A stretch of 64,000 nucleotides of DNA. Origin: an uncultured Verrucomicrobiae bacterium. GTDB taxonomy: Bacteria > Verrucomicrobiota > Verrucomicrobiia > Chthoniobacterales > JAFAMB01. Location: NCBI GenBank assembly GCA_963762565.1, contig CAVXLD010000011.1:32001-96000 (forward strand). The letters run 5' to 3'. Every line of letters begins with the position of its first letter. Within the stretch, counting starts at the first letter, position 1. Position numbers and translations under genes: made by a program. The notes under the pieces are model-generated. The model saw only the letters and a list, made by a program, of their open reading frames with translations, did not search any database and was not told the DNA's origin. This document shows, one piece after another, positions 1 through 64,000 of this stretch.

Positions 1-755
1 AGGATCTGCTCTTCAGATTTGCCTTCTAACAATCGCTCTTTCATCCAAGCCGCCCAATCTATAAGCCGGGTTTCCAGCTCTGCCAGGTGGGCCTCTGGTT
101 TCTCGCGTACCCCGAAGTGAGTAAGAACGAGTTGTGCCGGGCTAAGCGCACGAATCCGGTTCATTGATTCCTTCCATTTTTCAATGTTTACGTCCGGCGG
201 AGGACAAGGTGGAAATATTGGTCCTTTTCCAATGGCCACACCGGCAACATCCCCTGCAAACAGGGTCTTAGTTGGCTCGAACCAAAAGGCGTTGTGATGT
301 TGCGCGTGTCCGGGCGTTTCTAAGACGGTCAGCTTCAAGTCTGCCACTTGGATTTCTTGGTTGTCGGCTGTTACCGCAACGGAAGCCGCTGGGAGTCCCT
401 GAATTTCGCCCCAGAGATGACCCATTCGCTCGCCGTAAATTCGAGTCGCACTCGCCACCAATTTACCCGGATCGATCATATGCGGCGCCCCAATAGGGTG
501 AACGTGGACGGTTGTGCCGAACTCCCGCTGCCAGCGCCAAGCGCCGCCATTATGATCGAGATGAATATGGCTGGCCAGAAGGTGTTTTACATTCGCAGCA
601 CCTAAACCGCGCTGATCCAGTTCGCGAACTACGTTTTCGAACACGGTTTCCGGTCCGCAATCGATCATGACCAAGGTGCCGTCTGCCGCTTCCAGTACCG
701 CGACGCAAATCACATTGGGCGTGTTTAAGTGGAGCGCATCAATCAGGTGAAGCAT
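1..755 (-). CDS. MBL-fold metallo-hydrolase (runs off window start)
   Basis: Manual translation of the minus strand from ATG 755: MLHLIDALHLNTPNVICVAV...MIDCGP...LLASHIHLDHNGG (HxHxDH motif). Absent from the ORF track because it is truncated. Confidence 0.85.
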   Translation of the reverse strand, partial: MLHLIDALHLNTPNVICVAVLEAADGTLVMIDCGPETVFENVVRELDQRGLGAANVKHLLASHIHLDHNGGAWRWQREFGTTVHVHPIGAPHMIDPGKLVASATRIYGERMGHLWGEIQGLPAASVAVTADNQEIQVADLKLTVLETPGHAQHHNAFWFEPTKTLFAGDVAGVAIGKGPIFPPCPPPDVNIEKWKESMNRIRALSPAQLVLTHFGVREKPEAHLAELETRLIDWAAWMKERLLEGKSEEQI

Positions 756-806
756 GGCCAATCGACTACCCCAAGTACTGGATCGAGTCTAGGGCAGACC
801 GTGTCT

Positions 807-1031
807 GGCGTGTGGGCGTACGGGCGTATGCGGAGGCGCTGGGCCCTGCGAATGGATGGGACCTATGGGACTCATGGGACTAATCGGACTAATGGGACAC
901 GACCCATTGGTCTTATCGGTTCCTATAAGTCCCATTCGGTCGCAGGGCGGATACGCGGTATCGTGTGCTGCTAATTGGCAACGCCGACACGCCGAACAAA
1001 CGCCGAACGCCAAACGCCAAACGCCTCCGCA
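807..1031. repeat. Composite palindrome: GGCGTTT/AAACGCC-type short-repeat arms around GGGAC(C/T)(A/T)AT 9-mer inverted arrays (family B)
   Basis: tgcggaggcg...cgcctccgca inverted repeat; inner gggacctatgggactcatgggactaat versus ...tcctataagtcccatt. Confidence 0.75.
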
Positions 1032-1077
1032 GCACGTTTCCACTTGCCTCCAGCCTCAGACCAACAAAAACTCAGAA

Positions 1078-1842
1078 ATGGATTTCAGTGCGAAAACCGT
1101 TCTCGTTACCGGCGCTGGAAGTGGAATTGGTCGGGCCATCGCTGAGACCTTTTCGCGCCTTAAGGCTCGAGTGCTTCTTCACGATATCAATCCCGCGGCT
1201 GCTGATTTGGCGGGTAAGATTGGCGCAGAGTTTTGCCCCGGTGACTTAAGTGATCCCAGTGCGGTTCGCCGACTTGCCTCGGCCGCCCTCGAAAAGGGTG
1301 GGGGTAGAATCGATATCCTGGTGAACAATGCCGGCTTTCAGCACATCGCTAAGGTCGAGGAATTCCCCGAGGAAGCTTTTATCACCATGATTCAGGTGAT
1401 GTTGATAGCGCCATTCCAGCTCATTCGGGCGCTGTTGCCGGGTATGAAAGAGAACGGCTGGGGGCGAATCATCAATGTGGCCAGCATCCACGCCGTTGTC
1501 GCCAGCCCTTTCAAGTCGGCCTACATCAGTGCTAAACATGGTCTCCTGGGTTTGACTCGATGTGTCGCCTTAGAGGCGGCCCCGTTCGGAGTGACGGTCA
1601 ACGCCCTTTGTCCTGCTTATGTGCGAACACCGCTGGTCGAGAAACAGATTGCGGATCAAGCCCGGGAACATGGACTGACGGCGGACGAAGTCGTGCAAAA
1701 GATCATGCTCGAGCCGGCGGCTATAAAACGCTTGATTGAGCCTTCCGAAATCGCTGATTTTGTCTTGTATCTCTGTTCTGAGCCTGGGGCGATTATCACC
1801 GGTAGCGCACAGATGCTCGACCTGGGGTGGACCGCCAGATAA
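1078..1842 (+). CDS. bdhA: 3-hydroxybutyrate dehydrogenase (SDR)
   Basis: TGAGSGIG, NNAGFQH, SPFKSAYISAKHG and CPAYVRTPLVEKQI motifs. The ORF-track extension from 856 is repeat-derived. Confidence 0.85.
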   Translation: MDFSAKTVLVTGAGSGIGRAIAETFSRLKARVLLHDINPAAADLAGKIGAEFCPGDLSDPSAVRRLASAALEKGGGRIDILVNNAGFQHIAKVEEFPEEAFITMIQVMLIAPFQLIRALLPGMKENGWGRIINVASIHAVVASPFKSAYISAKHGLLGLTRCVALEAAPFGVTVNALCPAYVRTPLVEKQIADQAREHGLTADEVVQKIMLEPAAIKRLIEPSEIADFVLYLCSEPGAIITGSAQMLDLGWTAR

Positions 1843-1888
1843 GCCTGCGACCCGGCAAATGTAAGACGCATTTGCCGGGTTGCAGGCT
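1842..1888. repeat. 47-nt hairpin, family N (AGCCTGC-N8/9-AAATG-loop-CATTT-N'-GCAGGCT)
   Basis: Near-perfect palindrome; same scaffold at 2101, 2824, 3060 and 8484. Confidence 0.85.
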
Positions 1889-2100
1889 ATGGCAGCCGAA
1901 CACTCCGGCTACGCCGGAACACTGGGCTGCTGTTTTCGCAAAAAACAAGGAATTTGGATCGTCGCTTTTCTTGAATCGGGGTAATAAGACCGTGCCTGCT
2001 TAGATCCATATCACGTGCATTTTGTCGTAAATTTACCAAAAACTCGTAGGCGAAGGATCCGTCTCCGCGATGTCGCGGAGACGGGTCCTTCGCCTGTCAT

Positions 2101-2149
2101 AGCCTGCATCGCGTACAAATGCCTGACGCATTTGTACGCGATGCAGGCT
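2101..2149. repeat. 49-nt hairpin, family N (reverse orientation)
   Basis: agcctgcatcgcgtacaaatg-cctgacg-catttgtacgcgatgcaggct. Confidence 0.85.
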
Positions 2150-2194
2150 TGCGTACAGAGGGGCAAATCCTTTATCGATAGCCAGTACCACCAG

Positions 2195-2821
2195 ATGAAA
2201 CACTTACTTCACGGCCTGAGCGCTTGCCGTTTTTGTCTTTTTCTAGCCTTTTTAGTGCTTGGTTGGGTGCCAGCGCAGGCTGACTTTCTATGGTTCAAGC
2301 AGCAGCAGAAGGCTCAGGTGACGCCTCCGAGCCAGTTGCTCAATAAGCAACAGCCCGCCATCTTCAATCGCGAAGTTTACGACCGCCTGAACCCCGAGAA
2401 TGTAAACATTCTGGTGTCCCTCTCCCGGCAACGTCTGTACGTGACACTCGGGCAGGATGTCGCCATTGATAGCCCGATCTCTTCCGGCAAAGCTGCCCGT
2501 AGAACCCCGAGCGGCAATTTCACCGTTCTGCAAAAAGATCCAGACCATCGTTCGAGCGTGTACGGTAATTTCGTTGATTCCAGCGGGCGGATCGTGCGAG
2601 GTGGAGTCAGCGCACTAATCGATGCGGCTCCGAGCGGTAGCCATTTTGAAGGCGCACCCATGAGATGGTTCATGCGGTTAACCTGGGAAGGTGTAGGGAT
2701 GCACGTAGGAATACTACCGGGTTATGCTGCCTCCCATGGTTGTATCCGGCTTCCCGCAGAGGTCGCTCAAGCGTTATACGCCAAAGTGAAGGTTGGTACT
2801 CCCGTAAAGGTAGTCGACTAA
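2195..2821 (+). CDS. L,D-transpeptidase (YkuD family), exported
   Basis: Signal peptide; SPISSG, TPSGNF and GMHVGILPGYAASHGCIRL (catalytic His/Cys). Confidence 0.9.
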   Translation: MKHLLHGLSACRFCLFLAFLVLGWVPAQADFLWFKQQQKAQVTPPSQLLNKQQPAIFNREVYDRLNPENVNILVSLSRQRLYVTLGQDVAIDSPISSGKAARRTPSGNFTVLQKDPDHRSSVYGNFVDSSGRIVRGGVSALIDAAPSGSHFEGAPMRWFMRLTWEGVGMHVGILPGYAASHGCIRLPAEVAQALYAKVKVGTPVKVVD

Positions 2822-2823
2822 GC

Positions 2824-2872
2824 AGCCTGCGCCGCTGCTAAATGCGTCAGGCATTTAGCAGCGGCGCAGGCT
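2824..2872. repeat. 49-nt hairpin, family N
   Basis: agcctgcgccgctgctaaatg-cgtcagg-catttagcagcggcgcaggct. Confidence 0.85.
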
Positions 2873-3059
2873 ATGGCAAGAGACGGTCCTAACGGCGGGA
2901 CCATCTCTTGCAGTCCCGATGAGACTAACCGTCACGACTGACCTAGCAACACCGCGCCCGATGTTAGCTTTGTCGCTCAGAATCCCCCTATTTCGAATGT
3001 CCTTCTTTTCAAAACCAAGCCGCAGAATGCTCGGCGTAGTCCGGGCATTCTGCGGTTAC

Positions 3060-3108
3060 AGCCTGCGCCTTTCGCAAATGACAGATGCATTTGCGAAAGG
3101 CGCAGGCT
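3060..3108. repeat. 49-nt hairpin, family N (reverse orientation)
   Basis: agcctgcgcctttcgcaaatg-acagatg-catttgcgaaaggcgcaggct. Confidence 0.85.
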
Positions 3109-3147
3109 CTTGACAGATCTAGTTCCCCAATTGATAGGGTTCGTTTG

Positions 3148-4302
3148 ATGTCATCTCCCCTCAGGTTCAATTTCTCCAAATTCCCAGAAGGTGGTCTAAT
3201 AATTGTAATACTAGTTTTGGGAATCTTGCTGTCGATTTTCGGCGGTGAGGTGCAGCGTCCGAAAATGATAATGGGGCCTGACGGTCATCTGACCAGGGCC
3301 ATGGAAAAGGACGCCTCTGGCCAAGAAACCCCTGCATTCATCAAGGTAAATAACTTCTTTAACGCCGAAACGCTGACCCAGATTGCCAAAGACACTAGCT
3401 TCTTCGCGATCATGGCGGTCGGTGTGACCATAGTGATCATCACCGCTGGCATCGATCTCTCTGTCGGCTCGGTCTATGCTTTGGCTGCCGTGGGCGGCGC
3501 TATGTTCATGAACCAATTTGGTTCTGATGGTGGGCCGGCGGGTGCTCTGGGAGGTGTCTTGGTTACCCTTTTAGTAGCCTTTGTTTGTGGGGCGCTTAAC
3601 GGGATCATGATCGTCGGGTTCAACGTACACCCATTTATTATCACCCTTGGCACTATGGCGATCTATCGGGGAATTGCCTTTGTGCTGACCAACGGCCAAT
3701 CGATAGGCGGCTTTCCCCAAGACTTCCGCGACTTTGTACGGCAAGGGGTAATCGGTGATCTGAGCTTGGTGCCTTTAATTGTGATGATACTGGTGTGCAT
3801 TGTCGGCGGAATCTTCCTAGCGAGAATGGCCATCGGTCGCAAAGTTTATGCGATTGGAGGCAACGAAACCGCGAGCCGGTATAGCGGGATCAGAGTAGCG
3901 AGAGTTAAACTACTAGCCTACATAATCAGTGGACTCACCGCTGGTATTGCCGCCGTACTAGCCCTGGGATACTATGGAGCTGCATCTTCCGGGGACGGTC
4001 AGGGTTACGAGTTAACCGTGATAGCCGGAGCGGTAGTAGGCGGCGCCTCGCTGTTCGGAGGTAAAGGCAGCGCCCTGGGAGCGGTGTTAGGCGCTATCAT
4101 CTTACAGATGATTGCAACCGGCATCGTTATCATCGGAATTCCCCAAAGCTATAGCCAAATCGTAACCGGCGTCGTCGTGATAACGGCGGTATTGCTCGAC
4201 CAATTCAATCGTTGGATCAGCGATCGGCGACTGCTGGCCCAGACGGCCCATATCAAGAAAGAGGTCGTGGAAGCGTCCGACACTCCGGTTTCCGTCAACT
4301 AG
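3148..4302 (+). CDS. Sugar ABC transporter permease (RbsC-like)
   Basis: AGIDLSVGS, PFIITLGT, YAIGGNETASRYSGI and GYELTVIAGAVVGGASL motifs. Confidence 0.9.
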   Translation: MSSPLRFNFSKFPEGGLIIVILVLGILLSIFGGEVQRPKMIMGPDGHLTRAMEKDASGQETPAFIKVNNFFNAETLTQIAKDTSFFAIMAVGVTIVIITAGIDLSVGSVYALAAVGGAMFMNQFGSDGGPAGALGGVLVTLLVAFVCGALNGIMIVGFNVHPFIITLGTMAIYRGIAFVLTNGQSIGGFPQDFRDFVRQGVIGDLSLVPLIVMILVCIVGGIFLARMAIGRKVYAIGGNETASRYSGIRVARVKLLAYIISGLTAGIAAVLALGYYGAASSGDGQGYELTVIAGAVVGGASLFGGKGSALGAVLGAIILQMIATGIVIIGIPQSYSQIVTGVVVITAVLLDQFNRWISDRRLLAQTAHIKKEVVEASDTPVSVN

Positions 4303-4327
4303 TCTTTCCTAACAACCCCCAAAAAAC

Positions 4328-5290
4328 ATGATAAAAAAAATAACATTAACGGTTACAAGCCTCGTTGGCTTGTTGGCAGCAACTGGTTTTGCTGCCGAAA
4401 AAACGTACGTATTCGGCATTGTTGCCAAGTCCAACAATAACCCCGTCTTCCAAGCCGCGAAGACCGGAGCCGAAGACGAAGCTAAGAAACTAAGCGCGGA
4501 ACACGGAGTTAACGTCAAGGTCGATTGGCGCACACCAAATGAGGAAGATCCTCAGAAGCAGGTGCAGGCAATCGAACAGTTAGTTAACGAGGGAGCCGCC
4601 GGCATTGCCGTCAGCTGTTCGGACGCGAACAAATTGACCGACGCTATCAATAGCGCCGTGGCCAAAGGTGTTCCGGTGGTTTGCTTCGACTCCGATGCTC
4701 CTAAGAGCAAGCGCTTAGCGGACTTTGGTACCGACGACATCGATTGCGGTCACAAAGTGATGGAACAACTCGCCAAAGAAATGGGCGAGAAAGGTGTTGT
4801 GGCTATCCTAGCCGGTAACCAGAATGCACCGAACCTGCAGAAGCGAGTGGCAGGTGTTAAAGAGGTAGCCAAGAATTATCCGGGCATCAAAATCCTTGAT
4901 ACCTTCTACCATAAGGAAACCCCGCAGGACGCAGCCGCCGAAGTAGAAACCGTGCAACAAGCGCATCCGGAGATCACTGGATGGGCGATGGTTGGCGGTT
5001 GGCCGCTCTTCACTGACAATGCGCTAAAGTTTGCGCCAGGCTCAGTAAAGGTAGTCGCAGTCGACGCGTTACCCGCCGAGTTGGGTTACCTGCGTGACGG
5101 TCACGTTCAAGTGCTATTGGCCCAACAGGTTTACGAGTGGGGTACCACTTCTGTTGATCTGCTGTATGCCAAAGCTGCCGAGAACAAGAATCCGCCATCG
5201 AGCTTCGTCAAAGGTCAATTGATCCCTGTGACCAAAGATAACGTCGACGAGTACGCTAAGAACTGGGATAAGTGGCTGCCAAAGAAGTAG
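4328..5290 (+). CDS. Sugar ABC transporter substrate-binding protein (RbsB-like)
   Basis: Signal peptide; NNPVF and GVPVVCFDSD; periplasmic binding protein type 1; operon context. Confidence 0.9.
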   Translation: MIKKITLTVTSLVGLLAATGFAAEKTYVFGIVAKSNNNPVFQAAKTGAEDEAKKLSAEHGVNVKVDWRTPNEEDPQKQVQAIEQLVNEGAAGIAVSCSDANKLTDAINSAVAKGVPVVCFDSDAPKSKRLADFGTDDIDCGHKVMEQLAKEMGEKGVVAILAGNQNAPNLQKRVAGVKEVAKNYPGIKILDTFYHKETPQDAAAEVETVQQAHPEITGWAMVGGWPLFTDNALKFAPGSVKVVAVDALPAELGYLRDGHVQVLLAQQVYEWGTTSVDLLYAKAAENKNPPSSFVKGQLIPVTKDNVDEYAKNWDKWLPKK

Positions 5291-5316
5291 GCACGCAATA
5301 CTAACCTACTAACATT

Positions 5317-5349
5317 TGCTCCCGGAGTTCGTGCTGAGCTCCGGGAGCA
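5317..5349 (+). terminator. Stem-loop after the binding-protein gene (intra-operon stabiliser or terminator)
   Basis: tgctcccggag...ctccgggagca; no strong U-tract. Confidence 0.5.
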
Positions 5350-5360
5350 GTCTTGAAAAG

Positions 5361-5487
5361 GTGATTAGTGATTGGTGATTGGTGATTAGTGGAAGATCCC
5401 GCATGGCGGAATGTCGATACGAAACTCGAGCTCGCTAGCTAGTCACACCCGTCTTCCACCAATCACCAATCACCAATCACTTCTCAC
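5361..5487. repeat. Heptamer-arm palindrome, family F: (GTGATTG)n ... (CAATCAC)n
   Basis: Arms 5361-5396 and 5452-5487; the right arm ends 2 nt before ATG 5490. Confidence 0.85.
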
Positions 5488-5489
5488 TA

Positions 5490-6965
5490 ATGCCCTTCCT
5501 CTCGGTCTCAAAAATTACTAAATACTTCCCGGGTGTTCGGGCGTTAGACGACGTCTCTGTTGATTTTGAGAAAGGGACAGTTCACGCGTTAATGGGTGAG
5601 AATGGTGCCGGCAAGAGTACGCTCGGCAAAATCATTGCCGGGATTTATACGGCGGACCAAGGAACTATCCATATCGAAGGAGAAGAGGTCCGGCCGACGG
5701 ATCCATTGACTGCCCAAAAGCTAGGTATCGCCATCGTCCATCAGGAACTAGCATTCTGCCCAAACTTAAGCGTGGCCGAGAATCTACAACTCGGGACGAT
5801 GCCGACCAGTAGAGGGTTTGTACGGCGAGACCGCTTACGGGAGCGGGCTCGAGAATTGATGCATGAAATCGGAGTCGATATGGATGTTACCACCCCGGTT
5901 GCGCAGCTCACGACTGGCCAAGAACAAATGGTACAGATTGCGGCGGCAGTCGGCGTGAACGCGCGGATTATTATTTTCGACGAACCAACCAGCTCGCTTT
6001 CAGTTCACGAGAGTGAGCAACTGTTTAGTCTGATGCGACGCCTGAAGGCGCGAGGCGCTACGTTGATCTACGTCTCGCATCGGATGGAGGAAATCTTTCA
6101 GTTAGCCGATACCGTAACCGTGCTACGGGATGGACAGCATGTGGCCACAGAACCTGTCACTAACCTGAGCCGGGAAAAACTGATTCGCCAAATGGTCGGA
6201 CGCGATGTGCTGGCTCATCGTCCAAACCACCTGGATCTTGCCCCGGGAGAGGAGATCCTGCGAATTGAGCACCTTTCGTCCATTGGGCAGTTTGAAAACG
6301 TTGGTTTCTCGGTGCGTCGCAACGAAATCGTCGGTATGGCCGGTCTAGTGGGAGCCGGCCGGACGGCGGTGGCCAAAGCGATTTTCGGATTGGATAAACG
6401 GGCGACAGGCCAGGTCTTTATCAAAGGTAACCCGGTTGCTTTAGGTAATGTTAATCGGTCGATGAAGAACCGCATCGGCTATCTCCCTGAGGACCGAAAG
6501 AAAGAGGGATTAGTATTGTCCTTGAATATCTCGGACAACGTCTCGTTGCCGCACATCGACACATTTAGCCGGTTTGGATTTGTGGATCATCGTCGAGAGC
6601 TTCAGGAGGTTGAGCGACTAACAAAACGGCTAAGGGTCAAGGCGCCCTCGATCGATTCCATTACAGCCGGCCTCAGCGGTGGCAATCAACAAAAGGTGGC
6701 GATTGCAAAATGGTTGGCGCGAAGTTGCGACCTTCTGATCGTGGATGAGCCGACCAGAGGAGTCGATGTCGGCGCCAAGGCTGAGATCTATCAATTGCTG
6801 GATGAAGTGACCTGCCAAGGGCTAGCCGTTCTCATGATTTCTTCTGAGTTACCCGAGTTACTCAGCTTGAGCCGCCGAATCATCGTCATGCGCGAAGGTT
6901 ACGTAACCGGCGAACTAGCCCATGAGCAGTTTTCGCAGGAAAACGTCCTCAATTTGATGGCGTAG
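5490..6965 (+). CDS. Sugar ABC transporter ATP-binding protein (RbsA-like, two ABC domains)
   Basis: GENGAGKST, DEPTSSL, LSGGNQQKV and DEPTRGVDVGAK. Confidence 0.95.
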   Translation: MPFLSVSKITKYFPGVRALDDVSVDFEKGTVHALMGENGAGKSTLGKIIAGIYTADQGTIHIEGEEVRPTDPLTAQKLGIAIVHQELAFCPNLSVAENLQLGTMPTSRGFVRRDRLRERARELMHEIGVDMDVTTPVAQLTTGQEQMVQIAAAVGVNARIIIFDEPTSSLSVHESEQLFSLMRRLKARGATLIYVSHRMEEIFQLADTVTVLRDGQHVATEPVTNLSREKLIRQMVGRDVLAHRPNHLDLAPGEEILRIEHLSSIGQFENVGFSVRRNEIVGMAGLVGAGRTAVAKAIFGLDKRATGQVFIKGNPVALGNVNRSMKNRIGYLPEDRKKEGLVLSLNISDNVSLPHIDTFSRFGFVDHRRELQEVERLTKRLRVKAPSIDSITAGLSGGNQQKVAIAKWLARSCDLLIVDEPTRGVDVGAKAEIYQLLDEVTCQGLAVLMISSELPELLSLSRRIIVMREGYVTGELAHEQFSQENVLNLMA

Positions 6966-6966
6966 T

Positions 6967-7264
6967 TTGGTGGGGCGAGGCTCCTGAATTCCTTGGTAGG
7001 GCGAGGCTCCCGATTGTACTGACACGGTTCGCAGCGTCGCACCGCTTATCCGATCGCCGGTCGCGCTATTTCGAGCGACCGCCGAGCCGTCGCCCAGCGC
7101 GTGCCATGTTCCTCGGTCAAACATGCTGCCACGTCGAGGAAGCGGCTCGGCGATCTCTTCGGCGTTATACACGACAAGGCTATTCAAGCCGCCGTTCTCT
7201 GCGAACTCTGTCAGGCCATTCGGGAGCCTCGCCCTACCAATGCACTGGAGCCTCGCCCTACCAA
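6967..7264. repeat. REPIN-like element, family A, with doubled ends
   Basis: ttggt(a/g)gggcgaggctcc twice (6967, 6993), then gccgagccg/cggctcggc, then ggagcctcgccctaccaa twice (7223, 7247). Confidence 0.9.
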
Positions 7265-7265
7265 A

Positions 7266-8492
7266 TCAGCGCCGCAACAATCGCTTCCTCAACAAATCTA
7301 ACGCCGACTGTGTTACCATCTGCTTAAACGTCGCCCGATCTGTCGGAAAAAATAGGCTTTCGACCTGCGACGGTCCGTCAGCCGCTGCCAGTCCAACGAA
7401 TACCGTGCCAACTGGCTTCTCCGGTGTCCCGCCGTCCGGTCCAGCAATGCCGGTTGTCGACAAAGCATAGGTCGTACCGGCGCGAGCTCGAGCGCCTTCG
7501 GCCATGGCTAAAGCCACCTCTTTGCTGACCGCGCCCACCCGATTCAAGAGCTCCGTTGAGACGCCCAGGGTACGAGTTTTTGCGGCATTCGAGTAGGTCA
7601 CATTCCCTTCCAGAAACACCGCCGACGCTCCCGGAACATTCGTGAAGCGATTTGCCAGTAATCCACCCGTACACGATTCGGCCACGGCGATCGTTGCTCC
7701 TTGCTGTGAGAGCAGCCGTACCACAACCGCTTCTAATTCGCTTCCGTCCTCACTGACGATGTGGTCGGAAAGACGGGCCCGAACGATTTGGGTCCCGTGA
7801 AGCACGCTTTCCAAAGACCCAATCAGCCGAAGATCCAATTCACCGATTCGGGCGCAATAACCAAGCTCCAAACCTTCGATGGCGGCGAGATCTGCCCCAA
7901 TCAATTCCTGAGCAAGCGATTCACCTAGCCCCACCGTTTTAAACACAGCCGCCGTCAGATCGGTAGTTCCCACTAACGTTCGAATGAGCGGGCTTGCATA
8001 TCGGTCAAACATCGGGCGCAACTCTCGAGGTGGACCGGGCAAGAGTATCAGATGCGGCAGTTTTGCGGTGGCGGGAACATAAAGACCAGGCGCGGTACCA
8101 TGATCGTTCGGCAGAACCTGGGCGCCTTTCGGGACGTAAGCCTGTCGAGAGATAGGATCTGTCAGCCTCAACCCTCGTTTCTCAAATCTTTCTCTGATTT
8201 TAGCGAAGATCGTTTCGTCATGCTCCAAGGAGCGCCCAGTTAGCTCGGCTACTATTTCGCGGGTGACATCGTCGGTGGTAGGTCCGAGCCCTCCGGTGAT
8301 CAGAATCAATTGACACCGTGGCGCGGCTTCGAGAATTGCATCCCGGATAGCATTCCCATCGGGAACGGTCGTTTGGCGCGAGATCCTTAACCCCAGCGAG
8401 AACAGTTGTTGCCCGAGAAATGCGAGGTGCGTGTTCACCACCGAACCGAAAAGAAGCTCCGTGCCGGTATTGACTAGTTCGGTAGCCTGCAT
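7266..8492 (-). CDS. cinA: Competence/damage-inducible protein A (MoCF-binding plus NMN deamidase domains)
   Basis: GTELLFG, TGGLGPTTDD, LPGPPRE, AESCTGG and TGIAGPDGG. Confidence 0.95.
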   Translation of the reverse strand: MQATELVNTGTELLFGSVVNTHLAFLGQQLFSLGLRISRQTTVPDGNAIRDAILEAAPRCQLILITGGLGPTTDDVTREIVAELTGRSLEHDETIFAKIRERFEKRGLRLTDPISRQAYVPKGAQVLPNDHGTAPGLYVPATAKLPHLILLPGPPRELRPMFDRYASPLIRTLVGTTDLTAAVFKTVGLGESLAQELIGADLAAIEGLELGYCARIGELDLRLIGSLESVLHGTQIVRARLSDHIVSEDGSELEAVVVRLLSQQGATIAVAESCTGGLLANRFTNVPGASAVFLEGNVTYSNAAKTRTLGVSTELLNRVGAVSKEVALAMAEGARARAGTTYALSTTGIAGPDGGTPEKPVGTVFVGLAAADGPSQVESLFFPTDRATFKQMVTQSALDLLRKRLLRR

Positions 8493-8532
8493 CGCTCACA
8501 AATGCGTCAGGCATTTGTGAGCGATGCAGGCT
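8484..8532. repeat. 49-nt hairpin, family N, overlapping the cinA start codon
   Basis: agcctgcatcgctcacaaatg-cgtcagg-catttgtgagcgatgcaggct, followed by a ccggctacgccgg module as at ~1905. Confidence 0.85.
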
Positions 8533-8616
8533 ACGGCGATAGAATGACCCGGCTACGCCGGAACATTCTATCGGCTTTTAGAGTAGAGAATCTGAAACAG
8601 TTCTTCATTTTCAGGC

Positions 8617-9441
8617 TCATGAGTCTTTAACCAATGATAACCAATTGGAGACCATGCCGCGGTATTCCTGATGTTCTTCGTGTTCTAGGATATAAAGCAG
8701 ATTGGAAAGGATATGGGCTAGGATCACTTTCGGTGAGACTACAGCCGAGATGGCAGCAACTGATTCATCCCTTTTGTCGCGCAGAGCTTTCAGACAATCT
8801 TGATAGCGCAAAATGCAGCCTCCTTCGAAAGGATCGAACAGTTGACCTTGATAACGCACCAGGAAATGCCCCGGTAAGTCCACTCCCGTAATGACGAGGC
8901 CGGCTCGCCTGCCAACAAAGAGATAAATCAGGGCTAATGATGTCGGTATACCTCGTCGCGAATCGATTACACAAGGCAGCAGCGAGTTCCGGATGCTATA
9001 ATAATCGTCGGAATTGCCGCGAAAGCCCAAGTAACTACCGAAAAAGTCAGTCAGAAATCCAGTCTGCTCAGCTTCAGAACTTAAATTCTCACTCCGGTGC
9101 CGCATTTCTGCAGCCCATTCGTCCAACAAACGCCGGTAACGGGACAAATCGATGCCCGGAAGGAAAACTTTGGCCAGCAGCCAGCAAATCTCCTCGAGAT
9201 CGTCCAGAGAAGAGATAGAAGCACAGGTTTTTGTGAATTGTTGGCGCGCGTCGGTGACCTCAATCTCTGTTACCAGCTCGCGAACGACTTTGGCTAGTTT
9301 TCCGCTCGTAGCGCCCATGAGATCAAGCAGGTCCGCAATATTCCTAGCTCCTCCTGCCAGGAGCTGCTGCTTAGTCAATTCGACCGTCGCCGGATCGTCA
9401 TCCAACAACAGCTTTGCGATAGCCTTATGCTGGGGGAACAT
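8617..9441 (-). CDS. SirB1 / transglutaminase-like core domain protein
   Basis: GFRGNSDDYY..NSLL..VIDSRRGIP.SL, GVDLPGHFLV and FDPF motifs. Confidence 0.85.
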   Translation of the reverse strand: MFPQHKAIAKLLLDDDPATVELTKQQLLAGGARNIADLLDLMGATSGKLAKVVRELVTEIEVTDARQQFTKTCASISSLDDLEEICWLLAKVFLPGIDLSRYRRLLDEWAAEMRHRSENLSSEAEQTGFLTDFFGSYLGFRGNSDDYYSIRNSLLPCVIDSRRGIPTSLALIYLFVGRRAGLVITGVDLPGHFLVRYQGQLFDPFEGGCILRYQDCLKALRDKRDESVAAISAVVSPKVILAHILSNLLYILEHEEHQEYRGMVSNWLSLVKDS

Positions 9442-9548
9442 AGGAAAACGGTTTGTGGTTAGCGGTTTGTAGTTTCCTGTTGCCGGTTTGCGGTCTTACC
9501 CACCAGTCACCAATCACTAATCACCTCTCACTTTTCACTCTCACGCCG

Positions 9549-9903
9549 TTATAGCGCGAGCTTAGGCGCGTCGCTCCATAAATTTTCCAAAGCATAAAAT
9601 TCACGTTTATCGCTGTGGAAAATATGCACTAACACGTCGGAATAATCGATTACGATCCACTGGCTATTTGGTGACCCCTCTGAGGCCAAAGGCGATAAGC
9701 CGTAGTCTTTGTGGAGGCCCTCCCGAATGCCCGAACTGACCGCCTTCAAATGTGGTTCGGATGTCGCCGAACAAATAACGAAATAGTCGGTGAAACTAGA
9801 AATGCCACGGAGGTCGAGAATAATGATATCCTCCGCCTTCTTATCTCCCGCCAGTTCCGCACACTGGCGCGCTAACTCCTCAGGGCCGATACGCGCTCTC
9901 CAT
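9549..9903 (-). CDS. rsfS: Ribosome silencing factor; ATG at 9903 is 1 nt out of frame with the body
   Basis: Manual translation IGPEELARQCAELAGDKKAEDIIILDLRGISSFTDYFVICSATSEPH...WIVIDYSDVLVHIF...REFYALENLW; follows nadD. Confidence 0.85.
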
Positions 9904-10453
9904 GGTAAAGTTGGTGCTGCTCAATGTAACGTTTAACCGACTCCGGAACCAAATAAGTGATCGATTCCTGGTTCGCAACTCGGTTTCTGATCTCGGTCGA
10001 TGAGATTTCTATCCTGCGCTGCACCACTGGATATTCGGGAGACTGAAAGTCTTCGGAGCGACTGAGAACCACAAAACAGACAAGTTTTTTGAGTTCTTCG
10101 AAGCGGTGCCATTCGGTGAAGCGGTCAGCATTGTCTTCTCCGACCAGGAAGAAAAGTTCTGCTTTTGGATCCCGGCTGCGGAACATTTTGATGGTGTCGA
10201 TGGAATAAGAAATTCCACCCCGCTCGATCTCAACTGGGTCGACTGAGAAACAGTTCTCATCGGCAATGGCCAAGCTGAGCATGGCCAACCGATCGGCGGC
10301 GGGCACGGTATGATTGTGGATCTTGAACGGGGATTCAGCCGCCGGAACAAAAATGACCCGATCCAGTTTGAACTCCTCTAAAGCCTGCCGGGCTAAGATC
10401 AAATGCCCGTGGTGAACCGGGTCAAAAGTGCCACCGTAAATCCCGATCCTCAT
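9872..10453 (-). CDS. nadD: Nicotinate-nucleotide adenylyltransferase
   Basis: GIYGGTFDPVHHGHL and ISSTEIR. Confidence 0.95.
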   Translation of the reverse strand: MRIGIYGGTFDPVHHGHLILARQALEEFKLDRVIFVPAAESPFKIHNHTVPAADRLAMLSLAIADENCFSVDPVEIERGGISYSIDTIKMFRSRDPKAELFFLVGEDNADRFTEWHRFEELKKLVCFVVLSRSEDFQSPEYPVVQRRIEISSTEIRNRVANQESITYLVPESVKRYIEQHQLYHGERVSALRS

Positions 10454-10489
10454 ATACCAACACGGTCAGCGCCGCCAAGAGCAGAGGAA

Positions 10490-10623
10490 TAGCCGCGAAA
10501 GAACACAAAGAACGCAAAAAATAGGGAAGCGGAAGAGGGTACATTTACTGTCGGGCTCTTAATCAACCTCATCTGAAATTGTTTCCTGTCTATTTTTGCG
10601 ATCTTTGTGCTCTTTTGCGGCTA
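10490..10623. repeat. 9-mer-periodic arm palindrome, family D
   Basis: tagccgcgaaagaacacaaagaacgcaaaaaatag ... ctatttttgcgatctttgtgctcttttgcggcta. Confidence 0.8.
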
Positions 10624-10915
10624 GTGTCCTGTTCCATAAATAACGTGGCTTTCGTTGCGATCAAAATGGGCCGCCGGCAAGGCGGTCCGAGCCGGACTGG
10701 CGGTAAGAGGGCGCATATCTACATCGATACGTAACCGACGAGCAACGCAGCCGCCGGCCCATTTTCATCGCAACCCTCCGGGCCGTGGCCAGTTGGCTGT
10801 TTTTCCACGTTGCTCGCTCGACCCGTATGAACCAGATATGGGCGCTTCGCTCGCGCCTTGAAAAACAGCTAACTGACCGACGGCGAAAGCCACGTTATTT
10901 ATGGGACAGGGCACT
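10623..10915. mobile_element. MITE with ~32-bp TIRs, family M
   Basis: agtgtcctgttccataaataacgtggctttcg ... cgaaagccacgttatttatgggacagggcact; inner IR gttgcgatcaaaatgggccg/cggcccattttcatcgcaac; second copy at 22142. Confidence 0.75.
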
Positions 10916-10977
10916 TGTAATCAGTTTTTTTCTAATGGTCAACGCTCGGCGTTCCCGTATCATTCTCCCCCAAGCGT

Positions 10978-12078
10978 ATGGAACGAAACCGTTTGGGTCA
11001 ACTGCTGCTGGTGGGAGTTCCCACGCCGGAGCTGGATGTCGAAACTGCAAAACTATTTCGTCGAATTCAGCCGGGTGGCTTTGTTTTGTTTGGGCGAAAC
11101 GTGAAATCCGCCAAGCAGCTAAGACAGTTGGTGGATGATTTACGAGATTTGAGCGAAGAGGAACCAATCGTCGCCATCGACCAGGAAGGTGGCCGGGTTT
11201 CGCGTCTGAAAATGATCGGGAACGAGCCGCCGAACGCCCAGCAGTTGCGAGACAAAGGCGACCAGTCGCTCATCCGGACTCATGGCGAACTTACTGGAGA
11301 GTTGCTGCGGCTGTTCGGTTTTAATCTCGACCTCTGCCCTGTGCTCGATATCTCGTTTGACGATGAGGCTGACAATTCGCTGCGGGGCCGTTGTTGGGGA
11401 ACCAGTGTTCCCCAGGTCGTCCGCTTTGCCGGGATCTTCAACCAAGCCCTGCTTTCAACGGGTGTCCTGAGTTGCGGCAAGCATTTTCCCGGTTACGCGG
11501 CAGCGGCGCTTGATCCTCACCATGATTTGCCAAGAATCGACCGATCCAAAGCTGAGCTCGAGGAATGCGAGCTAGCAATTTTCCGGGCATTCCGAGATCA
11601 GATCAGCAGCATGATGGTTGGGCACGCCTGGTACAGCGCATTCGATTCAGAAAAAATGCCGGCTTCCCTCTCAGTCAACGTGATTACCAGGCTTCTTAAG
11701 GAGGATCTGGGATTCGAGGGGTTAACGATGACGGACGACCTGGATATGGGCGCAATCATCAATGAATTGGGGTTCGCAGAAACGATTTCGCGTGCAATGG
11801 CAGCCGGCAACGACATTGCGATGATCTGCCATCGGGTTGCCATGGCCGAAGAAGCCATGACAATTCTGGGTCAACTCGACCGCTCACTGATTGATCGCGC
11901 CTTAGCCGCAGTGGCTGGTTTCAAGAGGGCGCTAGTATCACCCGCGATCTTCTCGGAAACGCGGTTTCATGAGCTCGACCAACAAGTCTGGAATCTGAGA
12001 GTCGCAACGCTCGGAGAAGAAAAGGCCGCCCAGCGCAGCCCCGACGACGGTAAACGATCTCCGGTAGAGGTGTATTAG
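10978..12078 (+). CDS. nagZ: Beta-N-acetylhexosaminidase, GH3
   Basis: IDQEGGRV, KHFPGY...DPH and TDDLDMGA. Confidence 0.85.
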   Translation: MERNRLGQLLLVGVPTPELDVETAKLFRRIQPGGFVLFGRNVKSAKQLRQLVDDLRDLSEEEPIVAIDQEGGRVSRLKMIGNEPPNAQQLRDKGDQSLIRTHGELTGELLRLFGFNLDLCPVLDISFDDEADNSLRGRCWGTSVPQVVRFAGIFNQALLSTGVLSCGKHFPGYAAAALDPHHDLPRIDRSKAELEECELAIFRAFRDQISSMMVGHAWYSAFDSEKMPASLSVNVITRLLKEDLGFEGLTMTDDLDMGAIINELGFAETISRAMAAGNDIAMICHRVAMAEEAMTILGQLDRSLIDRALAAVAGFKRALVSPAIFSETRFHELDQQVWNLRVATLGEEKAAQRSPDDGKRSPVEVY

Positions 12079-12224
12079 CGTTTGGCGTTCGGCGTTCGGC
12101 GGAGCAGTGCCCGTTGCCTCCCTCGTCCACTCAGTCCTATAGGGCCTATCAGTCCCTACAGGTCCCATTCGTTGCCAGCCCCCTAGCGCGTTTCCCGCCG
12201 AACGCCAAACGCCAAACCGCGAAC
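12078..12224. repeat. Family B composite palindrome
   Basis: gcgtttggcgttcggcgttcggcgg ... ccgccgaacgccaaacgccaaac, with an internal gtcctatagggcctatcagtccctacaggtcccat. Confidence 0.8.
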
Positions 12225-12278
12225 TGCTAGCCACCAATCCTTGAACTACGGTCATCAATACCTATTATATAGGCAAGG

Positions 12279-12977
12279 ATGCTGCCTGAAATCGAACTGT
12301 TGTTGGCCGTTCAGGATCACGATACAAACATCAAAGCGCTGGAAAACGAGCTCCAAACGCTTCCATTCGAACGAACCCGATTGGAAAAAGCGATTGAGGA
12401 TCGCACCGCATCTTTAGAACGCAGCCGGCAGCGGGCAAAAGAGATTGAGGTCGAACGAAAGAAGCTTGAGCTGGACGCTAGCACCCGTCGCGACCAGATC
12501 GCCAAATATAAGACGCAACAGTATCAGACTCGAAAAAACGACGAATTCCAGGCTCTGGGCAACGAGATTGCAGGCCTAGAAAAAGAAATCAACCAAATCG
12601 AAGATCACGAAATCGATCTCATGGAGCAGGCCGAGAACGCCGGCCGGGAAATCAAACGCGCTGAATCCGATTTCAAGGTCGAGCAGGCCCAACTCCAACA
12701 ACAACTCGCCTCCCTAAAACAGAAGGGTGAGCTTCTGACCAAGGCGCTCGAGGAAACCAAGACGGCCCGAGCAAAAGCGGCAGCCGCGTTTACCGATCCG
12801 GAGCTGCTGTCGCGTTACGAGCGCATTTTCCATTCCAAAGGCGGCAACGCAGTGGTGCCGATCGAGCACGAAGTTTGCATGGGTTGCCACATGAAGAACA
12901 CCACCACAAATGTTCATCGCGCAAAACTGGCCCGGGAGATAGTTTACTGCGAGCAATGTGGCCGGATGCTCTATTGA
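12279..12977 (+). CDS. Coiled-coil protein with C4 zinc ribbon (DUF164/CT398-like)
   Basis: Long coiled coil followed by CMGCH...CEQCGRML. Confidence 0.85.
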   Translation: MLPEIELLLAVQDHDTNIKALENELQTLPFERTRLEKAIEDRTASLERSRQRAKEIEVERKKLELDASTRRDQIAKYKTQQYQTRKNDEFQALGNEIAGLEKEINQIEDHEIDLMEQAENAGREIKRAESDFKVEQAQLQQQLASLKQKGELLTKALEETKTARAKAAAAFTDPELLSRYERIFHSKGGNAVVPIEHEVCMGCHMKNTTTNVHRAKLAREIVYCEQCGRMLY

Positions 12978-12990
12978 TACCTGATACCCA

Positions 12991-13605
12991 ATGTCTCAAC
13001 CGCCCCAACGCAGCGGATGCGGCTGCTGCGGTTGCCTCGGCTGCTTAGGTACGGTTGTATTGGTCCTGGTGCTCGTGGTAGCCGCGGTGGTTTTCCTTTT
13101 GTACCAGACCGCTACGAGTGATCGTCCAGCCAGGCCGCCGGCCTGGGCGGCAAATCCGCAGCTCTACAGCTCAGCGCGGAAAAAATGGGACGATTTCGGT
13201 CGGGATAACTCTGTTCGTGCCCTGACTCTCTCCGATGCGGAGATCAATTCGCTGCTCGCGAAAGCGCCCGAACTCGGCTTCCTCGCCGGAGGGGCCACCG
13301 TGACCTCGCGCGAAAACGGAATTCAGCTGCAGCTTAGTGTGCCGGTGAAAATTATCCCGTTTTATACAAAATATATTAACGCCGATGTTTTCCTGCGTCC
13401 GATCATCACCGGAGAAAACGTAGACCTCAATGTCTATGGAGTCGACGCAGACGGGCGTCCGCTGGATGCAGCCTCCCTACAACGCTTCAAATCTCAGGCC
13501 CAGCCCGCCATTAACATGTTTCTCACCGGCGCGAACCAATTCGAAGGTCCTCGCGCGATCCACGAGATCCGGCTCCAAAGCGGATCAATCGTGTTGTTGA
13601 GGTAG
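12991..13605 (+). CDS. Hypothetical membrane-anchored protein with Cys/Gly-rich N-terminus
   Basis: GCGCCGCLGCLG plus one TM segment; 204 aa; starts 13 nt after the previous gene. Confidence 0.7.
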   Translation: MSQPPQRSGCGCCGCLGCLGTVVLVLVLVVAAVVFLLYQTATSDRPARPPAWAANPQLYSSARKKWDDFGRDNSVRALTLSDAEINSLLAKAPELGFLAGGATVTSRENGIQLQLSVPVKIIPFYTKYINADVFLRPIITGENVDLNVYGVDADGRPLDAASLQRFKSQAQPAINMFLTGANQFEGPRAIHEIRLQSGSIVLLR

Positions 13606-13607
13606 AT

Positions 13608-13814
13608 TTGGTAGGGCGAGGCTCCAAAAACGTGCCCTGTCGGTGGCAAATTGACAATCAGGTGGGGACCTTGCTTCAGGTGTAGCAGCATGGCCGAGCC
13701 GCTGCCTTGCGCCACCCCCGGCTCGGCCATGTTGCATCACTCGCTGGGAAGAGCCCATATCCGGCAGCCTAATTGGCCAGGGATTGGACACGTCTTGGAG
13801 CCTCGCCCTACCAA
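13608..13814. repeat. REPIN-like element, family A
   Basis: ttggtagggcgaggctcc ... gccgagccg/cggctcggc ... ggagcctcgccctaccaa. Confidence 0.9.
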
Positions 13815-13853
13815 CTCCTTGAACTTCTAGAACTCCTGCCTTATCCCGCTTCA

Positions 13854-15011
13854 GTGGCGACCCAACGCAAGACAAAGAGCCAGCCTGGTCCAAATATCCG
13901 GTTTTTCGCGGTAGTCGGCTCCGACGAGGGGGCGGTGAAAAAGCGGGCTCACGAACTGGGTAAGGAGCTCGCTCCAAAAGACGCAGGTGATTTTGGCGTC
14001 GATCTTCTAGATGGCGCCGTTGAAAATGTGGACCAGGCTGTAAGCCGGATCCACGAGACCGTCCAGGCTATCCAGACCTTGCCATTCTTCGGCTCAGAAA
14101 AACTGGTTTGGCTAAAGGATGTGAATTTCCTGAGCGATTCGCAGGTCGGCCGGTCCGCCCAGGTACAAGCCGCCTTGGAATACTTGAAAGAGCTTCTAAA
14201 CGATGGTTTGCCTGCGGATGTAACCGTCTTGTTGAGCGCAACCGACGTTGATAAACGGCGCGCTTTTTATAAGGCGATCTCTAAGCTCGGGCGATTCGAG
14301 CAGTTTGATCGTATCGACACGAGTAAGTCCGGTTGGGAAGAAGCGGTCGAGGGATTAGCTCAACATATGGCTGGTGAGCGAGGACTCAGATTCGAGGCAG
14401 AGGCGCTGGAGGCTTTTGCTAGACTGGCGGGAGCGGATTCGCGGCAGATCGAGAACGAAATCGAGAAGATCGATCTGTTTCTCGGCGACGACCTCCCAAC
14501 ATCTTCGCAACCTCGGCAGACCAGAGACATCAGCCTTGAGGTCGTTCGCCGGCTGGTCGCAAAGACGGCAACCGGGGTGATCTGGGAGTTAGGTAATGCT
14601 ATTGCCCGCCGGAACCTGCGTGAAGCTTTGGATTTGCTGCAACAACTTCTGTTTCAAGGGGAAACAGCGATGGGTATTCTGTTTGCCGCGATTATTCCAA
14701 CCATGCGGAATCTTCTGGCAGCAAAGGAACTATGCCTGAGCAACGGATTAAGACCGCCGCAAGCCCCGTTCCAGTTCGGGCCCATGATCAACCGGCTCCC
14801 GGAATCATCCGTCGCCTTTCTTCCCAGGAAAAAAGACGGAAACATTAACACCTATGCTTTGGGATTAGCGGCCTGCGAGATTCATCGGTTTTCTATCGAG
14901 GAACTCCAACAAGGATTAAAAGATTGCCTCGCGGCTAATATCCGCCTGGTGACCACTCAGCTGGAGCCAAAGCTGATCCTCAGCGACCTTTTAGTGAAGC
15001 TCCTGGCCTGA
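13854..15011 (+). CDS. holA: DNA polymerase III delta subunit
   Basis: TLPFFGSEKLV, VDKRRAFYK, IENEIEKIDLF and IWELGNAI; GTG start inferred. Confidence 0.85.
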   Translation: MATQRKTKSQPGPNIRFFAVVGSDEGAVKKRAHELGKELAPKDAGDFGVDLLDGAVENVDQAVSRIHETVQAIQTLPFFGSEKLVWLKDVNFLSDSQVGRSAQVQAALEYLKELLNDGLPADVTVLLSATDVDKRRAFYKAISKLGRFEQFDRIDTSKSGWEEAVEGLAQHMAGERGLRFEAEALEAFARLAGADSRQIENEIEKIDLFLGDDLPTSSQPRQTRDISLEVVRRLVAKTATGVIWELGNAIARRNLREALDLLQQLLFQGETAMGILFAAIIPTMRNLLAAKELCLSNGLRPPQAPFQFGPMINRLPESSVAFLPRKKDGNINTYALGLAACEIHRFSIEELQQGLKDCLAANIRLVTTQLEPKLILSDLLVKLLA

Positions 15012-15052
15012 GAAGCGGACTTCGTTTTCGAATTGAACACGGCCCATGCGCC

Positions 15053-15234
15053 GGGAGGGATCGCTGCCCGTCCGCCATAGCCCTGGCATTAATCACCGTT
15101 TTCTTAAACAAGATGGCGACGGCGGATCCTCGCGATCAGTGCTTCTCGAAGTCCACGACAGACCCCATCCAGCGTCACACTAGATCCGAAATTATAGACT
15201 TGGGGCCGCGGCGCGCGGGGACGCGCGCCCTCCC
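15053..15234. repeat. REPIN family K (GGGAGGG...CCCTCCC) with the left REP interrupted by nested inserts
   Basis: gggagggatcgc[insert]tcctcgcgatc ... cgcggcgcgcggggacgcgcgccctccc; arms match those at 40719 and 53710. Confidence 0.75.
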
Positions 15235-15243
15235 TGCATCTCC

Positions 15244-15453
15244 AACCCGCTACGCGGGTGCTTTTCGGACTTGGCGCAGTACTCCAACACTCCCACACTC
15301 CATCACTTCGCGTGGCCGATTCGAGGACAGCCTGTCAGACGAAGCCCATGGTATATGTTGCCAACCGCTGGAAGTCGGCCTCGCAAGCGAGGCGCGCTCC
15401 ACAACCGGAAAGTTTGGCGAAGTCGGAAGGACGACGACGAGGACGAGAACGAA
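15244..15453. repeat. ~210-bp dispersed repeat (inverted copy at 56032-56241) containing a family-J REP
   Basis: Near-identical reverse complement of 56032-56241. Confidence 0.9.
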
Positions 15454-15675
15454 GCGCCTTGTGAGGAACAGTGCGTTCTGCAATCCCGGCGGCCCTTCGC
15501 CGAGCATCTTGCACCTCCTTCGAAACGATCCATCCGTTGTGACGTGCCCACCCTTGTGTTAGATTTTTTTAACGAAAATGATTTCAACGTTGGGTTTGAA
15601 GGCCTTAGGGCTCTCAATTCTTCTGCGCCAATTTAATACTCCGGTTAGTTCTCTTGTTTCTCGGAGAACTTCCTG

Positions 15676-16977
15676 ATGGAAACGCATCCTGTGGCGAATT
15701 TAAGTTCTGTGTTTTCCGAGAAACTGAGGATAGCGACGTTTTTATCCCGAAGCGCCTTCAACCGGGTTTGCAATACACTGTTGACCGCTTTTGAGCAGGT
15801 CACACGGGCCGGTCGCCGCCCAAACGTCAGTACCCTGCTTTCGATCGCCGAACGTCAGACCGGGCTAAACGATTTCGGTGACCACCGGTTTTTGGAGCCG
15901 ATGGCGTTTCTATTAGAATCAGTCGAAAAGGAAGCCAAATTGAACGCGCTCGGGCGGTTCGTTTTTGTTGAACATGTTGTTCAGCTCCTCCGCAACCGGC
16001 TTTACCTGGAACTCGATTGGAAGCTCGATCCCACGATCGCTCGCCGGAAAATTCCCAAGCCTGTTTTTATCACTGGGTTGCCGCGAACGGGGACGACTTT
16101 ATTACACAGCTTGCTCGCCCAGGATTCGGAGATATTTGCCGCTCCCTTAACTTGGGAAGTCATTTATCCCTCAGCAGCCCAAGGTGACGACCACCAACGC
16201 ATTCGCCGGACAGAGCGGCAATTGAAATGGTTCGAGTTACTCGTACCAGGAATTAAGACGATTCATCCGGTTGCAGCCGAGCTACCACAGGAATGTGTCG
16301 CGATCATGAGCCATTGCTTTGTGAGCGAAGAATTCGACACAATGTTCGACCTCCCTGGGTATGAGTTTTGGGTGGAGGAACAAGACCAACGCGAAATCTA
16401 CTCTTTTCACAAACGCTTTCTCCAACACTTACGTCCGGGAGCCCGCGACCGCCGATTTGTGCTGAAAGCGCCGGCCCATCTTCGTGCGGTGGAAGCCATC
16501 CTAGACGTTTATCCGGATGCGCATATCGTTCACACCTATCGCCATCCGGCCCAGGTAGTCGCTTCCCTATCGAACTTGATTATGACTTTGAAGGGTGCGT
16601 TCAGCTACAATATTAAGCCGTTTGAAGTCGGGCCAAGCGTCATCGACTACTGCTCGAGGAACCTGCGCAGATTTTTCGCCAGCACCGCCCGGCTCCAGGC
16701 TAACGTTTACACCGACGTGGCTTATCTCGACCTGGTCCGGAATCCGATGGGGGTGGTGCGCCGGATTTACGCCAGACTTGGTGAGCACCTGACCCCTGAG
16801 GCCGAGGCAAAAATGGAACGCTTCTTGGCCGAAAATCCCCAAGGGAAATGGGGCCGCCATACCTATTCCCTGGGCAAATTTGGCCTGGAACCGGGTGCAA
16901 TCGCCGAACAATTCCGTTTCTATACGCAGCGATTCGACATGGATACCCATTCCTCGAAAGAGGCGATATCAAAGTAA
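15676..16977 (+). CDS. Sulfotransferase family protein
   Basis: PVFITGLPRTGTTLL (5'-PSB loop), LKAPAH and HTYRHP...S. Confidence 0.9.
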   Translation: METHPVANLSSVFSEKLRIATFLSRSAFNRVCNTLLTAFEQVTRAGRRPNVSTLLSIAERQTGLNDFGDHRFLEPMAFLLESVEKEAKLNALGRFVFVEHVVQLLRNRLYLELDWKLDPTIARRKIPKPVFITGLPRTGTTLLHSLLAQDSEIFAAPLTWEVIYPSAAQGDDHQRIRRTERQLKWFELLVPGIKTIHPVAAELPQECVAIMSHCFVSEEFDTMFDLPGYEFWVEEQDQREIYSFHKRFLQHLRPGARDRRFVLKAPAHLRAVEAILDVYPDAHIVHTYRHPAQVVASLSNLIMTLKGAFSYNIKPFEVGPSVIDYCSRNLRRFFASTARLQANVYTDVAYLDLVRNPMGVVRRIYARLGEHLTPEAEAKMERFLAENPQGKWGRHTYSLGKFGLEPGAIAEQFRFYTQRFDMDTHSSKEAISK

Positions 16978-16988
16978 GGGAGTTGTGG

Positions 16989-17272
16989 GCGGGACGCGCC
17001 GGTAGCGGCGATTTCGGTCGGAACTGTGGAGCGTTGCCTTGCTTGCAAGGCCGTGGTAAGCAGGGAGACTTCTGTCATATCGCCCTTCCTCGTGCAACGC
17101 TCTATCGTCCAGTATTTGAGCAGGATCAGATAGTAGTCTGGATCCTGAGCTGAACCTGCGCGGTACAGAGCGCAGATAAAGGTATGGCGTCGTAAGACCA
17201 TATCGCCCTGTTCACCACGGCCTTGCAAGCAAGGCAGCGCTCCACGGTTCCGACCGAACCGGCACTTCCCGC
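16989..17272. repeat. REPIN-like palindrome with 45-bp arms (related to family J)
   Basis: 17013-17057 versus 17214-17258, 43/45 complementary. Confidence 0.85.
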
Positions 17273-17372
17273 CGCACTCCTCTCACTTGCATCACCCAGT
17301 TCCTCAGCCGAGCTTACCCTCCAGCGGTAACCGGGAATAAGTTGGCAGCCTGGATGCTCAATTAGGTAGGCT

Positions 17373-17900
17373 ATGATTCGTCAGCTCTGCCTCTTCGCCG
17401 GTATCGCAACTTTATTAGGTCCCGGCCTGGTCTGGGGCCAGTCCATGAATCACCCTAAAGATATGTCAAAGCTTTCTGACGACGAACTGAAAAAGAATCT
17501 GACTCCCGAGCAATATTATGTAACCCGACAGGCGGGGACCGAACCTCCGTTTAACAATGCCTATTGGAACAATCACGCCGAAGGTCTCTACGTCGACGTC
17601 ATTTCCGGTAAACCATTGTTTACCTCAAAAGATAAATTCGATTCGGGCACCGGTTGGCCCAGTTTTACCAAACCGATCGATCCGCAGGCAGTGGTTGCCA
17701 AACAAGATAGCTCCCAGGGAATGATCCGAGACGAGGTGGTCGGCGCTGAAAGTAACGCTCACCTAGGCCACGTCTTCGATGACGGGCCGCAACCCACTGG
17801 GCTACGTTACTGTATGAATTCCGCCGCCCTGCGCTTTATTCCCGTTGATAAACTGGAAGAAGAGGGCTACGGCCAGTACCTGCCCCTCTTCAAGAAGTGA
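17373..17900 (+). CDS. msrB: Peptide-methionine (R)-S-oxide reductase with signal peptide
   Basis: [17 protein letters not shown] and [19 protein letters not shown]. Confidence 0.95.
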
Positions 17901-17907
17901 TCAGCTA

Positions 17908-18082
17908 GGTTCACCGTTCACTGTGCGCCGTTCGCAGTCAGAAACTCCGGGCGGCGAAGCGCAGACGACATAAGTCCCATGAGTCCAATAACTCCCATCC
18001 GCGTCGCGCTGACAGGCGTAGCGACGTTCTACTGCAAACCGTGAACCGCAAACCGTGAACCGCAACCGTGAACCACGAACCC
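17908..18082. repeat. Family B composite palindrome (AACCGTG/AACCGCA heptamer arms)
   Basis: ggttcaccgttcac... / ...aaaccgtgaaccgcaaaccgtgaacc; inner cataagtcccatgagtcc. Confidence 0.7.
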
Positions 18083-18089
18083 TAACCCC

Positions 18090-18713
18090 ATGCGACCCTT
18101 AAGCTTCTTCGCCGCTTGTTTTCTCAGCAGCCTAACACCAATATTCGTTAATATGAGTGACGCTCAAAATGTGACCCGGACCGAAACTGCAGTTTTTGGT
18201 GGCGGGTGTTTTTGGTGTCTTGACGCCCAATTCAAATTAGTGCCCGGCGTCACAAAAGTTACGTCCGGCTATGCAGGCGGACACACCGAAAACCCGACGT
18301 ATGAACAGGTTTGTTCGGATCAAACCGGGCACGCCGAGGTGATCCAGGTCGAATTTGATCCTTCAAAGATCAGCTACGCAGAATTGCTCCATAAGTTCTT
18401 TTATGCCCATGATCCGACCACCCTGAATCGCCAGGGTGCGGACGTTGGGACTCAATATCGCTCGATTATTCTGTATCTGAGCGATGAACAGAAGCAGACA
18501 GCGGAAAAGGCTAAGGCCGAGGCTCAGCAGGATTGGCCCAACCCGATTGTGACCGAGATTGCGCCATTAAAACATTTCTATGCTGCTGAAGACTATCACC
18601 AAGACTATTTCGCCAAGAATCCGACCCAGGGATACTGTCAGTTGGTGGTTGCTCCCAAGGTGAAAAAGTTCCAGCAACACCAGGCGGCGGAAAAAGCGCA
18701 AGCAGGGAATTAA
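18090..18713 (+). CDS. msrA: Peptide-methionine (S)-S-oxide reductase
   Basis: GGGCFWC, GYAGG...PTYEQVC, GHAEV, HDPT, DVGTQYRS and AEDYHQDY. Confidence 0.95.
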   Translation: MRPLSFFAACFLSSLTPIFVNMSDAQNVTRTETAVFGGGCFWCLDAQFKLVPGVTKVTSGYAGGHTENPTYEQVCSDQTGHAEVIQVEFDPSKISYAELLHKFFYAHDPTTLNRQGADVGTQYRSIILYLSDEQKQTAEKAKAEAQQDWPNPIVTEIAPLKHFYAAEDYHQDYFAKNPTQGYCQLVVAPKVKKFQQHQAAEKAQAGN

Positions 18714-18714
18714 T

Positions 18715-19119
18715 TAGCCGCAAAAACTTGTCGCGCCGTAGGCTTGGCGGAGGCGGAAGGCGCAAAAAGATCTGGAGGGGAGCCGCTTTGTAGCGTGGCG
18801 GCTCTGTCGGTATCTAGCAGGCGGCTCCCGGGAAGAACCCAGTGTGTTTGCCGGGTCCGGGGCTTCGTTGCGAACGTGTCTCTACGCTCGCAGGCCACGG
18901 TCAGGGACAATGGCAAGTCTGGGGTTGGTCCCGGGAGCCGCCTGCTAGAAACCCATAGAGCTGCCACCCGGCAAAGCGGCTCCCCTCCAAGCGCTGGGTG
19001 CTTCATCTGTCCAAGGTCGGGCTCCCATCCTCGCCTTTCTTTTGCGCTTTTTTGCGGCTAGTCCGTCTTCCCCTACCAACTCCTTTTTGTTTGCCTTCTT
19101 CGCGCTCTTTTGCGGCAAT
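18715..19119. repeat. Nested composite: family D arms containing a family C insert (18727-18756) and a 61-bp-arm REPIN (family L, 18773-18989)
   Basis: tagccgcaaaaa[C]aaggcgcaaaaag ... cttttgcgcttttttgcggcta; tggaggggagccgctttg...caaagcggctcccctcca. Confidence 0.8.
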
Positions 19120-19138
19120 TCATTTCCAGGAAGACGCG

Positions 19139-21997
19139 ATGATGACCAACAAATGGGTATTGAGTCTGACGTTAGCCGGCGGGTTCTGCTTACCATGGCC
19201 CGCATCCGCGAAGGAAGAGCCCACTATAACTTCGGGAGGCCAGATGCTCCCGACTGGGCAAAACATTTCCCCACTAAGTGCGCCGGGCGCCAAAATCCAA
19301 GAGCTCAATCCGGGTTTAACAGACTTACCGAATTTTGTCGCCGGAGGCGGGGTTACCACGGTGCTCAGTCCCGACCAAAAGACCCTTCTAGTACTGACCA
19401 GCGGATACAATCTGGTTAGTTCCGCCACTAGCGATAAGAAGTCGCGAGAAGCGGATCAATACGTTTTTGTGTTCAATGCCTCTGGCGAACAACCGCAACA
19501 GAAGCAAGTGATCCGTGTCCCCAACACTTTCGCCGGGATCGCTTTTGATCCGTCCGGACAGAAATTTTACCTGGGCGGAGGTAAGGACGATAACATCCAT
19601 GTTTATTTACTAAAGGACGGTTCTTGGCAGGAGGAAGCGTCGCCCATTTCCTTAGCCCACAATGGCGGTAACGGCCTCCCCCGGAAAGAGACTCTCCCGG
19701 TCACAGCCGGTTTAGCGGTGACCGCTGATGGTCAGACTTTAGTGGTCGCCAACATTCAAAACGATTCCGTTTCCATCATTGATCTTTCGGCGGAAATCGT
19801 AAAACAAGAGCTGGATCTTCGCCCTGGGAAAATCGATTCTCGCCATCAAGGAGAAGCCGGTGGTGAGTACCCATTTTGGGTAACTACTAAGGGAAACGAG
19901 ATAGCTTACGTATCGAGCTTGCGCGACCGCGAAGTCGACGTGATCAGTCTTAAGCCCCCAGTCGATGTGCTGGCGCCGTCGGACGCTCCAGCGAAACCTG
20001 ACGCCATCGTATTGGCGAGGATCAAGGTGCCCGGCAATCCCAATCGCATGCTGCTGGACCGCGCCGGCCGCTACTTGTTCGTGGCCGAAGACAACAGCGA
20101 CAGCGTGGAGGTGATTGATACCCAATCGAACAAAGTAGTGAAATCGATAAAGGTCGCTGGCCCGGGAGACGTTCTGCCCGATCGGCTAATGCATTATCGG
20201 GGGCTTTCGCCAAATAGCCTCGCTCTTTCTGCCGACGAGCGCGTCCTTTATGTGACCGAAGGAGGAGCAAATTGTGTCGCCGTCATCGATTTATCGTCCG
20301 ACCTGTCCGCTGTACTCCCGCCTCGCGGGACGAAGGAGGAAGTCTCAGCGAAGGGGACAAGAACTCTGCAGCCCAAGGTAGTGGGGTTAATCCCAACGAC
20401 CTTCTATCCCAACTGTGTGGTTGTAAGCGGAGACGGACAGCGCCTCTATATTGTTAACGGAAAGAGCGAGACCGGTCCGAACCCCGGTTATTTCGAGCGC
20501 AAGAATCCTAACCAATACGTTTTGGAACTTTTGCATTCCTCGCTCTTAACAATCCCGATCCCGACCAAGGAACAACTAGTCGATACCACCAAAGCCGTGG
20601 TTGAGAACAATCAATTTTCGGCAAAGCCGCTCGACTCGGATCGCTTCCTGATGGCGTACCTCCGGCGCCAGGTGAAACACGTGATTTATATTGTAAAAGA
20701 GAACCGGACCTATGATCAAATCTTGGGCGATTTAGATCGAGGCAACGGCGATCGGTCTCTTACCCAGTTCGGTTCGGCCATAACCCCTAACTTTCATCAT
20801 CTGGCGCAGCAATTTGTGTGTCTCGACAATTTTTATGATTCCGGAGATGTCAGCGCTAATGGCTGGCCTTGGAGCACCGCAGGCCGCGAGAGTGATTTTG
20901 GCGTGAAAGCGGTTGTGCTCAGCTATGCGGAGCGCGGCCTGACCTATGATTTCGAAGGAACAGACCGGAATATCAATGTTGGGCTACCCTCGTTAGCGGA
21001 TCGGGCTGCGGCAAATCCGCTAAACCCGGAAGATCCCGATCTGTTGCCCGGAACCGCGGATGTGGCGGCGCCAGACGGAGCAACCAATGCGGAGGAGGGC
21101 ATGGGCTATCTTTGGAACCTTGCTCTGAAAGCGGGAAAGAGCGTGCGGAATTACGGCTTTTTTTGTGACTTGAGCCGGTACGAAGAACCGCCTCCCGAAC
21201 AGATCCCGCTCGAGCGACACCCATTCGACAAGAAACTGCAGGTGGCCTACCCGACAAAAGCAGCTCTTATGGAGCTGACGGACCGCTATTTTCGCGGCTT
21301 TGATACGGCTTTTCCAGACTATTGGCGCGAGATCGAATGGGAACGAGAATTCGATAGGTTTGTTCGGGACGGTGAGTTGCCTGATCTCTGCCTAGTTCGC
21401 TTTATGGAGGATCACATGGGTTCCTTCAAAAAGGCAATCGATGGCATCAACACCCCGGAGCGCCAGCAGGCCGACAACGATTATGCCGTAGGACGGTTAG
21501 TCGAAAAAATCGGGTCGAGCCCTTTCAAGGATAACACTCTCATTTTTGTGGTTGAGGATGACGCCCAGAACGGGGCCGATCATGTCGATTCTCATCGGTC
21601 TACGGCCTACGTAGTCGGACCTTTTGTTAAACAAGGCCAGGTCGTTTCCCAATTTTATACGACGGTAAACCTTCTTCGCACCATCGAAGACATCTTGGGT
21701 ACCGACCATCTCAATATCCATACCGCCACCGCACGTCCAATGTCTGAGGTATTCGATCTCAAACAGGAAACCTGGAAGTTCAAGGCCGAGCCTTCGGCTT
21801 ATCTCAAGGATACGGAGCTACCGCTTGCTAACAAAACCGGAGCGATGCAACCAACCCATGACGCAGCTTACTGGGCAGCAGCAACGGCCCAGTTCGATTT
21901 CTCCAAGGAAGACAATCTTGGCGACCCCGATGCGTTCAACCGGATCATCTGGAAAGGCTTGAAGGGTGATGTGCCATATCCCGGCGATCGAAGGTGA
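19139..21997 (+). CDS. Secreted YVTN/YncE beta-propeller plus phosphoesterase (alkaline-phosphatase superfamily) fusion
   Basis: Signal peptide; propeller repeats; HVIYIVKENRTYDQILGD, DNDYAVGRLVE and EDDAQNGADHVDSHRS. Confidence 0.85.
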   Translation: MMTNKWVLSLTLAGGFCLPWPASAKEEPTITSGGQMLPTGQNISPLSAPGAKIQELNPGLTDLPNFVAGGGVTTVLSPDQKTLLVLTSGYNLVSSATSDKKSREADQYVFVFNASGEQPQQKQVIRVPNTFAGIAFDPSGQKFYLGGGKDDNIHVYLLKDGSWQEEASPISLAHNGGNGLPRKETLPVTAGLAVTADGQTLVVANIQNDSVSIIDLSAEIVKQELDLRPGKIDSRHQGEAGGEYPFWVTTKGNEIAYVSSLRDREVDVISLKPPVDVLAPSDAPAKPDAIVLARIKVPGNPNRMLLDRAGRYLFVAEDNSDSVEVIDTQSNKVVKSIKVAGPGDVLPDRLMHYRGLSPNSLALSADERVLYVTEGGANCVAVIDLSSDLSAVLPPRGTKEEVSAKGTRTLQPKVVGLIPTTFYPNCVVVSGDGQRLYIVNGKSETGPNPGYFERKNPNQYVLELLHSSLLTIPIPTKEQLVDTTKAVVENNQFSAKPLDSDRFLMAYLRRQVKHVIYIVKENRTYDQILGDLDRGNGDRSLTQFGSAITPNFHHLAQQFVCLDNFYDSGDVSANGWPWSTAGRESDFGVKAVVLSYAERGLTYDFEGTDRNINVGLPSLADRAAANPLNPEDPDLLPGTADVAAPDGATNAEEGMGYLWNLALKAGKSVRNYGFFCDLSRYEEPPPEQIPLERHPFDKKLQVAYPTKAALMELTDRYFRGFDTAFPDYWREIEWEREFDRFVRDGELPDLCLVRFMEDHMGSFKKAIDGINTPERQQADNDYAVGRLVEKIGSSPFKDNTLIFVVEDDAQNGADHVDSHRSTAYVVGPFVKQGQVVSQFYTTVNLLRTIEDILGTDHLNIHTATARPMSEVFDLKQETWKFKAEPSAYLKDTELPLANKTGAMQPTHDAAYWAAATAQFDFSKEDNLGDPDAFNRIIWKGLKGDVPYPGDRR

Positions 21998-22141
21998 GAA
22001 GTGAGAAGTGAGAGGCGGCTGCAAAAATGTGGTGGGGTGAGGACTCCCGATCTTCCGTGGAGGTTGCACGGGGCGATCGGATCTCTGCAATCTGCAGTGC
22101 CCCGTGTCTTACGGTTGCCGAGCCGCGGTCCAGGGCGTGCT

Positions 22142-22243
22142 AGTGTCCTGTCCCATAAATAGCATGGCTTTCGTCCGGCAACTGGCGGACCGGCGGCCCA
22201 TTTTGATCGCAACGAAACCCAGTTATTTATGGCACAGGACACT
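22142..22243. mobile_element. Short MITE, family M
   Basis: agtgtcctgtcccataaatagcatggctttcg ... cgaaacccagttatttatggcacaggacact; the left end starts within CTAG as at 10621. Confidence 0.7.
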
Positions 22244-22348
22244 GGACCGGACGCGGCTTTGTCCTTCCCGTTTTGCTCCAGCTACGCCGCTTTGTGCCCC
22301 TTTGAGATCTTCTTGTGAAACTACACGGGTATATTCTAACCTCGAGCC

Positions 22349-23242
22349 ATGTTCCGGCTTCTTTTGCTTACCTATACAGCCGCGGTCCTACTTGCGGCCC
22401 TGACATCAGCGGCTCAGTCAGCCCAACATATCTGCTTCAGCCGGGACCGAGGGATTTGGATCGCCAATACTGATGGGACTGGCGCTCACAAGATCGTGAC
22501 TGGTGACGATCCGGCGATTTCTCCGGATGGTGCGCGCATTGCCTATACGGAGTCGGGAAAGGGGAAGGGACCTATTCGGCACATCGCAGTAATAGAGGTT
22601 AGCTCCGGGAAGAAAATGGTGTTTGGCAATCTTCCCAGTGACAACGCCTATGGGCCGGTCTGGTCACCCGACGGCAAACATCTCTTGTTTAATATCTTCA
22701 CCGGAGAGCATTGGCGCTTTGGGCTAATCGGTGTGGACGGCACCGGATTTCAATTTGTACCGGCGCCTCCGGCCATAACGGCGGATCTTTTTTCGCCCGC
22801 TTGGGCCGTCGATGGCAAAAGCATATACGCTGAGGATCTCACCAACATTTATCAGACCGACTTAACCGGGAAGACGTTAGCACAATGGAAAATCTCCGAC
22901 GCATTGCCAAATGCCGACATGAATAGCAACAACCGCATTGTGCCTTCCGATGATGGCAAGACATTCCTCGTAGATGCCGACCTGGATGAGGAAGGGCAAA
23001 TCAAATCTTGGGACGGACCGCCTCCAGGCGTCTTCCTCTTTGACATCGACAGCGGCAAAGCTCATCGGGTTTCGCCGGCTAAGGTGTACGCCTGGGATCC
23101 TTCCTGGCTTAACGCCCAGCAGTACCTTTTCACCAGCACCATCGATGGCCGGCATTTTGGCATCTACAAAACAACATTGTCCGGCGAAAAACCGCAGCTC
23201 ATTGTCAATAACGCTTCGTCGGTAACCGTGTCGACTCAATAG
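22349..23242 (+). CDS. Secreted TolB-like (PD40) beta-propeller protein
   Basis: Signal peptide; PAISPDG, PVWSPDG and PAWAVDG repeats. Confidence 0.85.
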   Translation: MFRLLLLTYTAAVLLAALTSAAQSAQHICFSRDRGIWIANTDGTGAHKIVTGDDPAISPDGARIAYTESGKGKGPIRHIAVIEVSSGKKMVFGNLPSDNAYGPVWSPDGKHLLFNIFTGEHWRFGLIGVDGTGFQFVPAPPAITADLFSPAWAVDGKSIYAEDLTNIYQTDLTGKTLAQWKISDALPNADMNSNNRIVPSDDGKTFLVDADLDEEGQIKSWDGPPPGVFLFDIDSGKAHRVSPAKVYAWDPSWLNAQQYLFTSTIDGRHFGIYKTTLSGEKPQLIVNNASSVTVSTQ

Positions 23243-23287
23243 TTCGTATTTCTGACCGCGCCGATGATCACCGAGCTCAGCGCGACT

Positions 23288-25693
23288 TCACGATAGAGTT
23301 ATCCGAAGTTCTCGCTGGGCCCCCAAAGAACTATCGGAGACAATGGAGCCGCCTTGGAGATCGATTGGCCGCATTTCCTGACGCGGCAGAAACAGAATGG
23401 TTTGTCCAGGTTGGGGACATCCATCCCCGCGGCGCTCAATCTTTACCGATAGATCGGAACGAGAACCCACTATTTGTAAACGCCATGTCCAATATTTCCC
23501 GTCCCGGTACGCTTCGCTTTCACCGTCATCCTCAAAGCACTCGTACTCGAACTCGGTATCGTTACGACTTGGGAACAGATAAAATCCGCGTTGATCGGCC
23601 GGCTTTGCGAAGTGCTGTTCAGCAACGTTCAGCGGAATAGCACTGTCTGCTCTAGCCAATAGCGGTGGACGATCCCACGGTGCAGGCAACAAGATCTCTT
23701 GACCGCCGGTGTAGTAATCGCCGCTCCAAAAATCGTACCAGCCACTACCGGCAGGTAGGTAAACCTGGCGCGCACGTTGACCCGGTTCCACGACCGCTGC
23801 TACTAGGAGATTCGCTCCAAGTAACATATCGTCGTTTTCCAGGTAGCAGTGGTCGTCCTGCGGAAAGTCATGGAATGTCGGCCGGATAATAGGTGCATAA
23901 TCACGATGCGAGCGCCACAACAGGTCGTAAAAATAGGGGATTAGCCGATACCGGAACTTGATCAAATCACGAATGTAGGCGGTGATCTCCGGATACATCC
24001 AGGGTTCGTTAGCCGTCTGATCATCGTTCCACGAGTGGATGCTGAACCGCGGCATGAAGATACCAAATTGAACCCAACGTAATAAGAGTTCTGTATCGGG
24101 AGCAGGTCCGGAAAAACCGCCGACATCGTGACCAACATTCGATACCCCCGAGAGAGCCAGCCCGATACCCATTTTGATGTTGTAACGCAACGTTTCCCAA
24201 GAGGTATAATTGTCGCCAGACCAGGTCTGAACATAGCGATGCATACCAACGGCGCCGGAGCGCGTGACCAGAAAAGGTCTCTTGTCGGGAGCGAATTCAC
24301 GCTGGGCGTCACGCGATGCGCGTATCATCAAAAGAGTTTGGAGTGTCTTTGCCTTGACCGCTCGCCGCGACTGTCCAAAACCATTGATCCGCGCCCTTTT
24401 ATCCCAAACTTCAAACTCGTTATTGTCATTCCACGTGGCTACCACTCCGTATTTTAACAACGACTCGGCAACTCTCGATTTCCACCAGATCACCGTCTTC
24501 GGATTCGTAAAATCGAGATAGGCGCCAACTTCATCCCAAAATTGAACCATGGTGGGTTTTCCATCTTCATCTTGGATGAAGAGTCCCTCCGTTTCCGCTT
24601 CTTTAAAGCGGGGATGGTCCCGCAATAGACAGGGTTTAATGTTGGGACACAGACGGATTCCATGTGCCAAATAATGTCGAACGAAAGCTTCCGGGTCCGG
24701 AAACTTGGATCGATCCCAGTTGAACACATAACGCTTGCCGCTAATCGACGTATAACCGGAAGAGAGATGGAACGAGTCACAGAGGATATCGTGCTCCGCA
24801 CAACGTGACAGAAACTCATTCATCTGCTCCTGAGCATTGGGCGCGTCTGTGTAGGCCATGGTCGAGCCTGAGTAACCCAGGCTCCATTTCGGGGTGAATG
24901 CCGGCCGGCCGGTCAACCAAGTATAGCGCCGAACCACTTGCGCCATATCAGGGCCCGCGATGAAGTAGTAATCCAGGTCACCATAGTCAGCGGCGAAATA
25001 ACGATAGGGGCCATGATAGTTATCCAGTTCGCGCCCGAGGTCGAAAGTACAATCCGCATTGGTATCGTAGAATAAGCCGTAGGCCAACCTCGTCTTACTC
25101 TTCCAAGTCAGATAGAAGGGGATATGCTTGTACAAAGGGTCAGTGGTCCGGGCGTTGTAACCCATCGCATCGACATTCGTCATGCGATAATTTTGACCAG
25201 CCCGGTTAGTACTTCCGGCTCGCTCGCCCAAGCCGAAGTACATTTCATCTGGCTCGCGTTTTAAGTAATGGTAAATACGTTCATCCCACCAACCGAAATT
25301 GTAGTTTTGGGTAGAGCGGTCTACCGCGGCGAATTCAAAGCGCCCGTCCGCTAGTACTTCCCATTGACAATATAAACCTTGCAAATGGATCGTTAGACGA
25401 ATGCGGTTAGTCACTAACCGAATCGTACCCGGCTCCTCTTCGAACTGGAAAGCGGGCAACGAAAAGCCATCGAGCTGAAATCGGTCCCTGCCTTCAAGGG
25501 GAACATCTTCCTGCCCCGGCGCTACCGCCCAGGTCCGCGGGAAATAAAGGGTACCCCCAGGCAGTACCATGACGCGCAGAATATCTTCTTCCAGAATAAA
25601 GAGATGGGCGATATGGCCCTCGTCGCTCTGCAAGGTGATTCGGGCGCCCGCCCGTTCAGTGACCCGAAATATTGGAATAGTAGCAAGTGACAT
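23288..25693 (-). CDS. Glycoside hydrolase family 31 (alpha-glucosidase-like)
   Basis: DPLYKHIPF, WNDNNE nucleophile, WSGDN and GHDVGGF. Confidence 0.9.
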   Translation of the reverse strand: MSLATIPIFRVTERAGARITLQSDEGHIAHLFILEEDILRVMVLPGGTLYFPRTWAVAPGQEDVPLEGRDRFQLDGFSLPAFQFEEEPGTIRLVTNRIRLTIHLQGLYCQWEVLADGRFEFAAVDRSTQNYNFGWWDERIYHYLKREPDEMYFGLGERAGSTNRAGQNYRMTNVDAMGYNARTTDPLYKHIPFYLTWKSKTRLAYGLFYDTNADCTFDLGRELDNYHGPYRYFAADYGDLDYYFIAGPDMAQVVRRYTWLTGRPAFTPKWSLGYSGSTMAYTDAPNAQEQMNEFLSRCAEHDILCDSFHLSSGYTSISGKRYVFNWDRSKFPDPEAFVRHYLAHGIRLCPNIKPCLLRDHPRFKEAETEGLFIQDEDGKPTMVQFWDEVGAYLDFTNPKTVIWWKSRVAESLLKYGVVATWNDNNEFEVWDKRARINGFGQSRRAVKAKTLQTLLMIRASRDAQREFAPDKRPFLVTRSGAVGMHRYVQTWSGDNYTSWETLRYNIKMGIGLALSGVSNVGHDVGGFSGPAPDTELLLRWVQFGIFMPRFSIHSWNDDQTANEPWMYPEITAYIRDLIKFRYRLIPYFYDLLWRSHRDYAPIIRPTFHDFPQDDHCYLENDDMLLGANLLVAAVVEPGQRARQVYLPAGSGWYDFWSGDYYTGGQEILLPAPWDRPPLLARADSAIPLNVAEQHFAKPADQRGFYLFPSRNDTEFEYECFEDDGESEAYRDGKYWTWRLQIVGSRSDLSVKIERRGDGCPQPGQTILFLPRQEMRPIDLQGGSIVSDSSLGAQRELRITLS

Positions 25694-25708
25694 AGCAGAC
25701 TCCCGTAA

Positions 25709-26984
25709 TCAGCGAATCGTAGCCGGGGATTCATCTTTGCGTCCGCGCACCAGCACAATCACGATGATCGCACCGACGATGTCGAAGACCGCTAGGCAGG
25801 CAAATAGCGGTCCGTAACCGATGGTGGTTGCCAGGGCGCCGACTACCAACGTGAACAGCAACCCGCCGGTCCACGACGCAGTGCCGGTAAAGCCGTTGGC
25901 GGTCGCCACTTCATTCGCATCAAATACATCGGCGCACAGCGTATTCAGTAGGGCTGAGATCATTTGGTGGGCGAACCCCCCAATGCAGAAAAGCCCAATC
26001 GCCAGGTATGGGTTATTAGCCAACCCAATCGATCCCGGACCGATCATTAGCAACGCTCCCAGTACGATCCCCGCGATTCTCGAATCGATCAGCTTGATAT
26101 GGAAGTACTTCATCAATAACGGTGACAAGTAACCGCCAAAGATTCCGCCGAGATCGGCCGCCAGAAAAGGAAGCCAGGCGAATATGGCGATCTCTTTAAT
26201 ATCCATGTGCCGCACCGTGGCCAAGTACAGGGGAATCCAAAAGTTGAAAGTTTGCCATGCCGGCTCTGCTAAGAAGCGGGGTAGGGCGATGCCCCAGAAT
26301 CGCCTGGAAGACAAAATCTTCTTTACCGACGGCGGTTTTCTTTCCCCTGCGCTCGCGATCTTATCCGGTTCTTGACCCTGTAGGATATACGCACGCTCAC
26401 CTTCCGTTAGTGACTTATGCTTGCTGGGGGAGCGATAGAATACCCACCATAAGCCTGCCCAGATAAAACCGAGGCACCCGGTCACCACGAAAGCCATCTG
26501 CCAGCTAGACTGCAACAAAACCCAAACCACTAAGGGCGGAGCTAATAACGCGCCGAGAGAAGTGCCGGCGTAAAATAACCGACTGCCACAGAGCGTTCCT
26601 TGGCCGGAAACCACTCAGAGATCGCTTTGATGCCGGCCGGGATGCTGAAGCCTCGCTTAAGCCAAGGAGCCCCCTAAAAAAAGCTAACGAGCCCCAGCCT
26701 CCAGCGAACGCATGTAAGACATTGAAAGAGACCAAGCCAAAGCGAAAAGCGCGAACCCAAGTTGGAGCCCCAAAAAGTCAAGGATGAAGCCGCAGACCGA
26801 CTGCATGACGGTGTAGCCGATCTGAAAGGCGGCGACGATGTACGAATACTCTTGAGTTGAGAATTGCAGTTTCTTCTGTAGCTCAGGCGCCAAGACCGCG
26901 AGCGAATCCGCGCCAGATAGTTAATGATCGTACCGAGACAAATAAGACCTATGATCCACCAACGCAGTCCTTTGATTGTTTCAT
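25709..26984 (-). pseudogene. MFS sugar/hexuronate transporter (ExuT-like) with five 1-bp deletions in the 5' ~420 bp (pseudogene or assembly error)
   Basis: Restoring five bases gives MKTIKGLRWWIIGLICLGTIINYLARNSLAVLAPEL...IPAGIKAISEWFPAKERSVAVGYFNAGTSLG (427 codons). Confidence 0.75.
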
Positions 26985-27272
26985 ACTGGGGGGAGAGTCG
27001 GACCGACTATGGCAGGCTCCTCTAAAATTAGGCCTAGCGGTATTGTAATCGGCGAAAAATAATTCTGTCGAGATTTTGTGGTGCGAGGTGCACTGTTATC
27101 GGTCTCAACATCATAAGTGGAAGGTCTCATTAGAAGTTGAGAGAGGAGATGGAGTAGTAGAGCTGCGTAGCGTCGGCGGGAGGTATGACGATTTCTAGTG
27201 CCGCGGTGTGCCCCGGCCGCCGGAAGCCTTTCATCTTTCACTTTTCACTTTTCACCTTAGAGTGACCGCTCC

Positions 27273-29138
27273 ATGCTCACGATCTCCCAGGTTACAAAGT
27301 CCTTCGGGGCCGATGTTCTCTTCGAAGAGGTATCTCTTCAGGTTAACCGCGGGGATCGGCTTGGGTTGATTGGCGCCAATGGATCCGGCAAGTCGACGCT
27401 GCTATCCTTAATTCTAAGGCGTGACGAACCTGACAGCGGCTCGATCCAATTGCAGAGGAATGCGCGGGTTGGGTTTCTGCCACAGGAAAATGCTCCGGTT
27501 GGAGAGGAGACCGTCCTCCAATTGGCGACCCTGCGGGACATGCGCAGCTTAGACGGCACCCAGACCAGTCCCGACCCGACAGAGGGCGATTTTGAACGCG
27601 AGGCCAAAGCCAAGCGCATACTCTCTGGTTTGGCCTTTCGCGTAAAAGATTTTGATCGACCGGCAAAAGAGTTTAGCGGCGGCTGGATTATGCGTGCGCA
27701 CTTGGCGCGTCTGCTTGTTGACGAGCCCGATTTGCTCCTACTCGACGAACCGACGAATCATCTCGACCTAGAGACGGTCGTTTGGCTGCAGAAATATCTC
27801 CAAACTTACGCCGGCGCGCTGCTTCTGATCTCGCATGACCGGGCTTTTCTCAATTCTCTGGTGACACGGATCGTCGAGCTCGACCGGCAACGACTCTCGT
27901 CGTACGCCGGCAATTATGACGATTTTGTTGTCCAGAAAGAGGCGCGTCGTTCACAGCAATTGGCGGCTTACAAAAATCAGCAACGGCGGATTGAGCAGCT
28001 ACAGACGTTTATCGACCGGTTTGGCGCAAAGAATACCAAAGCGTCACAGGCTCAAAGCAAACGAAAAGAGATCGCACGCATGGAGCGAATCGATGCGCCG
28101 GAAAAAGACTCGGCGCCGATTCACTTCAGGTTTCCGCAGCCAAGCCGGAGCGGCGCCAGAGTAATCACTCTGGCACATATCAGCCACGCCTACGGGGAGA
28201 CCAAGGTCTATACTGATCTGAATCTCGAGATCGAGCGGGGGCAACGCACCGTCTTAGTCGGTCCGAACGGAGCAGGTAAATCGACCTTGCTAAAGCTAGT
28301 GGCAGGCGTGCTACCGGTACAAAGCGGTCGCCGCGAATTGGGGTATAACGTCGAACTCGGCTATTTTTCTCAACATCGGGTCGAGATGTTTGACCTTCGC
28401 CGGACCGTTCTGGCAGAGGCTAGCGACATCTCGGCGCCTGTGAGCGAACAAACGGTCAGAAGCCAGTTGGGCGCTTTTCTTTTCAGTGGCGATGATGTGT
28501 TTAAGCCCGTCTCCGTGCTCAGCGGTGGCGAGAAGAGCCGCCTCGCCCTGGCTAAGTTATTGTTGGACCCGCCTAATTTCCTAGTGATGGATGAACCTAC
28601 CACGCACTTGGATATGAGGAGTATCGAAGCGTTGGTCTTCGCGCTGAGCCAGTACGCTGGAACTCTGGCGTTTGTGAGTCACGACGTTCATTTCATCCGC
28701 TCAATTGCGAACTCGGTTCTGCATGTGAGGCAAGGCCAAATCAAGTTCTATCCGGGTGGCTACGATTATTTTATTGAAAAAACCGCATCAGATTCGGATC
28801 AGCTTAGCAGCCCGAATGGAGACGCTCCGGCGCCGCCAGTTCAATCTGCTCCCCGCAGCCAAGAGAAAGAGCGGAAACGCTTGGAAGCCGAAGCGCGCCA
28901 GCAACGTTCACAAGAGGAACGGGCGCTTCGCGCAAAGTTACAGCAAATCGAGACGCGGATCCTGAAGTTAGAAGAACGGCAACAAGAGTTAGTTGCTGCC
29001 TTACAGGAATCGAATGCGTCAACCTCCGAGCAGAGTTTGGAGTTAAAGAGGGTCGCCGACGAGCTAGCTACGTTAATGCCGGAATGGGACCGGTTGGTGG
29101 AGGAGAGTAAGGAGCTGCGGGCGGTGGCTGAGGGGTGA
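27273..29138 (+). CDS. ABC-F family ATPase
   Basis: Two ABC domains (GANGSGKST, FSGGW, GPNGAGKST, LSGGE), no TM segments, C-terminal coiled coil. Confidence 0.95.
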   Translation: MLTISQVTKSFGADVLFEEVSLQVNRGDRLGLIGANGSGKSTLLSLILRRDEPDSGSIQLQRNARVGFLPQENAPVGEETVLQLATLRDMRSLDGTQTSPDPTEGDFEREAKAKRILSGLAFRVKDFDRPAKEFSGGWIMRAHLARLLVDEPDLLLLDEPTNHLDLETVVWLQKYLQTYAGALLLISHDRAFLNSLVTRIVELDRQRLSSYAGNYDDFVVQKEARRSQQLAAYKNQQRRIEQLQTFIDRFGAKNTKASQAQSKRKEIARMERIDAPEKDSAPIHFRFPQPSRSGARVITLAHISHAYGETKVYTDLNLEIERGQRTVLVGPNGAGKSTLLKLVAGVLPVQSGRRELGYNVELGYFSQHRVEMFDLRRTVLAEASDISAPVSEQTVRSQLGAFLFSGDDVFKPVSVLSGGEKSRLALAKLLLDPPNFLVMDEPTTHLDMRSIEALVFALSQYAGTLAFVSHDVHFIRSIANSVLHVRQGQIKFYPGGYDYFIEKTASDSDQLSSPNGDAPAPPVQSAPRSQEKERKRLEAEARQQRSQEERALRAKLQQIETRILKLEERQQELVAALQESNASTSEQSLELKRVADELATLMPEWDRLVEESKELRAVAEG

Positions 29139-29485
29139 TTTGTCTGGGGCGGGGGAAACCCTGGGGCATGTAAAGGGTGATTAGTGATTGGTGGTAGCGA
29201 TGGTTCAGCCCCAAATCGGGGCGTTGCATTCCGGGTGGCACTTCAACCACTCATCGACGCCGACAATACGTTCCACCCCGCGTCTTTCCGAACCAGGGAG
29301 GCTGCCATGTTCGCCGGCGTCGATAGGCTCGTCGTGTATGGGCGTTGTTGATCTGTGCCGTGAAAAACTCGAGGAAGCGTCGTGCGGCTTTTCGCGTTGG
29401 CGCAAACACTGGCGCCGGCCGGAGGTCTTCTGAAGGCGCGACAACGCCGCCCTACCGATCTACTACCGTGTTAGATTACGGAAGG

Positions 29486-30184
29486 CTAGTCGTTCGTATC
29501 TCCTGCATCGGCCCCGCCGCTGAAAGTCGTCGTGCAACCCGAAGTGGTACAAAAACGATACTTGTCAGTTGAGCTGTTAGAGAAACCGAATTGACAGTTT
29601 GAAGCCATGTTTGAAAGGAAATAACAGTAGCCGTCCGATTGATAACCAAATTCCGCGCCGGTCACTTGATTGTAACTGACTCGGTTTCCGCCGATCGATT
29701 GAGTCAGGGAGATGCCGGCTCCGTTTGCACCGCCATTGATGATGTTCCGTTGAATCAGGCAAATCGTAGGATTAATCACCACAATTCCGTACTGAGGTGC
29801 AGAATTGATTTGGAGGTCTTGGGCGATCTCGGCTACGTTCTGTAGGTTTTGGGAGGACGGCGAGTCGAAATCAACGCCGGTGCGAAACCCAGTGATCACG
29901 CCGTTTTGGACGGTGACATTACTGAAGTTGTCGACATAAACGGCGATGGTCGGTGAGATATTGTCCTGGCAGGAAAGCGTAAAACCCTGAAGATCGATGA
30001 TCACATCGGAAGCCTTGACTGTAATCGCCTTACTTTTTCCGGAATAAGCCAGGTTCGCGGTTAGCACATAAGTGCCAGGGGCTTTGATCGTGTGCGGTAG
30101 AGACGATATCACGGTTTGGCCCGGCGCCGCGGCTGCAGCAAGTAAGGAACACAACCCGCAAAGGACATACTTTAAAGGATTCAT
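29486..30184 (-). CDS. Secreted right-handed beta-helix-like protein
   Basis: Signal peptide; TIKAPGTYVLTANL..AITVKASDVIIDLQGF and NVTVQNGVITGF. Confidence 0.7.
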   Translation of the reverse strand: MNPLKYVLCGLCSLLAAAAAPGQTVISSLPHTIKAPGTYVLTANLAYSGKSKAITVKASDVIIDLQGFTLSCQDNISPTIAVYVDNFSNVTVQNGVITGFRTGVDFDSPSSQNLQNVAEIAQDLQINSAPQYGIVVINPTICLIQRNIINGGANGAGISLTQSIGGNRVSYNQVTGAEFGYQSDGYCYFLSNMASNCQFGFSNSSTDKYRFCTTSGCTTTFSGGADAGDTND

Positions 30185-30233
30185 TGGATCGAGAATATTC
30201 AACATTAGAAATCGGTTTAGCGCTCGTCTGCCC

Positions 30234-30938
30234 TTAATTACTGGAGCCATTTAATGGCGTGCCGCCGCTGTATGCAGTGGAACAGAGATCAGTCACATTG
30301 AAACGATATTTGTCGTTAGATAAGGCGAACCCAGTTAAGCCGTTAACGACAAAGTTGTTTTCAAAATAGCTGGGTGCCGGCGCATCACTAAAGACGATAG
30401 CATTGGTGGGATTGCCGTATGCTTGGTTGTCGCGGACGAAGTTCGGTCCTTGCCCATTGAAGATATCGATTAACGTTCCGCCTGAGCTCGTCGACAGGAT
30501 AAGGTTTCGTTGAACGGTGCAGCCGGATCCCCCGGCGATCTGTACGGCGATGATCGCGTAAATCCGCATGTCCTGGACCGTGATTGCCGTATAGGCTTGA
30601 CCGCCGATACCGGCATTAACCGAGACTCCATAAGTAAAATTCTCTATTGTTCCATTCTTGATCGTGACATCACTCTGGTTTGCTTGCGTAAAGGCGACCC
30701 CCTTAGTTCCGCTCGCACTGTTGGTAGCGATTAAGCGATGGCCTGCGAAATCGAGCGTCACATCGGACGCGGTAATCGTGATGGCATTAGCGGCGCCGCC
30801 ATAGGATAGGTTTTTGCCAAGGGCATAGGTGCCGGACGCGCTGATGGTCTGCGGCACCGAATTAATGATGGTCTGAGCATGACTTGCCTGAGTAGTCAGG
30901 AAACCCAGAGTAGTTATTATAATTGCTAGAACTTTCAT
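30234..30938 (-). CDS. Secreted right-handed beta-helix-like protein (tandem paralogue)
   Basis: Signal peptide; TISASGTYALGKNL..AITITASDVTLDFAG; shares the C-terminal DKYRF motif with the neighbour. Confidence 0.7.
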   Translation of the reverse strand: MKVLAIIITTLGFLTTQASHAQTIINSVPQTISASGTYALGKNLSYGGAANAITITASDVTLDFAGHRLIATNSASGTKGVAFTQANQSDVTIKNGTIENFTYGVSVNAGIGGQAYTAITVQDMRIYAIIAVQIAGGSGCTVQRNLILSTSSGGTLIDIFNGQGPNFVRDNQAYGNPTNAIVFSDAPAPSYFENNFVVNGLTGFALSNDKYRFNVTDLCSTAYSGGTPLNGSSN

Positions 30939-31203
30939 TTTGTGAAGTGCGGTACGGTAGCGTGGGGGTGCTGGGCATCTTACAAATCTTGATCGCGAAA
31001 TGTCAAAACTATAACGACACGAACTAGATAGGCTCAGTCCATCAAGCCGAAAGCAATGAAAATGGCATATAGGAAATAACAAACAGGGAACTCAACCAAT
31101 GCTGTAAATCGCGCAATAAGGCGCCGTCTTAATGATACCGGTTTCTAAGGAGCCAAGGGAGGCTTCAGTCCAAGCAGCCGCGCTTAGCCTTCAAGAGGCG
31201 CTT

Positions 31204-32589
31204 TCAGGCTTCCGCCATTTCTGTTTGGCCGCCCCAGTTCGCAATCAACCCTGGAAACCGGCAAGCTCGACAATCACTCCGGTCGTTTAAACAGAAGTCT
31301 TCGAAGATCTGTAGCAGACCCTGCTGCTGATAGAGAAAATGAATGTACTGCTGGCCGCGATCGGCGTCCCCGAATAAGCGTAGACACACGATCTCTAGAA
31401 GTGTGTTCCCGAGTTCAGCTCGGATGGACTTGAATGCACTCCAATCAGCATTGCCCGAGATCATCAATAGGGGAAACAATACATTGGCTACGATGTCTTT
31501 AACCCGCGAAGCGCCGATAAGACTGATCCGGCGTGGGGCGGCTGCTGACTGCAAGCTGTAGTGAAAGTCCCAAAATGGATGCGATAGCTTCTGGAACCAC
31601 TCACCGGCTCCGTCCAAGTCGACGCTTAGTTTTCGAAACTCCGACCAGCCAGAGGCGATTTGAGCTAGCGCCCCCAGTCGCCGATGCGGATGATTATTCG
31701 GCCTGCTGCCGCCTAGCCGCCAAAGGTCAGTGCGCAATACCAAATCGTGCAATTCACTTCTCATCTTCCACCAGTGAGTCCACAGAGCGTTCAAATAGCG
31801 GTCATCCTGTTGGGAGGCAGAAAGCGATCGTTCCAGAAAACCGGATAGACCGAACAGGATTGCTTCTGCAGCCGCTCGATCTGATCGAAGCCGGACGAGT
31901 GTGGCTCTCTGTGCGATGATGAGAAAAGGAATCTTGTTCCATTTATAACCAAGACCGATCGCCAGAGCTTGGAAAAGAGCTTCATCGATCCCGTGGATCC
32001 GGATGCTGCGCCGCAAAGCCAGTGCTTTTCTTTCCAACCGAATCCTGGCTGCGGTTTCGATGATTTGGTCCAATTGAGCTTCGGCCAAGTTAGATAGCGG
32101 ACTGCAGCAAGCACCGGGTTTCGCCAGAGCGGATTCGGTATCGGTTAATGTCAGTCCCGTGGTCTTGAGTTGAACCTGTACAACCTCTCGGTGGTCAATG
32201 GTCCGGGTAAAGAAATCCGAGCCGGAATTCTGTAAGAAAAGATGTAGAACCACGTTTCGAAAAGCGGGGTTATCGCCATGCCCGTGCCGTTCCCAATCCA
32301 CCACGTTCATATCCAGCTCGATGTCGCCTTTGAGCTCTTGGGCGCCATCGATTCGAATCACCGTATTCACAAAATCCGGTCCCGGTTCCCGATTCCAAAA
32401 TCCGAACTGAATGACCTCGACTAGCGAACCATTGGTCGCGCGAAAACTGGAGCCGAATGCCCCCGCGTACCAAAGCGCCTGATACTCCAGCTCCGACCAC
32501 CGGCGCGCAAGCAGCGGCTCGTCTTCAACCACCGAAACCTCCAACGCGCGAAGATAAAGGGAGTTAAATGCGTCCACAGGTAAGAACAT
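31204..32589 (-). CDS. DUF2851 family protein
   Basis: G.WN.EPGPDF, GDIE, WERHGH..NPAF.NVVLH and RPNNHPHRRL. Confidence 0.8.
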   Translation of the reverse strand: MFLPVDAFNSLYLRALEVSVVEDEPLLARRWSELEYQALWYAGAFGSSFRATNGSLVEVIQFGFWNREPGPDFVNTVIRIDGAQELKGDIELDMNVVDWERHGHGDNPAFRNVVLHLFLQNSGSDFFTRTIDHREVVQVQLKTTGLTLTDTESALAKPGACCSPLSNLAEAQLDQIIETAARIRLERKALALRRSIRIHGIDEALFQALAIGLGYKWNKIPFLIIAQRATLVRLRSDRAAAEAILFGLSGFLERSLSASQQDDRYLNALWTHWWKMRSELHDLVLRTDLWRLGGSRPNNHPHRRLGALAQIASGWSEFRKLSVDLDGAGEWFQKLSHPFWDFHYSLQSAAAPRRISLIGASRVKDIVANVLFPLLMISGNADWSAFKSIRAELGNTLLEIVCLRLFGDADRGQQYIHFLYQQQGLLQIFEDFCLNDRSDCRACRFPGLIANWGGQTEMAEA

Positions 32590-32667
32590 CTATTCAAAAT
32601 GTTACTACAGGCAAGTCAAAATAACAACATGGATAACTAATGTTAGCAGCCGCCTTTCAAAGACAGA

Positions 32668-33562
32668 TAAAATATCCGCAGCCCCGAAATCCTCCGGGGT
32701 AAAATTACGCAGAACTAGTCGCGCCGTAGGCTTTGCGAAGGCGGATTACGCAGATTACGGTTTGGGGTGTAGTTGCATGACGGAAGGACGACGGTGATGG
32801 GCTTCGGATCGAGCGCTTGGCTGACTTTGAGTATCGGCGAATTTCTAGGCAGAGCTTGCTTGATATACCAACAGAAATAATATATGTATCGTATAGTGGA
32901 CCAGGAAACCTATCGGATCATTGGGGCAGCCATTGAAGTTCACAAAGAGCTCGGTCGGGGGTTTCTTGAACCCGTTTATCAGGAGGCTCTCGAGCTCGAG
33001 TTCAATGATCGCGGCATCCCATTTCGGCCACAGCTCGAGCTGCCGATATTTTATAAGGGCAAAAAGCTCAGAACCCACTATCGCTCCGACTTTGTCTGCT
33101 ACGAGGATATTATCGTAGAGTTAAAGGCACTGGCGCGGCTTGGCGACGGAGAGTTGGCCCAGGTACTAAATTACCTGAAGGCGTCTCGCCGGCAGCGCGC
33201 GCTATTGATCAATTTCGGATCCAAGAGTCTAGAACATGAGCGCGTTGTATTGTCACGCAGCGCCGCGTTTCAATCCGAATCCGAGGATGTCCAAAGTCGA
33301 CCCAGCGCTTGATCCGGAGCCCCATTACTCGTCGAGCCCCTCCACGTAACTACGCCTAAAACCGTAATCTGCGTAATCTGCGTAATCTGCGGATATTAAC
33401 CAAGTTGGCCCAGCGCTTGATCCGGAGCCCCATTACTCGTCGCGCCTCCCCGCGTAACTACGCCTCAAATCGTAATCTGCGAAATCCGCCTTCGCAAAGC
33501 CTACGGCGCGACTAGTTCTGCGTAATTTTACCCCGGAGGATTTCGGGGCTGCGGATATTTTA
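32668..33562. mobile_element. Putative TIR-bounded cassette carrying only a GxxExxY nuclease gene
   Basis: 32668-32747 is the exact reverse complement of 33483-33562 (80 bp); imperfect pairing continues to 32827/33402; an extra tandem right arm lies at 33294-33397. Confidence 0.65.
32884..33312 (+). CDS. GxxExxY protein (PD-(D/E)XK nuclease superfamily)
   Basis: IIGAAIEVHKELGRGFLEPVYQEAL, SDFVCYEDIIVELKA, QVLNYLKA and LLINFG. Confidence 0.92.
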   Translation: MYRIVDQETYRIIGAAIEVHKELGRGFLEPVYQEALELEFNDRGIPFRPQLELPIFYKGKKLRTHYRSDFVCYEDIIVELKALARLGDGELAQVLNYLKASRRQRALLINFGSKSLEHERVVLSRSAAFQSESEDVQSRPSA

Positions 33563-33605
33563 CCTCTTCTCGAGGCGGGAACACCACCGTCCCCTAATCT
33601 GCGGA

Positions 33606-34382
33606 TCACAGTTCCAAGCGTAGCCCATCGTAGGCCAGGGAGCACGATGTCGGGAGCGTCTTGCTAGTCTCGGCGTGACTGACATCGTGGCTAAGATGCG
33701 TGAGGAAGGCGCGCTTCGGCTTTAGCAGCGAGATCAAGCCCAGTCCTTCCGAAATACTGAGATGCGAGAAACGTGACATCTTCAGCGGAGTTCCCAGAAC
33801 TAAAACTTCGACGCCAGCCAAATCGTGTAAACCTTGATCGGAAATGATCTTGCAATCGCTGATGTAGCCGAGGATCGGCTGGCCTTGCTGGCGAATGAGA
33901 AATCCCAGGGTGTGAATCGTGCCATGTTCAACCTGGATCGGGACCACTTCGTTCTCACCCAACATAAAAGGTCCCTCGATGATGTACGGTACCGGTTGAA
34001 CATAACCTGGGAACCTGGCCTCGCCGCTAAAAGCGTATTCGAAGCTGCATGCCAGGCGGTCCATCGTTTCCCGCGACGCATAGATCGGCATCTCGTCGCC
34101 ATTGGCGCTGCTGAATCGTCTTAGATCGTCAAACCCTGAGATATGATCAGCGTGTGCGTGGGTGAAGATCGCGGCGTCCAACCGCGTGATGTTGGCCCTG
34201 AGCGCCTGCAACCGGAATTCAACCGCAGTGTCAATTACCCAAGAAGCCGTAGGAGTCTCGATATAGACGGAGGACCTCCAGCGCTGGTCTCGGCTATCCG
34301 AGGACCGGCACACCGAACAGTCACACAGTGGAACCGGTATGCCTACGGAGGTTCCTGTGCCCAAAAAAGTGGCCGTCAGCAT
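33606..34382 (-). CDS. MBL-fold hydrolase, PhnP/YycJ-like phosphodiesterase
   Basis: LGTGTSVGIP..CDCSVC, THAHADH and THLSH. Confidence 0.9.
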   Translation of the reverse strand: MLTATFLGTGTSVGIPVPLCDCSVCRSSDSRDQRWRSSVYIETPTASWVIDTAVEFRLQALRANITRLDAAIFTHAHADHISGFDDLRRFSSANGDEMPIYASRETMDRLACSFEYAFSGEARFPGYVQPVPYIIEGPFMLGENEVVPIQVEHGTIHTLGFLIRQQGQPILGYISDCKIISDQGLHDLAGVEVLVLGTPLKMSRFSHLSISEGLGLISLLKPKRAFLTHLSHDVSHAETSKTLPTSCSLAYDGLRLEL

Positions 34383-34422
34383 CTATTGAAAAAAGGTCGT
34401 CGGACCCTTACATAACCTGCCA

Positions 34423-36093
34423 GTGCCCGCAACGCTCCGATCACTCCGAATCCGTAACTTGGCTTTGGTTGAACAGCTCGATTGGGAGCTTGCCGCTGGG
34501 TTTAACGTGGTTACCGGGGAGACCGGCGCCGGTAAATCGATTATCATTGGAGCGCTCAAGATGATACTTGGCGAAAGGGCCGACAAATCGGTTATCCGAA
34601 CCGGGGAGGATCAATGTTCGGTGGAGGCATTGTTCAATTTACAGGACGCCGATCGCATCAATGCGTTGTTAGCTGACGAAGGGGTTGATCCGTGCGAGGA
34701 GGGCGAGCTCTTAATCCGGCGAGTATTATCCGTCAGCGGCGCGAACCGGCAATTCATCAATGGATGCCAGACGACATTAGGATTTCTCAAGGATGTGGGA
34801 GACGGTTTGGTCGATCTTCATGGACCGCATGACCATCAATCGCTCCTCTCCAAGGAGTATCAGCTGCGTTTAGTTGACGCTTTTGCCGGGAACGGAGATC
34901 TCTTTCGCTCTTATCCAGACGTATTTGGGCGCTGGCAGCAAACGCGAAAAGAACTGGACGAGTTCGAAGCCGAAACCGCGCTCAGTAACCTCGACCTTTG
35001 GCGACATCAGTTAGCGGAAATTCAGGGCGCCGGAATTCGGGCTGGGGAGCGCGCCGAGCTAGAATCCCAATATTCGATAGCGGCCAACGGGCGTCGAATC
35101 TTAGAGCTCACAGGCGCCGGGATCGCCCTCCTTTCCGAATCAGAGAACGCTCTGTTGACCCAGCTCGGAGAACTAGCCCGCCTCCTCAGGGAACTGGAAA
35201 AAATCGATGGCCAAACCCACGAATTTGTCGAAGATCACGAACGGGCCACCGTCGAGCTGGAGGAGCTCGAACGATCGTTGGTATCGTATCAGCAGCGCGT
35301 CGATTTGGACCCGGGTGCGCTTCAAATGATGGAAGAACGATTGAACCTCTTGGAAAGGCTCAGTCGCAAATACGGGCGAGACGAACCGGGCTTGCTGGAA
35401 CTTGCCGCCGAGTTGGAAACCAAGTTGAGCCGGACCGAGCATCGGGAGTCGATTTTGGAAAAATTGCGTCTGGATGCGGATAACCTTCAAAAAAAGGCGT
35501 GGTCGATTGCTCAGCAGTTGACCCGAGTCCGGCATGCCGGCGGGGTGGAACTTGCAGAAAGTATTCGTGCGCATTTGCAGGATTTAGGGTTCGCTCAGGC
35601 CAGCTTTGACATTGTGTGGGAAACGCTGGCGCAACCGAATCGAACCGGATTTGATCAGGTCGAATTTCTCTTTTCTCCTAACCCGGGCGAACCTTTGAAA
35701 CCGTTACGGGCAATTGCTTCCAGCGGAGAAATCTCTCGGGTCATGCTGGCCATCAAGACGGCGTTAGCTCAACAGGACTTGATCGGCTTGTTGGTCTTTG
35801 ATGAGATTGACGCCAATGTTGGAGGCGAGATCGCTTCTGCAGTCGGCAAGAAGATGCAAACGCTCGGCGAAAATCGTCAGGTGGTTGCGATTACCCATAT
35901 GCCTCAGGTAGCAGCCGGCGCTGGCACTCATTTCTTCGTGACCAAGGAAGTTATCGACGGCCGGACCCGCACCTCACTCCAGGAGGTACGCGGCGACCAA
36001 CGACTCCAGGAGTTAGCCCGGATGCTAGGGGGCAGGACGTCATCGGCGCTGGAACATGCGCGCACACTGTTACGCGCCGGAGGTGAGAAGTGA
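34423..36093 (+). CDS. recN: DNA repair protein RecN
   Basis: TGETGAGKS, HGPHDHQ, ASSGEISRVMLA, FDEIDANVGG and ITHMPQVA. Confidence 0.95.
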   Translation: MPATLRSLRIRNLALVEQLDWELAAGFNVVTGETGAGKSIIIGALKMILGERADKSVIRTGEDQCSVEALFNLQDADRINALLADEGVDPCEEGELLIRRVLSVSGANRQFINGCQTTLGFLKDVGDGLVDLHGPHDHQSLLSKEYQLRLVDAFAGNGDLFRSYPDVFGRWQQTRKELDEFEAETALSNLDLWRHQLAEIQGAGIRAGERAELESQYSIAANGRRILELTGAGIALLSESENALLTQLGELARLLRELEKIDGQTHEFVEDHERATVELEELERSLVSYQQRVDLDPGALQMMEERLNLLERLSRKYGRDEPGLLELAAELETKLSRTEHRESILEKLRLDADNLQKKAWSIAQQLTRVRHAGGVELAESIRAHLQDLGFAQASFDIVWETLAQPNRTGFDQVEFLFSPNPGEPLKPLRAIASSGEISRVMLAIKTALAQQDLIGLLVFDEIDANVGGEIASAVGKKMQTLGENRQVVAITHMPQVAAGAGTHFFVTKEVIDGRTRTSLQEVRGDQRLQELARMLGGRTSSALEHARTLLRAGGEK

Positions 36094-36435
36094 GAAGTGA
36101 TTGGTGATTGGTGATTGGTGATTGGTGATTGGTGATTGGTGATTGGTGATTGGTGATTGGTGATCGGTGATCGGTAGGGCGAGGCTCCGGAGAGACCCAG
36201 CGATTAATCAAGGGAAAATTGACGACACGCGACCTATCATCGACCAAGGCCAAAAGACGCGCCGAGCCGTGGCCCACGATAGACCACGGCTCGGCGCGCT
36301 TTTAGATTTGGCTTGTTAATTGGTTAGGTTTACGCAGCTAAGCCTTGTTGACCCGCTCGCTCTTTCGGGAGCCTCGCCCTACCAGGCATCAGCCCCCACC
36401 AATCACCTCTCACCAATCAATTCTCACTTCTCACC
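36082..36435. repeat. Family F heptamer palindrome with a long (GTGATTG)n array enclosing a family A element (36173-36384)
   Basis: Left arm supplies the recN stop codon; right arm 36397-36435. Confidence 0.85.
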
Positions 36436-36441
36436 TTCGGT

Positions 36442-37524
36442 TCACAGCCCCATAATGTGTTCGTACACTCGCACCAATTCCGTACCGCACAGAATCCAAA
36501 GGACGGCTCCGGCCGAAAGGAACGGACCGAATGGAACCCGAACCGATAAACTCTTGTGCCGGAGCAGAATGGCTACCAGCCCGAAGGTGCAGCCCAGCAA
36601 GGCAGCAATGGGAATGGTAAACAGAACTCCTTGCCAACCGATGAATGCTCCAATTGCGGCGATCAGTTTGACGTCGCCGAGCCCCATCGCTTCTCGCGGA
36701 AATTCGGCGTGACTCGTTCGGCCGGACAATTCTCGGATCTCTTCCAACGGGATGTCATGACGAACTGTCTTGAGCCGATCGTGAAAAAAGCGCAGATCCA
36801 GGTTCTGGCATTTCTCGCCGTTGATCGTGACCTCAGCGGCTCGAACGAGAATCTTGTCTTTGGAACGCAGAAAGTGGGTTGTCCATTCGAAAGGTTCTCC
36901 GTCCAAAAGAATCCGCGGATTTTCGGTCTCGCCGTTCTCGAACGAGAATCGGACCGGACTGCCGGGCAATATTTTATATCGGCCAAACAGCAATTTCCCG
37001 CCCTCGCTGACCAGATAGAGAATGCTACCGCCTAGCAGACAACCGGCGAGGCTTAGACCGGCGCTTGTAAGTCCTGAGGAAACGTGATGAAGGGATGGCA
37101 AAAGAAAGCTTAAGAGCAGGCCCGCCCCGATTCCGAAGAACGTGATCTCATCGGGGATAAGCAGAAACTCAAGGTCGACGAATGTTGCCACCAGCAACAC
37201 TAGCGCCAAGACGATGTCCGCAATCACAGTGGGCCAATTGACTCGGAGCGCGAAAGCCACGAACAGGGCTGGGGTGAAGAGCTCGACCAGCAAATATTGA
37301 ATCGAGATCGGTCTACCGCATCGCGAGCAGCGACCTCGCGAGACCAGCCAACTCACAACAGGGATATTATCCACCGCTCTCAGCTGCGTCCCACATTGCG
37401 GACAGAATGAACGTGCGGGTTTCCACAGCGAAATCTCACGTGGTAGTCGATAGATACAGCATCCCGCAAATGAGCCTAGGACGAGGCCAGCTAGTGCAAC
37501 GCAGGCGAGGTAGGCGAGGGTCAT
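36442..37524 (-). CDS. pilD: Prepilin peptidase / N-methyltransferase (A24) with ~100-aa insert
   Basis: RSFCPQC..RGRCSRC, DLEFLLIPD, MGLGDVKL and PFGPFL. Confidence 0.9.
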   Translation of the reverse strand: MTLAYLACVALAGLVLGSFAGCCIYRLPREISLWKPARSFCPQCGTQLRAVDNIPVVSWLVSRGRCSRCGRPISIQYLLVELFTPALFVAFALRVNWPTVIADIVLALVLLVATFVDLEFLLIPDEITFFGIGAGLLLSFLLPSLHHVSSGLTSAGLSLAGCLLGGSILYLVSEGGKLLFGRYKILPGSPVRFSFENGETENPRILLDGEPFEWTTHFLRSKDKILVRAAEVTINGEKCQNLDLRFFHDRLKTVRHDIPLEEIRELSGRTSHAEFPREAMGLGDVKLIAAIGAFIGWQGVLFTIPIAALLGCTFGLVAILLRHKSLSVRVPFGPFLSAGAVLWILCGTELVRVYEHIMGL

Positions 37525-37530
37525 TCAAAC

Positions 37531-37780
37531 GGTGAGAAGTGAGAGGTGAGAAGTGATAGGTGGAAGATGCGTGCTCGCGCAGGCGGATGGCCGTTGGTTC
37601 GACTCTGCTGCTCGCGTCCGTGTCCAGTCTGATGCCATCCACGGCGTCGGGCTCGGAAAGAGATGACATCTCACGGACCGGGCATGACTTGACCCTGTTG
37701 GCATCCAAAGGCCAGATGTCATGCTGCCGCGAGAGCCTTAACCACCTCTCACCTTTCACCAATCACCTCTCACTTCTCAC
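37531..37780. repeat. Family F heptamer palindrome between gmhA and pilD
   Basis: ggtgagaagtgagaggtgagaagtga ... tcacctttcaccaatcacctctcacttctcac; contains the gmhA stop codon. Confidence 0.75.
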
Positions 37781-38342
37781 TGGCTTTCTGCAGCGCCGGC
37801 TCTATCAGCTCACAGATGATGTGAATGACCACTTTGTGGGCTTCTTGGATGCGAGCCGTAACCTGGTGGGGCACGATCAACTCCAAAGAAGCGAGCCCTT
37901 TGCACACTCCACCGTCCCGGCCTAGAAGGGCGATCGATTCGATCTTAAGCTCGCGGGCAACATCAAGGACGCGCACGATGTCACGGGATTGTCCGCTGGT
38001 GGAGAGCGCAAACAAAACATCTCCGGGCCGCCCAAATGCCACTAGCTGACGGGCAAACACTTCCTCGAATGAATAATCGTTTCCGATCGCGGTGATTAAC
38101 CCTCCATCGTTGGTCAGGCTGAAGCCCGGAAACGGTTTGCGATCACCGAGGAATCGGCAGGCTAGCTCAGCGGTGAAATGGGAGACATCGGTAGCGCTGC
38201 CACCGTTGCCACAACCCAGTACCCGATGGCCAGTTAAGAGCGCATTCTCGATCAGTTCGGCGGCGGCCCGGATTTTGTTCTCCAAAGGAACCAAAAGACC
38301 AATCGCGTTTATCGCGTCGTCGATACTTTGGCGAACGGACAT
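37770..38342 (-). CDS. gmhA: Phosphoheptose isomerase (SIS domain)
   Basis: CGNGGSA, IGNDY.F..VFARQ, STSG.S and TARIQEAH. Confidence 0.9.
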   Translation of the reverse strand: MSVRQSIDDAINAIGLLVPLENKIRAAAELIENALLTGHRVLGCGNGGSATDVSHFTAELACRFLGDRKPFPGFSLTNDGGLITAIGNDYSFEEVFARQLVAFGRPGDVLFALSTSGQSRDIVRVLDVARELKIESIALLGRDGGVCKGLASLELIVPHQVTARIQEAHKVVIHIICELIEPALQKASEK

Positions 38343-38415
38343 GATCGCGATCGTCGTGCGCACATGTGCCGATTTCAACTGGAAAACTATGCTGCCGGGT
38401 CAATAATATCGCCGG

Positions 38416-38718
38416 ATGCGGTATGTACTCCTTCTCTTCACGCTATTGATCTTCGTTGGCTGCGAGACTGAGGCGCCAAAGACGGCTGCGGCGATCACTA
38501 AGGAGCGCGCCATCGCGATCGCCATGGAAACAAACAAGGACCCTGAGTTTACTCAGGTTACCCGGTCAACCTGGCGTACCGATCCCACTGCTGCCGGAGG
38601 GGGATATTGGGCTATCGATCTGAAAGATGAGGACGAAGAATTGGGCAAATTCTACCTAATCGATGGCCACGGGAAAGTTGTCGGCCAAGGCCGTATCGAG
38701 GGCGACCGGTATTTTTGA
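38416..38718 (+). CDS. Hypothetical lipoprotein
   Basis: Lipobox-like IFVGC after a hydrophobic stretch; 100 aa. Confidence 0.65.
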   Translation: MRYVLLLFTLLIFVGCETEAPKTAAAITKERAIAIAMETNKDPEFTQVTRSTWRTDPTAAGGGYWAIDLKDEDEELGKFYLIDGHGKVVGQGRIEGDRYF

Positions 38719-38747
38719 CGACCAATAGCCGATAGCAGGTGAGCGTG

Positions 38748-38910
38748 ACGGCGAATGGGCGAGACGGCGAAACGGCGAATGGGCGATAAAAGGCGCGACA
38801 GAACCGGGGTTATCGATCCTGCGAGTTACTCAGGCAGTCAGATCCGCGCCTACAGATCGCCCCTTCGCCCCTTCGCCCTTTCGCCAATACGCCGATTCGC
38901 CCACTCGCCA
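38748..38910. repeat. Octamer-arm palindrome (GGCGAAxx)n ... (xxTTCGCC)n
   Basis: acggcgaatgggcgagacggcgaaacggcgaatgggcga ... tcgccccttcgccccttcgccctttcgcc. Confidence 0.75.
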
Positions 38911-38944
38911 TTCCCCCCAGGCTAGGCTAGCTTTCTGGTAGGCC

Positions 38945-41900
38945 ATGCAGTCATTTCAGTTCCATCCGGCGGTTGCGACGTGGTTCGAACAGACCTTCGG
39001 TACACCAACTGAGCCGCAGCAACTCGGATGGCCAGCGATTCAGTCTGGCGCCGATACCTTGGTGGCTGCGCCCACTGGTTCCGGTAAAACACTGGCTGCT
39101 TTCTTGGCTTCCCTTGATCAGCTTTTTCAAGCGGGGCTTGATGGAACTCTCGCCGATGAGACCCGGGTCCTTTATGTTTCGCCTCTCAAGGCGCTCAGCA
39201 ACGACATTCACAAGAATTTGGACCAACCGTTAACCGGTATCCGCGCTGCGTTGCGAGCGAGCTGCAACCGCGACATAGACATCCGGGCCGAAGTCAGGAC
39301 TGGGGATACACCGGCGGCCAAACGCCAGGCGATGGTTCGCAAACCGCCCCACATTCTGGTTACCACCCCGAGTCTCTCTATCTGCTGTTAACGTCCTTGT
39401 CTGGTCGGAAGCTTTTGCGAACCGTTCGAACCCTGATCCTGGATGAGATTCACGCCGTCGTAAGTAGTCGTCGGGGATCGCATCTGGCGCTTAGCGTGGA
39501 GCGATTGGCTGCCCTGACGAACCATCCTTTGCAGCGGATCGGTTTGTCCGCCACTCAAAAGCCGATGGAAGAAGTAGCGCGTTTTCTAGTCGGTACCCGC
39601 AATCTAGATGGCGCCGGTAACGCTCGTTGCACAATTATCGATTGCGGACACAGCCGGAAGCTGGACGTAGCCATCGAGTTACCGGGCTCACCACTGGATG
39701 CTGTCATGTCGACCGAGGTCTGGGCCGAGGTGTACAACCGTTTGGCTGATTTGGTCGAGGCTCACCGGACGACGCTAGTATTCGTTAACACTCGGCGCTT
39801 GGCCGAACGCGTCACGCATCATCTTTGCGAACGATTAGGCAAAGACAAAGTGACGTCCCATCACGGCAGCCTTTCCGCGAAGCTGCGTTTGGATGCCGAG
39901 AATCGATTGAAGCGTGGCGAATTGAAGGCGCTCGTTGCCACAGCGTCACTGGAGCTGGGGATCGACATCGGCTCAATCGATTTGGTTTGTCAGTTAGGTC
40001 CGACCCGCTCAATCGCCACACTCCTGCAACGAGTAGGCCGAGCCGAACATCGGCGTGGCGGCTTGCCCAAAGGCCGATTGTTTCCGCTGAGCCGAGATGA
40101 ACTGGTCGAGGGCGTGGCCACCCTGCGCAGCATCCGCAACGGCGAGCTCGACCTATTGGAAATGCCGCAGAAACCGCTCGACCTGTTGTCCCAACAGATT
40201 GTGGCATGCGCCGCTTGTGAAGATCTGGACGAGAGCGCCCTTTTCGAGCTGATGCGGTCCGCTTATCCGTATCGCAATCTAACCCGGAAGGAGTTTGATG
40301 ATGTGGTGCGGATGCTGACCGAAGGATTCAGTACGCGGCGTGGCAGGCGTTCCGCGTTGATCCATCATGACGGGGTTAACCATCGGATTAGGGCCCGCCG
40401 CGGCGCCAGGCTTCTAGCGCTGACCTCCGGCGGTGCAATCCCGGATAATGCCGATTATCGCGTCGTCGTCGAGCCCAGCGAAACCTTTGTCGGAACCGTC
40501 AATGAAGATTTTGCCGTGGAAAGTATGGCCGGCGATATTTTCCAGCTCGGCAATGCTTCTTGGCGAATCTTGGGGATTAACTCCGGAACTGTCCGAGTGG
40601 AGGATGCGCATGGACAACCACCCGGCATTCCCTTTTGGTTAGGCGAAGCGCCAAGCCGCACAGCAGAACTCTCCCGGTCTGTCTCTAAATTTCGCGAAGA
40701 CGTTGAGGAACAGTTGCGCCCGGGAGGGATCGCGTCCTCGCGATCCGATGCCCCCGGAGCCGAGGGTGTAATTAGAGTCTCCAAGGATATCGTTCGGCCA
40801 GACAAGGTATTCGCGGCGCGCGAGGACGCGCGCCCTCCCGGGTCATCGAACGATCCCATAACGAACGAACCGGAGTTTCTCCCTACCGCCTCAGATCTCA
40901 TCTCGAGCGTTGCCTCTTGGATCGAACGCGAGACTGGGCTTAGCGAAGCCGGTGCTTCTCAGCTGGCCGATTATTTCAGCGCGGTATACCGGACCCTGGG
41001 CGTCATTCCGTCTCAGAACAAACTCGTGCTAGAACGGTTCTTTGATGAGTCCGGCGGGATGCAATTGGTGATCCATTCGCCGTTCGGTAACCGGTTGAAT
41101 CGGGCCTGGGGCTTGGCATTACGCAAGCGGTTTTGCCGGTCCTTTAACTTCGAGTTGCAAGCCGCGGCTACGGATGACGCCATCGTGCTCTCGTTAGGCA
41201 CGCAGCATTCATTTCCGCTGGATGATGTTTTTCATTATCTGAACAACAAAACGGTTCGCGACATTCTGATCCAGGCGCTGCTTGATGCTCCTATGTTCGG
41301 AATTCGTTGGCGATGGAATGCCGGACGTTCACTAGCTTTACCTCGGCAGCGTGCAGGTCGTCGGGTTCCGGCCCCTTTGCAGCGGATGGAGTCCGAAAAC
41401 CTTTTGGCCGCGATCTTCCCGGACCAGCTGGCTTGTCTCGAGAATATTGCGGGTGATCGGGAAATACCGGAGCACCCGTTAGTTCAGCAGACCATCGACG
41501 ATTGTCTGGTTGAAGCGATGGATATTGACGGCTTGATCCGCTTGCTCGACCGGATCGAGAAAGGGGAGATCGAATGTATCGCTCGGGATTTACCGGAACC
41601 GTCGCCGTTGGCCCATGAGATCTTGAATGCTAAGCCATACGCGTTTCTGGACAACGCTCCGCTCGAAGAACGGCGTACTCAAGCCGTCTATACTCGGCGA
41701 GCAGGTGAGCCATTGGCGGAAGGTGGCCTTGGATTACTTGATGCAAACGCGATCGAGAAAGTTTGCGCGGAAGCGTGGCCACAAGCGACCAGCGCTGACG
41801 AGCTACATGAAACGTTGCTCTTGGTGGGCGCCTTGACCGATGACGAGGTCCGGACGGTCGGGTCTGATCCATTTGAATGGCTACAGGAGTTGCAGAGTGA

Positions 41901-43514
41901 TAAGCGAGCCGGGCGTTTGCAGGATCCGCCTCGTGGAACGCGCCTCGTTTGCGAGGCCGATCGGTCGGAGCCTCTTGGGCTCCGTTCTGGATAGCGGCGG
42001 AGAGAGTTCCGATGTTGAAGGCGGTCTATCCCGACCTCAGGGTTGAGCCTGCTCTCGTTCCTCCCCAAAGCGAGAGTGAACGGCAGTGGCAGCGGGCTGA
42101 CGCGGTGCGAGAACTTGTGCGCGGCCGCTTGGAAGTAGCCGGTCCAACTACAGCGACCAAGCTGGCAAGTCTGTTTCAGCTACCGGTCAACGAGATCGAT
42201 ACTGCATTGATTGCGCTGGAAGGTGAGGGATTCGTCCTAAGGGGCAAATTTCATCCAGGTTCTGCCTCGCTGGAATGGTGTGATCGCAGGCTGTTGGCGC
42301 GGATTCATCGTTTAACGTTGAACCGTCTCCGGGCGGAGATTCAGCCTGTTTCAATTGCTGAATTCCAACGGTTCTTATTGGCTTGGCAACGCGTCGGGAT
42401 TGAGCACCGGGCAGAAGGAGTCGAAGGGGTACGAGCGGTTTTGGAGCTGCTAGATGGATATGAGCTACCGGCGGCAGCCTGGGAGCCGGAAGTATTAGTC
42501 CTTCGCGTCAAAGAATATCAACCGGCTTGGCTCGACCAGCTCTGTTTCACCGGTCGCCTCGGTTGGGGCCGGCTAACTGCGCCGCAAAAGACCAATGGCC
42601 GGCCGCCGCTGCCTGTGCGTTCCAGTCCGATTTCTTTATTCTCACGCGAGAATCTTGGACATTGGCTAGCGCTTTCGGCTCCTCCCGACGAGATCGAATT
42701 TTCTCCAGATACAACCCGGGCCCTGGAGGCTCTGGCTCAAGCAGGTGCTCTATTTTTTGGCGAGCTCGCGCAAAAAACCGGTCTATTGCCATCCCGGCTA
42801 GAGAGAGCTTTGGCCGAACTCGTCGCTCAGGGATTGGTTACCGCCGACAGTTTCGAAGGGTTGAGAGCTTTGTTGGTTCCCGAAGAAAAGCGTGCGCCGT
42901 TTGCCTCGGCTGAACGGCGCCGCCACCATAAGCCAGTCACGAGCCTGGAGTTTGCTGGCCGTTGGTCTTTGCTGAGGAACGCCGGGAGCGCCGTGAACGA
43001 TTTTGCGAGTTCCATCGCAACTGGAGCCAGGAATCGAACGGCGACCGATGACCCAGCGCTTACAGACTCCGTTCCCGGCGCTCTCGGCGCTCACGGCGTT
43101 AGAAGACGTGAAGAGGCAGTTGAAGCCTTTGCTCGGGTATTGCTCCGTCGTTACGGCGTCGTATTTCGCCGGGTCTTGGAACAAGAATCGTTGCGAGTCA
43201 CCTGGCTCGAGTTAGTCCGGATCTATCGAACATTAGAAGCGCGCGGCGAGATCCGTGGCGGCCATTTCGTCGCTGGCGTCAGCGGCGAACAATACGCGTT
43301 ACCGGAAGCTGTTGGATTGTTACGTTCGATTCGGAAAACAGCGCCCAAAGGTGATCTTATCCCGATCAGCGCAGCCGATCCCTTGAATCTGACGGGAGTT
43401 CTCACGCCCGGATTACGGGTCGCTGCTATCAGTGCCCATCGCGTTCTTCTACGTGATGGCGTACCTACCGTCGCTCTCAAAGCCGGACAGCTTATCCCTC
43501 TAACTCAGGCGTAG
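38945..43514 (+). CDS. lhr: Lhr ATP-dependent helicase with C-terminal winged-helix domain; frame breaks at ~39370 and ~41930-41990
   Basis: [11 protein letters not shown](E)SL, DEIH, GLSAT, SLELGID and QRVGR; CTD motifs [12 protein letters not shown] and [10 protein letters not shown]; split over three ORFs. Confidence 0.9.
40719..40842. repeat. Family K REPIN inside lhr, reading frame open across it
   Basis: cccgggagggatcgcgtcctcgcgatccg ... cgcggcgcgcgaggacgcgcgccctcccggg. Confidence 0.85.
41933..41960. repeat. Family J REP inside lhr at the frame break
   Basis: gtggaacgcgcctcgtttgcgaggccga; compare 56082, 59664, 15375 (rc) and 47605 (rc). Confidence 0.8.
42978..43100. repeat. 123-bp palindrome with 9-mer-periodic arms, in frame in the lhr CTD
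   Basis: aacgccgggagcgccgtgaacg ... cgctctcggcgctcacggcgtt. Confidence 0.6.
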
Positions 43515-43720
43515 AGGTGGTCGATCAGGCAATCGAACGCGCTCTGCGCGTCGGCAGTATGCCCGCTGTCCTCAGGCCTTACTACGCTTAGAGGTATAGC
43601 GTCCACTCAAGCGCTTTTGGCGGTCATGCTTCGCGCCAAGTCGCGTTACAAAGTTTCTGGGTATTTATAACATTTCTGGTATTTACACTGCCTTAGATTT
43701 CGATATAATAAAAAAACTTA

Positions 43721-45233
43721 ATGCCGAATTATTTCAAGGCATTAGCAGCTGGCGTCGTGCGATTTACAGCTTTGTTTCTCCTACGGTCTGCGCGTTTGCC
43801 CAGGTTAGCACGCCGATCACGAACTTCATTTTTATCATTCAAGAGAACCATTCATTCGACAACTATTTCGGCACCTTTCCGAATGCGAACGGCATTCCAC
43901 CTAACACGGCTCTCCCCGAATATCCGGGCGGGCCGCCGGTCCAGACACCATTTCTTCTCACCACGCCCTACACGGCCGGTGACCTTTCCCATTCGTGGAG
44001 TAGTGTTGTACTTGCCTACGATAACGGCTCACCTGAACCGTTTCCTCTGGGCGGAGTGGCCAACCGTTGTCCATTGACTACGGCGCAGAGTATTCCTGTT
44101 CCCACTCCTAACCCGGCTTTGGTTTCAACTCGTTCCCAAAACCTCACCGACCCCCACCCCTTCAGTCAAACACCTCCAAGAATTACCATCCGGTGAGGTT
44201 CGCTCTCCTAACGGCTTTGCTGACGACGAGGATGATGAGGCTCCTCGCATTGAAGAATAAAACGAAAAAATCCTAATGGCCGCACCTACGCCTTCGGGTA
44301 CACCCAACTGGAAAAAGCGGCCAGCATATGTCAAGAACACTCTCGGGTACTACGATGCTTCTATCATTCCAAAACTACTGGCAGTACGCGAGCACGTTTA
44401 CTTTGTGCGATGCATTCTTTTCGTCATTGTCCGGCCCAAGCCAGCCGAATCATTTGTACGTCGTGGCGGCGCAGTCGGGTGGTCTCGTACAGAACATTTT
44501 AGGCCCCCAAAATGAAGCCATTTACAGCTTTAATAGCATCATTGAGTTGCTAGGAGGAGCGAACATTAGTCTGACTTACTATGTGAGTGTTAACAACCCG
44601 ACGAGCGAGACCCTTTGGAATCCGCTCCCGGCTTCGAAAATTACGCGGGGCCCGGTGCGGTGACACCGCATCTTGCGCAAACCACTCAGTTTTTCGATGA
44701 TTTAGCTAATGGCACGCTGCCGCAAGTCTGTTGGCTGATACCCGGTAGAGGCGTAAGCGAACATCCGCCCGCCGACGTCCAGAACGGGATGTGGTACGTA
44801 ACAAACCTGGTTAACGCCGTAATGCAGAGCCAGTATTGGAACACTTGCGTGATCATCATCTTTTGGGATGACTACGGAGGCTTCTACGATCACGTTTCCC
44901 CGCCTCAGGTCGATACGTATGGATATGGTTTTCGAGTTCCTGCGATCGTCATCTCGCCGTATTCTCAAAGCGGTGTTGTAGTCCACACCATCTACGATGA
45001 GACGTCTCCTTTAGCACTGTTGGAGCAAGTTTTTGGGTTGCCTCCGCTTACCAATCGCGACGGACAAGCCAACGCGATGCTGGTATTGTTTCGACTTCTC
45101 ACAGACACCGTTACCTCCGCTGGTGATCCCAATGCCAACGCCGACCCCAACGCCAACGCCAACCACCAACGCTGACACCGACCCTAACGCCGACACCGAC
45201 CCCAACACCGACCCGACTCCAACACCAAGCTAG
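43721..45233 (+). pseudogene. Phospholipase C / phosphoesterase family gene with multiple frameshifts and stops; C-terminal PT repeats
   Basis: Fragments IIQENHSFDNYFGTFP, DAFFSSLSGPSQPNHLY, SEHPP and [16 protein letters not shown] in different frames. Confidence 0.75.
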
Positions 45234-45602
45234 CGTCCTGCTCGTGTACGGCGCCTAATCTCGTTCAGAGATTCAGCCAGCCCCGATCAGTTGGCGGTCC
45301 TAGAACCCAAAGAACCGCCACCAAGGCCGCTGTTGTTGGTCTCATCGGATTCTTTTACGTGACGGCATCCCCACTGCCGCCTTGCGAGGCGGGCGATTGA
45401 TCCCGTTGGATCAAGGTGCGACGGCGCTGGATCAAACTTTAGAACGCGGGTTACGGATTGGCAGCATGCCAGCAGTATTGCGGCCCTATTACACGTAGCA
45501 GGTTAACAAACCGTGGTAGCAAAACGCGCCTAAACCAATTGAGCTGTTCTTTGCTTAAAGATCTCTTAATATCTCTTAGCTCTTCTCCATAAAGCCTCCC
45601 TC

Positions 45603-46674
45603 ATGAGAAAAATCAGGAATTCGGTACTGCGGGTACTGGCTTTTATGGCATTCGTTGCCAGTGCCACTTTAACAGCGCCCGGTGTAGCCCAAGCATCGCT
45701 CGAAAACGAATCGGTATCGCAAAGTGGCCTTCCCGAAAACAAGGTGATCGCGACTCTTTCAGTCGGTGTCTTCCCTTTTAGCCTAGCGATCATTCCGAAA
45801 GGAGATGAAGTTTACGTCCCCAATTCGCACACTCACACGGTGTCGGTAATACAAACTTCGACTAACACCGTAATCGCTACGATTCCAGTCGGGAACACCC
45901 CAACCCACGTTGCGATTAGTCCAAACGGGAAGCTCGCTTACGTCAGCAATACCGGTAGCCATTCCGTCTCCGTCATTTCCACTGAAAAATAAGACGGTGC
46001 TCTACAAGTTCGGCGTAATTTCGTACTTTCCGGAGGGTCTCGCGGTTAGTCCTGATGGTAAACAGCTTTATGTCGCCAGCGCTGGCTACCCGTACTATGG
46101 CGGCTTTATCTCAGTAATCGATACTAATAATTTGGTGCTTTTAAATGTATTCAAACCGGGTGGTGATCCCGAAGAGGTAAGGTTCTCCCCGGATGGGGAA
46201 TACCTTTACGCGCTTAACAAACGTGGGATCGGCCACGGTTATATTTGTACGATCGACACCGCGTCGCAGACGATAGTACAGACGGGAATAGGGTCGACAG
46301 ATTTTACTGGTCTACCCACTGGCCTCGCTATTAGCCCTGACGGAGCGACGCTCTATGCGTCGAACCGGGTGACTTTTGTTTTCGCGTTTGACGCAGCTGA
46401 TGGTTCGCTCGAAAACACAATCAAAATTATCTCTAACGGCGAGAAAGAACGGCAAGTGTATGAGCCAGTGGTTACCCCGAACGGTAAATTTTTGTACGTA
46501 CCGGATCCGTATCGGGGTACTGTCACGATGGTTGATACCGCGACTCGCAAAGTCGTTGGCTCCCCAATCAAAGTGGGCGCATTTCCGATGTATATGGCAG
46601 TAACGCCTGACGGTAATTATCTCTACGTTAGCAACGAAGCCGACAACACCGTTTCTGTCGTCGATATCAGATAG
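45603..46674 (+). CDS. Secreted YVTN beta-propeller protein; +1 frameshift at the A5 run 45985-45989
   Basis: YVPN/YVSN repeats continue across ORFs 45603-45992 and 45910-46674. Confidence 0.75.
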
Positions 46675-47300
46675 GGACTAGAACCCAAAGAAACGCCACC
46701 AAGGCCGCCGCGGCTGTTGTTTGTTCTTACTGATAAGGCGGCCCGAATTGCCGCTGGGTTGCTCACCTGATAAACTCGGTTTCGCGGAGTCGTCCCAAAT
46801 ACAGTAACGGGGGTCCCGACAGAGACGGCGTTGAAAAATGCGATCGCTTTTTCTTCCGGCATCCGGACACAACCATGTGATGCGGGGTATCCGGGCAGAT
46901 AACCTGCATGCATGCCGATCCCAGGTGCAAAATTCATGTAGTACCGCATCGGCGCATTCACGAACCGGGTTCCATAGGTGACCGGCATATCAACGTCGGC
47001 GTCTGCGACGACGGTGCGCCCATAATAGTCCACAATTTTGCCGTAAATGCTGGAGGTATGGTTCAAGTCTTTGTCGGTGATAGTGAATGTCCCGCTCGGC
47101 GTTAGATGACCGTATCGGCCAGTGCTGATGGGCGACTCCATGATTGCCCGATCCTCATACAAGAGATAGGCCTTCTGATCACCAAGGTCGATTTGCACCG
47201 AATATTGGGCACGAGCTGTACCCATTAACAGCGCCGTGAATGCCGTGATCGCCGTGATCGCCGGGAATGTGAAGCCCAAACTAAGCCCGAAGATCTTCAT
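46623..47300 (-). CDS. L,D-transpeptidase (YkuD family); the true 3' end may be the stop at 46678
   Basis: SPISTG, TPSGTF and GMHAGYLPGYPASHGCVRM; paralogue of 2195-2821. Confidence 0.85.
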   Translation of the reverse strand: MKIFGLSLGFTFPAITAITAFTALLMGTARAQYSVQIDLGDQKAYLLYEDRAIMESPISTGRYGHLTPSGTFTITDKDLNHTSSIYGKIVDYYGRTVVADADVDMPVTYGTRFVNAPMRYYMNFAPGIGMHAGYLPGYPASHGCVRMPEEKAIAFFNAVSVGTPVTVFGTTPRNRVYQVSNPAAIRAALSVRTNNSRGGLGGVSLGSSPYLISTTETVLSASLLT

Positions 47301-47396
47301 ACAAACCAGTTGCTACCTGAAAGACGGACAAACGCCCAAAATGTACGTATTTCTTCCAGCTGTTTGCCACCCCTTGTTTTATTGTCGGCGAAGCCG

Positions 47397-47630
47397 TGGT
47401 AGGGCGAGGCTCCGGAATTGCCGAAAGGGATCGCAGGGCGAATTGGCGCTTCATGTTATATGGGGTCCAACACCTGAAAGCTGCCGAGCCGGGGGCGGCG
47501 CAACCAGCGGCTCGGCAGCTGTTAGACGATGCACCCGATATACCGACGAAGCGCCATCCGCCATGCGACTTTCTTTCGGTCATTCCGGAGCCTCGCCCTA
47601 CCAAGGCCTCGCAAGCGACGCGCGCTCCAC
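47397..47630. repeat. Family A element (47397-47604) abutted by a family J REP (47605-47630)
   Basis: tggtagggcgaggctcc...ggagcctcgccctaccaa followed by ggcctcgcaagcgacgcgcgctccac. Confidence 0.85.
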
Positions 47631-47674
47631 CCGTCGCTTGCTGTAACGCAGAGCCACCCATGCTAAGCTCGAAA

Positions 47675-48328
47675 ATGGACGACAAGCTCGATATTGCCCG
47701 CCTGCGGAAGGAATACACACTGCACGGTTTGCATCGAAAGGATCTGCTTCCTAATCCGATGCAACAGTTCAAAATCTGGTTTGAAGAATCGGTGCGCACC
47801 GCCGGCGATCGAGAACCGAACGGAATGACCCTCGCGACCGCGGATCGGGAAGGGCGTCCTGCCGCCCGAATCGTCCTTTTGAAGGGGGTCGATGAACATG
47901 GATTCATCTTTTTCACTAACTACGAGAGCCGAAAAGGCCGCGATCTGGCGCAGAACCCGAGAGCCGCCCTCAATTTTCATTGGCCTTGGCTAGAACGACA
48001 GATCCAGATCGAAGGTAACGTTACTAGAGTTTCTCGCGATGAATCCCAGGCTTATTTCGATAAAAGACCTCTGAAAAGCCGGCTTAGCGCCATCATCTCG
48101 CCGCAAAGCAGCCCGGTCACTAGCCGGATTGAGCTTGAACGCCGATTCGAAGAGGTCTCAGCCCAGTACGCCGATCGCAACCCTCCAGTGCCGGAATTCT
48201 GGGGCGGCTACCGGGTTTCTCCCGAACGGATGGAATTTTGGCAGGGAAGGGAGAACCGGCTGCATGACCGCTTTCTCTACACGCTAACCATCGATGGAAC
48301 TTGGCACATAGAGCGTCTAGGACCGTAG
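47675..48328 (+). CDS. pdxH: Pyridoxamine 5'-phosphate oxidase
   Basis: LRKEY, RIVLLK, FFTNYESRKG and EFWQGRENRLHDR. Confidence 0.95.
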   Translation: MDDKLDIARLRKEYTLHGLHRKDLLPNPMQQFKIWFEESVRTAGDREPNGMTLATADREGRPAARIVLLKGVDEHGFIFFTNYESRKGRDLAQNPRAALNFHWPWLERQIQIEGNVTRVSRDESQAYFDKRPLKSRLSAIISPQSSPVTSRIELERRFEEVSAQYADRNPPVPEFWGGYRVSPERMEFWQGRENRLHDRFLYTLTIDGTWHIERLGP

Positions 48329-48336
48329 GTCGGCTA

Positions 48337-48459
48337 TAATCGTCCTCGTGCTCGAAAGGAAACTGTTGAAATACCCCTGGTGATTTTCTTTCCGTGCGTT
48401 CGAATCGTAGCAGTGCAGCAGCAGTGCCCGACTTAACAAATCGAGCACGAGGACGATTA
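48337..48459. repeat. 19-bp perfect inverted repeat (hexamer-type GTCCTC/GTGCTC arms)
   Basis: taatcgtcctcgtgctcga / tcgagcacgaggacgatta. Confidence 0.8.
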
Positions 48460-48464
48460 AGTCG

Positions 48465-49331
48465 ATGAGCAACCGCCTCTCACTTTTCCGCATCTCGGCC
48501 GAAGGGATCGACCTCGCAAAAACCCTGAACTCCGGGCAAGTGTTCCATTGGATCCAACATGGCAAAGGGTTTGTGGGCGCCATCGATCAAGCACCCTGCT
48601 ATCTCGAAAAATCTGGAAACGATTTGCTGGTGTCTAAGGGCTTGACGGCGCAGGTCCGCCATTACTTGGCCTTGGATCATAGGATGAACGAGATCCAAGC
48701 CACTTTTCCAAATGATCCGACGCTAGATGCGGCCATGCGTTACGCAGACGGTATCCGAATTCTGCGCCAACCGGTTTGGGAATGTCTCGCCACTTTTCTC
48801 ACGTCAGCTCTAAAACAAGTCGCTCATATCAGAAGCATCTCGCTTTTGATTCGTGAAAGGTACGGCCGGAGATTTGAGATCGCCGGGACGGCCGTCTTTT
48901 CCTATCCTGGTCCAGAGGTTCTAGCCGGATCAACCCTGGGCGAAATTCAGGCCTGCCGGTTGGGATTTCGCGCAGCAAATTTGCTCGCGGCTGCTCGAAT
49001 CGTTTCCGCCGGTGAGATCGAACTCGACGGCCTGGCCAAGCTGCCGTCGAACGAAATACGGTCGGTACTTTGCCGTTTCCCGGGTGTCGGCGATAAGATC
49101 GCAAATTGTGTGCTGTTATTTGCTTTCGGAAGGTTGGAAGTGATGCCCATCGACGTTTGGATTGCACGGGTGCTCAGAGAAAAATACTTCCCTGAAAAAA
49201 GGACGATTCGCCCCGCCCAGCTCGCTGATTTTTGCCAACAACATTTCGGTCCATACGCCGGCTACGCTCAGCAATATCTCTTTCACCATTGGCGCCTCAC
49301 TTATCGTAAGGAGCTAGGAGCTAGAATCTAG
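48465..49331 (+). CDS. 8-oxoguanine DNA glycosylase (OGG-N plus HhH-GPD)
   Basis: TLNSGQVFHW, GIRILRQP.WE, PGVGDKIANCVLLF, PIDVW and AGYAQQYLF. Confidence 0.9.
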   Translation: MSNRLSLFRISAEGIDLAKTLNSGQVFHWIQHGKGFVGAIDQAPCYLEKSGNDLLVSKGLTAQVRHYLALDHRMNEIQATFPNDPTLDAAMRYADGIRILRQPVWECLATFLTSALKQVAHIRSISLLIRERYGRRFEIAGTAVFSYPGPEVLAGSTLGEIQACRLGFRAANLLAAARIVSAGEIELDGLAKLPSNEIRSVLCRFPGVGDKIANCVLLFAFGRLEVMPIDVWIARVLREKYFPEKRTIRPAQLADFCQQHFGPYAGYAQQYLFHHWRLTYRKELGARI

Positions 49332-49500
49332 GAGCTAGGATGATCGGGTATTGGCAGTCCGTAAGCATTGGTCTTCAGTTCTCAGTTGCACTGATTACTG
49401 ACCTAATTGATTACTGGGCACTTGGAACAAAATTTTTCTTTGCCTCGTGGATACCTGACCCACAACTCTCCTAGCTCCTAGATTCTAGCTCCTAGCTCCT
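49309..49500. repeat. Heptamer-arm palindrome (AGCTAGG)n with perfect 32-bp arms
   Basis: 49309-49340 is the exact reverse complement of 49469-49500; contains the OGG stop and ends 1 nt before the comB ATG. Confidence 0.9.
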
Positions 49501-49501
49501 T

Positions 49502-50209
49502 ATGATCGACGTCGCCCTTTGTCCCTCAGAAATTCGGCGGTTCGAGGGCCTCGATTTAAGCCGGACCACCGCGGTTGTGTTTGATGTGTTACGCGCGACG
49601 TCCACCATGATTACGGGCTTGGAACACGGGGTGGCCCGGTTTTTTCCGGTCGAGACCGTTGAGGCAGCCCGAGCTCGCAAGGCTCAGGATCCGAACCTTC
49701 TCTTAGCCGGCGAGCGCGGAGGCCTCCCCTTGGAAGGATTTGATCTCGGTAACTCGCCGGCGGAGTTCAAAAGGATCGGCGGTAAAAGTGTCGTGCTCAC
49801 TACAACGAATGGAACGGTGGCTCTCCATCGTGTCCGCCGCGCCAAACGGGTCTATATCGGCGCATTATTGAATCTGGATGCGCTGGCCCAGGTCCTGGAG
49901 CACGAAAACTCAACGGACCTTTTATTAGTATGCGCTGGCACCGGGGAAGAATTCGCCATTGAAGACGCGACCGCCGCGGGAGGACTCGTAGAGCGGTTAC
50001 CCTCCAAATCGCTGTCGGATGCGGCCGTGCTTGTTAAGACTCTATATCGAGAAGCAAGCCCAGACATATTTACCTCCCTTCGCCAGTCCAGGAATGGCCA
50101 CGCCCTGGTAGGAATCGGCAAATTGCAAGACGTCGAAGAATGCGCTCGCCTCGCTGTTAGCCAGACCGTTGGCGTCATGGAGGACGGAGCCGTGGTCAAG
50201 CTGGCGTGA
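49502..50209 (+). CDS. comB: 2-phosphosulfolactate phosphatase family
   Basis: DVLRATS, GERGG, FDLGNSP, TTTNGT and ED...AG. Confidence 0.9.
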   Translation: MIDVALCPSEIRRFEGLDLSRTTAVVFDVLRATSTMITGLEHGVARFFPVETVEAARARKAQDPNLLLAGERGGLPLEGFDLGNSPAEFKRIGGKSVVLTTTNGTVALHRVRRAKRVYIGALLNLDALAQVLEHENSTDLLLVCAGTGEEFAIEDATAAGGLVERLPSKSLSDAAVLVKTLYREASPDIFTSLRQSRNGHALVGIGKLQDVEECARLAVSQTVGVMEDGAVVKLA

Positions 50210-50220
50210 CGGCGCCATAC

Positions 50221-50808
50221 TTGGTAGGGCGAGGCTCCCGAATGGGCGCTAGGTTTTCCCAGCGAACTTGATCTATCCCGACGAATCATGAGCAACGCCG
50301 GAACCGCGCGCCGAGCCGCAATTGATCCAGCGTTCATTTCGTTCTCAAAGCTATTCCTGAGGTCTTCGCGATGATCCTTATTCCGAAGTCCCGCTCAGCG
50401 ATGGCGCATCAGGGGTCGGCGGCTCGGCGCGTTCTGTGGCGTCGGGGACTGGGGATTGGTAACCGATCAGCACCGTTGCGGACGGAGGAGGGTCGTTCGG
50501 GAGGGTCCGTGGTCAAGACATAGGTAACAAATCATGGTCAAGACATGGGTAACAGGTACATACAAAAAATGACTGGGGTGACTCGGAGATCCGCCCAGCT
50601 GGCCGACGGAGGTCAGCTGATAAAAATCGCATGCCGATCGTTCGCGAGAATCGTCGCTTCTGCCCCTCTCACACATTTCACCCTCAAAAAGGACAACCAA
50701 AGGAACCATACATTTTTTGATTGCCCAAGAATAGGTATATAAAAAGCACATTTTCTCGACAAAGTGTTACCTATGTCTTGACCACGTTCAGGAGCCTCGC
50801 CCCACCAA
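50221..50808. repeat. Family A element expanded by a nested MITE
   Basis: ttggtagggcgaggctcc (50221) ... ggagcctcgccccaccaa (50791-50808). Confidence 0.8.
50508..50786. mobile_element. ~280-bp MITE with 22-bp perfect TIRs (IS481-like ends)
   Basis: cgtggtcaagacataggtaaca / tgttacctatgtcttgaccacg, plus a subterminal direct copy at 50535-50554; no transposase. Confidence 0.65.
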
Positions 50809-50979
50809 GCCGCCCATACGCTCTTCTGTCCGCTCGCCACACTCCGCTTGCTCGCAGCCCACCTCTTGATTACAGTGCGCCCGAACCCCAAAAAACGATG
50901 GTCCACTGCAGGGACATCGACCGTCCCGATAAGGCTTGAGGGTTTTAGGCTGAAGACTTAGGCTACCGCGATTTTTCCG

Positions 50980-51945
50980 ATGTCGAAGAGGAAGAAAATT
51001 ACGTTAGCGGTTGTCGGCTCACTAGTCTTTCACCTATTCCTCTTCCTTTCTGTAGTTGGGTACTACACAATCTTTCCCCCTCCGGCGAACCCGAAAGCAA
51101 CCGACACCCAGGATGCGCCGGAATTGACGATTCTTGATACGCCGCCAGATCAAGCTCAGAAGCAATACGTCCGCACGGAGGACGATCAGAAGACGGATCA
51201 AAAACCGGACAATGCCCCGTTCGAGTCCGATAAAGACACAGCGGCTGCGTCCGAGAAACAGAGTAACGAGCAAGCTCCTCTGCCAACCCAGGACGGGAAG
51301 GATCTCCAATCATTAATGTTCCGGAACAACGACTTCTCGCTGGCGATGAACGGCCAGGATTATTCGCGGAATAGCGCTGACGGTGGCGAGAGTGCGGCTT
51401 CGACTCCAGCGCCGACGCCTGATACGACACCCACACCTTCACCCACACCGGCACCGACACCCAAAGACGACGATCTCGCGATGTTGCAGTCGACGCCGAC
51501 TCCGCTGCCGACGCCGAATCCTAACGAAGCCAAAAATAACCAGAATCGGCCCGGTGCTCCCCGAACTGCTTATCGCCCGCAGAATATTATCACCCGAATG
51601 CAGGGGAATATTGGGACCCGCGGACGTTCGTCGGTTGCGGCGCTGGGTACTCCGCAAGGCAGGTTCCAGAAGGCGGTCGAAGACGCTGTGGGCTCATTAT
51701 GGTACTACTACATCCAACAACGCTCCGATCTGGTTGGGATAGGTACCGTAAGAATTGATTTTGTGGTTAGCCCTAGCGGTGAGGTGGTGAGCGCCCGGGT
51801 GGTAAGCAATTCCTCGAATGAGACTCTGGCAACCTGTTCTTTACAATCAATCCGCCAGGCCAAGATCCCGCCCATGCCTCAGGAATTGATTCCTCTGGTT
51901 CCTGAACGTGGACTCGAATTTACTTTCAGCTTCAACTACATGTAA
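50980..51945 (+). CDS. TonB/TolA-like energy transducer
   Basis: N-terminal TM with SxxxH, Pro/Thr-rich linker and TonB_C-like end; upstream of exbBD. Confidence 0.8.
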   Translation: MSKRKKITLAVVGSLVFHLFLFLSVVGYYTIFPPPANPKATDTQDAPELTILDTPPDQAQKQYVRTEDDQKTDQKPDNAPFESDKDTAAASEKQSNEQAPLPTQDGKDLQSLMFRNNDFSLAMNGQDYSRNSADGGESAASTPAPTPDTTPTPSPTPAPTPKDDDLAMLQSTPTPLPTPNPNEAKNNQNRPGAPRTAYRPQNIITRMQGNIGTRGRSSVAALGTPQGRFQKAVEDAVGSLWYYYIQQRSDLVGIGTVRIDFVVSPSGEVVSARVVSNSSNETLATCSLQSIRQAKIPPMPQELIPLVPERGLEFTFSFNYM

Positions 51946-51954
51946 CTATCAAAA

Positions 51955-52644
51955 ATGACGTTTTTAGCTTTGTTCCAAAGCCCGATCGATTTCGTTGTCA
52001 AAGGCGGAGTCTTCATGTGGATTTTATTGGCATGTTCGTTTGTTGCCATAACTGTGATTCTTTTGCGCTTGGTGGCGTTGCGCAAAGGCGCAGTCGTCCC
52101 TCGTCTGATTGAAAAATCGATCGTTGGCTATCGTCCCGGAGAAAGTCTGGAACCTTTGCGCAGAATGGTAAAAGACGACGATTCCGCCATGGGCCAGATC
52201 CTGGACGCAGTCGTCCGGTCTGCTAATGCGACCAAAGCCGAGACGTTGGAAATAGTCCAAACCCGGGCACGCCGTGAGGTGGTTGGGTTAGAATCCGGGC
52301 TCTTCATTCTGGAGATTATCGTCGGTATCTCTCCGCTGCTCGGCCTCCTGGGAGCGGTGACCGGTCTAGTGAAAGTGTTCGCCAATATTGGGTCGGGCGT
52401 AACCTCGACGTCCGATCTGAAAGAGATCGCTTCCGGCATCAGCGAAGCCTTGAGTACAACCATTGTCGGATTAGCCATCGCCATACTCGCAATCGTTGCT
52501 TGGTCGACTTTTACCCGGCGAGTCGAGACCTTAGCCATCCAAATGGAGTCACTAGTGACTGAGTTAATCGATAAAATCTTCCAGCGAGGCGGTCAGGCCG
52601 ACTCGGATCATCGACCCGAAACTCTGGAGGAGGTTACGCGATGA
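51955..52644 (+). CDS. exbB: MotA/TolQ/ExbB proton channel
   Basis: SPLLGLLGAV.G and GISEAL.TT..GL. Confidence 0.85.
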   Translation: MTFLALFQSPIDFVVKGGVFMWILLACSFVAITVILLRLVALRKGAVVPRLIEKSIVGYRPGESLEPLRRMVKDDDSAMGQILDAVVRSANATKAETLEIVQTRARREVVGLESGLFILEIIVGISPLLGLLGAVTGLVKVFANIGSGVTSTSDLKEIASGISEALSTTIVGLAIAILAIVAWSTFTRRVETLAIQMESLVTELIDKIFQRGGQADSDHRPETLEEVTR

Positions 52645-53063
52645 GGTTCTACGTTAAACGTAGAAAAACGCCGCAGATCATTATCGTTTCATTGATCGAC
52701 GTTTTCGCGATTCTTCTGATCTTTTTCATCGTCACAACCACCTTCAAGACGGCCCAATCGCAGTTGTCCATTAACCTGCCTCAAGCAAAGAGTGCAACCC
52801 AAGGAGCGGAACCCCAGGAGCCATTGGTGCTTTCGATTACTCCAGACGAGAAGATTTATCTGGGCGACAAACAACTCGCCGGCGTTGACCAGTTAGCCGC
52901 TCAGCTAAAAGAGCATCAAGAGAAGTCGCCCAATCAGCCGGTCGCCATGAGTGCTGACAACAAAGTGTCGTTTGGTTTCCTGGTCCAAGTTTTGGACGCG
53001 TTAAAACAGGCAGGAATCAAAAATCTACCGGCTTTTACTCAACCTAAAGACACGACGAAATGA
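52641..53063 (+). CDS. exbD: ExbD/TolR biopolymer transporter
   Basis: SLIDVFAILLIFFIV, INLPQA and AD..V.FG....VLD. Confidence 0.85.
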   Translation: MRFYVKRRKTPQIIIVSLIDVFAILLIFFIVTTTFKTAQSQLSINLPQAKSATQGAEPQEPLVLSITPDEKIYLGDKQLAGVDQLAAQLKEHQEKSPNQPVAMSADNKVSFGFLVQVLDALKQAGIKNLPAFTQPKDTTK

Positions 53064-53608
53064 TTCGTGAAATCGTTATCTACGGTGATCCGGTCTTGCG
53101 AAAAAAAGGGAAGCAAATCGACAAGATCACAGAAAAAATCCGGACCCTGGCTCAGGATATGATTGAGACCATGCACGACGCCCACGGTGTCGGGCTGGCC
53201 GGGCAACAGGTTGGTGAACCGATTCAATTGACGGTGATCGACGTCTCCGACGCCGAGAGCCGGCCAAGCCGGATGTGGATCGACGGCCAGGAAGTTGATC
53301 CGAAAGAACACATGCCATTAGTCCTGATCAATCCGCAGCTGGAATTGGGCCGGCAAACTGAGATTGCGCCGGAAGGTTGCCTCAGTTTCCCGGAGATTAC
53401 CGCCGATATCGCGCGGGCTGAACATGTCAAAGTCAGGGCCCTCGATCTGGATGGTAAACCGGTCGTCTTCGAAGCCGAAGGTCTATTGTCGCGAGCGGTC
53501 CAGCACGAGACCGATCACCTGAACGGCATCCTTTTTATCGACCGGATGAATTCGGCCGCCAAAGTGACGCTAGCCAGCAAGCTCAAAAAGCTTGCCGCCG
53601 GCGAATAG
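53060..53608 (+). CDS. def: Peptide deformylase
   Basis: GVGLAGQQ, EGCLS and QHETDHLNG. Confidence 0.95.
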   Translation: MIREIVIYGDPVLRKKGKQIDKITEKIRTLAQDMIETMHDAHGVGLAGQQVGEPIQLTVIDVSDAESRPSRMWIDGQEVDPKEHMPLVLINPQLELGRQTEIAPEGCLSFPEITADIARAEHVKVRALDLDGKPVVFEAEGLLSRAVQHETDHLNGILFIDRMNSAAKVTLASKLKKLAAGE

Positions 53609-53621
53609 CGGAAGCCGAAAT

Positions 53622-53833
53622 TTGGTGGGGCGAGAGCTTGCCGCGCCGTAGGCTTGGCGGAGGCGGGCTCCCGAAAGAGCAGCTAAACGTGGTCGCAGCG
53701 TGCAAAGCGGGGAGGGCGCGCGTCCCCGCGCGCCGCGAGGACGTGGAACCACCAAAAGGCGTATTTCTCGTCATCGATCACAGCGCGTCCTCGGCTTCTG
53801 TAACGACGGATCGCGAGGACGCGAATCCCTCCC
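53622..53833. repeat. Family A end interrupted by family C (53637-53666), then a family K REPIN (53710-53833)
   Basis: ttggtggggcgag[agcttgccgcgccgtaggcttggcggaggcgg]gctcc; gggagggcgcgcgtccccgcgcgccgcg...cggatcgcgaggacgcgaatccctccc. Confidence 0.8.
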
Positions 53834-53862
53834 TGGCGAGGGGCCTACAGGGCCCTACCGCC

Positions 53863-54705
53863 TTACACCACACTATCGTCTGACCCAGACCCGAAATCAT
53901 CGGATCCTCCGAAATCGTCCGACCCTCCGAAGTTATCGTTCTGGGTTAAATCGTTATCAGCGGTCAGATTGGGATCAAAATCAATGTTTTGATTCTGATC
54001 GAGGTTGTTTTGAGCGACCCCCGGCTGGTAGTCGGTATGTTCCGAAGCTGCTTCTCCGGATCCCGCGGGCTTCTCATCGTAGTAGTTGTTGACGATCTCG
54101 GTGTTGCCAGCTTCAGCCGGATTAAACCCCCGTTCGCCGAGAGCGGGCCCAAAAGCACCTGCATTGCGCCCAATCAGGCTCTCGATTCCTTGGAAAAGCG
54201 CGGCACCCCCTGCCACCCCCGCTGCCGTAGCCAGGGCGCTCTTTAAGAAGCCGCCTCCGGAACTCGGCGCTAGATTTACCGTGGATGGATAAGGTATCGC
54301 TTGCGGAGCCGCCATCGGCACCGGTGGCGGGTTGACCGGCGCCCCTGTGCCTGGGACTTGCTGATACTGCGGTTGCTGCGCTTGCTGCGGCACTGGGGGA
54401 GGCGTTGCGGGCTTGCTGCCTCCAAAGAGGCGGCTCACGCCCGAAAGGAAACTGCCTCCTCCGCTCGCAGGCTCATTTTGGCTGGCTGCGGCGAGGCGGT
54501 TCTCCAGTTCGGCGATCCGCGACTGGGCGTTAGCCAGCGCATGTTCTTGGACAATCACTGCCTGTGCCAAAAGATATGGCGCCGACGGAAGGGCTGTGGT
54601 TTTCGCCCGGATCAATTGCTCAGCCTGAGGATCCTTCTGCGTGCTATCCGCCTGCCGCAATCGCTCAAACAAATTTTCGATCAAATTCTGTTCGTCTGGA
54701 GTCAT
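53863..54705 (-). CDS. DUF2076 family protein
   Basis: MTPDEQNLIENLFERL...PYLLAQAVIVQEHAL, GGGFL..A..TAAGVAGG and an acidic tail. Confidence 0.85.
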   Translation of the reverse strand: MTPDEQNLIENLFERLRQADSTQKDPQAEQLIRAKTTALPSAPYLLAQAVIVQEHALANAQSRIAELENRLAAASQNEPASGGGSFLSGVSRLFGGSKPATPPPVPQQAQQPQYQQVPGTGAPVNPPPVPMAAPQAIPYPSTVNLAPSSGGGFLKSALATAAGVAGGAALFQGIESLIGRNAGAFGPALGERGFNPAEAGNTEIVNNYYDEKPAGSGEAASEHTDYQPGVAQNNLDQNQNIDFDPNLTADNDLTQNDNFGGSDDFGGSDDFGSGSDDSVV

Positions 54706-54763
54706 ACAAATTGTGATATTGACGATCCAATACTTCGACAGGAAAGCCAGTCCGATCGTTCGA

Positions 54764-56026
54764 ATGATTAATTTACTACGCTTCCCCCCATTCCTGGGGG
54801 CCGTAATTCTTGGTCTCGGAATGAATAACTGTCCGGCGGAACCTGGTCGCGCCGTCTTGTCCTCCATAGCTTTAGCGACGGAGGAAGGCTTGGCGAAGGC
54901 GGAACCGGCTGCCGGCCAGAACAATATCTTCGGGATGTCTTTGCTGGTCAAGTTGATGGCGGAGCGGAGCGACGAGAACATCGTCATTTCACCATTCAGC
55001 CTCGAGCTCGCCTTGGGTATGGTTTATGCCGGCTGTAGCGGAACTAGCGCGGACGAACTGAGCCGTGTCATGGGGTTTACTTCTCAACCCGGCTCCCAAG
55101 AGTTCCACGTTCCGGGGATGGACCTCGTTTCTGCTCTCCCTCCTACGATAACCCTAAAAATCGCGAATTCGCTATGGTGCGACCGGTCGACAAAGCTGCG
55201 GCCAACATTTGAGTCAAAGGTGAAGGACCTCTTCAACCCGGAAATTCAATCCACGGACCTGGAGACGCCGGGCACGATGAAAGCAATCAACGATTGGGTC
55301 GCTAAGGCGACCGGAGGGAGGATCACCGATCTCCTCCAGAAGCCACCTAAGCCGCCCTTGGTTCTGATCGATGCGGTCTATTTCAAAGGCGCCTGGAAGG
55401 ATGCATTTCCAGATTCACAGAATTTTCCCGCTCAATTCAACCGGGAACGTGGCGGACCCTGCCAGGTTACCATGATGAAGCGCAGTCTCTCAGCGCCCTA
55501 TCTGGAGACAGGTGATTTCCAAGCCATCAAACTTCCATATAGCGGCGGCGGACTGGAAATGGTCCTGATTTTACCGGCTGAAGGGATCGGTCTGGGCGCC
55601 GTTGTGCAGCGGCTCAGCAAAACTTCTTGGAAAAGCACAATTGACCAATTCACTGAAGGGACCGGAACAATCAGCTTGCCGCGATTCAAGGCTACTTTTC
55701 GTGATTCTTTAGTTTCTCCGCTGGCTCAATTAGGCATTAAGGCCGTCTTCGAACCAAGCACGGATTTCGCTCCGATGTTCGAAGACACTCGGAAGTTTTT
55801 TGTCTCCAACATAATCCAACAGACCTATCTCCGGGTCGATGAGAAGGGAAGTGAAGCTGCTGCCGCCACCGAGGTGCAGATAGAAGCAATGGCGAGGCGT
55901 GCACCTCCCAAGAAACCGTTCAACCTGGTTTTTGATCGCCCATTCCTATTCGCGATTACGGATGACCAATCCGGCCAGCTCCTCTTCGCCGGCGTCTTGT
56001 GCGACCCTGATCAAGCAAAGCTATAA
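54764..56026 (+). CDS. Secreted serpin
   Basis: NIVISPFS, INDWV, AVYFKGAW, LPRF, VDEKGSEAAAAT hinge and FDRPFLFAI. Confidence 0.93.
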   Translation: MINLLRFPPFLGAVILGLGMNNCPAEPGRAVLSSIALATEEGLAKAEPAAGQNNIFGMSLLVKLMAERSDENIVISPFSLELALGMVYAGCSGTSADELSRVMGFTSQPGSQEFHVPGMDLVSALPPTITLKIANSLWCDRSTKLRPTFESKVKDLFNPEIQSTDLETPGTMKAINDWVAKATGGRITDLLQKPPKPPLVLIDAVYFKGAWKDAFPDSQNFPAQFNRERGGPCQVTMMKRSLSAPYLETGDFQAIKLPYSGGGLEMVLILPAEGIGLGAVVQRLSKTSWKSTIDQFTEGTGTISLPRFKATFRDSLVSPLAQLGIKAVFEPSTDFAPMFEDTRKFFVSNIIQQTYLRVDEKGSEAAAATEVQIEAMARRAPPKKPFNLVFDRPFLFAITDDQSGQLLFAGVLCDPDQAKL

Positions 56027-56031
56027 GCTTT

Positions 56032-56241
56032 TTCGTTCTCGTCCTCGTCGTCGTCCTTCCGCCTTCGCCAACGTCCCGGTTGTGGAGCGCGCCTCGCTTG
56101 CGAGGCCGACTTCCAGCGGTTGGCAACATAGACCATGGGCTTCGTCGGACAGGCTGTCCTCGAATCCGGTTACGCGGAGTGATGGAGTGTGGGAGTGTTG
56201 GAGTACTGCGCCAAGTCCGAAAGGCACCCGCGTAGCGGGTT
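56032..56241. repeat. ~210-bp dispersed repeat (inverted copy of 15244-15453)
   Basis: Direct sequence comparison. Confidence 0.9.
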
Positions 56242-56528
56242 CGAGATGCTGAAGGGGCGGCAGAATCACTTCCTGAGATAGGTAAAACGCTAACCCAACA
56301 AGCCGCCGGTCCCAACTATCTATCGCCCCTTCAGGGGGATCGTTTTGGAATGTATTCCTGGGGTTAAAACCCCACGCTGAGTCCCATAGTCCCTTCGGGA
56401 CAAAAACCTCCCTGAAATCTCCGCAGAATCGAAGCAACCCCATCCGTGCCTGACCCCGCGCTGAGTTTCAACACATCGACACAGCCCCGATTCTCATATA
56501 AAAATTGCTGAGCTCCTTCTCTCTCCCC

Positions 56529-57419
56529 ATGAAAAACTACTTCATCTATCTACCGAATCGAAAATCACACGATCCATGGGAGTGTGTAGCGACTTCGCTC
56601 GGGTACTCGAAGATCCCGCCTCATCACGATTATCCGCCTCTACGTCACCCGGTGGACCATCATTTTACCTGGGCGAATGGTCGCGTCCTGCAGGCATATC
56701 AGATCATCTATATATCGGAAGGGCGAGGAGTCTTTGAGTCTGAAGGATTGACTAAGCGTTGGCGGGTTGGCCCCGGTAGCGTCCTCTTATTGTTTCCCGG
56801 GGTCTGGCATCGTTACGCACCGGACGACAAGACGGGCTGGGCCGAACATTGGATCGAATGCAGCGGCGGATGTTTCGATCGAGCCAGAGAAACCGGACAG
56901 ATCGATCCGGGGCGCTCGGTTTTGCGCATCGGTTTTGTCCCGGATCTGCTCCTTTGTTTTGATCGTTGCCATAGCTTAGCCCAACGCCTGTCGCGGGGGA
57001 GTCAGGCGTTGCTTTCCACCATGGGCATACACATTTTATCGCTCGTGCTAGAAGCCGCTCGCTTGCGTCGTAGCGCTCACCTCCGAGGAGATGACTTTGT
57101 CCAAGGCGCCCAGTGGCTGATTATGGAAAAGTACCAGGAACGGATCCGGATGCAGGAAGTCGCTAGCACCTTACGCATCGGCTATTCGCGTTTCCGCCAA
57201 GCTTTCAAAAGCCGGACCGGGCTGAGCCCCAAGCAATATCAGCTCCAGGCACGGATCCAGAAGGCGCAAGATCTTCTACTGAATACTCCAATGTCCGTGA
57301 AAGAGATCTCGTTAGTTCTGGGCTTCGATTCTCCTTACCACCTCTCCCGTCAATTCAAGCATCATGTCGGACTAGCCCCACGTTATTGGCGCCAGGATCG
57401 GCGAACAGTTCGTGGTTAG
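56529..57419 (+). CDS. AraC family transcriptional regulator
   Basis: Cupin-like N-terminus (LFPGVWHRY); FRQAFK..TGLSPKQY and LGFDSPYHLSRQFK. Confidence 0.92.
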   Translation: MKNYFIYLPNRKSHDPWECVATSLGYSKIPPHHDYPPLRHPVDHHFTWANGRVLQAYQIIYISEGRGVFESEGLTKRWRVGPGSVLLLFPGVWHRYAPDDKTGWAEHWIECSGGCFDRARETGQIDPGRSVLRIGFVPDLLLCFDRCHSLAQRLSRGSQALLSTMGIHILSLVLEAARLRRSAHLRGDDFVQGAQWLIMEKYQERIRMQEVASTLRIGYSRFRQAFKSRTGLSPKQYQLQARIQKAQDLLLNTPMSVKEISLVLGFDSPYHLSRQFKHHVGLAPRYWRQDRRTVRG

Positions 57420-57630
57420 CAGTTTGCGGTTGGCCGTTTACTGTTTGCGGTCTATCCGGACCCATAAGTCCCATGAGTCCCATGAGTCCTATAAGTCCCA
57501 TCTGACCAAGTACTTAAAGTGTTGCAGCTTTCATTAACTGTTACCGAAGCTGCACGCTTCCCCGCAGCCTCGCATGGACAACCGGCCCCATTTGCCGTAA
57601 ACCGTGAACCGCCAAACGCCAAACGCCAAC
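57409..57630. repeat. Family B composite palindrome
   Basis: gtttgcggttggccgtttac... / ccgtaaaccgtgaaccgccaaacgccaaacgcc; inner (gtcccatga)n array. Confidence 0.75.
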
Positions 57631-57635
57631 CCACC

Positions 57636-58454
57636 ATGAACTTGGCAGCATTTCCTAAGCGCCCTCTGGGATTAGCCGAGGGCACCGGCACGAAGCGAAA
57701 GATATTTGTGCTCTTACTTTCCGCGCTGTTTTTCGCAGGTTGTTTCCTGGTTTTCGCCCTGGCTCTCGGGCCCGGTGTTCTTGAAGACATCCGGCTAGCT
57801 AAGGAAGGCAAACCCGCGTTGAGCGGCACCGTGAGCGGTGAGATCAGAAGCCGGCTATTTACCAATTGGGGCGATCTCAAGCTGGAGTACACCATACCGG
57901 GACGAGGCCGGAACGGAGGCGCGACTTCTTTTAGCCGGAACAAGGATATCTTCTTTGTTGGCGATCTCGATGAATCCAAAGAGGCGAAGATCTATTACCT
58001 GGAGAGTGACCCTTCGATCGCCACGGTTTCGTACGGGTTAGATCTGTTGCTCAATCGAGAAATCACTTTGGTCGTTTCTTTGGTCATAGAACTAGCCTTC
58101 GTCATTATGGCGATGGCAGGCTGCTTCCGCGTGGGCGCTATCGGGCGCAGTATGCGTCGCGCCGCCGACCATCCCGAGCCGATCGAAGTGACCATCGTTC
58201 GCAGCCGGTTTTATCGGCGCCGCCACTACATTAGTTACGAATGGCAAAACGGCGGACGCCGGCGTGCGACCGTAGCTTGGAGACAGGAGCGTGATCCGTT
58301 GTTCACCGGTCCAACCCAGGAGCGCGCCCTGGCCATCAAAGGCCCCGATGGTTATGCCCATCTCGTAGACTCCGATTTCAGGCCATTCGAATTAACGGAG
58401 GAGGAGAGGGAGCGGGTGCTGGGTGAAGGGGCGAAGAGGGGCAGTGATTGGTGA
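57636..58454 (+). CDS. Hypothetical membrane protein (2 TM, DUF3592-like layout)
   Basis: TM - beta-rich loop - TM - basic C-terminal domain; 272 aa. Confidence 0.6.
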   Translation: MNLAAFPKRPLGLAEGTGTKRKIFVLLLSALFFAGCFLVFALALGPGVLEDIRLAKEGKPALSGTVSGEIRSRLFTNWGDLKLEYTIPGRGRNGGATSFSRNKDIFFVGDLDESKEAKIYYLESDPSIATVSYGLDLLLNREITLVVSLVIELAFVIMAMAGCFRVGAIGRSMRRAADHPEPIEVTIVRSRFYRRRHYISYEWQNGGRRRATVAWRQERDPLFTGPTQERALAIKGPDGYAHLVDSDFRPFELTEEERERVLGEGAKRGSDW

Positions 58455-58651
58455 TTAGTGATTGGTGATTAGTGAAAGGGTGCCGCGGAAGGGATGGGGT
58501 ATGCCTGCGAACTCGGTTCTTGAATGGCGTGTAGCCGAGATGCCGTTAGACTGAACCACTTTCGCCGCGATCTGACCGATTTGAGCTTATCAAAAGGTAC
58601 GCTTGTTCGCGGACGCCTTTCACCAATCACCAATCACTAATCACCAATCAC
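58444..58651. repeat. Family F heptamer palindrome, 36-bp arms with 1 mismatch
   Basis: 58444-58479 versus 58616-58651; supplies the stop codon of the upstream gene. Confidence 0.9.
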
Positions 58652-58663
58652 GCCTGCCTCCCC

Positions 58664-59587
58664 CTACGCCACACTAACGATCACCGTCTCACTCCGATAC
58701 CGCCGCAGCACGTTATTGAAAACTTTCAATGCCTCGGAATTAGCTTCATTCCTCCAGACGAAGTTACGCCGGAGTACTGCATTTCGAGACACTAAAATGC
58801 GGTATACCAGCCCACGACCAATCATCTGGGTCAAAGTCTCAGACGCAATCGCTATGCCGGTTCCGGCAGCGACCATCGCTAGTACCGCTTGGACACTGTC
58901 GGATTCTTGTACGATCCGCGGCGAAAAACCTGCCGCTAGGCAAAGCTCGTCCACCAATCCTCGAAAAGGAGCAGCTCGGTTGCGAGAGATCATGACCCAA
59001 TTCTCGTCTTTCAGATTGGCCAGCGTCAGCTTGCAGGACTTACGGGCAAACCGATGATCTTCCGGAAGAACGATCACCAGCGGAACTGTCTTCCAATTGA
59101 ACAGCTTCAGATCAAAGAGAGGTTCTTCAGGGCCAATGCCAAAAAATCCGCCGTCCAGTTTGCCTTCGCGGATATCATTGAGCTGATCGCCAGGCTCCAT
59201 GTCGATCAGCTCCACTTGGCACTGCGGGCGCGCCTTCCGAAACGCCTGCAGCACCTCCACCAGATCCGGCGCCAGCAAGTAACCGATAAATCCCAAACGT
59301 AACCGCTCCGTCTCTCCCTGTTGCATTCGCTGGACCGTGATCATCGCTCGATCCAGCCGGTGAAGCGTTTCGCGGGCATCATTCAGAAAATTTCTGCCCG
59401 GTGAAGTCAGTTCCACTGACCGAGTCTTTCGTCTAAGCAGCTGCACCCCTAATTTTCGTTCCAGACTCTGAATTTGCCGGCTTAACGGCGGTTGCGACAT
59501 GTGTAACCGCCTCGCGGCTTTGGAGAAATGGAGCTCTTCGGCCACGGCAATGAAACACTCCAGCTCGCGGACACTAGGGCGATCCAT
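58664..59587 (-). CDS. LysR family regulator (BenM/CatM/HcaR-like)
   Basis: FIAVAEELHFSKAARRLHMSQPPLSRQIQ and AGFSPRIVQE. Confidence 0.93.
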   Translation of the reverse strand: MDRPSVRELECFIAVAEELHFSKAARRLHMSQPPLSRQIQSLERKLGVQLLRRKTRSVELTSPGRNFLNDARETLHRLDRAMITVQRMQQGETERLRLGFIGYLLAPDLVEVLQAFRKARPQCQVELIDMEPGDQLNDIREGKLDGGFFGIGPEEPLFDLKLFNWKTVPLVIVLPEDHRFARKSCKLTLANLKDENWVMISRNRAAPFRGLVDELCLAAGFSPRIVQESDSVQAVLAMVAAGTGIAIASETLTQMIGRGLVYRILVSRNAVLRRNFVWRNEANSEALKVFNNVLRRYRSETVIVSVA

Positions 59588-59600
59588 ACTGAAAAGGTAT
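59586..59600. promoter_or_regulatory. LysR recognition site ATAC-N7-GTAT
   Basis: atactgaaaaggtat overlaps the lysR start in the divergent lysR/RND gap and fits T-N11-A. Confidence 0.6.
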
Positions 59601-59663
59601 CAAATTGATCCCAGTATAGCATTTTAGGGAACGAGAGAAAGATCGATAATCGTAGAACATGTC

Positions 59664-59691
59664 GTGGAGCGTGCCTCGCTTGCGAGGCCGA
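59664..59691. repeat. Family J REP upstream of the RND gene
   Basis: gtggagcgtgcctcgcttgcgaggccga. Confidence 0.8.
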
Positions 59692-59738
59692 AGGCGTAGC
59701 CAACGCGCAGCGCCCAGGACGGGTCAGGAGAAAAATCT

Positions 59739-62700
59739 ATGTGGATCGTCAATCTGGCACTGCGGAGACCTTACACCTTCATCGTGCTGGCTATTTTCAT
59801 TCTGATCGCCGGAGTTCTAGCTATCCTCCGAACTCCGAAAGACATCTTTCCTTCCATCAATATTCCGGTGATCTCCGTCATCTGGAACTATGGCGGACTC
59901 ACTCCCCAAGACATGGAGGAGAAGATCACCTGGCCTTATGAGCGAGTTCTAACCACGACCGTTGACAACATCGAACATATTGAGTCACAGTCCCTCTATG
60001 GGGTTGGCGTGGTTAAGATTTTCTTGCAACCCACCGCCTCTGTGCCGACTGGCATTGCGCAGGTTACTTCCGTTTCCCAGGCGATATTGAAACAGCTGCC
60101 GGTCGGCATTACGCCGCCGTTGGTCTTAAGCTATAGTGCGACCAACGTCCCTGTGTTACGCGTGGGCCTGAGCGGTCAAGGCCTTTCCGAACAGCAACTC
60201 GGCGACCTGGGACTGAACTTTGTTCGAACGCAGCTCATCACCGTGCCCGGTGTTGCCGTTCCTTATCCTTATGGCGGCAAGCAGCGTTATGTTTCCGTCG
60301 ATCTCGATTACCAAGCATTGCAGTCTCGTGGCCTGACGCCCACGGACGTGATCAACGCAGTTAACGCCCAGAACCTGACACTGCCGGCAGGGACCGCGAA
60401 GATCGGTGAACTGGAATATCAGGTCGGCTTAAACTCGAGTCCCAGGACGATCGACGGGCTCAACGCCATCCCGGTGAAAACCGTCGGCAACAGTATCATC
60501 TACGTGCGTGATGTGGCCAACATTCGGGACGGCTTCATTCCTCAGACTAACGTCGTTCGCTTCAACGGCCAGCGCGCATCCATGCTTGATATTCAGAAGA
60601 CAGGGAGCGCCTCCACGCTGGATATCGTTTCCGGAGTCAAAAATCTCCTGCCGGAACTGAAGAAGACGTTGCCGGACAACCTTAAACTTCAGCTATTGAC
60701 CGACCAATCGATCTTCGTCACCGCGGCGATCGAGGGCGTGATTCGGGAAGGCGTGATTGCTGCTTGCTTGACCGCTCTGATGATTCTCATCTTTCTCGGG
60801 GACTTCCGAAGTACGATGATCATCGCGATCTCGATTCCACTCGCGATCCTCTGTTCGATCGTAACGCTTAGCGCCCTGGGTGAAACCATCAATATCATGA
60901 CTCTGGGCGGTCTGGCCTTGGCCGTAGGTATCCTGGTGGATGACGCGACGGTAACCATCGAGAACATCGACCGCCATTTGGCCGAAGGGAAACCAAAGCT
61001 CGATGCAATTCGCGATGGCGCCGCGCAGATTGCAGTGCCGGCGTTCGTTTCTACGCTCTGTATCTGTATTGTTTTCGTACCGATTTTCTTTTTGTCTGGC
61101 GTCGCCAAGTACCTGTTCGCGCCCCTCGCCGAATCGGTGATTTTCGCGATGCTGGCTTCTTACATTTTGTCCAGGACGCTGGTTCCAACTTTGGCCATGT
61201 ACTGGATGAAAGAAGTGGGCCCCGGAGGGCATGCTACGCACGCGCCGGGCCGCGGAGTCTTCGGCTGGTTTGGCGCATTCCATCAGGGCTTCGAACGGTG
61301 GTTCGAAGCACTGCGTGAAGGTTATCGCGATCTCTTGAGCTTGTGCCTTCGAAATGCAGGAAAGGTGGTTACATTGGTGGTGGGCTTTTCCGTGGTTTCC
61401 TTAGCCTTGTTTCCATTCCTCGGGCAGAACTTTTTCCCCAGCGTTGACGCCGGCCGTTTCGATTTGCATGTGCGGATGAAAACCGGAATGCGGATCGAAG
61501 AGACTGCTCGCAATGTCGACTTGATCGAGCAAATGATCCGCCAGGTTATTCCGGCGAATCAATTACAGGGAATCATCGATAACCTGGGTATTCCGTACAG
61601 CGGGATCAACCTTTCTTACAACAACACCGGGACCATGAGCGCCGCGGACGGTGACATTCTCGTCTCGCTAGAAGAGAAACATGATCCGACGGACAACTAT
61701 ATACAGAAGATCCGAATCCGTCTGCAAAAGGACTTTCCTGGGGTCACCTATTGGTTTCCACCCGCCGATATCGTCGCCCAAATTCTGAATTTCGGCTTAC
61801 CAGCACCGCTGGATATCCAGGTGATCGGCGCAAACCGGCCGGCTAACGCGGTTTTCGCGCGGAACCTAATGGAGAAGGTTCGTCGTGTCGCCGGCGCGGT
61901 CGACGTCAGAGTACAGGAGCCAACGGATGCGCCTCGGCTTAACCTGACGGTCGATCGTTCCAAGGCAGCTTTGCTGGGCCTGAACCAAACCCAGGTGGCG
62001 AATTCGGTTTTGAATGCTTTGGCCGGGTCAAACACCACGGCACCGAATTTCTGGGTCGATCCAAAGAATTCCGTGAACTACCAGATTAATGCGATGGCGC
62101 CGCAGTACGACATCGACTCCTTAGATGCGGTGCGCAATCTTCCGATCCTAGGAGGTAACGGCCAAACCCTTCAGATTTTAGGTAACGTTGCTGATATCTC
62201 GAGAGGCGCCACTATCCCAGTAGCTGACCACTTCAATATTCGCCCGGTGACCAATATCTATGCGAATGTTTCGGGCAGAGATCTAGGCGCGGTGGCTGCA
62301 GATGTTCAAAAACTCATTGCGGGTGCCGAGAAAGATCTGCCGAAAGGTAGTTCCATCGTCCTTCGCGGCCAGGTTCGCACCATGAATGATTCCTTTGTGG
62401 GACTTTATTTAGGTCTGCTCTTCTCTATGGTCCTGGTCTATCTACTCATGGTGGTAAATTTCCAGTCCTGGATCGAGCCGTTGATCATTATCACGGCATT
62501 GCCTTGTGCATTGGCCGGGATCGTTTGGATGTTATTTATTACTCACACGACCTTAAGCGTCCCGGCGTTGATGGGCGCGATTATGTGCGTGGGAGTTGCC
62601 ACTGCTAATAGCGTGTTGGTTGTCACTTTTGCCAACGAGCAACAAGCAGAGGTCAAAGATTCTTACCGGTCAGCACTGCAAGCGGGTTATGTCCGGTTGC

Positions 62701-62927
62701 GGCCCGTTCTCATGACCGCTTTGGCCATGATCATCGGTATGGTGCCCATGGCGCTAGGCCTGGGGGAGGGCGGTGAACAAAACGCGCCGCTCGGCCGGGC
62801 AGTCATCGGTGGACTCCTGTTTGCGACCGCGGCCACACTTTTCTTTGTACCCACCGTCTTCATGCTGGCCCGGAAACGGCAGTCGTCCCGGACCGGATCG
62901 AGCTCTCCAGAACCTGCGGCCGCTTAA
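59739..62927 (+). CDS. RND efflux transporter permease (AcrB/MdtB-like)
   Basis: ALRRP, GILVDDATVTIENI and RLRPVLMTALA; 1062 aa. Confidence 0.95.
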   Translation: MWIVNLALRRPYTFIVLAIFILIAGVLAILRTPKDIFPSINIPVISVIWNYGGLTPQDMEEKITWPYERVLTTTVDNIEHIESQSLYGVGVVKIFLQPTASVPTGIAQVTSVSQAILKQLPVGITPPLVLSYSATNVPVLRVGLSGQGLSEQQLGDLGLNFVRTQLITVPGVAVPYPYGGKQRYVSVDLDYQALQSRGLTPTDVINAVNAQNLTLPAGTAKIGELEYQVGLNSSPRTIDGLNAIPVKTVGNSIIYVRDVANIRDGFIPQTNVVRFNGQRASMLDIQKTGSASTLDIVSGVKNLLPELKKTLPDNLKLQLLTDQSIFVTAAIEGVIREGVIAACLTALMILIFLGDFRSTMIIAISIPLAILCSIVTLSALGETINIMTLGGLALAVGILVDDATVTIENIDRHLAEGKPKLDAIRDGAAQIAVPAFVSTLCICIVFVPIFFLSGVAKYLFAPLAESVIFAMLASYILSRTLVPTLAMYWMKEVGPGGHATHAPGRGVFGWFGAFHQGFERWFEALREGYRDLLSLCLRNAGKVVTLVVGFSVVSLALFPFLGQNFFPSVDAGRFDLHVRMKTGMRIEETARNVDLIEQMIRQVIPANQLQGIIDNLGIPYSGINLSYNNTGTMSAADGDILVSLEEKHDPTDNYIQKIRIRLQKDFPGVTYWFPPADIVAQILNFGLPAPLDIQVIGANRPANAVFARNLMEKVRRVAGAVDVRVQEPTDAPRLNLTVDRSKAALLGLNQTQVANSVLNALAGSNTTAPNFWVDPKNSVNYQINAMAPQYDIDSLDAVRNLPILGGNGQTLQILGNVADISRGATIPVADHFNIRPVTNIYANVSGRDLGAVAADVQKLIAGAEKDLPKGSSIVLRGQVRTMNDSFVGLYLGLLFSMVLVYLLMVVNFQSWIEPLIIITALPCALAGIVWMLFITHTTLSVPALMGAIMCVGVATANSVLVVTFANEQQAEVKDSYRSALQAGYVRLRPVLMTALAMIIGMVPMALGLGEGGEQNAPLGRAVIGGLLFATAATLFFVPTVFMLARKRQSSRTGSSSPEPAAA

Positions 62928-62954
62928 ATTTGAAGAATTAGACTAACAAACGAT

Positions 62955-64000
62955 ATGGATGGAAGCATTCTGGAAGTCGAGCCGGACAAATCGGCTCAAC
63001 CCACGGCGCGTGTGGATCAGCGACCTAAAGCAGCGCGTTCCGGGGTGATTAAACTGACCATTGTGGTTTGCCTGGCAGTTTCTGTTCTGTTGGCAGTCAC
63101 CGGTATTATGTCTCGCTCCGCCTCAACGGCGGCCTTACAGCAGCAAACTAACCAGGCCGCTGAACCGACGGTCGCGGTGGTGGCGCCGGAGAAAGCACCC
63201 GCCACAGTTTCTGTTGATCTCCCTGGTCAAACTCAAGCTTATACTGAAGCACCAATTTTTGCCCAGACCACCGGCTACGTGAAGAAGTGGTACTTCGATA
63301 TCGGTGCGAAGGTTAGAGCCGGCGACATCCTGGCCGAAATTGATACTCCTCAGGTCGACCAAGATTTGAACCAGGCCAAGGCCAACTTAGCGCAAGCTCA
63401 GGCGGCTCTGGATCTGTCCCGGGTTACTTTCCGGCGGGACCAGGATCTCCTGGAACGAAAAGTGATTGCCCAGCAGGATTTCGATACCGCGTCGAGCGAT
63501 TTGCACTCGAAGGAGGCGACCGTAAATGCCAACGCCGCTGCCGTTTCCCGATTGCAAGCCTTGGAAGATTTTAAGATTGTCCGGGCGCCTTTTGACGGGA
63601 TCGTCACTCGCCGAAATACGGACATTGGTCAGATTGTTAACTCGGGATCAGGAACGCCGCTTTTTGATGTGGCCCAAGTTTCGCCGCTGCGGATCTACGT
63701 GAACGTACCGGAGGCCATGGCAGGATATGTTCGAATCGGTGGCCCAGCTCATGTAACCTTTAGCGCCTTTCCCGGACAAAAGTTTTCCGGACACGTTGTC
63801 AGGACAGCGCAGGCTATCGACCCTGCTTCTCGGACATTACTGACCGAGATCGATGTCGCTAATGATTCTGGCCAACTTTTGCCTGGAGCCTATTCGCCGG
63901 TTCATTTGGAAACCGAGGGACCCAGTTCGTTGCTGGTCCCTTCGAGCTCTCTCCTTTTCAGGTCGGAAGGAGCATCGCTTGGGGTTGTTGGATCAGACAA
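62955..64000 (+). CDS. RND efflux periplasmic adaptor (MFP), runs off window end
   Basis: Manual translation MDGSILEV...TM...APIFAQTTGYVKKWYFDIGAKVRAGDILAEIDTP...IVRAPFDGIVT. Confidence 0.9.
   Translation, partial: MDGSILEVEPDKSAQPTARVDQRPKAARSGVIKLTIVVCLAVSVLLAVTGIMSRSASTAALQQQTNQAAEPTVAVVAPEKAPATVSVDLPGQTQAYTEAPIFAQTTGYVKKWYFDIGAKVRAGDILAEIDTPQVDQDLNQAKANLAQAQAALDLSRVTFRRDQDLLERKVIAQQDFDTASSDLHSKEATVNANAAAVSRLQALEDFKIVRAPFDGIVTRRNTDIGQIVNSGSGTPLFDVAQVSPLRIYVNVPEAMAGYVRIGGPAHVTFSAFPGQKFSGHVVRTAQAIDPASRTLLTEIDVANDSGQLLPGAYSPVHLETEGPSSLLVPSSSLLFRSEGASLGVVGSD

Follow-up and report, generated by a model that had tools for sequence, protein, structure and literature searches.

The window, which is the whole 64,000-nucleotide stretch of DNA that was analysed, contains a small gene of the GxxExxY family that is enclosed by long inverted arms. 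It sits in the spacer between two minus-strand genes, a DUF2851 gene (31204-32589) and an MBL-fold/PhnP-like gene (33606-34382). An Rfam scan of 32000-34200 returned 0 matches at E ≤ 1 for this spacer between two protein genes.

Anatomy of the locus

An earlier note on this DNA had described arms of about 160 bp, and this description can be upheld: the segments 32668-32827 and 33402-33562 align over 162 nt with 87.7% complementarity, and a separate repeat search of the same arms gave 110 nt at 95%. Folded as a panhandle, the complete unit reaches -259 kcal/mol, compared with -144 ± 4.5 kcal/mol for 20 shuffles (z -25.9), and the complementarity of the arms is therefore far beyond chance. The outermost 80 nt (32668-32747 against 33483-33562) are perfectly complementary and end in TA, as had been noted, but they are not built on a 9-mer. 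Instead, 54 of these 80 nt belong to two unrelated mini-repeats, module A (22 nt) and module B (32 nt), each with an exact mirror copy in the right arm. With both modules removed, the arm is a canonical array of three 9-mers. Module A has 76 matches in the genome at ≤2 mismatches, mostly within other CGCAG-type arrays, and module B has 133 at ≤4 mismatches, spread across many unrelated array types. Nor is TA the terminus of the unit, since pairing extends beyond it, from CCGCCT at 32650 to AGGCGG at about 33578-33579, with a length difference of 1 nt between the two sides. The features of the locus are collected in Table 1.

Table 1 Features of the GxxExxY locus, in window coordinates
Feature	Coordinates	Strand	Basis or remark
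Outer left arm: degenerate outer unit CCGCCT, AAGA, TAAAATAT, first CCGCAG unit	32650..32681	.	Fold; consensus of 66 gene-less ends; pairs with 33549-33579
Module A, 22-nt mini-hairpin repeat nested in the array	32682..32703	.	Exact mirror at 33527-33548
9-mer unit ATTACGCAG	32704..32712	.	
Module B, 32-nt GC-rich mini-hairpin repeat nested in the array	32713..32744	.	Exact mirror at 33486-33517
9-mer units ATTACGCAG and ATTACGG; inner end of left array	32745..32760	.	
Inner, non-array left arm	32761..32827	.	About 75-78% complementary to 33402-33470 and 33294-33362 (blastn of flanks)
GxxExxY/PDDEXK_3 gene	32884..33312	+	142 aa; profile matches, alignment, structure model
Copy 1 of 108-bp tandem duplication: inner canonical right end (array 33363-33392) and old flank 33393-33401	33294..33401	.	
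Copy 2 of duplication: inner part of outer right arm and its first array units	33402..33485	.	
Outer right arm: module B', CTGCGTAAT, module A', CTGCGG, ATATTTTA, AAGA and CCGCC mirror	33486..33579	.	

The right side of the unit has been rearranged. An 88-nt direct repeat (33294-33381 and 33402-33489, 89% identical) holds the stop codon, at 33310-33312, within its first copy, which bears out the claim that the gene ends in a duplicated right arm; about 18 C-terminal amino acids are encoded by the duplicated arm. The duplication can be described more fully as a 108-bp tandem event, with one copy at 33294-33401 and the next from 33402, in which 9 bp of old flank were duplicated along with the arm, and the unit therefore has two right ends. 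In total it has one left and two right ends, with no doubled arms. Copy 1 of the duplication (33294-33401) matches the right arm and flank of the sister species G004.

The GxxExxY protein

In profile searches the ORF matches TIGR04256 (E 1.2e-40, 138.5 bits against a cut-off of 35) and PF13366, PDDEXK_3 (E 1.1e-38, 132.6 bits against a cut-off of 22). These matches and the motifs G26-F-L-E29-P-V-Y32 and D69...E79-L-K81 agree with the lone 142-aa gene, with GFLEPVY and D...ELK, that had been reported here. Alignment of 35 sequences shows that E29, D69, E79, K81 and Q93 are invariant and Y97 nearly so, and the stretch G26-F-L-E29-P-V-Y32 is likewise invariant. The catalytic E29, D69, E79, K81 and Q93xxxY97 are all intact in the present protein. 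An AlphaFold2 model (mean pLDDT 86.4) has a restriction-endonuclease-like alpha/beta fold, and structure comparison of this model places Cas4 SSO0001 at the top of the PDB folds (E 4.5e-4, TM 0.51), with lambda exonuclease and the Cas4-family protein ACE1 among the others. As modelled, the core of the protein is Cas4/lambda-exonuclease-like and has the full catalytic residue set. A sequence search of the PDB gave 0 matches at E ≤ 1, PADLOC and PHROGs gave 0 matches at E ≤ 0.01, and the cassette contains no transposase domain, its sole Pfam match being PDDEXK_3. In the accessible part of a survey of PD-(D/E)XK proteins (PMC3424549) the family is classed as 'Unknown', and a mention of GxxExxY in the accessible literature text is an incidental domain call.

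Inverted arms across the family

Inverted arms are a common companion of these genes. In the target genome, inverted repeats of at least 36 bits flank 11 of 12 GxxExxY loci. The control sets gave 4 of 400 for random intervals and, for small non-overlapped ORFs, 16 of 300. GxxExxY is carried by 52 of 101 sampled genomes of the phylum, and a sample of 29 loci from 29 other genomes has an inverted repeat at E ≤ 0.01 in 27 cases (≥36 bits in 15), against 1 of 55 shifted controls. Among the closest relatives, 60 of 78 testable loci have an inverted repeat, 40 of them at ≥36 bits. According to record titles, which name isolates such as Lentisphaera marina and Mongoliitalea lutea as well as Akkermansia MAGs, these loci come from Verrucomicrobiota, Planctomycetota, Acidobacteriota, Chloroflexota, Bacteroidota, Desulfobacterota, Cloacimonadota, Gemmatimonadota, NC10, Lentisphaerae, Proteobacteria, Campylobacterota and one Thermoplasmatota archaeon. 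Homologues are thus armed far more often than control genes (11/12 against 16/300, with 27/29 and 60/78 elsewhere).

What is conserved across phyla is a sequence word, beyond mere complementarity. For instance, the word of the target, CRCAGAT (at least two C[GA]CAGAT units), is present in 33 of 60 arms of relatives that are 51-64% identical in protein sequence. Within the target genome, the three paralogue pairs with a common arm family are also the closest proteins (67%, 89% and 83% identity); the remaining pairs are ≤53% identical, except for one 59% pair with related -CAAAG words. Among the 26 armed loci from other genomes in the phylum sample, the word of the target occurs in three (L062, L063 and L059). 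L062 and L063 encode the two proteins of the sample that are ≥60% identical to the target, and L059 has a gene broken by a TAG stop. Another GxxExxY subfamily uses the word GATCACAAAG, where the target has ATTACGCAG. At the level of sequence, the arm word is tied to the protein subfamily, each subfamily keeping its own. Because non-coding arms are so well kept at 55-65% protein identity, selection appears to act on the arm sequence itself. Gene polarity is fixed relative to the arms: at 36 of 37 loci, the sense strand of the 5' arm carries the word in its purine-rich form.

The layout can also be found around an unrelated family in the target genome. Genes for TIGR02436 four-helix-bundle proteins have array-built arms at 7 of 8 loci (E ≤ 0.01; ≥36 bits at 4 of 8), and the array-armed layout therefore does not need the GxxExxY nuclease.

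Gene-less palindromes

The earlier note had pointed to gene-less 9-mer palindromes as elements that the nuclease mobilises. Such palindromes, with the 9-mer arms of the target, are indeed dispersed in the genome, where 66 were counted. A blastx search found a gene remnant in 0 of the 66 interiors, and matches to cassette DNA were to array units only. Since there is no trace of the gene inside, the gene-less copies are not recent deletion derivatives, and the idea that they are decayed cassettes was ruled out on the same search (n=66). Their interiors are mostly unique, with the largest clusters having 9 and 5 members. Within the 66 copies, the two arms of an element are no more alike in the number and order of their units than shuffled partners are. 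The term 'hairpin element' is doubtful as the essential form, as gene-less arms match no better than random while the word itself is conserved. The spacers of the target genome hold a dense population of array-armed palindromes, which are built on many words and are often nested.

Gain and loss of the unit

Presence and absence among relatives can reveal what moves. A canonical cassette at C1:643905-644434, of the same arm family as the target and with a 67% identical protein encoded at C1:643974-644318, is absent from genome G003. The comparison gives a clean 553-bp insertion, with flanks that are 91-92% identical and no pre-existing arms, into a 12-13-nt spacer from stop codon to ATG between two co-directional genes. 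Its junctions show no target duplication above 2 bp, and its ends lie about 15 nt outside the first unit. A gene-less copy, C1:322120, is present in G003 and absent from G005 and G002; here a 7-8-bp duplication is possible and the ends lie 21-32 nt outside. These two clean events are the source of all insertion-junction data. Neither the junctions nor the pairing that extends past TA lend support to TA ends or to a TA target duplication. Other sites searched within the genus were mostly occupied or rearranged: a clean empty site was lacking for the gene-less copies C1:589833, C1:687703, C1:895716, C3:533759 and C1:1021230, and for the cassettes L001, L002, L006 and L009.

At the target's own site, none of five same-genus genomes has the gene, so that no relative keeps it between the PhnP-like and DUF2851 genes without arms. 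With this result and the family-wide excess of armed loci, both checks by which the earlier note could have been refuted came out in its favour. G004 has a gene-less palindrome there, with the same arm family and flanks, and the other four sister species have none. An excised or circular form was not found in contigs of four soil-metagenome DNA runs, in which contigs break at the arms; at the contig joints, among them 32713 to 33362-33517, the shorter side measures 20-31 nt and fits other gene-less copies. The view of gene and arms as a discrete mobile unit is supported by such clean gains and losses as that of C1:643905-644434 relative to G003. In the genomes compared, gene and arms behave as a single unit in inheritance, in gain and in transfer between phyla.

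A proposed selfish cassette

The reading that we favour, at a probability of roughly one half, is that the target is a somewhat worn, oddly oriented copy of a compact selfish cassette of about 0.5-0.9 kb. Such a cassette would have two parts: a minimal nuclease gene of the Cas4/RecB/lambda-exonuclease type (GxxExxY), and two inverted arms, each with 2-4 units of 9-10 bp, or about one helical turn, around a 7-nt core that in the subfamily of the target is CRCAGAT. A multimer of the nuclease may bind the phased words and nick or cut at the arms, after which the cassette could be copied into short intergenic spacers by host repair or replication, as could gene-less arm pairs acted on in trans. 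In sense-oriented cassettes that lie close to stop and start codons, base pairing between the arms within the host transcript could loop out the insert, in the manner of rRNA intervening sequences (IVS), and this would make the insertion tolerable. The target may have begun as a cassette, or as a gene-less palindrome that was later filled, in the MBL-fold/DUF2851 spacer. Its right end would then have been duplicated in tandem (108 bp), and two mini-repeats would have entered one arm and been copied to the other by arm-to-arm conversion, producing the perfect outer 80 bp.

That the nuclease mobilises the element, as the earlier note proposed, is an inference. To our knowledge, no strand-transfer activity is known for a lone PD-(D/E)XK nuclease, which counts against nuclease-driven movement. 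Copy-and-paste spread is disfavoured because the gene-less interiors are mostly unique, where a shared interior would be expected. Two further observations count against the model: the junctions of the two insertion events are not uniform, and the TIGR02436 family has the same layout, which speaks against a need for the nuclease.

Alternative explanations

A different emphasis is to see the arms mainly as a dsRNA stem in a host read-through transcript, where RNase III cuts the stem, or the stem loops the cassette out, and the host operon continues to work; the unit would be moved by other means and the nuclease would have an unrelated role. This draws on the usual position of the cassettes. 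They are co-directional with the upstream gene at 58 of 63 and 22 of 26 loci elsewhere and antisense to both neighbours at just 1 of 63 and 0 of 26. Their arms hug the neighbouring genes, at a median of 8.5 nt from the upstream stop codon and within -10 to +20 nt of it in 20 of 42 cases (on crude gene calls), and the paralogous cassette described above entered a 12-13-nt spacer between co-directional genes. Many 5' arms are separated by about 5-20 nt from the point where the protein match begins, which leaves little room for a promoter of the cassette's own. The panhandle fold of the target fits as well, as does the finding that in 16 of 62 gene-bearing cassettes the 5' arm pairs best, out of 78 candidates, with the 3' flank of its own cassette. 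Four-helix-bundle genes, whose founding members sit in 23S rRNA intervening sequences cut by RNase III (accessible text of PMC4990558), have the same layout in the target genome. On the other hand, the mismatches in the arms are not biased towards wobble pairs, with 32 of the sense-strand G.U type, 33 of the A.C type and 57 others, and gene-less arms are out of register as often as random partners. A duplex would suffice for RNase III, yet a specific word is kept across phyla. The target copy itself is antisense to both neighbours, and a scan of it found no sigma-70-type promoter and one terminator-like site, within the ORF on the minus strand, that is within chance and so uninformative; on the result of the same scan, the idea of a leaderless transcript with its promoter immediately before the ATG was dropped. 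As a replacement for the selfish-cassette reading we consider this RNA-centred explanation unlikely, although the two are compatible and can coexist. The orientation counts given above also bear on the view of the earlier note that the antisense direction is what an insertion would show: the two flanking genes do share a strand, as stated, but an antisense cassette is atypical of the family. The target copy is atypical in other respects too, with a duplicated right end and nested repeats in its arms. Since it is antisense to its neighbours and rearranged, it may be inactive.

Two further explanations separate the nuclease from the spread of the arms, and both seem to us quite improbable. The nuclease might act by homing only, cutting gene-less arm pairs so that its gene is copied in by homologous repair via the arms, with the arm pairs themselves spread by something else. 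PD-(D/E)XK homing endonucleases exist, and the gene-less palindrome of the same family and flanks at the orthologous site of G004, the excess of at least 66 gene-less pairs over about 2 genes with the word of the target, and gene-less interiors unrelated to the gene all fit. This explanation is weakened by the paralogous cassette, which entered a naive site without arms, and by the one left and two right ends of the target, which are not the doubled arms of a nested entry. Alternatively, the inverted arrays could be generic, fast-evolving intergenic structures of the lineage, which arise by slippage and by copying from arm to arm or are moved by some other enzyme, with GxxExxY as a DNA-binding or repair protein whose gene lies among operator-like sites. 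Spacers crowded with array-armed palindromes of many words, often nested, and a layout common to two unrelated gene families are in its favour, and so are the 10 Y1 transposase genes of the target genome and the convergent heptamer arrays of Xanthomonas, which have no linked gene in the accessible text of PMC4692102. However, the word of the target stays with its protein clade across many phyla and also in an archaeon, for which local slippage is insufficient. In addition, the Y1 genes have unrelated REP hairpins, gene and arms form a clean presence/absence unit, and PADLOC and PHROGs gave no matches.

Significance

In the literature searched, whose coverage lay outside subscription journals, we found no description of the array-armed GxxExxY architecture. 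The GxxExxY/PDDEXK_3 family is very large, and no function is known for it. Should gene and cognate arms together form a single selfish unit, the family would gain a testable function, namely the recognition and cleavage of its own arm words, and would offer natural matched pairs of protein and DNA word for the study of sequence specificity. Such a unit would also account for part of the short-repeat palindromes with which the intergenic DNA of Verrucomicrobiota-type and other genomes is crowded. The usual placement of the cassette, in sense and tightly fitted between a stop and a start codon, is also relevant to the way in which operons tolerate inserts.

A bolder proposal, which we regard as speculative and on balance unlikely, is that GxxExxY and four-helix-bundle cassettes together constitute a new class of mobile elements whose habitat is the space between cistrons. 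In the same proposal a Cas4-like mini-nuclease would read helically phased 7-nt arm words, the cassette would be copied in sense orientation into few-nt spacers of co-transcribed genes in bacteria of many phyla and in archaea, and the arms would pair in mRNA and loop the insert out. If true, it would link three unexplained matters: a very large protein family without a known function, the short tandem-repeat palindromes in the intergenic DNA of many genomes, and how ORF-bearing rRNA IVS originated.

Comparison with known systems

The protein resembles Cas4, the RecB nuclease domain and lambda exonuclease in its motifs E, D, ExK and QxxxY, and its best structural matches are of this group. It differs in having a core of just about 120 aa, without Fe-S cluster cysteines, helicase or partner domains, and the likeness is distant, with a TM-score of about 0.5 and an empty PDB sequence search at E ≤ 1.

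As a genetic arrangement, a close parallel is that of REP/REPIN sequences with their RAYT genes. There too, according to the accessible parts of PMC3116915 and PMC3337134, an enzyme gene is bracketed by inverted repeat copies, the repeat is also dispersed as many gene-less inverted doublets, and each enzyme lineage has its own repeat. The target genome has its own version of this system: inverted repeats flank 6 of its 10 Y1/RAYT genes, 5 of those 6 being REP-type and unrelated to the GxxExxY arms, and its Y1 genes show the RAYT-type layout. The GxxExxY enzyme, however, is predicted to be a Cas4/lambda-exonuclease-like PD-(D/E)XK protein and not a Y1 HUH transposase, the Y1_Tnp genes lying elsewhere. 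REPs are short (20-40 bp) imperfect hairpins with a conserved GTAG or CGTC tag (PMC3733652, in the text available), whereas the GxxExxY arms are tandem arrays of a 7-nt core with a 9-10-bp period, in which neither tag is present. The genome has 12 GxxExxY gene copies, where RAYT has about one, and the whole GxxExxY cassette has been transferred between phyla.

Heptamer repeats of Xanthomonas (GGGAATC) and Nostoc offer another likeness, as convergent tandem 7-nt sites in Xanthomonas resemble gene-less arm pairs. Such convergent pairs number 70 and 75 in two genomes (PMC4692102), and the accessible text of that paper treats the heptamers as quadruplex-forming simple repeats, links no gene to them and does not contain the word 'nuclease'. 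Free-standing homing endonuclease genes, and MITEs with their parent IS, share with the cassette a nuclease gene in sequence that also occurs gene-less, many gene-less copies, and sites that differ by presence or absence among relatives. Unlike these, the cassette brings arms and gene together into naive sites, and over two events it shows no consistent target duplication. The gene-less copies also differ from MITEs and other internal-deletion derivatives, as their interiors are not conserved and 0 of 66 match the gene, and the cassette lacks the DDE-type or other known transposase of a classical IS.

Finally, ORF-bearing 23S rRNA IVS (Leptospira; Coxiella burnetii S23p) resemble the cassette in having a small ORF between complementary long-stem termini, a sporadic distribution that points to horizontal transfer, and an insert tolerated inside the host transcript (accessible text of PMC4990558). 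In the target genome the IVS-type four-helix-bundle genes also have array-built inverted arms. The target differs in lying between protein genes and not in helix 9, 25 or 45, with no Rfam match, and in carrying an ORF from a different protein family, and its arms conserve a specific repeated word and not complementarity alone.

Inverted word arrays are the family-wide layout of GxxExxY genes

The GxxExxY gene studied here is a genuine gene-plus-arms cassette of a very widespread and apparently undescribed kind, and the best-supported reading has the cassette's own nuclease as putative driver of its spread. The studied genome contains 12 GxxExxY loci, and the suggestion that inverted arms accompany these genes more often than random genes was borne out: 11 of the 12 are flanked, within 500 bp, by an inverted repeat scoring 36 bits or more, versus 4/400 random 346-bp intervals and 16/300 small non-overlapped ORFs (110-200 aa). 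Each of these arms repeats a unit of 8-10 nt whose 7-nt core is purine-rich; the word differs among paralogues (CACAGAG, GGACGCAAA, GATCACAAAG, CACGAATGGA, ATTACGCAG and others). Protein identity is highest (67%, 89% and 83%) in the three paralogue pairs with a common arm family; no other pair exceeds 53%, except one at 59% whose -CAAAG words are related.

The family is present in 52 of 101 sampled genomes of the phylum. At 29 loci from 29 other genomes of the phylum, an inverted repeat is found at E <= 0.01 in 27 and at 36 bits or more in 15, against 1 of 55 shifted controls. A wider sample comes from the target protein's 80 best relatives, 51-64% identical to it and labelled in their records as belonging to many bacterial phyla and, in one case, to a Thermoplasmatota archaeon; inverted repeats flank 60 of the 78 testable loci. 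The target's own word, a 9-mer with the core CRCAGAT, occurs two or more times, as C[GA]CAGAT units, in 33 of these 60 armed loci, and several of the others carry one-letter variants (e.g., CGCCGAT, CACAAAT, CACGAAT). Among the 26 armed other-genome loci of the phylum sample, three have the target word: L062 and L063, the proteins in that sample at least 60% identical to the target, and L059, whose gene is interrupted by a TAG stop. The purine-rich strand of the 5' arm is the sense strand in 36 of 37 loci. That non-coding arms are this well kept at 55-65% protein identity implies selection acting on the word, and makes gene plus arms the unit of horizontal transfer. The archaeal locus (L157, from a metagenome-assembled genome) encodes a protein 60% identical to the target, and its ATCCGCCGATTACGCCGATT arms are 7 and 3 nt away from the protein match, with a word that differs from the target's by one letter.

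Anatomy of the target locus

The window corresponds to C11:32001-96000 of the studied genome (G000). The arms reported in the earlier note, 32668-32827 and 33402-33562, were confirmed (162 nt, 87.7% complementary), as was their perfect complementarity over the outer 80 nt. The predicted fold of the unit is a panhandle of -259 kcal/mol (shuffles, -144 +/- 4.5). The description of the outer arm as built on a 9-mer holds for the left arm once two nested mini-repeats are removed, leaving the canonical array TAAAATAT-CCGCAG-ATTACGCAG-ATTACGCAG-ATTACGG, which modules A and B interrupt. These modules have 76 and 133 matches in the genome, respectively, as independent dispersed repeats in arrays of many different words, and five other palindromes of the target's arm family have one module, in a single arm only. 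This makes a recent transfer of sequence from one arm to the other the likeliest origin of the perfectly paired outer 80 bp. The modules are tiny hairpin-like repeats inside tandem-repeat arrays, and look like an additional layer of mini-insertions targeting arrays. TA had been taken as the terminus; since pairing extends outward to 32650 and 33579, it is not the element end.

The right side of the target is a 108-bp tandem duplication. As the earlier note observed, the stop codon of the ORF falls within the first copy of the duplicated segment, and the last ~18 residues of the protein are encoded by the duplicated arm. The gene is indeed antisense to both neighbours, as had been thought typical of an insertion; this orientation is found in 3 of 11 cassettes in the studied genome and is rare elsewhere. 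The target copy is rearranged and atypical in orientation. Another right-end-like half-site, TAATCTGCGGAT, lies at 33595-33606, touching the MBL-fold gene's stop codon; the sister species conserve part of it (CTGCGG, one base, TCACAG), where it ends the same gene. Four codons past the annotated ATG, at 32896, contigs from two soil-metagenome runs, otherwise identical to the element, have one base fewer; a strain variant and an assembly error are both possible explanations, and the start codon would move.

Features of the target locus (window coordinates) and of other armed genes in the studied genome (contig coordinates)
Feature	Position	Strand	Remarks
GxxExxY gene	32884-33312	+	142 aa; Pfam PDDEXK_3 E 1.1e-38, NCBIfam GxxExxY E 1.2e-40
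DUF2851 gene	31204-32589	minus	neighbour of target
MBL-fold, PhnP-like gene	33606-34382	minus	other neighbour of target
Module A	32682-32703 and 33527-33548		22 nt; exactly at unit borders; base-for-base mirror in outer right arm
Module B	32713-32744 and 33486-33517		32 nt; exactly at unit borders; base-for-base mirror in outer right arm
Duplication, copy 1	33294-33401		canonical right array at end, plus 9 bp matching flank seen in G004 (sister species)
Duplication, copy 2			carries modules; abuts present flank
TIGR02436 genes with inverted arrays	C11:16010-16330, C7:441183-441500, C3:44257-44848, C5:382239-382502, others		outside window
Y1_Tnp (RAYT-like) genes with REP flanks	C7:408772, C3:712536, C3:55497, C9:102253, C1:119032		outside window

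Presence, absence and rearrangement in sister species

In agreement with the insertion proposed in the earlier note, the MBL-DUF2851 pair is kept in 5/5 same-genus genomes (G001-G005), with the gene between in 0/5. The same flanks enclose a gene-less palindrome with the target's arms in G004, unrelated filler of about 400 bp in G002, G003 and G005, and a spacer of about 190 bp in G001. The nearest paralogous cassette, C1:643905-644434, belongs to the target's arm family; against G003, whose flanks are 91-92% identical, it stands out as a clean insertion of 553 bp. It interrupts a spacer of 12-13 nt that separates one gene's stop codon from the following gene's ATG, is co-oriented with both genes and, compared with G003, shows no duplication of the target beyond 2 bp. 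G003 shares the gene-less copy at C1:322120, which G005 and G002 lack; here a duplication of 7-8 bp is possible. Another cassette (L001, C1:116793-117315) is inverted between its arms relative to G002:C118:10464-10967, with unchanged flanks, as expected from recombination between inverted arms. The site of a further cassette holds, in G002, a gene-less hairpin of a different word. In G005:C157 and G002:C108, orthologous to C1:1021230, ~6 kb of extra DNA lies between the same flanks, where the studied genome has a gene-less palindrome.

Gene-less palindromes

Anchors of the ATTACGCAG type spaced 100-320 bp apart define 66 palindromes in the studied genome (median about 148 bp); a looser count of convergent CRCAGAT array pairs gives about 110, by far the largest such family there. 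A blastx search with the interiors of the 66 found nothing matching the GxxExxY gene; most interiors are unique, and the two largest clusters have 9 and 5 members. Unit number is equal in both arms in 27/66 (29.6 +/- 3.7 with shuffled partners) and the unit string identical in 6/66 (7.6 +/- 2.5), so that partner arms resemble each other no more closely than arms of different palindromes do. For gene-bearing cassettes across phyla, the own 3' flank is the best partner of 78 candidates in 16 of 62, yet the best foreign partner has the higher median score (45.4 bits, against 40.8 for the own partner). Both comparisons indicate that the arms are primarily conserved-word arrays and that, where the gene is present, the two have to some extent evolved in concert. 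At C1:96150-96297, C1:1073372-1073519 and C1:1085314-1085494, ATTACGCAG palindromes are nested directly inside palindromes of CACAGAG, the arm word of a different GxxExxY paralogue.

Candidate enzymes and the role of the arms

Across 35 aligned sequences, G24, G26, E29, Y32, D69, E79, K81, Q93, N110 and F111 are invariant and Y97 nearly so. The resulting motifs (E, D, ExK, QxxxY) are typical of the RecB/Cas4/lambda-exonuclease clade, and every catalytic residue is intact in the target. A sequence search of solved structures with the target protein found none. The AlphaFold2 model (mean pLDDT 86) best matches Cas4 SSO0001, then lambda exonuclease and the Cas4-family protein ACE1, with TM about 0.5. 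Searches with PADLOC and PHROGs gave no matches. A RAYT could instead move the 9-mer arms, and inverted repeats do flank 6 of the 10 Y1_Tnp genes above the family cut-off in the genome. This is unlikely, because five of the six sets of repeats are classical REP-type hairpins unrelated to 9-mer arrays; those of the RAYT-like genes are 47-98 nt long and contain hairpins such as GTCCCGTAGGGAC. The repeat beside a weaker Y1-like gene (C4:78656) resembles the ~400-bp MBL-DUF2851 filler.

The arms may also act in RNA, as a stem in the host transcript. Cassettes elsewhere are co-directional with the upstream gene at 58/63 and 22/26 loci and antisense to both neighbours at 1/63 and 0/26; the arm begins a median 8.5 nt past the upstream stop codon (by crude gene calls), and many arms lie close to the ORF. 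An array-armed layout, with other words, is also seen at four-helix-bundle (TIGR02436) genes of the studied genome, whose family occurs in 23S rRNA intervening sequences excised by RNase III (PMC4990558). An inverted repeat is found at 7 of the 8 TIGR02436 loci at E <= 0.01 and at 4 of 8 with at least 36 bits. However, an RNA-only role is at odds with arm mismatches free of bias (32 G.U versus 33 A.C), with a specific word conserved across phyla beyond complementarity, and with the out-of-register arms of gene-less copies. Taken together, these points suggest that the arms would be double-purpose: on DNA they would be recognised as word arrays, and in a transcript their stem might render the insert harmless. 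The TIGR02436 arrays use 7-9-nt words such as GTGATTG, GGAGTGGT and GTAAGCA.

Comparison with known systems

A literature search, with most subscription journals outside its coverage, found no account of GxxExxY genes flanked by their own word arrays. Heptamer arrays in convergent orientation are known from Xanthomonas, with no linked gene (PMC4692102). The layout of GxxExxY cassettes is similar to that of REP/REPIN-RAYT systems and to that of ORF-bearing intervening sequences; however, both differ in the defining tests of enzyme family, repeat type and location.
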